A stretch of 39,078 nt of DNA, taken from assembly GCF_001194135.2 (NCBI RefSeq), contig NC_068991.1, positions 64,435,227-64,474,304 of the forward strand. The letters run 5' to 3'. This stretch comes from Octopus bimaculoides (taxonomy: Eukaryota). Each line of letters begins with the position of its first letter. Position 1 is the first letter of the stretch. This document shows positions 1-39,078 of this stretch, piece after piece. The position numbers and the translations under genes are program-made. Under the pieces are notes generated by a model that was not told the DNA's origin, searched no databases, and saw only the letters and a program-made list of their open reading frames with translations.

Positions 1-537
1 GGTGGTGGTGGTGGTGGTGGTGGTGGTGATGGTGGTTGAAAATGAGAAACAAACGACGTAATGGAGGATCAGTGATAAAAGGGAAAGAGCAAGTAAGTGC
101 AGTAACAAGAGAAAAGCCTCAGGAGAAACAAAAAAAGCTAGAAAGAAGAAAGTTTATGTGAAAAGTTGATGTGACGACGAAGAAGGAGATTAAGAAGAAG
201 AAGAAGAATTGAAGAAAGAAAAAAGGTGAGAATGAAACTTCAAAAGTAGATAAGTAAAATATGAATGAATTAAAACGTAGTAAAATCATAGGAAAATAGT
301 GAATACAAACATGGCGATGAAAGGGAAAAAAGAATGAAAAATGGAAAAGAAGGCAAAGGTGAAAGGATGCTTTGCAAGAAGAATCAATTAAGTAAGANNN
401 NNNNNNNNNNNNNNNNNNNNNNNNNNNNNNNNNNNNNNNNNNNNNNNNNNNNNNNNNNNNNNNNNNNNNNNNNNNNNNNNNNNNNNNNNNNNNNNNNNNN
501 NNNNNNNNNNNNNNNNNNNNNNNNNNNNNNNNNNNNN

Positions 538-571
<34 letters not shown>

Positions 572-1399
572 GTGTGTGTGTGTATGCAAATATATGTAGT
601 TACGCGCACACATACACTTTCACACACACACGCACGCACGCGCACACACATACACACACACAAAGTAGTTCCGTTAGTCTTTGTGTGTGTGTGTGTGTGT
701 GTGTGTATGAAGAGAGAGACTGAGATCATTTAACCAATGCCACGCTTCAATGCGTCGTTAGTATTCGTGACTTCCATTTTGTTTTAGCTCTAAATATAAA
801 GTAACATTTACAGTTCTCTCCCCTGCGCCACCACTAAACACCTCTACCGCCACCATCAACACGAAGCAGTATTCTACATGGATAATATTATCATGAATGT
901 ATATATATGTAATTGTTCAAGTACAGAAAAATATAGATTGTGCTGACTTTAGTATGGAGGTGTATAAAAAGGCAGTAAAAATGTTATGCTGTTCGTTATT
1001 TAGTCATCATTTTCACTAATAAAAAAAGCCAACCTGTACTTAGTCGTTCATCTAGTTAGATATTGCAACGAAATCTCTCTCAAATCATATTCTGTTGTCT
1101 TGAGGATTGCAGTGATGTTTGTAAAAATGTCGAATCGTCATGATTGACCTCTGATCATTAGTTTGCTTTGATCTCAGAGTTGATATATGGTTAAGTAACA
1201 ATAATAACGCTAGATTTTGTTTCTGACCTTCATGATAGAAACAATACTGGATTTAGATACAAACTAGTGCTTCGAAGCTCCCAATTCACAGGAACCTCAA
1301 AATAATTGAAAGTCATACGCAGTTTATCATATTGTCATACTTTAGGAACCCGCATCCGAAATTTATATATATCTTAGAGCCGCATCAAGTATAAACCCG

Positions 1400-1550
1400 C
1401 TACTGTTGCCAAGCCTGCATTAAAAAGCTACATGAGGCATTGTAGCTATAGACATGTGTTTATCAAAAATAAAATACTGGATGATTTTGACTGGGACGTC
1501 CTTGATCATAGCTCTCCTTGATTAGGAATAGCATGAAGCTAATCAACAAC
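1400..1550 (+). mobile_element. Family E interspersed repeat, degraded 3' part with (AAC)n tail
   Basis: ctgggacgtccttgatcatagctctccttgattagg...gctaatcaacaac aligns loosely with the other family E copies (2678, 18985, 19452, 25768). 5' boundary approximate. Confidence 0.4.
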
Positions 1551-2466
1551 ATAATTCTCATTAATAATGATAGTGATTAATATTTATGTTAGTCTCATAA
1601 ACGCATAAACGAATATGAAGTATTTGAATTTACGCATGTCGTATTCAAGCCAACAACAAACTCCACGTTTTAATTTAAATGTAGTTCGGTCTTGTAGAGT
1701 CAAATCAGAAGCGTTTGCTACTGGTATACAGAAAAGTCAAGTCCTTGCGAGTGCTAGAAGGAATGTCAGATATCGACCGTTTTATCTATTCAAACCGTGT
1801 CTTGCCGCAGATGATATAAAAACGAAGCTTTAGTGATGCTGGTAAACACGAATAAAAGTATCAGATTTAAGGCAGAGAATTTTGAAGTATCATAATAAAT
1901 GTCTTCAGTTTAGTTATCAAATTGGCATTCTTATGTAAGATTTTGAGAAATATATCGCTTGTTAAATTTACTTTCTAACTATGTAATTATATTTCAGAGT
2001 GGTATTTGTCTAGCAAGTAACTTGATCTGAGTTCGTGTGTTAAACTGAAGCAATTCCCGGATGGAAGAACTACTGTCGACATCTGATAAAACAAAAATCT
2101 GCTAACTTTGAATTTATTTCCTGAGTTGTCAAGATTTTAGTCCCACACCTACGTAGTGGTCACTGCCGCACTTCCTTGTCCGAATTTTTTGCAGCAGAGT
2201 GGACTATGCAAAAGGAACTAAGGTGCCAGGTAGTATTCTTATACCGGGTCACACCGGGGGATAAATATATGTGTGGGTGTGTGTTAGTGTGCATCTCTGT
2301 GTGTGGATAGAGAGAGAAACATACACAGAGAGTAGATATAGCATTTCCTATATACAGGGCATGTAATGCATAGGGGCCAAGAAGCGATTCACGATGTATT
2401 TGTTTGATATGCAAGAAATACCAACCAAAATACCTTACCAATTCAATTACTACCCTGATAACAATA

Positions 2467-2467
<1 letters not shown>

Positions 2468-2528
<61 letters not shown>

Positions 2529-2577
2529 NNNNNNNNNNNNNNNNNNNNNNNNNNNNNNNNNNNNNNNNNNNNNNNNN

Positions 2578-2630
<53 letters not shown>
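2468..2630. repeat. (TG)n microsatellite spanning a gap
   Basis: Pure TG dinucleotide run on both sides of gap 2529-2577. Confidence 0.95.
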
Positions 2631-2632
<2 letters not shown>

Positions 2633-2677
2633 TAATACCATTTTCAGTGTTTCATTGACAAACAATAAATAAACAGA

Positions 2678-2750
2678 ATGGTCACAGCTGAAGTATTCCT
2701 CGAGGTCACCTCGATCCAGATAGATCTGAGTCTAAACAGCAATACTAACA
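2678..2750 (+). mobile_element. Family E 3' fragment
   Basis: atggtcacagctg...ctaaacagcaatactaac; the reverse complement matches cagct(g/a)t(g/a)accat at about 19055-19070 and tctgtgaccat at about 19505-19515. Confidence 0.5.
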
Positions 2751-2847
2751 CCATGTAATTATACTACATTCGGATAAGAACTTACATGTAGGTGCCATGT
2801 CGAAGCTTGCACTCTTCATTTTTTTAAAAGAAATATCAAAACGAATG

Positions 2848-2975
2848 GGGGAGGAGGTAGGTAGACACGTTCGGGCGTTGAACAAAATGCATGTTCGATT
2901 TAGTTACGGTCTCTTAAATTGTGAGTTCAAATTTGAAACTATTCGCTTTTATTTCTGCAACAGTCGATAAAATAA
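2848..2975 (+). mobile_element. Highly degraded SINE-A
   Basis: Retains gagttcaaatt (B box) and gtcgataaaata in the same order as intact SINE-A copies. Confidence 0.4.
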
Positions 2976-3380
2976 AGAAACATACAATGATTGGCCATGA
3001 TAGAAGACACATCTTTCGAAAACATAAGTAGCTAACGGTTCAAATTTGATGTGGAATCAGCTCTCAACACATTCAGTCCTCCCATTTTAAATAATTTGCA
3101 GGAGACGAGCCTGAATTTAATGGATTCTTTACAAGTAGGATGTGAATGTTGTACACTTTCATCTGGTGTGCAAACTTAATTTTAAAAATAGACACCAAAA
3201 CTGACACGGGCGATACTCAACGGACATAGAATATATTCACACACACAAGCATACTCACACACATCAAACATAGATACATAGATACATACATGTATGCATA
3301 TGCATACATATATATACGAACATATATATATATATATAGACATATATGTATGTATGTATGTATGTATGTATTGTGTGTAT

Positions 3381-3595
3381 CTTTCACTTGTTTCAGGCAT
3401 TGGACTGCGGTCATGCTGGAGCGTCGACTTGAAGGGTTTTGTCAAACAAATCGACCCCAGCACTTATTATTTAAAGCCTGGTACTTAATCTAGGGTCACT
3501 TTTTGCGAACCGCTAAGTTACGAGGATGTATAAGAAGCAAGCGGTAGGTGCGGGGAGACAAATACAAACGAACAAAGACACATACATAGGTATAT
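3381..3595 (-). mobile_element. SINE-BC, 3' (C) module only; ends in (TA)n and a gap
   Basis: cttgtttcaggcattggactgcggtcatgctggagc...aaatcgaccccag...gaaccgctaagttacg matches 19861-20000. Confidence 0.85.
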
Positions 3596-4439
3596 ATATA
3601 TATATATATATATATNNNNNNNNNNNNNNNNNNNNNNNNNNNNNNNNNNNNNNNNNNNNNNNNNNNNNNNNNNNNNNNNNNNNNNNNNNNNNNNNNNNNN
3701 NNNNNNNNNNNNNNNATACTATATGGTTTTAGTGATTTTAAACAATGGATTGCCGCAATATATAAGTCCCGTGGTCAATCAATACAACCTCGGTACTCAT
3801 AACGCTAAGATATTTATCTAATCGATATTTATCCAACTGCTAGGCCTCAGAATATAAAAGTACACAAATATCAACGTAAACTTAGATATAGACACATGTA
3901 CACACAAATACACACGCATTCACGTGCACACATGCGCACGTACTCTTCAATACACGCATATATATATATATATGTGTGTGTGTGCGTGTGTGTGCTCTCG
4001 CGCGCGCGCATTTCCGGATGTATGCGTATTTTATTGCTGACGTTCTTTACTTTCCAGGTAAGAATTTGTCAAAAGGGGATCCATCACCAATGGCGTTCCA
4101 TCTATGATCCCCCCGCCTCAGTTCCACATAATGTACATAGGCCTGCATTATCTTTTCTAATCCTCTGGTTTACTTTCCTTTTTCTTAAAATGCGCTCTGA
4201 GGTAGATTTGTCTACAATTTCCATATATTAACCTCTTTTGCCGATAAATCACAGGTATACATTTTGTAAGTTACTATAGAAAATTTAGAAAGAAATAGCA
4301 ACAGAGAAAAGCAAATAATCAAATGGAAAGTGAGAGTGAAAGAGAGGGAGAGAAAATATGTGTATTAGCGTGTATATGTGTGTGTAGTATTACAAATTTC
4401 TTTACTTCAGAATGATGCCTTGTGCCGGAGCAGAACAAA

Positions 4440-4834
4440 AGAAAAGGGCTCTAACAAAGACATATGCAACACAGAAACACACATATGCAATTAAACAACC
4501 ACACAGACAAACATGTACTTACAATTAAGCAAACACACACACACACCATACACAAACACTCTCACACACAAACACTACACGCACAAACGCATACACACAA
4601 TTAAAGAACCACACAGACAAAGATATACATACAATTAAGCAAACACACACACACACACATACTAACACACAAACACTTACAGACACAAACACTCACACAC
4701 GACATTCACACACACAAATGCATGCATACAATTACACAAACACATGCGTAATATCAAGCAAACACACACACAAGACACATATATACAGTTCCACACACAC
4801 AAACTCACACAGTAACACACACTCATACAAACAC

Positions 4835-4920
<86 letters not shown>

Positions 4921-5460
4921 GCACATGCATACATACAATTGCACAAACACATATACAGTTATGAACACACAAACACATTTATACAATTACACATACACAG
5001 AAATACATACATATAATTACACACACAATTACACACACACACTCACACAAATACTTATACACACACACTCACACAAATACTTATACACACACAAACACAT
5101 ACACACACTTACGCAAACAGACACACACAAACACATATACAGCTGCACACACACAATCACATTTATACTATTACATATACACACAAACACATATATACAA
5201 TTACACACACACACACAAACACATACATGCAATTATACAGACACACACAAACTCATATACAGCTGCACACACACAAACACATATATACAAATACACACAC
5301 ACACTCACACAATTACACACGCACACAAACACTTACATACAATTACAAAAACACACACATACACACAAACAGATACAATTACACAAGCACAAACACACAC
5401 ACAAACACATACAGCTAAACACACACTCACACACGTATATACACGTAAAGCTACACGTAC
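4440..5460. repeat. AC-rich low-complexity block with a pure (CA)n at about 4836-4918 and higher-order duplications
   Basis: 110-bp period (4489-4546 vs 4599-4656) and 120-bp period (5118-5156 vs 5238-5276); recurrent tacaattacac motif. Confidence 0.9.
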
Positions 5461-7999
5461 GTACACAGCTACTCGTGACTTGTTATGTTTGACAAGCAGT
5501 GTGAGTAGACTCGTTAAAGTGCTAAACGCAACGAAGTTGTGCCAAGCTTCCGCAAAGATTACTAAAACTGGTTAAAATAGATGATGAGAGAGTAAACGGG
5601 TATAAAAGTAGGTGGGAATGAGGTCTGATTGGGGTGGATATGGCACGGATGGCAAGGCTGGAATGCAACTTTGCATATTACCGTTGAAATATCGCTTTTC
5701 CCTTAATCTTCTTCCCGGTTGTCAATACACAAGCACATGCACAAGTCGCTCGCACACACACACAAGTCCATATATATATATATNNNNNNNNNNNNNNNNN
5801 NNNNNNNNNNNNNNNNNNNNNNNNNNNNNNNNNNNNNNNNNNNNNNNNNNNNNNNNNNNNNNNNNNNNNNNNNNNNNNNNNNNNNNNNNNNNNNNNNNNN
5901 NNNNNNNNNNNNNNNNNNNNNNNNNNNNNNNNNNNNNNNNNNNNNNNNNNNNNNNNNNNNNNNNNNNNNNNNNNNNNNNNNNNNNNNNNNNNNNNNNNNN
6001 NNNNNNNNNNNNNNNNNNNNNNNNNNNNNNNNNNNNNNNNNNNNNNNNNNNNNNNNNNNNNNNNNNNNNNNNNNNNNNNNNNNNNNNNNNNNNNNNNNNN
6101 NNNNNNNNNNNNNNNNNNNNNNNNNNNNNNNNNNNNNNNNNNNNNNNNNNNNNNNNNNNNNNNNNNNNNNNNNNNNNNNNNNNNNNNNNNNNNNNNNNNN
6201 NNNNNNNNNNNNNNNNNNNNNNNNNNNNNNNNNNNNNNNNNNNNNNNNNNNNNNNNNNNNNNNNNNNNNATATATATATATATATATATGTTATGATCTC
6301 TCTCTCTCTCTTTTTCTAATTCATTTGTGTGTGTGTGCGTGAGACAAAATTACTTTGCATGAACAAGCATGAACAATACTAAATGTAAGTAACTAAGTGT
6401 ATATAAAGTGATCTTACACTGCGTCGTTTGAAGCACAGTTTTAAGTCAATATACTACACGGCTGTTTACCTGAACCAAGTTATAAATATAAGTCTCGCAA
6501 GGCTGTCCACGTAGTAATCAGGTGTTCAGTTTTAGTTTCAATAAATGCAGGTATAATATCAAATACAAATGAGCTATCAAAGCTTCTCTATCCATTTATA
6601 TTTACTTATTTGTTTATTTATTTATTGTTGTATTTCGGCGTGGTCATTTTTTTTCTTTTGTTACGTTTATATATTTGTGTTGTAAGATTCCTGATCTTAT
6701 CCGAGTATTTATTTATTTATGTATTTATCTATAGTGAATGCGAAAAAGGGGAGGAATGTACCCATGAAATATAAGGAGGATGTGCATGATTTAATAAAGT
6801 GTATATTTAGAGTGAATATTAAATCCTTTACAATTGTATAAAAGTTGTACTACAGGGCATCGTTTCATAGTTATACAACTGGAAAGAATCAGTATGAATT
6901 CAATTAATGAATTGCAAAATAATTAGTCCTAAGCTAAGCTAATTACACACAGAGGCACAAACAGAATCTATATAAATAAATTGTGTGTGTATATATACAC
7001 AACTTTATATGAACTAATATACGGATACACACATACACACACACACACACATATNNNNNNNNNNNNNNNNNNNNNNNNNNNNNNNNNNNNNNNNNNNNNN
7101 NNNNNNNNNNNNNNNNNNNNNNNNNNNNNNNNNNNNNNNNNNNNNNNNNNNNNNNNNNNNNNNNNNNNNNNNNNNNNNNNNNNNNNNNNNNNNNNNNNNN
7201 NNNNNNNNNNNNNNNNNNNNNNNNNNNNNNNNNNNNNNNNNNNNNNNNNNNNNNNNNNNNNNNNNNNNNNNNNNNNNNNNNNNNNNNNNNNNNNNNNNNN
7301 NNNNNNNNNNNNNNNNNNNNNNNNNNNNNNNNNNNNNNNNNNNNNNNNNNNNNNNNNNNNNNNNNNNNNNNNNNNNNNNNNNNNNNNNNNNNNNNNNNNN
7401 NNNNNNNNNNNNNNNNNNNNNNNNNNNNNNNNNNNNNNNNNNNNNNNNNNNNNNNNNNNNNNNNNNNNNNNNNNNNNNNNNNNNNNNNNNNNNNNNNNNN
7501 NNNNNNNNNNNNNNNNNNNNNNNNNNNNNNNNNNNNNNNNNNNNNNNNNNNNNNNNNNNNNNNNNNNNNNNNNNNNNNNNNNNNNNNNNNNNNNNNNNNN
7601 NNNNNNNNNNNNNNNNNNNNNNNNNNNNNNNNNNNNNNNNNNNNNNNNNNNNNNNNNNNNNNNNNNNNNNNNNNNNNNNNNNNNNNNNNNNNNNNNNNNN
7701 NNNNNNNNNNNNNNNNNNNNNNNNNNNNNNNNNNNNNNNNNNNNNNNNNNNNNNNNNNNNNNNNNNNNNNNNNNNNNNNNNNNNNNNNNNNNNNNNNNNN
7801 NNNNNNNNNNNNNNNNNNNNNNNNNNNNNNNNNNNNNNNNNNNNNNNNNNNNNNNNNNNNNNNNNNNNNNNNNNNNNNNNNNNNNNNNNNNNNNNNNNNN
7901 NNNNNNNNNNNNNNNNNNNNNNNNNNNNNNNNNNNNNNNNNNNNNNNNNNNNNNNNNNNNNNNNNNNNNNNNNNNNNNNNNNNNNNNNNNNNNNNNNNN

Positions 8000-8037
<38 letters not shown>

Positions 8038-9403
8038 CCACGTGTAACCGTTACATTTAATAAATATACTCCTGTCAAGTCTCCGAACAGGCTACGTTCA
8101 AAAATCCATATAAGCATTTAGTACAAGTATATAAAATTGATCAGCGACAACAAAAAATTGTATGCAAAGGGCGTGTTCATACGTTCTACACAAATGCTTA
8201 CACGTTGAATTAACGACAATGAAAACAGGTAAGGTCTACTTAAAGCAGTCTTCCAGAACATTCCTTATAAAGAGGTGGTCGGGTGACAAAGAACAAAAAA
8301 TATATACAGTGACATTTTTGTAAATGGTGTTTCAGACACGGAAAGAACGTGTGATGTGCGTGTATGTATGTATGTATGTATGTATGTATGTATGTATGTA
8401 TATATTTGCAAGTGAAGCTACGTGCATACATACAGGTGTGTGCGCGTATACGCACACACATTATATATATATATATANNNNNNNNNNNNNNNNNNNNNNN
8501 NNNNNNNNNNNNNNNNNNNNNNNNNNNNNNNNNNNNNNNNNNNNNNNNNNNNNNNNNNNNNNNNNNNNNNNNNNNNNNNNNNNNNNNNNNNNNNNNNNNN
8601 NNNNNNNNNNNNNNNNNNNNNNNNNNNNNNNNNNNNNNNNNNNNNNNNNNNNNNNNNNNNNNNNNNNNNNNNNNNNNNNNNNNNNNNNNNNNNNNNNNNN
8701 NNNNNNNNNNNNNNNNNNNNNNNNNNNNNNNNNNNNNNNNNNNNNNNNNNNNNNNNNNNNNNNNNNNNNNNNNNNNNNNNNNNNNNNNNNNNNNNNNNNN
8801 NNNNNNNNNNNNNNNNNNNNNNNNNNNNNNNNNNNNNNNNNNNNNNNNNNNNNNNNNNNNNNNNNNNNNNNNNNNNNNNNNNNNNNNNNNNNNNNNNNNN
8901 NNNNNNNNNNNNNNNNNNNNNNNNNNNNNNNNNNNNNNNNNNNNNNNNNNNNNNNNNNNNNNNNNNNNNNNNNNNNNNNNNNNNNNNNNNNNNNNNNNNN
9001 NNNNNNNNNNNNNNNNNNNNNNNNNNNNNNNNNNNNNNNNNNNNNNNNNNNNNNNNNNNNNNNNNNNNNNNNNNNNNNNNNNNNNNNNNNNNNNNNNNNN
9101 NNNNNNNNNNNNNNNNNNNNNNNNNNNNNNNNNNNNNNNNNNNNNNNNNNNNNNNNNNNNNNNNNNNNNNNNNNNNNNNNNNNNNNNNNNNNNNNNNNNN
9201 NNNNNNNNNNNNNNNNNNNNNNNNNNNNNNNNNNNNNNNNNNNNNNNNNNNNNNNNNNNNNNNNNNNNNNNNNNNNNNNNNNNNNNNNNNNNNNNNNNNN
9301 NNNNNNNNNNNNNNNNNNNNNNNNNNNNNNNNNNNNNNNNNNNNNNNNNNNNNNNNNNNNNNNNNNNNNNNNNNNNNNNNNNNNNNNNNNNNNNNNNNNN
9401 NNN

Positions 9404-9485
<82 letters not shown>

Positions 9486-9640
9486 TGTGTGTGTGTGTAT
9501 ACATATATATAAATATATATACACGCATATATATACATATATATAGATATGTATGTATACGTACATATATATGTATATATATATTTACGTACACATATAT
9601 ATATACATGCATATATATATATATATATATATACATACAT

Positions 9641-9760
9641 ATATATACACATACAAACATATATATACACATACAAACATATATATACACATACAAACAT
9701 ATATATACACATACAAACATATTTATACACAGACAAACATATTTATACACATACATATTC
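9641..9760. repeat. 20-bp minisatellite (atatatacacatacaaacat) x6
   Basis: Four perfect units 9641-9720 followed by two variant units starting atttatacac. Confidence 0.9.
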
Positions 9761-9983
9761 ACACTCCTCACACATAAATATATATACGTGCATAGTAAGG
9801 TAAACTTGTGTATGTACATACGCACACACACATATATACAAACACACACACGTGTGTGTGTGTGTGAGCTTCTTAGTGCTACTTTCACTTGTGAATAAAT
9901 TTTTTCTATTCGGCGAAACTCATCAGAATTTATGCAAGAATTAAGTACGGCATGCTCCCTACCTCCCTCTCTATCTCTCTCTA

Positions 9984-10014
<31 letters not shown>

Positions 10015-10170
10015 AAGTGGACATATTTTCAAATTCTTTTCCTAGTTACCGCGCGTTCCAGCCGTTCGATATATTTATTTATAAACCACTGCTTAAGTAT
10101 TGGTTCTATTTAACTGATTCTTCGTAGTCTCCGATATATTTTGTATGTTTAGGCAATGTCTGCCCTGTTG

Positions 10171-10273
10171 TTCCACCGAAGTCGACTTTGCCTTTTATCC
10201 ATTCGGGGTCGATCTAATTGGCTGACCTCCTCCCTCCAAATTTCGGGCCCTATGTCTAGAGTAGGAAAGAATA
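10171..10273 (+). mobile_element. SINE-A, 5'-truncated with internal deletion
   Basis: ttccaccgaagtcgactttgccttttatccattcggggtcgat core followed by the ccaaatttcgggccctatgtctagagtaggaaaga tail. Confidence 0.8.
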
Positions 10274-10575
10274 TCTACAGTGCTATACTTTTTACAATAT
10301 ATATACAAGGGTTTGTCTGAACGTGTGCATATTTAGAGAGAGACGTTGTGATATATAAAGATAACATTTATGGGAGATAGACGAATAAGGCTCGCACATA
10401 TGAAGCAGTACATGTTTCGAATCCCTTTGAAGGAAGTTAATTAAAAAAAAATTTTCTGTTGCTTATTTCTTCGTTTTCTCTTTTCATTCTCAGTTACTTA
10501 TGAATTAAAAAAAAAACAACATTGTTTCAAACTGCACTGTAACGCATGTTTCTGCGTGCTTCTATCATTCTGTGC

Positions 10576-10606
<31 letters not shown>

Positions 10607-10727
10607 CGTGCGTGTGCGCATGTACGTACGTATAGAGAGCGACAGAGATAGCGACTGTCAGTCTAACAATGTGAATGTATCTTGGACATTTATTTCTATT
10701 TGATTCAGTCTCTTGTTTCTGATTTGA

Positions 10728-10801
<74 letters not shown>

Positions 10802-11576
10802 ATGTGTGTGTGGGAAGTTAGCTTGATAGTCATAGATATACATTGAGAAAGCTTCTCTTTCAAACTTATATTAAAAACACGACTGTGTTTGAGTTAGATA
10901 TTTTTATTCGTGGTTTTTATAAAATATTTTCCTTTTAGTTGATTCTTTTAGTCGTATATGTTATGCTTGTAACAAAAATAATATTCGTACTTCCATTAAT
11001 CTTGTCAGTCCTTCTCGGTCATATCCTTTGAATTAAGTAGTGACAGTGGCGATTAAACACGAACCTAGTCATGTGTTAAATATACCACACACGCGCATGT
11101 GTGTGTGTATCTATTTATGATTATTATTATCATTATTATTATTATTAATATTGTCAATTACCAAAATGTTAGAGAGTGACTCAAGTTCTGAGAGCATACC
11201 AATTATCAATAATTAATAAATAAATAAATAAATAAATATATATATATATATATACTCATCATTTGGGATCTATTTTTCCTATCTGCATCACCAAATGCAT
11301 TCACACACACACACACACAGGCATGGCGATGCAAACGGAAAAAAACAGAACTCGAAACATGAGTGAATATATTTTTATTAATATTTAGGATAAGTTTGAT
11401 AAGCACCAAGGTACGAAACTTTTGGCCCTAGAGTTACTCTCTTGCTTCTGCTAAATACTTATATANNNNNNNNNNNNNNNNNNNNNNNNNNNNNNNNNNN
11501 NNNNNNNNNNNNNNNNNNNNNNNNNNNNNNNNNNNNNNNNNNNNNNNNNNNNNNNNNNNNNNNNNNNNNNNNNNNN

Positions 11577-11652
<76 letters not shown>

Positions 11653-12068
11653 TAGTGTGAAAGAGAGAGAGAGTGAGTGAGAGTCGAGGGCGAGAGATAA
11701 AAGCAAAGAGAGAGAAGCATATGATTTCTAAACCCTGTCAAGCTGATGCTGTTATAAATATTACTGACATTACATTGTCCTGAATTAAAGAAGAAAATTG
11801 ACGAGACGGAGTATAAGGAGAGATGGATGAATTGAAAGGGGGAGTGTATGAGTGAGTAAGAGAGAAAACGAGAGAAAAACAGAGAGAAAGTGAGAGAGAG
11901 AGAGAGAGAGAGAAAGACAAGGAATGAGAATGAGAGGAGTTGAGTGAATGTGATGATGGTGGTGGTGGGTGGGGGACACACAGTCATTAATAATGCATCG
12001 GGAATTATAGAGTTACCGTGTGTTTGCTGAAATAGTATTTTGTTAATACCTATCGTGTCTTTGTACCA

Positions 12069-12117
<49 letters not shown>

Positions 12118-12211
12118 TACTCAGTGTTTGTACAAATGAATGTTCAGTCTGCATCAAGTTGCCCCTAGGAATGGAAACCCCTGGCGCCCTTTATTTTGCT
12201 CTTCCTACATA

Positions 12212-12431
12212 CAGTAATCCCTCGATTATCGCGGATGTTACGTTCCAAAACCCACCACGATAGGTGTAAATCAGTGAAGTAGAAACAGTACTGCACTGTA
12301 TAACTTTTTTTTTATTAATTTTATAATTTGTGTATATTTATTTTATTATAAATGCAAAACAACACAATGGAGAAATCACTTAAATAATAAAGTGCGATTG
12401 GTGAACTGCGAAATGGCGAGGGATTAATCTG
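12212..12431. mobile_element. Non-autonomous Tc1/mariner (pogo/Tigger-like) MITE, about 220 bp
   Basis: Left end CAGTAATCCCTCG, right end CGAGGGATTA(AT)CTG (inverted repeat with a 2-nt insertion); TA on both flanks (12210-12211, 12432-12433); AT-rich non-coding interior. Confidence 0.75.
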
Positions 12432-12732
12432 TAACATTGTATATCGTTGTTCAGATATGTTAAAGGAGAAGAGGGAGTAAGTGGTGGAGGTTTAAACGAA
12501 AAAAACTGCAAGTTATTACATCGATACATTTTTCCAATAATAGTGATGATGATGAACTCGTATTATGACTTCTGATCTGAATTTTGGGTAAAGGGAGCAA
12601 TTTAATATAACGGGTGGGAGCTAAACTCAGAACCAAAAAGTGTTCTAATTTAATACCGCAATGCATTATATATGACTCTCCAACAATTCTCCATACACTG
12701 CCCCATTTTTTCCAATAATCATAATAATAATC

Positions 12733-12880
12733 ATTCTTTCTATATTCAGCACAAGGCCAATAGTTTTGACTGATACTTTATTTTATCGACCCTTATGTAC
12801 GGAAAGGCAATGTTTACTTCAACAGGATTTGAACTCGGAACGAGAAAGTCTTGTAATTAATTACTGCAAGACCGTTTTCC
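12733..12880 (-). mobile_element. Degraded SINE-A
   Basis: gcacaaggcc tail, ttttatcgaccc, ggaaaggcaa, ggatttgaactcggaacg in the expected order. Confidence 0.7.
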
Positions 12881-12894
12881 CAAAAAAAATAATA

Positions 12895-13125
12895 ATAATG
12901 TTTCCGATTTAAGCACAAGGTCAGCGAATTTGAGGGGAGCGTATTAGTCGATTTCATCAATCCCTCTTTTTAAATGGGACTTTATGTTATCGATCCCGGA
13001 CGGATGAGTTCAAATCCCGCCGAGGTTAACTTTGACCTCGTCGGAATTTGAGCTCTGAACGTACATTGCCAGAATATAAAGAGAAAGACATTTTCTGCGA
13101 GTCTCTAACGATTCTGTCGATTCAC
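12895..13125 (-). mobile_element. SINE-A carrying an internal fold-back inversion
   Basis: gcacaagg tail, ttagtcgatt, ttatcgatcccg, ggaatttgagctctgaacgta, ctaacgattctg; inverted 22-nt copy of the B-box/core at 13006-13027. Confidence 0.8.
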
Positions 13126-13164
13126 CATCCTAAATGTTTATGACTTTGGTACAATGCTAGAAAT

Positions 13165-13262
13165 TTTCAAAGAAGGGGTTTAGACGGTTCCAGTACTTAA
13201 CTTTTTTCTATCGGCTATAGAGAGAAGAAAGTCAAAGTTGATCTCGGCAGCATTTGAACACA
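13165..13262 (-). mobile_element. Degraded SINE-A fragment
   Basis: cagtacttaa...aaagtcaaagttgatctcggcagcatttgaac resembles the core. Confidence 0.5.
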
Positions 13263-14337
13263 AGTAGCAGGTTAGCTTTAATAAGTAGGCTTTGAATTGA
13301 GGGAAATTTGTTTCTTATTTTTAGCATGTCGTGCGATCATGTAGGTGCTCTCTCTCCGACTTGATTTGACTGTTAATGCAAGTAGATTACTTTGCGTCTA
13401 GAGACTTCTCTAAACGTTTACAGCTTTCGAATGAGAAGTGCAAATTTGTTTGACAGAAATTTATCTCTGCTTGTCTACATATTGTATCCTATGGCACAAG
13501 TGCCGGTTGCCGCCTTCTCGTTATGTATGAATACTTACGCAGCCGCAGTTATGCGTCTGTCTTCAGAAATACAACGCAAATGAACACTTTGATTGAGAAA
13601 GCATACATGTACATTAATTAATGTGCAAAACACGAGCTGAATGGTCAGTGGAGACACTTGTCATCTCTCATTTTCAACACATTTTTTTTCTTTTTCTGAC
13701 ATTAAATTTAACATTTGAAAAATAAACAAATAATAAGCGGTCGATTTTAACCATACGAAATCCGTAATTACTTTAAAATAAAAGCTTTGATGAGAATAAC
13801 TTGGCATTATTTGACAAGAACATACCACAGGTGAATGCAAATGCACAGTCCTCGGTAATGCGATTGGATTAATTTTGAAATGAAAATGATTTGCTAAGAA
13901 TAGTATTGCGGTAGCCAGTGAGTGTATGAAGAAACTGCAAACGCTTTGTTGAGGACTTATTCCCGCTTCAAATCAAATAGCGTAAACACAATAACAACAC
14001 TAAAATTTGTTTTGATCACATGAATCGTTTTAAAGAAATCCTCAGACTTACGTTAAGAGGGATATGCAGTGATTTTGAGACGTTCATGCATAACGTAAAT
14101 ATAAGGCTATGAAAACTAAATACAAGGACATGGAATCATGTAGAAAGCTCCGCCACGATAATTTCTTGCAATAATCACGAGGCCTAGCAACCTCACAACA
14201 TTAATTAACTGGTTCTTGTTGCCAACCTTACTTTGATTTGAACTCAGAATTCAAACGAAAAGTTTTTTTTCTATATGCATACAGTTAAGCACAATTATAA
14301 TCATTATTTTAATGAACGACAATTATAATAATTTTAT

Positions 14338-14555
14338 TTTCTAATTTTGGCACAAGGCCAGTAACTTTCAGAGGAGGAGACATGTCAATATTATCGACCC
14401 CATTGCTCAACTGGTACTTATTTTATTGACTTCAAACAGATGAAAAGCAAAGTCGACTTGGGTGGAATTTGAACTCAGAACTTAGTAGGTCCGAAGAAAT
14501 ACAGCAAAGCATTATTTTTTGACGTTCTAAATAATTCTGCCAGCTCACCGCCTTT
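14338..14555 (-). mobile_element. SINE-A, full length, diverged
   Basis: ggcacaaggcc tail, aactggtacttatttta, aagcaaagtcgac, ggaatttgaactcagaac (B box), ttctgccagctcaccgcctt (A-box head). Confidence 0.9.
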
Positions 14556-14861
14556 ATTCGATTCACAATTTCTTTTTTTTTTTTTGCCACAAGGGCATCA
14601 GGGAAGGGGGACATTACAAGGGCAGTTTACAATTTGTGACCTTTTACATATAAAAGCTACTGTAAAAAAGAGAGAGGAAGAAAATAAGATAAAAGTAAGC
14701 AAAATATTTAAGGCACAAGACCGCAAATATAACTGAATAGAGAATAAGAATGCGTGACGTTCATGCTTTTCTCAAAAACATTTGTAGCATAAAAAAAACT
14801 ATTTTTACCCAAGAAACCATATCAAATGCTGAATAGTCCTCCAGTAATTAATAGTAATAAT

Positions 14862-15077
14862 CCTTTCTGTTAAAGGCACAAGGCCTGAAATTTTGGGGGT
14901 AGAAATTAGTCGATTACATCCATCTCAGTGTTTCACCCGTACTTAATTTATCGAGCCCGAAATGGGTGAAAGGCAAAAGCCACCTCGGCGGCATTTGAAC
15001 TCATTACGTAAAGACGGACGAAATGCCGCTAAACATTTCGCCCGGCGTGCTAACGATTCTGCCAGCTCGCCGCCTTA
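14862..15077 (-). mobile_element. SINE-A, full length
   Basis: Minus strand reads taaggcggcgagctggcagaatcgttagcacgccgggcg...gagttcaaatgcc: Pol III A and B boxes, core, tail ending in (TTA)n. Confidence 0.95.
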
Positions 15078-15106
15078 ATAATAATACTAATAACAATAAT
15101 AATAAT

Positions 15107-15319
15107 CCTTTCTACTATAGGCACAAGGCCTGAAATTTTGGAGGAGGGGCTAATCGATTATGTCGACCCCAGTGCTTCACTGGTACTTATTTTACCGCCC
15201 TAAAAGGATGAAAGGCAAAGTCGACCTCAGCGGAATTTGAACTCAGAACGTAGCGACGGGTGAAATACCGCTAAGCATTTCGCCCGGCGTGCTAACGATT
15301 CTGCCATTTCGCCACCTTA
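15107..15319 (-). mobile_element. SINE-A, full length
   Basis: Same head, core and tail order; closely similar to 14862-15077. Confidence 0.95.
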
Positions 15320-15372
15320 TTATTATTAATATCATTAATAATAATAATAATAATAAAAATAATAATAATAAT

Positions 15373-15530
15373 CGCTCTTTTATTTAGGCACCAAGCTAGC
15401 AATTTTTTCGTGGATGGCATCAACCTCGAAAACTTGACTAGTATTTATTTCATCAACCCCAGCAGATAAACAACAAACTCAGTTACGTTCAGATTTAAAC
15501 GTAATATTAACTCAGCGTGCTAAATAATAC
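15373..15530 (-). mobile_element. Old degraded SINE-A
   Basis: aggcaccaag tail, gactagtatttatttcatcaacccc, cagcgtgctaa remnants. Confidence 0.45.
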
Positions 15531-15891
15531 ACGTCAGTACTTTATCGATACTACTATTGCAGAAAAAGTAGTTAAAATGACAACAATATAGATCGAATAT
15601 GACTAAAGTTCACGACAGTTTTCTTTTATTTATTTTTTATCTATAAAATTTCCCGATCTTTAAATGTTTATATTTCATTTATGTGTCTACTTATTTGTTT
15701 TCCTTTTCCACGCCTAACCTCATTTTTAGTCTGTGAATGAATTTTCTTTTGTATAGAATTAAAAAGGAAACAAAAAAAAAACGAAAAATATGATCACTTT
15801 TCTTTTTTTTTCTTTTTTTGTCTTTTAAATAAAAAGGAGAATAATAGAAAGCAATCCCTTACCATTTCCGTAAGACCTCTGGTACTTTTAG

Positions 15892-15950
15892 GTGCCGAAT
15901 GTGATTTAACCGATGTGGTTTCCGCGTTAACCGAGGTAAATGAACTCTTC
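15892..15950 (+). CDS. Possible 59-nt internal exon (xAECDLTDVVSALTEVNELF), protein not recognised
   Basis: Flanked by tacttttAG and GTAAGT; only one frame is open; lies in non-repetitive DNA. No homology recognised. Confidence 0.25.
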
Positions 15951-17159
15951 GTAAGTAAAGTGTTCGCAGTGGTGTTTGTTTAAGTTTTGTTAGTGAGTGG
16001 TTATTATATAAATCAAAAGCGAACACGGCTGATATCAAATGCCTTACTTTCGTCTATTGAAGGTAAAAAAAAAATTCTGATAAAACTGACAGGCTCTTTT
16101 CCTATTGGTCGGCTTTGAAGTATGACTAGTTTTATCAATATATTATTATCAAATTGTTGACGTTTTCTCCACTGTCACTTATTATTCTCCTTCCGTGAGA
16201 AGTAAAACAAATTTGTTTTCTCAATTACGCAAAAGGAACTATTGTATGTGTATGTGAAGAAAGGTAAAGTTGTTGATTCAGTAAAATTATTTAGGTAAAT
16301 GAAAAAAGAACCAGTTGTAATGCAACTCGTTTACAGAACGGGAGAAAATTTTGCCGCCAACTGTGAAAACAAATTCGGTTTTGCGCAAGGTGCTTCGCCT
16401 AACTAAAACCTTATCGCATGCTATGTACGTGGATGAAGTGTCGCTATATAAATATATAGATGCGTGTATGTATGTGTGTGCGTGTTTGTGTGTTTAGGAG
16501 AGAAACAGAGAGATTTACAAAGGAGAGAGAGAACGAGTTAAGAAGAGTGAGAGAGAGAGAGAGAGAGATAGAGAGAGGGTTTGAGTGTTACAGTGTGTGT
16601 GTTCCTTTGTTTGCTATCTATCTGTGCATAAACCAAAATGTTAGTGTGTATGAGAATATATCAGCTTCGCGCACGCGTGTTTATCTAGTTTCACTTGTGC
16701 ATGCGTATACGTCTTTCTGCATGTGAGTGTTTTGGTGTGTGTCTGTGTGTGCGTGTGTGTATGCGTCTTATGTTCTTGATATTCTGAAGAAATATGTGTG
16801 TGATATGCGACACTTTTAAGTGTGCGCACAAGTTTACTGGTCAGGGATAGTGTTGCGCACCTATCCGTACTGGTGCACATGTATAAAATATATGTATATA
16901 TATGTATATATGTATGCGTGTATATGTATGTGTGTATGTGCGTGTGTATATGTATGTATGTATTATGTGTGTATGTATGTATGTTTACTGTATGCTGGCT
17001 GTACCAATTCTCACAATACTGTCAGAAAACAAGTAGTGGTATGAATTTGTATGTAGTTTTACTGGTCGTTATTGCCTATTCCGTGGAATTATGGTCTGCT
17101 AGAGGCAGAAACAATAACGGTAATAATTACAACATATACCGCAACAATAATCACGACAA

Positions 17160-17160
17160 C

Positions 17161-17196
<36 letters not shown>

Positions 17197-17344
17197 TGAT
17201 GATGATGATGATGATGATAGCTGCAACAATAAATAAATAAAAGCAAAGCAAACTGTTGTAACAACAATGATAGTAGAATCAAGAACAACAACAACAACAA
17301 TAATAATAATCTTTTTTTCTTTTCAAATAAAAGGTAACGACGAC

Positions 17345-17376
<32 letters not shown>

Positions 17377-17542
17377 CAACGTCCGCGACGATGACGACCA
17401 CAACAATAACAACAAACACAACAATAACAACAAACACAACAATAACAATAAATACTGCTGCTGTTGCTGCAGCGGTAACGAATAACAACAATGCTACATT
17501 ACTACATCCACTACTGCAATACTACTACTACTACTTCTTCAT

Positions 17543-17587
<45 letters not shown>

Positions 17588-17612
17588 ACAACAACAACAA
17601 CACCAGCAACAG
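17160..17612. repeat. Trinucleotide mosaic (AAT, GAT, AAC, CAC, TAC)
   Basis: Consecutive short trinucleotide runs, e.g. (TAC)n at about 17520-17586. Confidence 0.9.
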
Positions 17613-17616
17613 TAGT

Positions 17617-17769
17617 ACTTCTTTCTCTCAATAGGCACGTGGCTTAACTGGTACTTTATTTTATCGACCTCGAAAGGATGAAAGGTAAAGTTGACCTCGG
17701 CGGAATTTGAACTCACCGCCAAGGATTTTTTTTTTTTGTTTTTTCCCCGGCGCAGTGAAGGTTCTGCCT

Positions 17770-17771
<2 letters not shown>
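17617..17771 (-). mobile_element. SINE-A with internal deletions, next to (AAT)n
   Basis: aactggtactttattttatcgacctcgaaaggatgaaaggtaaagttgacctcggcggaatttgaactc core. Confidence 0.9.
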
Positions 17772-17830
<59 letters not shown>

Positions 17831-18105
17831 NNNNNNNNNNNNNNNNNNNNNNNNNNNNNNNNNNNNNNNNNNNNNNNNNNNNNNNNNNNNNNNNNNNNNN
17901 NNNNNNNNNNNNNNNNNNNNNNNNNNNNNNNNNNNNNNNNNNNNNNNNNNNNNNNNNNNNNNNNNNNNNNNNNNNNNNNNNNNNNNNNNNNNNNNNNNNN
18001 NNNNNNNNNNNNNNNNNNNNNNNNNNNNNNNNNNNNNNNNNNNNNNNNNNNNNNNNNNNNNNNNNNNNNNNNNNNNNNNNNNNNNNNNNNNNNNNNNNNN
18101 NNNNN

Positions 18106-19000
18106 TTTTGGTGATAGCAGCAACTGCAGGAATAGTAGCAAAGAACAGCAACAACAACAACAACAACATGAACTACTGCAGCAGAAACTTTGGCAGTAAC
18201 AGCAGCAGCAGCAACTATAACAATACTAATAGCTGCAACGACGGGAAGCAGCACCTGTAGTAGTTTGTAGTAGTAGCAGTAGTGGTGGTGGTGGTGGTGG
18301 TGGGTTAGCTGTAGTATTGGTAGTAGTGCTGATGACTGTTGTGGTCTAGGTGTTGGTAGTAGTTCTGGTGGAACGGTATGAGTAGCAGTAGTAATAACAG
18401 TACGGTGGTGTAGCGCGGCCCTGGTGGCGGTAAAGGTGGTGGTTGTGGTGTTGGTGCTGTTGGTGGTGTAGTGGTGATAATGGTAGTGTAATTTGCGGTG
18501 ATGGTCGTGGTAACACTGGTAGCGTTCGGGAAAAGGTGATTAAAAACGCCGCGGTAGTTCTGGTGGTGGTTATAGTGTGGGTTGCAGTAAAGATAGTGTT
18601 GGTAGTGAGGAGAGATAGTACGGTGATAGCAGTAGTAGTAATAGTAGTAGTTGTTGTTGTTGTTGCTGTAGTAGTAGTGTGGTGTCATGTGTTTATAGCA
18701 GTAGTAGTGTCCATGGAAAATGTAGTAATGGTAGTAGTATTCGAGGTGATGGTGATGGTGGTGGTGGTGGTGGTGGTGAGGCTGGTGTTATGTGGAAAGG
18801 CGGTAGTGGCATTGATGGTAATGTTGGCGTGGTATAAATGACAGTAGTAGTAGTAGTAGTAGCGAGTGGTGCAGTGAATGGACGTGGTAGTGGTGTTGGT
18901 GGAAGGGGTCACGTGTGGTGACGGCGGTGGTAGTAACACTGCATCGTATCATTGTTGCTGTTACGGTTAATTTTGTTGTTGTTGCTGTTGTTGTTATTGT
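18106..19000. repeat. Trinucleotide mosaic (CAG/AAC, then GTA/GGT/GTT)
   Basis: Cryptic simple sequence; composition flips from A/C-rich to G/T-rich at about 18255. Confidence 0.85.
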
Positions 19001-19202
19001 TGTTGTTTAGATTGTAGTTCAGCCCTGATAAAGTAGACTTGTCATCGAAGAGTATTGCAGCTATAACCATTGCGTCCCATTCTCCAACAGCCCCTTTTCT
19101 CACACCTTTCCTAAGACAGTAAGGCATGTGATTTAAGAAAAAAAAAATCGGCTGTTATTTCTAGCATTTTCAGCTGCCACATAGAGGTCTTCTCATTGGC
19201 TC
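18985..19202 (-). mobile_element. Family E copy
   Basis: (TTG)n, then tttagattgtagttcagccctgat...cagctataaccat...ggctgttatttctagc; same order as 19452-19652. Confidence 0.65.
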
Positions 19203-19289
19203 ACCGTATCATATGGTTTTCAAGCGTTGCGTTCATATTACAATCAACATTGCACACTGCACGCACATACTGGCACACACACACGCGCG

Positions 19290-19381
<92 letters not shown>

Positions 19382-19451
19382 TCTCTCTCTCTCTTTCTCT
19401 ATATGTTGTGTTGCAATATTTACAAAATGTGAGGGCTATGTCTTTCGTTCT

Positions 19452-19652
19452 TCAACCCTATTTCAGCCTTGTTTGAGCAGACCTGCGATAAAATAGAATG
19501 TCCGTCTGTGACCATCATGATTTTTACCTGCATAGAGTAAGCCGATAACCGCGTAACCCAACATATCTATTCTCTAAATCGGTATAGTGTAATTTCAGAG
19601 AGACTTGGCTGCTATTTCTAGCGAATAGATTGACTAGGTGGTGGCTCCCTCC
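19452..19652 (-). mobile_element. Family E copy
   Basis: tcagccttgtttgagcagacct...ctgtgaccat...ttggctgctatttctagc...ggctccctc. Confidence 0.65.
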
Positions 19653-19677
19653 TTAACTTTTCTGTGTGACTGGATGA

Positions 19678-19850
19678 TGGAGGTTGTCAGAAGTGATACA
19701 GTGATAAAAGAAACACCTTACTGTATTTAGCTTCCAGCCTTTGTATATTGAGTTCAAATCTATTCAGCTCTATTCTATATCTTTCTGGGGTCCGCTAATC
19801 TCAGTACCTCCCGTATATTGAGGATCGCTTGAGTCAGTAACACCAATACC
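19678..19850 (+). mobile_element. Highly degraded SINE-A
   Basis: ttgagttcaaatct, atctttctggggtc and agtacc in SINE-A order. Confidence 0.4.
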
Positions 19851-20085
19851 TACTCTTTTACTCTTTTACTTGTTTCAGTCATTTGACTGCGGCCATGCTG
19901 GAGCACCGCCTTTAGTCGAACAAATCGACCCCAGGACTTATTCTTTGTAAGCCTAGTACTTTTTCTATCGGTTCTCTTTTGCCGAACCGCTAGGTTACGG
20001 GGACGTAAACACGCCAGCATCGGTTGTCAAGTGATGTTGGGGAGACCAACACAGACACACAAACACACACATACACACACACACA

Positions 20086-20130
<45 letters not shown>

Positions 20131-20174
20131 ACTTGGGGATGGTCATATTGCCAGTTTAGCCAATAATCTTGCAA

Positions 20175-20220
<46 letters not shown>

Positions 20221-20384
20221 CGTCGGGCTTCTTTCAGTTTCCGTCTACCAAATCCACTCACAAGGCTTTTGTCGACCCGAAGCTATAGTAGAAGACACTT
20301 GCCCAAGGTGCCACGCAGTGGGACCGAACCCGGAACCATGTGGTTGGTAAGCAAGCTACTTACCACACAGCCACTCCTGCGCCT
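19851..20384 (-). mobile_element. SINE-BC, full length: tRNA-like head (B), internal microsatellite, 3' module (C), (AGTAAAAG)n tail
   Basis: Minus strand starts aggcgcaggagtggctgtgtggtaag...ggttcggtccc (A/B boxes), then cttgggcaagtgtcttctactatag, (TA)n/(TG)n, and ggcggtgctccagcatggccgcagtcaaatgactgaaacaagtaaaagagtaaaagagta. Confidence 0.95.
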
Positions 20385-20504
20385 ACTTTAACGATAAAAA
20401 AAAGCGTTCGTGTTAGTATAACAATGTTAGGAATTATGTTTGACAAAATGGATATTATTGTTACTGCCCCTGCTGCTATCGCTGGTGCGGCTACTACTTA
20501 TGTT

Positions 20505-20691
20505 ATTGTTGTGGTTGTTGTTGTTGTTTGAGCGAACCTGTGACGAAAAGCATCTCATGCGCGACCATTCTGACACTATATATCAAGGACTACAATAGCT
20601 CGTATTTTTTTTTTAATATTTTTTAGCTGTAGGATATGATTTCAGGGAAGATTAGGTTGTTATTTCTAGTAAATATAGCGTCCACCTAGAG
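20505..20691 (-). mobile_element. Family E copy interrupted by a hAT MITE
   Basis: (GTT)n, gagcgaacctgtga, tatcaaggactaca, ggttgttatttctagt. Confidence 0.6.
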
Positions 20692-20936
20692 CAGTCTTTA
20701 TCAAACATTTTATATCTATAATCCCTTTGATTCCTATTTTATTCGAGTGGATCCTCATATTCCTCCGTATTTAAAAAAAAAAATCCTATTATAGTTTTTT
20801 AATTAAATGTTTGGAATTGTATTTTAAAAAATGTCAAAATATTTTATGCATTGTAGAAGCATACATAAATGATAACAAAAAAAAAATCTTATAGGTACCC
20901 TCAAGGTTCAGATGAACCTCCGGTTGAGAACCTCTG
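20692..20936. mobile_element. hAT (Charlie/MER5-like) MITE, 245 bp
   Basis: Ends CAGTCTTTATCAAAC and GTTGAGAACCTCTG; 8-bp target duplication acctagag (20684-20691) / acctagaa (20937-20944) with the central CTAGA typical of Charlie targets. Confidence 0.8.
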
Positions 20937-21264
20937 ACCTAGAAGTTACCCCGTTCAATGTTGATGTTAGTTGATGTTAGTAGCAAAAGTTTAGTTATTA
21001 CTTGGGCATACTGGTAAGGGCCGGTGTCAGGTTAACAGTAAGGTTTAATTAGTGACAGGGCTAGGTAACATGGTTTGGTAATAATACTTACTTGTAATTT
21101 GACCGTTGGATTTGTTAGACGTATTGGGTTGGTCACCATGACTACAACCATCACTCCAGAAGGAGTATGTCTAAGTAACATACTATGCTTTTATTAATTG
21201 CTTTAGGGGCCTCCGTAGTAACGAGCAGAGGTAGACACCCTTTTTCTGTCCGCCTATCTTTGAT

Positions 21265-21436
21265 CCAGCGAAATAACCAGTATCTACAGCAAAATGGATT
21301 TTAAAAATGGTGGACTAGAATTAAGCTGGTGCTCAAATTGAGCTGCATCGCCTGGAATAACATGAAAAGAAACGCATTGCTCAAGAGCTCAATGGGCAGC
21401 TTGGCTTGGAGTCAAATCTACTGTCTTATGATCATA
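21265..21436 (-). mobile_element. Degraded tRNA/Meta-domain-like SINE remnant
   Basis: Minus strand ...ctcttgagcaatgcgtttcttttcatgttattccaggcgatgcagctcaatttgagcacc resembles 32690-32750. Family assignment is from recall. Confidence 0.3.
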
Positions 21437-22164
21437 TAACGGTTAAGATTGATTAGGTACACAATAATATGAAATGTCGGAATCAGGAGTTGTAACGATA
21501 AAAATCTGTTGTTATAACGGCAATTTGTAGGATGTGGAAGATGAACAATGCATGAAGTTTTAAGGAAATATTCATTTACCGTTACGTTACAATACCTTGC
21601 CTCAACGGACAGGTTATGATAAATCCAAAAGCATGCGAAGTAAAGTTTGTATTTGTGTTCTCTTCATTGTTTAGTTGTAATTACAGAGAGAGATAGAATA
21701 ATGTTGTAAGAGAACAGAATTAGAGCTAGTGAAAGTTGTAGGGTTGTGGGGGGGTTGTCTCACAGTTGCTGACAGTAAATATCATTTCTCTCGCTGACCA
21801 ATGTCTTTAGTAGCTGCCTTCCTTGTGATCATGATTTTAGCAGTCCCTTCCTTAATTGAGTCGTCACGAGCCGCCCCGCTCAGTTGTCACCAGGTGACTA
21901 CTTCGTTTTTGCTTGGGGGTTCTTGCTTTTATAACTATCCAGCAGCCAGAAGAATAGACATATCGTTGAGAACAATGGGCTTCGTTGGTGGTACTGTGAT
22001 ATCTCTATTCTAGCTTTTGGTGAAGTAGAAGAGGTTATAAGGGTCAAGTGTTGAAGACATTATTTCGGCCTAGCTAAAGACAATCTGGCAAATGTAAAAC
22101 TGCTGTTAGAGAAAAACCATTGTTCCACCGTGAGAAAAGTTCTATTGAGCTGTTAATTTAAATT

Positions 22165-22250
22165 TGGCTATGGTGGATCGAATCCACTTCATGCCTGCAA
22201 GATCGAACAATCGTGTACGTAACACCCTAACCAGTAGGCCACACATCCTC
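22165..22250 (-). mobile_element. Isolated tRNA-like SINE head
   Basis: Minus strand gtgtggcctactggttagggtgtt (A box) ... ggattcgatcc (B box); no complete cloverleaf. Confidence 0.45.
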
Positions 22251-22817
22251 ACATAGTTAATAGTAGATTAACCGTACGATATCATGGTAAGGATCTCAGG
22301 ATGGGGTTAGATGTAGATTAAGGGTAGGATGTGTAGGTGGGGACTTGTTATATCACTAGTAATAGGGGTAGGATATTGTGCTGGAACCTGAGATTAGGGA
22401 TTGTTGGTAGGTTAACCAGGGATTAGTGAGAAGGCTCAGTAGTAGTAGTGGTGGTGGTGGTGGTGGTGGTGTTGGTGATGGTGGTTGCTGTTGTTCCTTA
22501 GCTGTAGATCAAACCTGATAGGAGAAATGTATAAACATTCCGTCTTTTTCATATGGATAGAGAAGTTGAGGGAGATTAAAAGTTCGAACGAATATACAGA
22601 GAATTCTCGTTGCCTAGGCTTAATAATAGCGTTTGTTGATAGGGTTTTAGTTGAAGATTTTGGATTGATGAGGGCCAACATATTTAACTATTGTGTCCCA
22701 CATATCGTATCCATTTGTCATCTGTAGCGTAGTGTGGAGGTGACACTTTTATGAGGGGAAGGTACTTCTCATGCGTTGTGTTCATATTACAACCAACATT
22801 GCACACTACACACGTGC

Positions 22818-22861
<44 letters not shown>

Positions 22862-23326
22862 ACCTACGATAAAATAAAATGTCCTACGATAAGATAAAAT
22901 AAAGGAANNNNNNNNNNAAAATAAAATGTCCTACGATAAGATAAAATAAAGGAAGGGCACTTTTGGTCTACTGTGTAAGCCTGTATTAGCTTGGGGGTTC
23001 GGCGGAAGTGGGATGGAAGACAAGCTCAAGAGCTGCTCCAGACGGCACACATTCTAGTTACGCCACTGGGTATTAGCCATCTTAAAGTGAATCTCGTTGT
23101 TTTTAACTTTGTGACTCCCTCCCTGGAGATCACATGTTACATAAAAATTATATAAATAATTAAAATTACCGCTGAACTGCGTCAGTAAAGTTAATAAAGC
23201 ATTTTAAAGTTAAAAAGAAATCTAGCAACGAAGAAAATTTTTTATGACTTTCTTTATGACATTTATTATAATCGTGTTTACAAAGTTATAAATAACATCT
23301 TTTTTCAATATACTCAAGAATTGTAT

Positions 23327-23862
23327 TACTCTTTTACCCTTTTATTTGTTTCAGCCATTTTACTGCACCATGCTGGAGCACCACTTTAAGTCGAACAAAT
23401 CAACCCCAGAACTTATTCTTTGTAAGCCTAATACTTATTCTATTGCTCTTTTTTGCCGAACCTCTATCATAAGTTGTCAAGCGATGGTGGAGAGACAAAC
23501 ACACAAACATATATAAACATGTATATANNNNNNNNNNNNNNNNNNNNNNNNNNNNNNNNNNNNNNNNNNNNNNNNNNNNNNNNNNNNNNNNNNNNNNNNN
23601 NNNNNNNNNNNNNNNNNNNNNNNNNNNNNNNNNNNNNNNATATGTATATATATATATACAAGCCCGTTGTATATATATATATATTATATATATATATACA
23701 ACGGGCTTCTTTCAGTTTCCCTCTACCAAATCCACTCACAAGGCTTTGGTCGGCCCGAGGCTATAGCAGTAGACACTTGCCCAAGGTGCCATACAATGAG
23801 ACTGAACCCAGAACCATGTGGTTGGTAAGCAAGCTACTTACTACACAGCCACTCCTGGACCT
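23327..23862 (-). mobile_element. SINE-BC, full length, gap inside the internal microsatellite
   Basis: Both B and C modules closely match 19851-20384; tactcttttac tail. Confidence 0.95.
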
Positions 23863-23877
23863 AGAATTTTTATAATA

Positions 23878-24075
23878 TAGGGCAGCGAATTGGCAGGAAC
23901 ACACCGGACAAAATTTCGTCCGCTTTTATGTTCTGAGTTCAAATTCCGAGGTCGACTTTGCCCTTTATCCTTTCTGAGTCGATAAAATAAGTACCAGTCG
24001 AGCACTGGGGATTGATGTAATCGACTTACCCCACCCACGTAATTGCTGGCCTTGAGCCAAAATTTAAAATTATTA
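23878..24075 (+). mobile_element. SINE-A, full length with small deletions
   Basis: ggcagcgaattggcag head, gttctgagttcaaattccgaggtcgactttgcc core, ggccttgagccaaaattt tail. Confidence 0.9.
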
Positions 24076-24365
24076 TTTTCATATTCTGCAGAATTCCATG
24101 TGACGCACTGTCTGACCACCGCGTATAGGACTAGAATATAAGATGAAAGAGTTTTGACTTCAACTTTCCTGTGGCGAACGACTGAACGTTGGTTCATGCG
24201 TCGTACCTATGTTGAATAAACTGTTAACGGTGGTTGGTCTTATTTGAATTAAAAGGATACGGTGGACTGTCATGTAGAGTTGTTGTTATTGGTGGTGAAG
24301 GTGGTGAAGGTGGTAGTAGCCTTTTTGCTGTCTAGCTCCAAGCCAAACATTAGTTCAACAGCTCT

Positions 24366-24772
24366 ATCTTTCTTTTATCTTGGATGTGGTTCAGTCATTG
24401 GACAGTAGCAATACTGCGACATCACCTTGAATGGCTTTAGTTTAACAAATCCGTCCCAGCACTTATTTTTACTAAGTTTGGTACTTCCTCTATTGGTCTC
24501 TTTGTCATACTGCTAAGTCACGGTGACGTAAATAAAATAACACCCGTTGTTAAACGGTGTGGTTGGACAAACAGTCACGAAGACCAGACACAAACACACG
24601 CACACATTTACGACGGGATTTCACGCAGTTTCCTTCTACCAAACTCACAAAGCACTTGTCGGTCTGAGACTATAGTAGAAGATACTTTCCCAAGATGCAA
24701 CGCAGTGGAACTGAACCTGAAACCACGTGACTGCAAACCGAACTTCTTAACCACGCAGCAATGTCTGCACCT
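24366..24772 (-). mobile_element. Old SINE-BC with a very short internal repeat
   Basis: ttcagtcattggac, gctaagtcacggtgacgtaaa, cagtttccttctaccaaa, ctatagtagaagatactttcccaag, cttaaccacgcagc. Confidence 0.85.
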
Positions 24773-24834
24773 TTTTGATCAAAATAGTTTCAATGATAAG
24801 CGGTCTAAAATGTTATCGCAGAACTATGACAAAA

Positions 24835-24955
24835 ACATCCCAGTCCCCCCGTCCATCCTGTCGATCTATGTATCAAGGACTATAGTGCTCACTGAGTCCC
24901 ATCATCTAATAAGCCAATCGTGTGTTATCCAGAGAGATCTGGTTGTGTTTTCTTA
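24835..24955 (-). mobile_element. Family E fragment
   Basis: tatcaaggacta and gagagatctggttg motifs shared with 20580-20590 and 19598-19612. Confidence 0.4.
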
Positions 24956-25087
24956 CAGTGTAACCAGGAAAAGTACTTGTAGTTCAAATGGCCGTCTTAT
25001 TGCAAAGATGGTCTCGCTGATTCTACCAGAAGATTACGTTAACCATTTAGCATTTATATTATCCTATCAAATGCATTGCTTAGTCTT

Positions 25088-25141
25088 TTATTCTTTTACC
25101 TGTTTCAATTACTTGACTGCGGCCATGCTGGAGCACCGCCT
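25088..25141 (-). mobile_element. 54-bp extreme 3' end of SINE-BC (5'-truncated insertion)
   Basis: cttttacctgtttcaattacttgactgcggccatgctggagcaccgcct. Confidence 0.85.
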
Positions 25142-25767
25142 AATTCATTCACATTGTTTTGAATTAATCATGCATTATCTCATAAATTTCAGATTTTATT
25201 TTGAGGTAACTGCTAATTTTTAGAATAATATTGTTGGGTTGGTGTGAGGGGCCACATCTGGCCTGTTTTGACATAAAACAAGTCATAATATTTTGGCCGG
25301 ATATGGCCGGTTTAAATACTGTTGAATACTTGACGACAAGCAATGTCACAGAAAGTGGAGATAGTTGATCGAACAATGGAAATAACTGAAACGGATCATT
25401 TATTTTAGAATTATATTTGCTGTTGTTATTAGTCTTGTTGTTGTTGGTTCTAGTCTCGATGGCGGTGTTGTTATTGTTGTAGATGGGGTTATTAATGCTG
25501 GTGCTGGTGTGTTTTTGTTGTTTTGGTTGTTGCTATTGGCTGTTGTTAATGTTGCTCTATACGTTGACATTGATGTTTATGCTTAAGAAGTTATTTTGAT
25601 GCGTTACTGGTGCTATTTATCCAGTTAGAGATGATGATGATGATGATGATGATGATAGTTGTTATATTGGTGGTGAAGGTGTTGGTGATGATGAATGTGA
25701 TGGCGATCGTAGAGGTGATGGTAATGACGAGAAGGAAGAGACTACTAAATTTATTAGGTTGAGTGAC

Positions 25768-25960
25768 TCTTGGCAGTCGTCCCACCTGCTAGAAACAACA
25801 ACAAAAAAAATCTACATCAATTCAAATCCTTCTGTGTCAGAAAAGAAGCACATATTAGATACTGTGGTCTTGAATACACTGTGCTCGCAAATAAGACGGG
25901 ACAGTCACAAGTGGAATGTTTCTGAGCATAAGTCTGTCCGTTCAAAGTTTACTTGAGGTT
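25768..25960 (+). mobile_element. Family E copy
   Basis: cacctgctagaaa...agatactgtggtcttgaataca...agacgggacagtcacaagtggaatg is the reverse complement of the 19452 and 20505 copies. Confidence 0.6.
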
Positions 25961-26854
25961 AAATAGCATCAACAGAGATTAGATGCTGCTTTGTCGTTTG
26001 ACCGACTACGGATTTCTCATAACCAGACGATCGTTCACTTCGGGGTTTACAAGAACAACAACAAGGTCAACGACTAACAATCTGCAGATGTTACTCAAAC
26101 GTTTGGCATATGTGTCATGTCAGACGGAGGATTGGCCAATCTGGGGTTACATAACAACAGCGATAACAAAGAATCATTAGATTATATATGTGTGCCAATG
26201 CTGAATTGAAGAGAAAAAAATGATGCAAAATGAGAACAAGGATCAAAAGAGGAAACAGAAGCTAGGAGTGATGTAGAAAGAAAGAATAAGAATAAAAGAT
26301 AGAAATAACTCAAGAACACAATTAAAAAACAGAAAACAAATATAAGCCTAGAAACTGAAAGAAAACGTATAATTCGAAGACGGCAAAATTAAAAAGCAGG
26401 AGAGGTACAAAACATGATGTGAATAGCTTGAGATAGGTAATGGGTTATAATTATTTCTGAAGAAATTTAAGAAAAGAATATTAGTAGATCACAAAGAAAT
26501 GCAAATGTTATTCAAAATAGAAGTACAAGAATTAAAAGACATAGACAACTGTGAGAAAAGTTACTGCATCAATCATGGGAGCCTATGAATATTTAGTACC
26601 AAATATTTTTTTCTAATCTGAGAATCTTTCAGAAGTTTAATTCAGTCGCTGAAGTCATAAAGGCACAACATTGCCAAATTATGGTATTAAAAAAAAAAAA
26701 TTACGGAACTCTAATTATATAAATTTCAAAGACAACTTATAAGTCTGAACATTTGCTTTGGAGCCTCTGATATCGGCTGCTCTAGGTTACGGGTTACATT
26801 GGTTTCGTGCTGGTAGTCAAACCTATCATTGTACTAGTAATATGCATCCTATTG

Positions 26855-27463
26855 AGGGCGGCGAGTTGGCAGAAACGTTAGCGCGCCGGGCGAAATGTTT
26901 ATCGATATTCCGTATGCCGCTACGTTCTGAGTTCAAATTCCACCGAGGTCGACTTTGCCTTTCATCCTTTCGGGGTCGATAAATTAAGTACCAGTTATGC
27001 ACTGGGGTCGATGTAATCGACTTAATCCCTTTGTCTGTCCTTGTTTGTCCCCTCTATGTTTAGCCTCTTGTGGGTAATAAAGAAATAAGAAATGTTACGT
27101 TCTGAGTTCAAATTCCGCCGAGGTCAACTTTGCCTTTCATCCTTTCGGGGTCGATAAATTAATTACCAGTTACGCACTGGGGTCGATGTAATCAACTTAA
27201 TCCCTTTGTCTGTCCGTGTTTGTCCCCTCTATGTTTAGCCCCTTGTGGGCAATAAAGAAATAAGAAACGTTAGCTCGCTGGGCGAAATGCTTAGCGGTAT
27301 TTCGTCTGCCGTTACGTTCTGAGTTCAAGTTCCACCGAGGTCGACTTTGCCTTTCATCCTTTCGGGGTCGATAAATTAAGTACCAGTTTTGTACCGGGGA
27401 CGACTTAATCGACTGAACCACGCCTCCCCAAAAATTTCGGGCCTTGTGGTTAGAGTAGAAAAG
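26855..27463 (+). mobile_element. Trimeric SINE-A flanked by a 16-bp target-site duplication
   Basis: Three cores in tandem (units from about 26855, 27094 and 27263); TSD aatatgcatcctattg (26839-26854) / aatatgcatcctgttg (27464-27479). Confidence 0.95.
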
Positions 27464-27554
27464 AATATGCATCCTGTTGGAAAAGAATCTCGACGTTTTG
27501 CCCCACTTTTGCTTAATTGATTAAAAATAGTCGTTTATATAACAGGAGTGTGAA

Positions 27555-27780
27555 AAAGGCGGTGTACTGGCAGAACTGTTAGCACACCAGGCAAAATGCT
27601 TTGCAGCTACTTTTTTGTCTGTCTGTACGTTTTGAGTTCAAATTCACCCGAGGTCGACTTTGCCTTTTATCTTTACAGGGTCGATAAAATAATTACCAGT
27701 TGAACACTGAGCTCGATGTAATCAACTTACCAAGTTCCACTCAAATTACTAGCCTTGAACCAAAATTTGAAACCAATATT
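27555..27780 (+). mobile_element. SINE-A, full length, diverged
   Basis: aaggcggtgtactggcagaactgttagc head; ttgagttcaaattcacccgaggtcgactttgcc core. Confidence 0.9.
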
Positions 27781-28977
27781 AGACTACAGAAACAAATTCA
27801 TGAAAACTGAAGTTATGATTTCATTAAATCAGATCATTCATGTAAAAAAAATGTTCATGCTTTTTGCGTATAAAATGTTAGGAGTTAAAAGAGGATCAAC
27901 AAGCGTTATTACATATCATATCAAACGTCAGTTGTCAACATGCCATTCAAAGCAGTCGGAAAAGAGTAACTGTAGACTTTATAACTCCCCAACCGTGGAT
28001 AGAGTGGCAGTAATTTCTTTTTATTGTTGACGATGAACGTGTTTTAAACGTGACTTACCCGTTTACCCTGGCATACCAGAAAATACTCTTATCAATTTAA
28101 ACATACTGAGCTTCCTTTTTATATAATGACAAGCGCATTATTTTGTCCCCATGGAGAATCAGGATTGCAGTCAAGATAAGATTAAGCATTAATTCTGAAC
28201 TGGTTACCAACAATAGGCGCTACGATATCATTACGTTGTTATACAAAGCTGCCTAATCAGCAGCAAAATAATGATTCAATCCACTTCTGTATGAAGCAAT
28301 CGGTTGTCGGATCTCATTTTCAAATTCAGTTAAATAGTTTGAATTCTGTGTGATACCAAATAGAACAGTTCAAAGTTGAACAACATTAAAAACTTACCAA
28401 TTACCTAGCTACTGTTGTTGGCAATGCAAATAAATCATGTAGGATGTATAGCTATTTTCCTATTTTATTTCAAGTATCACCAAGTAACACAAGAGACCAA
28501 TGCAGCAAGGCCATTGTTGTCGGGGAAAATTTGGAGAGCCAGGTATATTTACCACTACGATATGCAATTCTTCCTGCTATGAAATTACACATAATCTTAT
28601 ACCCAGAAGACACCCCTTAAACAGAATAGATATTGTGGTATTTAAAATAAAACTGCAAGAATTATTGAAAGATATCATGGAAATAATATTTGAGGAAATG
28701 TTCAGGCTTATTGCTTTTCCATTAAATTCTAGAAACGAGAATGACTTCATGCTCATACGTTGAACGGGGGGTTATAAAATGTTCAATGACTCATGAAAAA
28801 AATACACGCAGTTATGTGCACAGAAATACCTGATTTAATGGCTTGGTTAAGAAATGCATTATTCATGGTCCCTGTGGCAATCTAACTCCGAATGCACGAT
28901 GTATGGAAAATAATACAAGTAGTAAATGATTCTGCAAGGAATTCGGTGAGAATACTGAAGCTAATGCTGACGGTTAA

Positions 28978-29226
28978 CCAATGTACAAAAGACGACCAAA
29001 TACCTATTTCTTTACTGGCCACAAGGGGCTACACACAGAGGGGACAAACAAGGACAGACAAACGGATTAAGTCGATTATATCGACCCCAGTGCGTAACTG
29101 GTACTTAATTTATCGACCCCGAAAGGATGAAAGGCAAAGTCGACCTCGGCGGAATTTGAACTCAGAGCGCAGTGACAAACGAAATACCGTTAAGCATTTT
29201 GCCCAGTACGCTAACGTTTCTGCCAC
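28978..29226 (-). mobile_element. SINE-A with the alternative (beta) tail and a remnant of a second unit
   Basis: Head, core, then taatccgtttgtctgtccttgtttgtcccctctgtgtgtagccccttgtggccagtaaagaaata/ggtattt junction, as at 38052-38378. Confidence 0.95.
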
Positions 29227-29444
29227 TGTGCAAATTATGAACAACACAGATGACTGCGGACAATTTGTTCCTCGCAGTAAACATTAGTTTCAAGCTTACT
29301 TGCCATATTAGTATAGATGTACACTGATACAGGGTTGAACATCGACACCAACATTAATAGCAATAAGCCCAACAGTTTTAAATCTACTAAATTATTACCG
29401 TTCTTGGCCGTCTGACCTTAGTTACGCCTCCTTTAACCTAAGCC

Positions 29445-29655
29445 TTTCCTCTACTTGTTTCAGTCATTAGATTGAGGCCATGCAGTCTAATGAGTGAGAC
29501 CAGAAATTATTTTTGTTTTTAAGCCTCGTACTTATTCTATAGATCTCTCTTTTACTGAACCGCTAAGTTACCGTGGACGTAAACACAGCAACACCGGTTG
29601 TCAAGTGGTGTTGGGGGCAAACACAGACACAAAGACACACTCACTCACACACACA

Positions 29656-29706
<51 letters not shown>

Positions 29707-29869
29707 GACGTGCCTCTTTCCAGTTTCCTTCCAACAAATCCACTTACAAGGCTTTGGTCGAGCCGTTGCTAGAGTAGAAGACAATTACGCAAGGTGCCAC
29801 GTAGTAGTATTGAACCCGGTACCATGTGGTTAGGAAGCAAATTTCTTACCACACAGCCATGCCTGCGCA
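29445..29869 (-). mobile_element. SINE-BC, diverged, internal (TG)n
   Basis: cttgtttcagtcatt, gaaccgctaagttac, ggttgtcaagtggtgttggggg, (CA)n, aaatccacttacaaggctttggtc, cttaccacacagcca. Confidence 0.9.
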
Positions 29870-30541
29870 TTTGCAACTGAGAATATAAAATATGTTTCTC
29901 CATTTATCCCAAGAGAGGCTTCTCTTCCACATAAATAGCTGAACCCTGAAAGAACCAACGAGAGAAAAACTATTTGCATTCATCCGACACACTGGAAAAT
30001 TATTCTTGGATGTGCGGCCCCTTCTTCGTCTTCTGCTGCTAAATTCTCACCTTTTCTTTCTTTCTTTTTCTGTTTCTCTCTTTCCTTGTAATTATATGAG
30101 ATTGTTAAATATCTAAAATTTAAATACTTAAAAAAGACAAGGTAGGTCATAGTTAGAATGCCTGTGGTCACATCTCAAGTCGATTAAGGCTGATTAGGGC
30201 GGAGATAAAGAATAACATGAAGCTGTGAAAGTTCATTAAGCAATCTCGAATTTGCGATGCGTTGTTATATGTAAAGGTAAATTGATTAACCTAATTTATT
30301 ACTGGTAGTAGTCACCTTAGAATACATTCTATCACACCTGTAGCAGATATTCGCCGGTAAAGGTAAGGAAGCGGAGGCAGGGTAAGATAGTTCATTGGTG
30401 AAGTGTAGCAACAGTATTGTGGATGATACAGGTGAAACTGTTGCAGAGGTAGCATTAGAAAGAACTGTTCTAAAGCGAGCGAAAATAATCAGGTCATACC
30501 TGCCTGGTTTATCAGACGTGACTTAATTGGTTAAAACAGTC

Positions 30542-30543
<2 letters not shown>

Positions 30544-30600
<57 letters not shown>

Positions 30601-31928
30601 NNNNNNNNNNGCTATCTCTCTCTCTCCCTCTCTCTCTCTCTCTCCCTTCTCTCTCCCTTCCTCTTCCTCTGTGTATATGTGTGTGTGTTTGTGTACACAT
30701 AAATCTGTTGTGTTTAAATCAGTTGTCTATTAATGTGTGCGTGTGTGCGTATGCATCAGTGGGAAAGGAGAGAGACTAAAATACAGAGAGAAATTAAAAG
30801 TGAGAGATAGAAGTGAAAAAGACAATGATGTATTTGTGTGTGAGAGAGAGAGAGAGAGGGGGGAGGGGAAAGAGAGAAAAAGAAAGATGAGGAAAAAGCG
30901 ATAAATATATGTGTGTGAGAGAGAGAGAGAGAGAAAGAGGTGAAAGAAAAGAGGAAGCTGTGTTGTGTGTGTGTCTGAGAGAAGGAAGAGAATGTGTGTT
31001 TCTGAGTGAAAGTGAAAGTGAAAGTAGAGCATGCAAAAGAAAGAATGTGAATGTGCGTAAGAAAGAGAGATAGAAAATGAGAGTGAATATGTATGGTTGA
31101 TAAAGAGTATGTGTATAAGAGAGAGAGAGGTGGAGAGAATAAGAGAAAAAGAAAAATAGAGAAAGAAAGAAAGAAAAAGAAAGTGTTCAAGGGACTATGT
31201 TTACGAATATGCGTGATTGTGAGTTTGTTTGTTTGAGAGAGTGTGTAGTTATGACCGAGCTTGTGTATGTGTGTGCGCGCACGTGTGTGAGTATGCATGT
31301 GTGTATGTGTGCGCGCATGTGTGTATGTGTGCGCATGCGTGTGCATGAAAACAGATGTGTGAGTGCGCATGGGTGTGTGTGCGCATTTGGGACTGGACGT
31401 AAAATATGCCTATATATGAGTGTGTGTGTGTGTGTGTGTGTGTGAGTGTGTGTGTGTGCTTGAGAGGGAGAGAGAAAGAGAGAGAGGTATTGTATTTGTA
31501 TGAGAAAGATAATTGTGTGAGTGTGTGTGCACGTTTTGTTTCTGTAGAAATATATATATATTTGCGCGCGTGTGTGTGTGTGTGTGCGTCTCTGTGTGTG
31601 TGTGTGTATGTATACATGTATACACGTATGAATGAGAGACTGTTTATACCTGATAGAGAGAGAGAATATTTGTGTGAAATACATAATACAAGAGAGCCTG
31701 TGTGTTTGTGAAGCTGCACGTGTTACTGTGTGTGCATGTGAGAGTGTGAATGTCAATGCATATGCTTGTGTGTGTGTGTGTGTGTGTGTGTGTCTGTGTG
31801 TGTGTGTGTGTGTCTGTGCGTGCGTATCCACCATCTCTATGTCTACTTGTGTTTCAGCCTCTACTTGTGTTTACATAGATTTGATGCAGTCGATTTAAGT
31901 GCATTTGTATGTGTGTGTGTACACACGT

Positions 31929-31967
<39 letters not shown>

Positions 31968-32460
31968 GCACTACCACCACACACTCATACACACACACAT
32001 ACACGCACGGAAATATAAATATTAATAAGTCATAATGGTGTGTGCTATGAGCAAACTAATATATAACATATACCCAATTTTATATACATATATTTGTGCA
32101 TATCTGGGTGTTTCTGCGCCTCTCTCTTTTTCTATGAGAGAGAAAAAATACATCCATATATACAATATAAAAAAATGCGTTTGTGTGTGTGTTTGTGTGT
32201 AGTGTTGTGTATGTGTGTGTGGTGTGTGTGTGTGTGTGTTGTACGTGTGTTTGCACATGTATAGTATTTAGTTTGTTGTTTTTGCAACTGCTCTTCAAAG
32301 GATCGAAGTAGAACCGATACATATATGCACGAATGAACACGAAAAAAGAGAGAGAAAGAGAGAGGGGGGAGATAGGGAGAGGCAAAGAACAGAGAGGAGG
32401 AAGGAGAAATGCTGAGAGGTGAGAGATATTTACGAAATTACACTCAGGTGGAGAGAGAAA
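30544..32460. repeat. Extended (CT)n/(GA)n/(GT)n/(CA)n low-complexity region
   Basis: Alternating purine-rich and GT/AC-rich simple-sequence blocks. Confidence 0.85.
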
Positions 32461-32628
32461 ACGAGATGGTGATGGTGATGGTGATGCATATAAATGGCGA
32501 AAGACAGAAAAGGGGCCAAAACTGAAGGTGTGACAGAAAGGGTGAAAGCGTAAGAGCAAAAAGAACGAGAAAAGAAAGAGAGATGGAAGAGGGAAACAGA
32601 ATGAAATTGCGTTTCAAGGGAAAAACTA

Positions 32629-32750
32629 TGCGTGACCTGGTGGCTAGGGTGCTGGGGGTTCGATTCCTGGACCGAGCATTCGGATGTGTATTTGCGGAAG
32701 GTACTTTCATTTCCCGTTGCTCTTCGTCAATCAACTGACAATAAGTACCC
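32629..32750 (+). mobile_element. Degraded tRNA-headed, Meta-domain-like SINE
   Basis: gtgacctggtggctagggtgct (A-box-like), ggttcgattcc (B box), then actttcatttcccgttgctc...caactgacaataagtacc. Confidence 0.45.
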
Positions 32751-33465
32751 GCCTAGATTTGCTACAGACCTCACNNNNNNNNNNNNNNNNNNNNNNNNNN
32801 NNNNNNNNNNNNNNNNNNNNNNNNNNNNNNNNNNNNNNNNNNNNNNNNNNNNNNNNNNNNNNNNNNNNNNNNNNNNNNNNNNNNNNNNNNNNNNNNNNNN
32901 NNNNNNNNNNNNNNNNNNNNNNNNNNNNNNNNNNNNNNNNNNNNNNNNNNNNNNNNNNNNNNNNNNNNNNNNNNNNNNNNNNNNNNNNNNNNNNNNNNNN
33001 NNNNNNNNNNNNNNNNNNNNNNNNNNNNNNNNNNNNNNNNNNNNNNNNNNNNNNNNNNNNNNNNNNNNNNNNNNNNATATATATATATATATATATATAT
33101 AAACATATGACAGGGAGAGGAAAAGAAGAGTCGACAAATAAAAGAAAATCCAGGATTGGAGAGAATCATGATCAAAATCAGTGGGAAGAATCCGAGGAAG
33201 TAGATAGAGGTAGTTACGACGTTTCAGGCACATACATGTAAATAAACACATACGTACGCGCGCGCGCATTTATACACGATGGTAGTAAAGAGATGAAAGA
33301 AGTGTATTTATACTGTAAATTGCTGTCAATGTCTCATCTTGTTTCTCTGGTAGTAGAGTTAGCTTACAGCTTTCTTTCATTGGCGCGGTTTCATAGTAAG
33401 CCAGAACCAACAAAAATACCAATGAAGACGGCACTAACCAATCATACATACTTACATGTATCAAA

Positions 33466-33646
33466 GGATCAAAGACTCCTCATAAGGCTGGTTTCCAGGT
33501 TTCTCTGGCATATATATTCAACCCCTGGACGGGACACCGGTGAGTGGCAAGATTACTCACTTTTGCCAGCTAAGTGCACTGGGATTGAAACCACGATCTT
33601 ACCATCATGGGTGCAACATCCTAATCACTAAACCACTCACCTGCAC
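33466..33646 (-). mobile_element. tRNA-headed SINE with a Meta/V-like 3' part and internal deletion
   Basis: Minus strand gtgcaggtgagtggtttagtgattagg...ggtttcaatccc, then agctggcaaaagtgagta, ccggtgtcccgtccagggg, agaaacctgg. Domain naming is from recall only. Confidence 0.55.
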
Positions 33647-33960
33647 ACTTACTTTCATACATGCTCATAAATATGAACATAAACGTACTATTTAATACAT
33701 CTATTCATATATAAGTGCGTATATATGTATACGTATGTACTATCTATTTCAAAAAATAGACAAAAACACGACAAACGGAAAATTCGTAGCTAAGCACTCA
33801 TTACTCAAAGTCCGAAAGATCCTTACAGTTTCGCGCCTTTTAATGTTGATAATGTTCACTTTTGATGGCGCTAGTGATAAAAAGCTACTGGGAATAGCTA
33901 ACGAACGTACAGGATAATGACAATAACAAACAAGACAAATTAAAATAATTATAATAATAA

Positions 33961-34244
33961 TGTTGTTGGCACTCCGTCGCTTACGAAGTCGAGGGTTCCA
34001 GTTGATCCGATCAACGGAACAGCCTGCTCGTGAAATTAACGTGCAAGTGGCTGAGCACTCCACAGACACGTGTACCCTTAACGTAGTTCTCGGAGACATT
34101 CAGCGTGACACAGTGTGACAAGGCTGACCCTTTGAATTACAGGCACAAAAGAAACAAGAAGTAAGAGTGAGAGAAAGTTGTGGTGAAAGAGTACAGCAGG
34201 GTTCGCCACCATCCCCTGCCTGAGTCACGTGGAGCTTTAGGTGT
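33961..34244 (-). mobile_element. SINE-D copy 1 (5' head lost in gap)
   Basis: Reverse complement matches 36085-36368 with 16 substitutions in 284 nt by my manual count and no indels. Confidence 0.95.
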
Positions 34245-35286
34245 NNNNNNNNNNNNNNNNNNNNNNNNNNNNNNNNNNNNNNNNNNNNNNNNNNNNNNNN
34301 NNNNNNNNNNNNNNNNNNNNNNNNNNNNNNNNNNNNNNNNNNNNNNNNNNNNNNNNNNNNNNNNNNNNNNNNNNNNNNNNNNNNNNNNNNNNNNNNNNNN
34401 NNNNNNNNNNNNNNNNNNNNNNNNNNNNNNNNNNNNNNNNNNNNNNNNNNNNNNNNNNNNNNNNNNNNNNNNNNNNNNNNNNNNNNNNNNNNNNNNNNNN
34501 NNNNNNNNNNNNNNNNNNNNNNNNNNNNNNNNNNNNNNNNNNNNNNNNNNNNNNNNNNNNNNNNNNNNNNNNNNNNNNNNNNNNNNNNNNNNNNNNNNNN
34601 NNNNNNNNNNNNNNNNNNNNNNNNNNNNNNNNNNNNNNNNNNNNNNNNNNNNNNNNNNNNNNNNNNNNNNNNNNNNNNNNNNNNNNNNNNNNNNNNNNNN
34701 NNNNNNNNNNNNNNNNNNNNNNNNNNNNNNNNNNNNNNNNNNNNNNNNNNNNNNNNNNNNNNNNNNNNNNNNNNNNNNNNNNNNNNNNNNNNNNNNNNNN
34801 NNNNNNNNNNNNNNNNNNNNNNNNNNNNNNNNNNNNNNNNNNNNNNNNNNNNNNNNNNNNNNNNNNNNNNNNNNNNNNNNNNNNNNNNNNNNNNNNNNNN
34901 NNNNNNNNNNNNNNNNNNNNNNNNNNNNNNNNNNNNNNNNNNNNNNNNNNNNNNNNNNNNNNNNNNNNNNNNNNNNNNNNNNNNNNNNNNNNNNNNNNNN
35001 NNNNNNNNNNNNNNNNNNNNNNNNNNNNNNNNNNNNNNNNNNNNNNNNNNNNNNTATATATATATATATATATGTATGTATTGTTCTATATGTATAAACA
35101 CACGTATAGTTCTGTTCGCTAGAAATTTTCACATTTATATTGAGCGCTTCTACATAAAACGAAAACAAAAAGCAATAGAGAATTAACACCGATTCAAATA
35201 GCCTTTGAATGAAATATTTATTTCGGCAATATTTATATAAACCACAAATATATCTGTATGTATATTAGAGAGAAGAGTTAGGTAGG

Positions 35287-35362
<76 letters not shown>
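35287..35362. repeat. (GATA)n microsatellite
   Basis: Pure tetranucleotide run directly upstream of a C module. Confidence 0.95.
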
Positions 35363-35363
<1 letters not shown>

Positions 35364-35582
35364 GTGTGTGTGTCTGTGTTTGTCCTCCATCTCCGCTTGA
35401 TAAAATGTTCTTGTTTGATACACCTCAAAAATGACTTAGTGATTCGGCAAAAGAGAGGGTGGAATAAGTACCAGGCTTTAAAATACACATGACTACCGAG
35501 GTGAATTCATTCGACTAAAAATCCTTCAACGCGGTGCCCCAGCATGGCCACATTTTAATGACTGGAACAAGTAAAAAGAGAA
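35362..35582 (+). mobile_element. SINE-BC, C module only
   Basis: gtgtctgtgtttgtcc...ttcggcaaaagag...aataagtaccagg...gcggtgccccagcatggcc...gactggaacaagtaaaaagag. Confidence 0.85.
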
Positions 35583-35613
35583 ACTTGAGTATAATCGAGC
35601 CATAATACAGTAA

Positions 35614-35830
35614 CCCTTTCTTTATTGACCAGAAGGGCCGAAATCTGTGGGGAAGGGACTAGTCGATTACATCGGCTCCAGTGTTTCACTGGTACTTAAT
35701 TTATCGACCCCGAAAAAGATGAAAGGCAAAGTCGACCTCGGTGGAATTTGAACTCAGGACGTAGCGATGGACTAAATACGGCTAAGCATTCCGGCTAGCG
35801 TGATGAAGATTCTGCCAACTCGCCGCCTTA
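35614..35830 (-). mobile_element. SINE-A, full length
   Basis: ctagtcgattacatc, cactggtacttaatttatcgaccccg, aaggcaaagtcgacctcggtggaatttgaactc, ctgccaactcgccgcctta. Confidence 0.95.
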
Positions 35831-35983
35831 CAAGAAACACAGTAATGAAGGCAAAAACAGTGTCACAGTAACAGAACCCTGTTGCCCAGGAAATGTCACA
35901 TGACACAAAGAATGAAAGAAAGCAGCAACGTCTATACCAATCTAGTTAGGAATCTGATGATGTCTTAGCTTTAGCTTTATATT

Positions 35984-36370
35984 GTAGAGGCGCAATGGCC
36001 CAGTGGTTAGGGCAGCGGACTCGCGGTCATAGGATCGCGGTTTTGATTCCCAGACCGGGCGTTGTGAGTGTTTATTGAGCAGAAACACCTAAAGCTCCAC
36101 GAGGCTCTGGCAGGGGATGGTGGCGAACTCTGCTGTACTCTTCCACCACAACTTTCTTTCACTCTTACTTCCTGTTTCTGTCGTGCCTGTAATTCAAAGG
36201 GTCAGCCTTGTCACACTGTGTCACGCTGAATATCCCCGAGAACTACGTTAAGGGTACACGTGTCTGCGGAGTGCTCAGCCACTTGCACGTTAATTTCATG
36301 AGCAGGCTATTCCGTTGATCGGATCAACTGGAACCCTCGACGTCGTAAGCGACAGAGTGCCAACAACAAC
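35984..36370 (+). mobile_element. SINE-D copy 2, full length (387 bp), tRNA-Arg-like head, (AAC)n tail
   Basis: ggcgcaaTGGCCCAGTGGttaggg (A box) and ggttttgattccc (B-box-like); 11-bp TSD agctttatatt at 35973-35983 and 36371-36381. Confidence 0.95.
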
Positions 36371-36391
36371 AGCTTTATATTAGCCCTAATA

Positions 36392-36560
36392 AATATTGGT
36401 TTCAAGCTTTGGCACAAGGCCAGCAAGTTTGAGTGAGGGGTAAGACGATTATATCGATCCCAGTAATCAACTGGTTCTTGTCTTATCGACACCGAAGGAT
36501 GATGAACGGCTTAGTCGACTTGGGAGGAATTTGAACTGAAAACGTAAAGACGGACGCTAA
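36392..36560 (-). mobile_element. Diverged SINE-A lacking the A-box end
   Basis: tggcacaaggccagc tail, gattatatcgatcccag, tagtcgacttgggaggaatttgaactg. Confidence 0.8.
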
Positions 36561-36859
36561 TCCTTGTGCTGGAGTAGTAATGATTATTAGCAGTAATAAT
36601 TAAATTTTATATATATGTACTTGATTCGGCACCGAACTCGAGAAATCGAGCTTAAAGAAAAGCACATGCCTAATTAAATTACATTTATAATTGGAAAAAA
36701 ATATGGAAAACATTTTAGCACTGTTGTCTGTAATGAGTGCATATACACTAGTTGACATGTAAAAATATTTCAAAAATATTCATTTGGACATTTGCACAAG
36801 TAAAAAAAAAATCACATGCATCTGCATACAGAATACATTTATATTTATGTGCATGCATA

Positions 36860-37436
36860 CATACATACATACATATATACGTAAGTGCGTAAGTACGTAC
36901 ATACATACATACATACATACATACATACATACTTGTATACATATATACATACGTAAGTGCGTAAGTATGTACATAGTACACACACACATACGTATATGCA
37001 CTCATGTATATATGCACACATATATACTCATACACACACATGCATACATGCATATATACATACATACATACATACATACATACATACATACATACATACA
37101 TACTTGTATACATATATACATACGTAAGTGCGTAAGTATGTACATAGTACACACACACATACGTATATGCACTCATGTATATATGCACACATATATACTC
37201 ATACACACACATGCATACATGCATACATACATACATACATACATACATACATACATACATACATACATACATTCATACGTTTGCTGTTGTCAAGATTCCA
37301 ATTTAAAAGACTTGTCAGAAAATGGATTTTTGTCTATTGGTGAGAAATACTAGAAATAAAGCCAGAACACGCATGAACAGATACATGCATACATACATAC
37401 ATACATACATACATACATACATACATACATACATAC
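36860..37436. repeat. (ACAT)n arrays enclosing a 171-bp tandem duplication
   Basis: Units start at 36932 and 37103 and are identical apart from the (ACAT)n portion. Confidence 0.95.
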
Positions 37437-37838
37437 CTCTATCTATATGACGTTAGAGGAAATCTAAGTAATTGATGATGGTAGATGAATTTTAGGTAAT
37501 TGATGATGCGATCTAGGTAAAATAAGATCTTGATAAAGACGGAAATTAATCACAAAGTTAAGAAATTTCTACGTCAGCATCGCTATAGACCGGCTCTACC
37601 TAATACCAGAACACGAAAGAGGAGAGTTTTTCAATATGCATCCGTAAATTAGATATCTGTTAGTCTAGAGGGAAAAGTAGTTCCTATGACCCTGTATAGT
37701 CGTGGTCAAAGCTTTAGGATATTTTTAAAAAATTAAAATTGTTATTCCCAAGGACAATTCGATTCAAATATATACAACTTAGAGATATACTTACCTAATA
37801 ACTAATCCAGTGAGGTCAATATCTAGAAGAGAAAATTT

Positions 37839-37960
37839 CAGGCCTGTGTTCCAAACTTTTGGCCAAGCAATAATATATTGCAAATCAAACATAACTTCGG
37901 GCATTTAATATAAAAATTCTAATTTTCAGACCTATGCGGTAAACTTTTTGGCCACGCCTG
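37839..37960. mobile_element. Possible small hAT-type MITE
   Basis: Left CAGGCCTGTGTTCCAAA vs reverse complement of the right end CAGGCGTGGCCAAA; no TSD found. Confidence 0.3.
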
Positions 37961-38051
37961 TTCGTCATCTCCGAAGTAGATACTGTTGAGAGACGAAGGC
38001 ATTCTCAATCCGGAGTCCTGGACAGTAGGCATAGCATCGTCCACAGTACAC

Positions 38052-38378
38052 AACTGGTACTTAATTTATCGACCCCGAAAGGATGACAGGTAAAGCCGAC
38101 CTCGGTGGACTTTGAACTCAGAACGTAAAGACAGACGAAATACCTATTTCTTTACTGCCCACAAGGGGCTACACACAGAGGGGACAAACAAGGGCAGACA
38201 AACGGATTAAGTCGATTATATCGACCCCAGTGCGTAACTGGTAGTTAATTTATCGACCCCGAAAGGATGAAAGGCAAAGTCGACCTCGGCGGAATTTGAA
38301 CTCAGAACGCAGTGGCAGACGAAATACCGCTAAGCATTTCGCCCGGTGTGCTAACGTTTCTGCCAGCTCGCCACCTTA
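38052..38378 (-). mobile_element. Dimeric SINE-A (head, core, beta tail, partial second head, core)
   Basis: Two gataaattaa...ccag cores; junction aaagaaata/ggtatttcgtc shared with the 28978 copy. Confidence 0.95.
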
Positions 38379-38716
38379 CTGATCGCAAGTGTTGTCACTG
38401 GAGTAGACTGTCACCATTCGAAATTAGAAACAAATCTCTCCACGTTACTTGGCGTATATCGTTCTATATCAGGTAATATTTCATCTCGTATAACATACAC
38501 TAGTATATAGTTTACCTTACATTCTGGTATACGTACATATATATAAGTCGACCTATCTATCAAATGAATATAGAGATTGATTACAACAGAGCATACACAC
38601 AGATTCATAATTGTATAACCGCACGCATATATTTCCATATCTACCTCTAAGATTTATTAGAATATATAGTGTTTGTATGTCTTCTGTATGTCTATCTATC
38701 TGTCAGTTTGTCTCTT

Positions 38717-38718
<2 letters not shown>

Positions 38719-38806
<88 letters not shown>
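38719..38806. repeat. (TG)n microsatellite
   Basis: Pure dinucleotide run. Confidence 0.95.
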
Positions 38807-39078
38807 AGACGGGACCTTGATGACTGCCATGAGGCAGGAAAGTATACAAGTCCTTATATATTTAATACTCTATATTTAATACTCAATATTTCATATATTC
38901 AATAAGACATTGAATACTTCATTTAATTTTACTATTTATATTATAAATTCCATATTTTATATCTCACATTAATTTTATACGAATATAAGTAAAACATAAA
39001 AAACAGACAGAGTTGGAACTCTTTTGAATAATATATTCCTCTATACACGATCATACAAAACCCTTTTTTATATTTTTT

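What the first reader, a model, noticed from the sequence alone, without database searches (positions are those of the whole stretch)
26839..27479. Trimeric SINE inside a single 16-bp target-site duplication, using two alternative 3' tails
Seen: 609 bp with three cores bounded by aatatgcatcct(a/g)ttg on both sides. Units 1 and 2 end in a beta tail (taatccctttgtctgtcc...ccttgtggg.aataaagaaata); only unit 3 has the usual monomer tail (ccccaaaaatttcgggccttgtg). Unit 3 begins at agaaacgttagc, inside the A-box region. Unit 2 looks like the same start with about 50 nt removed between two cgtta microhomologies. Only unit 1 has a complete promoter. Inference: a multimeric RNA was retrotransposed as one piece, or a dimer expanded in place; the beta tail behaves as a linker that is always followed by another partial unit here. 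That suggests a chain-building SINE architecture.
Basis: partly seen in the sequence, partly recalled or inferred. Interest (0 to 1): 0.7.

Follow-up and report, generated by a model that had tools for sequence, protein, structure and literature searches.

The report
Three-unit composite SINE in octopus DNA
This is one insertion of a three-unit "chained" short retrotransposon (SINE) in an octopus genome; the same chain design turns up at other loci, so it is a real family trait, but it belongs to the already known class of dimeric and trimeric SINEs.

Summary
A 609-bp element (26855-27463) lies between two 16-bp direct repeats that match at 15 of 16 bases (chance about 3e-8).

Its parts are:
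- a 16-nt 5' cap;
- a 217-nt unit R that ends in the "beta tail";
- a second R that lacks exactly 42 nt between two CGTTA repeats, which gives the 175-bp period at 95% identity;
- a terminal unit that starts at the same point but keeps the ordinary tail.

The beta tail is a diverged copy of the ordinary tail with an ~18-nt insert, and it always ends in ...aataaagaaata.

The host is Octopus. The same cap-less junction (beta|agaaacgttagc) and the ~217-nt spacing recur in ORFs from unrelated public contigs. Other beta copies are joined to units truncated at other points. One beta copy is terminal with its own target-site duplication.

I could not decide whether this copy was already a trimer when it inserted (favoured) or was a dimer that expanded in place.

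It is a new member of the known class of complex (dimeric/trimeric) SINEs. Interest is modest.

The parts
26839..26854 (+). Left target-site duplication AATATGCATCCTATTG
   Evidence: matches 27464-27479 at 15/16 and abuts the first base of the SINE.
26855..26870 (+). 5' cap AGGGCGGCGAGTTGGC (16 nt). Present only in unit 1. Carries the first bases of the A-box-like motif TGGCAGAAACG (26867-26877).
   Evidence: full-length monomers start (a)aggcggcgagctggc. Units 2 and 3 lack it.
26871..27087 (+). Unit R1 (217 nt): head starting at agaaacgttagc, conserved body with B-box-like GAGTTCAAATTCC (26929-26941), and beta tail (27020-27087) ending in aataaagaaata.
27030..27047 (+). Beta-specific insert of about 18 nt (TTTGTCTGTCCTTGTTTG) that sets the beta tail apart from the ordinary tail. 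The second copy is at 27205-27222.
   Evidence: Alignments. The flanking tail sequence aligns with ordinary tails, best with the monomer at 35829-35615.
27088..27262 (+). Unit 2 (175 nt): same start (agaaatgtta) joined directly to cgttctgag, so it is R minus 42 nt. Contains a B-box-like motif (27104-27116) and beta tail (27195-27262).
   Evidence: gap-free 175-bp register with unit 1, 9 differences.
27263..27463 (+). Terminal unit 3 (201 nt): starts at agaaacgttagc. CGTTA repeats at 27268-27272 and 27310-27314. B-box-like motif at 27321-27333. Ordinary tail 27412-27463 ending in gtagaaaag. The element's only TTTT run is at 27387.
27464..27479 (+). Right target-site duplication AATATGCATCCTGTTG
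38030..38378 (-). Related copy C: cap, unit and beta tail joined directly to a second unit that starts at ggtatttcgtctg. No ordinary 3' end and no target-site duplication found.
28987..29228 (-). Related copy D: 5'-truncated unit with beta tail and the same beta|ggtattt junction as C. Its second unit stops after 18 nt at a TTTT run.

Best explanation
The element is one retrotransposition insertion of a multi-unit (complex) SINE from an abundant Octopus SINE family.

The family design is: cap - (R)n - terminal unit.
- The 16-nt cap plus the first R carry the only complete A-box-like and B-box-like pair, so one Pol III transcript would start there and read through the downstream units.
- Each R (217 nt) ends in the beta tail. 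This is an internalised, diverged copy of the ordinary tail with an ~18-nt insert, and it works as the joint between units.
- Only the last unit keeps the ordinary non-poly(A) tail that a partner LINE's reverse transcriptase would use for target-primed reverse transcription. That step makes the single 16-bp target-site duplication.
- Here n = 2, and the second R has lost 42 nt of its now useless head by slippage between two CGTTA repeats.

I favour that the copy was already trimeric in its source RNA. Unit number would change by template jumps of the reverse transcriptase between the repeated units, or by unequal recombination.

Shown: the anatomy, the target-site duplication, the homology of the tails, and the recurrence of the junction and of the 217-nt period at other loci.
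Inferred: Pol III transcription, the LINE partner, how units are added, and the timing of the 42-nt loss.
For: - Target-site duplication: 15/16 match exactly at both ends, chance 2.9e-8. Other family members have duplications of 5-18 nt that begin AATA/ATAT.
- Both beta tails are followed by the same agaaa(c/t)gtta, so the joint existed before unit 2 did.
- Host: SINE-derived exons occur in Octopus bimaculoides proteins, and copies occur in a 76-kb O. bimaculoides locus.
- Recurrence of the joint: ORFs P0036, P0020, P0040, P0042 and P0011 read head|beta tail with no cap. For example, P0036 QGVNVA|YLYIAHNWLNINGT matches the window's QRANVS|YFFIAHKGLNIEGT. P0036 residues 23-115 are collinear and ungapped with window 27372..27094.
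- Period: successive joints are 72-73 residues apart, about 217 nt. P0040 holds at least 3 R units, one with a different head deletion of ~33 nt.
- P0033 and P0043 appear to show cap + R followed by the same joint. This rests on my reading of weakly similar residues.
- Units 1 and 2 have no private shared substitution. 26998T, 27066T and 27075T are shared by unit 1 and the outside beta copy L021 but not by unit 2.
- Complex dimeric and trimeric SINEs are an established class.
Against: - No second copy with the exact 42-nt-deleted joint was found.
- The outside evidence comes from translated ORFs of unknown species and unknown flanks, 35-65% identical. Those arrays could themselves have grown in place.
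- A single 175-bp duplication is one event, whereas duplication plus deletion is two.
- The 5 versus 4 split of differences between units 1 and 2 is what equal-aged sister copies would give.
- This copy has a TTTT run in unit 3. No tRNA likeness was detected, so Pol III transcription is only assumed.
- One beta-tailed unit inserted alone.
Confidence: 0.55

Rival explanations
1. A dimer (cap-R-unit 3) was inserted, and the locus later expanded in place. This could be one out-of-register 175-bp tandem duplication at the CGTTA/CG(C/T)TA microhomology, or an in-register 217-bp unequal exchange between units 1 and 3 followed by a 42-nt deletion.
For: - Gap-free 175-bp register at 95% identity.
- The duplicated segment includes the first 9 nt of unit 3, so it postdates the joint.
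- Differences split 5:4 between the copies and 5 of 9 are CpG transitions, as expected for two copies ageing side by side.
- Units 1 and 3 are 92% identical over 92 nt of body and lie in direct orientation, a ready substrate for unequal exchange.
- No N gap lies inside the element, and 5% divergence rules out an assembler duplicate.
Against: - No substitution is unique to units 1 + 2 in 167 nt.
- Two non-CpG states and one CpG state of unit 1 are shared with the outside copy L021 and not with unit 2. I estimate the chance of that at about 0.005-0.03 if the two units were sisters.
- Arrays of two or more R units occur at other loci, so multi-R sources or frequent multi-R formation exist.
Confidence: 0.28
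2. The chain was assembled during this one reverse-transcription event. The enzyme started on the ordinary tail of a standard SINE RNA, or of a dimer RNA, and jumped to further RNAs: end-to-end onto the exact 3' end of a beta-tailed RNA, and once through the CGTTA microhomology. The units would then come from different source RNAs.
For: - The beta tail always ends at ...gaaata, with no spacer, whatever follows it: agaaacg in the trimer, ggtatttcg in C and D, and about aattaag in L021. The same end is seen where it is terminal in L020.
- The pattern of a full-length 5' partner, a 5'-truncated 3' partner and one target-site duplication is that of template-switch chimeras, including tripartite ones.
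- Units 1 and 2 each resemble different outside beta copies.
- By contrast, a proven sequential insertion in the family leaves a spacer equal to the new target-site duplication.
Against: - Unit 1's beta tail is followed by 9 nt of a unit-3-type head. The RNA jumped onto was therefore already a dimer, not a plain beta RNA.
- The same joint position recurs at many loci, which is more simply explained by inheritance from one founder than by repeated jumps to one position.
Confidence: 0.12
3. Three separate events: a beta-tailed SINE inserted first, and later 5'-truncated SINEs inserted one after another at the AATA-type target beside its tail.
For: - Tandem insertion next to a resident tail does occur in this family. 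In L020, monomer c sits inside monomer b's right target-site duplication and is flanked by AATAT. Monomers E and F in the window sit in tandem within (ATT)n.
- Targets begin with AATA/ATAT.
Against: - There is no spacer and no internal target-site duplication at either joint.
- Unit 2 ends in a beta tail and begins with unit-3 sequence, which an independent insertion cannot give.
- The 16-bp duplication encloses the whole element.
Confidence: 0.04

Closest known systems
Complex (dimeric/trimeric) SINEs as defined in SINEBase, such as the dimer/trimer tRNA-unit SINEs of colugos and armadillos (cited in PMC3531059 and PMC4758252)
   Same: Several SINE-like units lie head to tail and move as one element with one target-site duplication. 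The promoter sits in the first unit. Families exist with different unit numbers.
   Different: Downstream units are all cut at one fixed point (position 17) and lack the cap. The internal tails are a diverged 'beta' version with an 18-nt insert. The terminal tail is not A-rich. No tRNA likeness could be shown. Unit number seems to vary (2 to at least 4 units).
Primate Alu (two related monomers joined by a linker)
   Same: Two related monomers are fused. The working promoter is in the left unit, and a degenerate former tail acts as the linker.
   Different: Alu derives from 7SL RNA, has an A-rich linker and a poly(A) end, and has a fixed two units. This comparison rests on general knowledge and was not tested here.
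Template-switch chimeric retrogenes, such as U6-L1 in mammals and the WEIRD / Mg-SINE / MGL bipartite and tripartite chimeras of Magnaporthe (PMC2104539, PMC4476161)
   Same: A full-length 5' partner is joined at its exact 3' end to a 5'-truncated 3' partner, with one target-site duplication. Tripartite cases are explained by two template jumps.
   Different: Those chimeras are mostly one-off fusions of unrelated RNAs. Here the partners are related SINE units, and the main joint recurs at many loci, so it is heritable.
Octopus SINEs OK, OR1 and OR2 (Ohshima and Okada 1994; OR2 is listed as a CORE-SINE in PMC4758252)
   Same: Same host genus, and reported as tRNA-derived short retroposons.

Membership tests
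SINE (SINEBase definition, PMC3531059) | Short (<1 kb) interspersed, non-tandem genomic repeat | tested here: met
   About 13 copies or fragments in the 39-kb window and about 20 in the 76-kb O. bimaculoides locus L020, all with different flanks.
SINE (SINEBase definition, PMC3531059) | [quoted passage not shown] | not testable with these tools
   No octopus genome can be searched here. The sampled density of about 1 copy per 3 kb suggests far more than 100. SINEs are reported at 4-12% of Octopus genomes.
SINE (SINEBase definition, PMC3531059) | Head >=60% identical to a tRNA, 5S rRNA or 7SL RNA over >=60 nt | tested here: not met
   ARAGORN found no tRNA in the window. Rfam gave no hit at E<=1 in 26700-27900. 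Only A-box-like and B-box-like motifs are visible, about 50 nt apart.
SINE (SINEBase definition, PMC3531059) | Flanked by target-site duplications of variable sequence (LINE-mediated insertion) | tested here: met
   Trimer 15/16 of 16 nt. L020 beta copy 14/15. L020 monomer b 14/18. Further monomers 10-15 nt by eye.
Complex (dimeric/trimeric) SINE | Two or more complete or nearly complete SINE units combined in one element inside one target-site duplication | tested here: met
   Units of 233, 175 and 201 nt, each with the conserved body, inside one 16-bp duplication.
Complex (dimeric/trimeric) SINE | The same combination recurs at independent loci, so it is a family and not a one-off | tested here: met
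   The joint beta|agaaacgttagc without cap occurs in ORFs P0011, P0020, P0036, P0040 and P0042, with a period of about 217 nt. This evidence is at protein level only, and the flanks of those loci were not seen.
Complex (dimeric/trimeric) SINE | Transcribed as one RNA from the promoter of the first unit | not testable with these tools
   No RNA data were available. The only TTTT run in this copy is at 27387 in unit 3.
Template-switch chimeric retrocopy | The 5' partner ends at its exact RNA 3' end, the 3' partner is 5'-truncated at variable points, and there is a single target-site duplication | tested here: inconclusive
   The beta end ...gaaata is exact in every context, and three truncation points are seen. 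However, the main joint is recurrent, which points to inheritance.
Local microhomology-mediated tandem duplication | Head-to-tail copies in perfect register with short homology at the joint; the copies are exclusive sisters | tested here: inconclusive
   Register and CGTTA homology are met. Exclusive sisterhood is not supported: there is no shared private substitution, and three unit-1 states are shared with L021.
CORE-SINE / OR2 | Presence of the CORE central domain | tested here: inconclusive
No curated CORE or OR2 sequence was at hand.

The most novel reading that the evidence does not exclude
The octopus SINE builds chains by a quasi-programmed route. The LINE reverse transcriptase repeatedly stops at one fixed point of the head (position 17, inside the A-box / D-arm-like region). 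Each time, it jumps end-to-end onto the exact 3' end of a free beta-tailed SINE RNA. Units are thus added one RNA at a time, and beta-tailed RNAs spread mainly as passengers of standard-tailed ones.
Probability: 0.12. Interest if true: 0.6.

Novelty: new member of a known kind. Interest (0 to 1): 0.3.

Why it matters
SINEs make up roughly 4-12% of Octopus genomes and have been linked to genome reshuffling and neural expression. Yet a recent curated annotation still lists nearly all recently active families as "unclassified SINE".

Recognising that part of this load is a multi-unit family (cap - (R)n - terminal unit) with an internalised tail as the joint would have practical uses:
- Repeat libraries could avoid splitting one element into several hits.
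- Age estimates would improve, because internal units are not independent insertions.
- The family offers a tractable case for asking how complex SINEs gain units: inherited masters, template jumps, or local expansion.

It does not change any general principle of retrotransposon biology.

Tried and rejected
- Exact-pattern scans for the beta tail or the conserved body in the metagenome, viral and prokaryote-genome collections gave only chance hits of 20-30 nt, or nothing. My beta pattern was too strict and would have missed the diverged L021 copy.
- One protein search with 15 window ORFs concatenated returned nothing and wasted a capped search.
- A search with a mariner-like transposase remnant from L020, meant to harvest more octopus loci, returned contigs of another organism with no SINE copy.
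- P0002 could not be located on a contig.
- No long clean ORF or obvious exon was seen in the window (no homology or domain search was run on them), so the orthologous site in other species could not be fetched.
- Rfam and ARAGORN gave no support for a tRNA origin. A CORE-domain resemblance recalled from memory was not significant.
- No target-site duplications could be found for copies C, D and L021.
- Assembly artefact was rejected: there is no N in the element and the two units differ at 9 of 175 sites. A true scaffolding duplicate in L020 is identical on both sides of an N gap.
- I first favoured a simple local 175-bp duplication. I demoted it after the outside ORFs showed the same joint and the 217-nt period elsewhere.

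Full report
**Observation**

AATATGCATCCTATTG (26839-26854) and AATATGCATCCTGTTG (27464-27479) match at 15 of 16 bases. They touch the first and last bases of a 609-bp SINE-like element. With the window's base composition, such a match at a fixed place has probability 2.9e-8.

The element contains the conserved SINE body three times. Exact coordinates:
- cap: 26855-26870, 16 nt;
- unit R1: 26871-27087, 217 nt, from agaaacgttagc to the beta tail ...aataaagaaata;
- unit 2: 27088-27262, 175 nt;
- unit 3: 27263-27463, 201 nt, with the ordinary tail ...gtagaaaag.

Unit 2 begins agaaatgtta and runs straight into cgttctgag. Unit 3 still has CGTTA at 27268 and at 27310, so unit 2 lacks exactly 42 nt between these repeats. 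Because 217 - 42 = 175, units 1 and 2 also read as a gap-free 175-bp tandem repeat at 95% identity.

No N lies inside the element. The 9 differences exclude an assembler duplicate. A real scaffolding duplicate in another locus has the same sequence on both sides of an N gap.

**Family and host**

The window is eukaryotic, rich in microsatellites and N gaps, and carries about 13 copies or fragments of the same SINE.

An antisense ORF of the element matched SINE-derived parts of Octopus bimaculoides proteins. One of those proteins gave a 76-kb O. bimaculoides chromosomal locus, L020, with about 20 further copies. A 543-bp metagenome contig, L021, gave one more.

Full-length monomers start (a)aggcggcgagctggcagaa and end ...agaaa(a/g)g, with no poly(A). 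They carry target-site duplications of 5-18 nt that begin AATA/ATAT.

ARAGORN and Rfam give no tRNA signal. The "tRNA-type promoter" therefore rests only on an A-box-like motif (26867-26877) and a B-box-like motif (26929-26941).

**What the beta tail is**

Alignment shows that the beta tail is homologous to the ordinary tail. It differs by an insert of about 18 nt (27030-27047) and by substitutions. It is closest to the tail of the monomer at 35829-35615, which ends ...ggtcaataaagaaagg. It is not a second, unrelated tail.

Wherever it occurs, it ends at exactly ...gaaata. An HMM built from the six beta tails found no further copies in the roughly 115 kb of octopus DNA available.

**What follows beta tails**

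In DNA:
- In the trimer, both beta tails are followed by agaaa(c/t)gtta.
- In window copies C and D, the tail is followed by ggtatttcg....
- In L021, it is followed by the last ~95 nt of a standard unit.
- In L020, it is terminal, with its own target-site duplication AATA(C/A)TATAAGGCCT, 14/15.

In proteins, an exhaustive search with a window ORF that reads through a beta copy gave 39 hits, mostly ORFs on short Logan contigs.
- Mapped back on the trimer, P0036 residues 23-115 are collinear and ungapped with window 27372..27094. That stretch runs from the unit 3 body through the head, the joint and the beta tail into the unit 2 body.
- P0036's QGVNVA|YLYIAHNWLNINGT matches the window's QRANVS|YFFIAHKGLNIEGT, with no room for the 16-nt cap.
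- P0020, P0040, P0042 and P0011 show the same cap-less joint. P0033 and P0043 seem to show cap + R followed by the same joint, by my reading of weakly similar residues.
- Successive joints lie 72-73 residues apart, about 217 nt.
- P0036 and P0020 have an inner unit with the full 17-residue head and a beta tail. This is the undeleted form of the trimer's unit 2.
- P0040 has at least three R units, one with a different head deletion of ~33 nt.

The architecture cap-(R)n-terminal unit is therefore a trait of the family and not a peculiarity of this locus.

**Are units 1 and 2 sisters?**

Of the 9 differences, 5 are derived in unit 1 and 4 in unit 2, and 5 are CpG transitions. That pattern fits two copies ageing side by side.

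Against sisterhood, no substitution is unique to the pair. Three of unit 1's derived states (26998T, 27066T, 27075T; the last two are not CpG) are shared with the L021 beta copy and not with unit 2. I estimate a chance of roughly 0.005-0.03 for that under sisterhood.

**Mechanism**

Shown:
- one target-site duplication around all three units;
- the same joint after both beta tails, so the joint predates unit 2;
- recurrence of the joint and of the period at other loci.

Inferred:
- Pol III starts at the cap and reads through; this copy's only TTTT run is at 27387.
- A LINE reverse transcriptase primes on the ordinary terminal tail.
- Heads of inner units are dispensable and decay by small deletions.
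- Unit number changes by template jumps between the 217-nt repeats or by unequal recombination.

I favour insertion as a trimer (0.55). The rivals are insertion as a dimer followed by local expansion (0.28), assembly by template jumps in this very event (0.12) and successive insertions (0.04).

A proven sequential insertion in the family leaves a spacer equal to the new target-site duplication: AATAT between monomers b and c of L020. The spacer-free joints of the trimer therefore argue against successive insertions.

The exact beta end joined to three different truncation points resembles template-switch chimeras, including tripartite ones. This keeps the template-jump model alive for how chains begin.

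**Comparison and novelty**

Dimeric and trimeric complex SINEs are an established class, about 13% of families in SINEBase. Alu is the textbook dimer, with a degenerate former tail as its linker.

This octopus family differs in four ways:
- a fixed truncation point for downstream units;
- a distinctly diverged internal tail;
- a non-A-rich terminal tail;
- an apparently variable unit number.

I found no description of it in the searchable literature. A 2026 curated O. vulgaris annotation lists 893 of 900 recently active SINE families as unclassified.

I rate it a new member of a known kind, of modest interest.

**Limits**

No octopus genome could be searched directly. The outside evidence for chains is at protein level, from contigs of unknown species and unseen flanks. 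The empty-site test could not be run, because no gene anchor was found in the window.

Noticed in passing
L020 66426-65977 (minus strand): Full-length monomers b and c lie head to tail. Monomer c sits inside b's right target-site duplication (AATATATGCTAGATGGAT vs AATATATACTAAATAGAC, 14/18) and is itself flanked by AATAT. This shows that new copies insert at the AATA-type target next to a resident tail.
   Followed up: partly
window 15318-14866 (minus strand): Two complete monomers (15318-15106 and 15076-14866) lie in tandem, embedded in and separated by (ATT)n repeats. This hints at a microsatellite-type tail or target for this SINE family.
   Followed up: no
window 27556-27800: An older, more diverged monomer of the same family (about 78% identical) lies only 77 bp downstream of the trimer, in the same orientation.
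   Followed up: no
window 38378-38030 and 29228-28987 (minus strand): Beta copies C and D share the joint beta|ggtatttcg and diagnostic bases but have unrelated flanks, no detectable target-site duplication and no ordinary 3' end. D's second unit stops after 18 nt at a TTTT run. Their mode of origin is unexplained.
   Followed up: partly
L020 40784-40798: An N10 gap inside the beta copy is flanked by the same ~55 nt on both sides. This is a scaffolding artefact of the public assembly, not a biological repeat.
   Followed up: yes
window ~20009-20350, 23453-23875, 29494-29833; several places in L020: A second abundant short repeat family (ORF signature ...EDTCPRCHAVGLNPEPCGW) sits next to (CA)n/(TA)n microsatellites. 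It was not characterised.
   Followed up: no
L020 ~53240-53553 (minus strand): A remnant of a mariner/Tc1-like transposase C-terminus, judged by eye from its sequence with no domain search run. Its nearest database relatives (45-67% identity) lie on ENA contigs that carry no copy of the octopus SINE.
   Followed up: partly
whole window: 4276 N in many gaps and very dense TG/CA, TA and ATT microsatellites. No long clean ORF or obvious exon was seen (no homology or domain search was run on the window's ORFs), so the window gave no gene anchor for finding the orthologous locus.
   Followed up: partly
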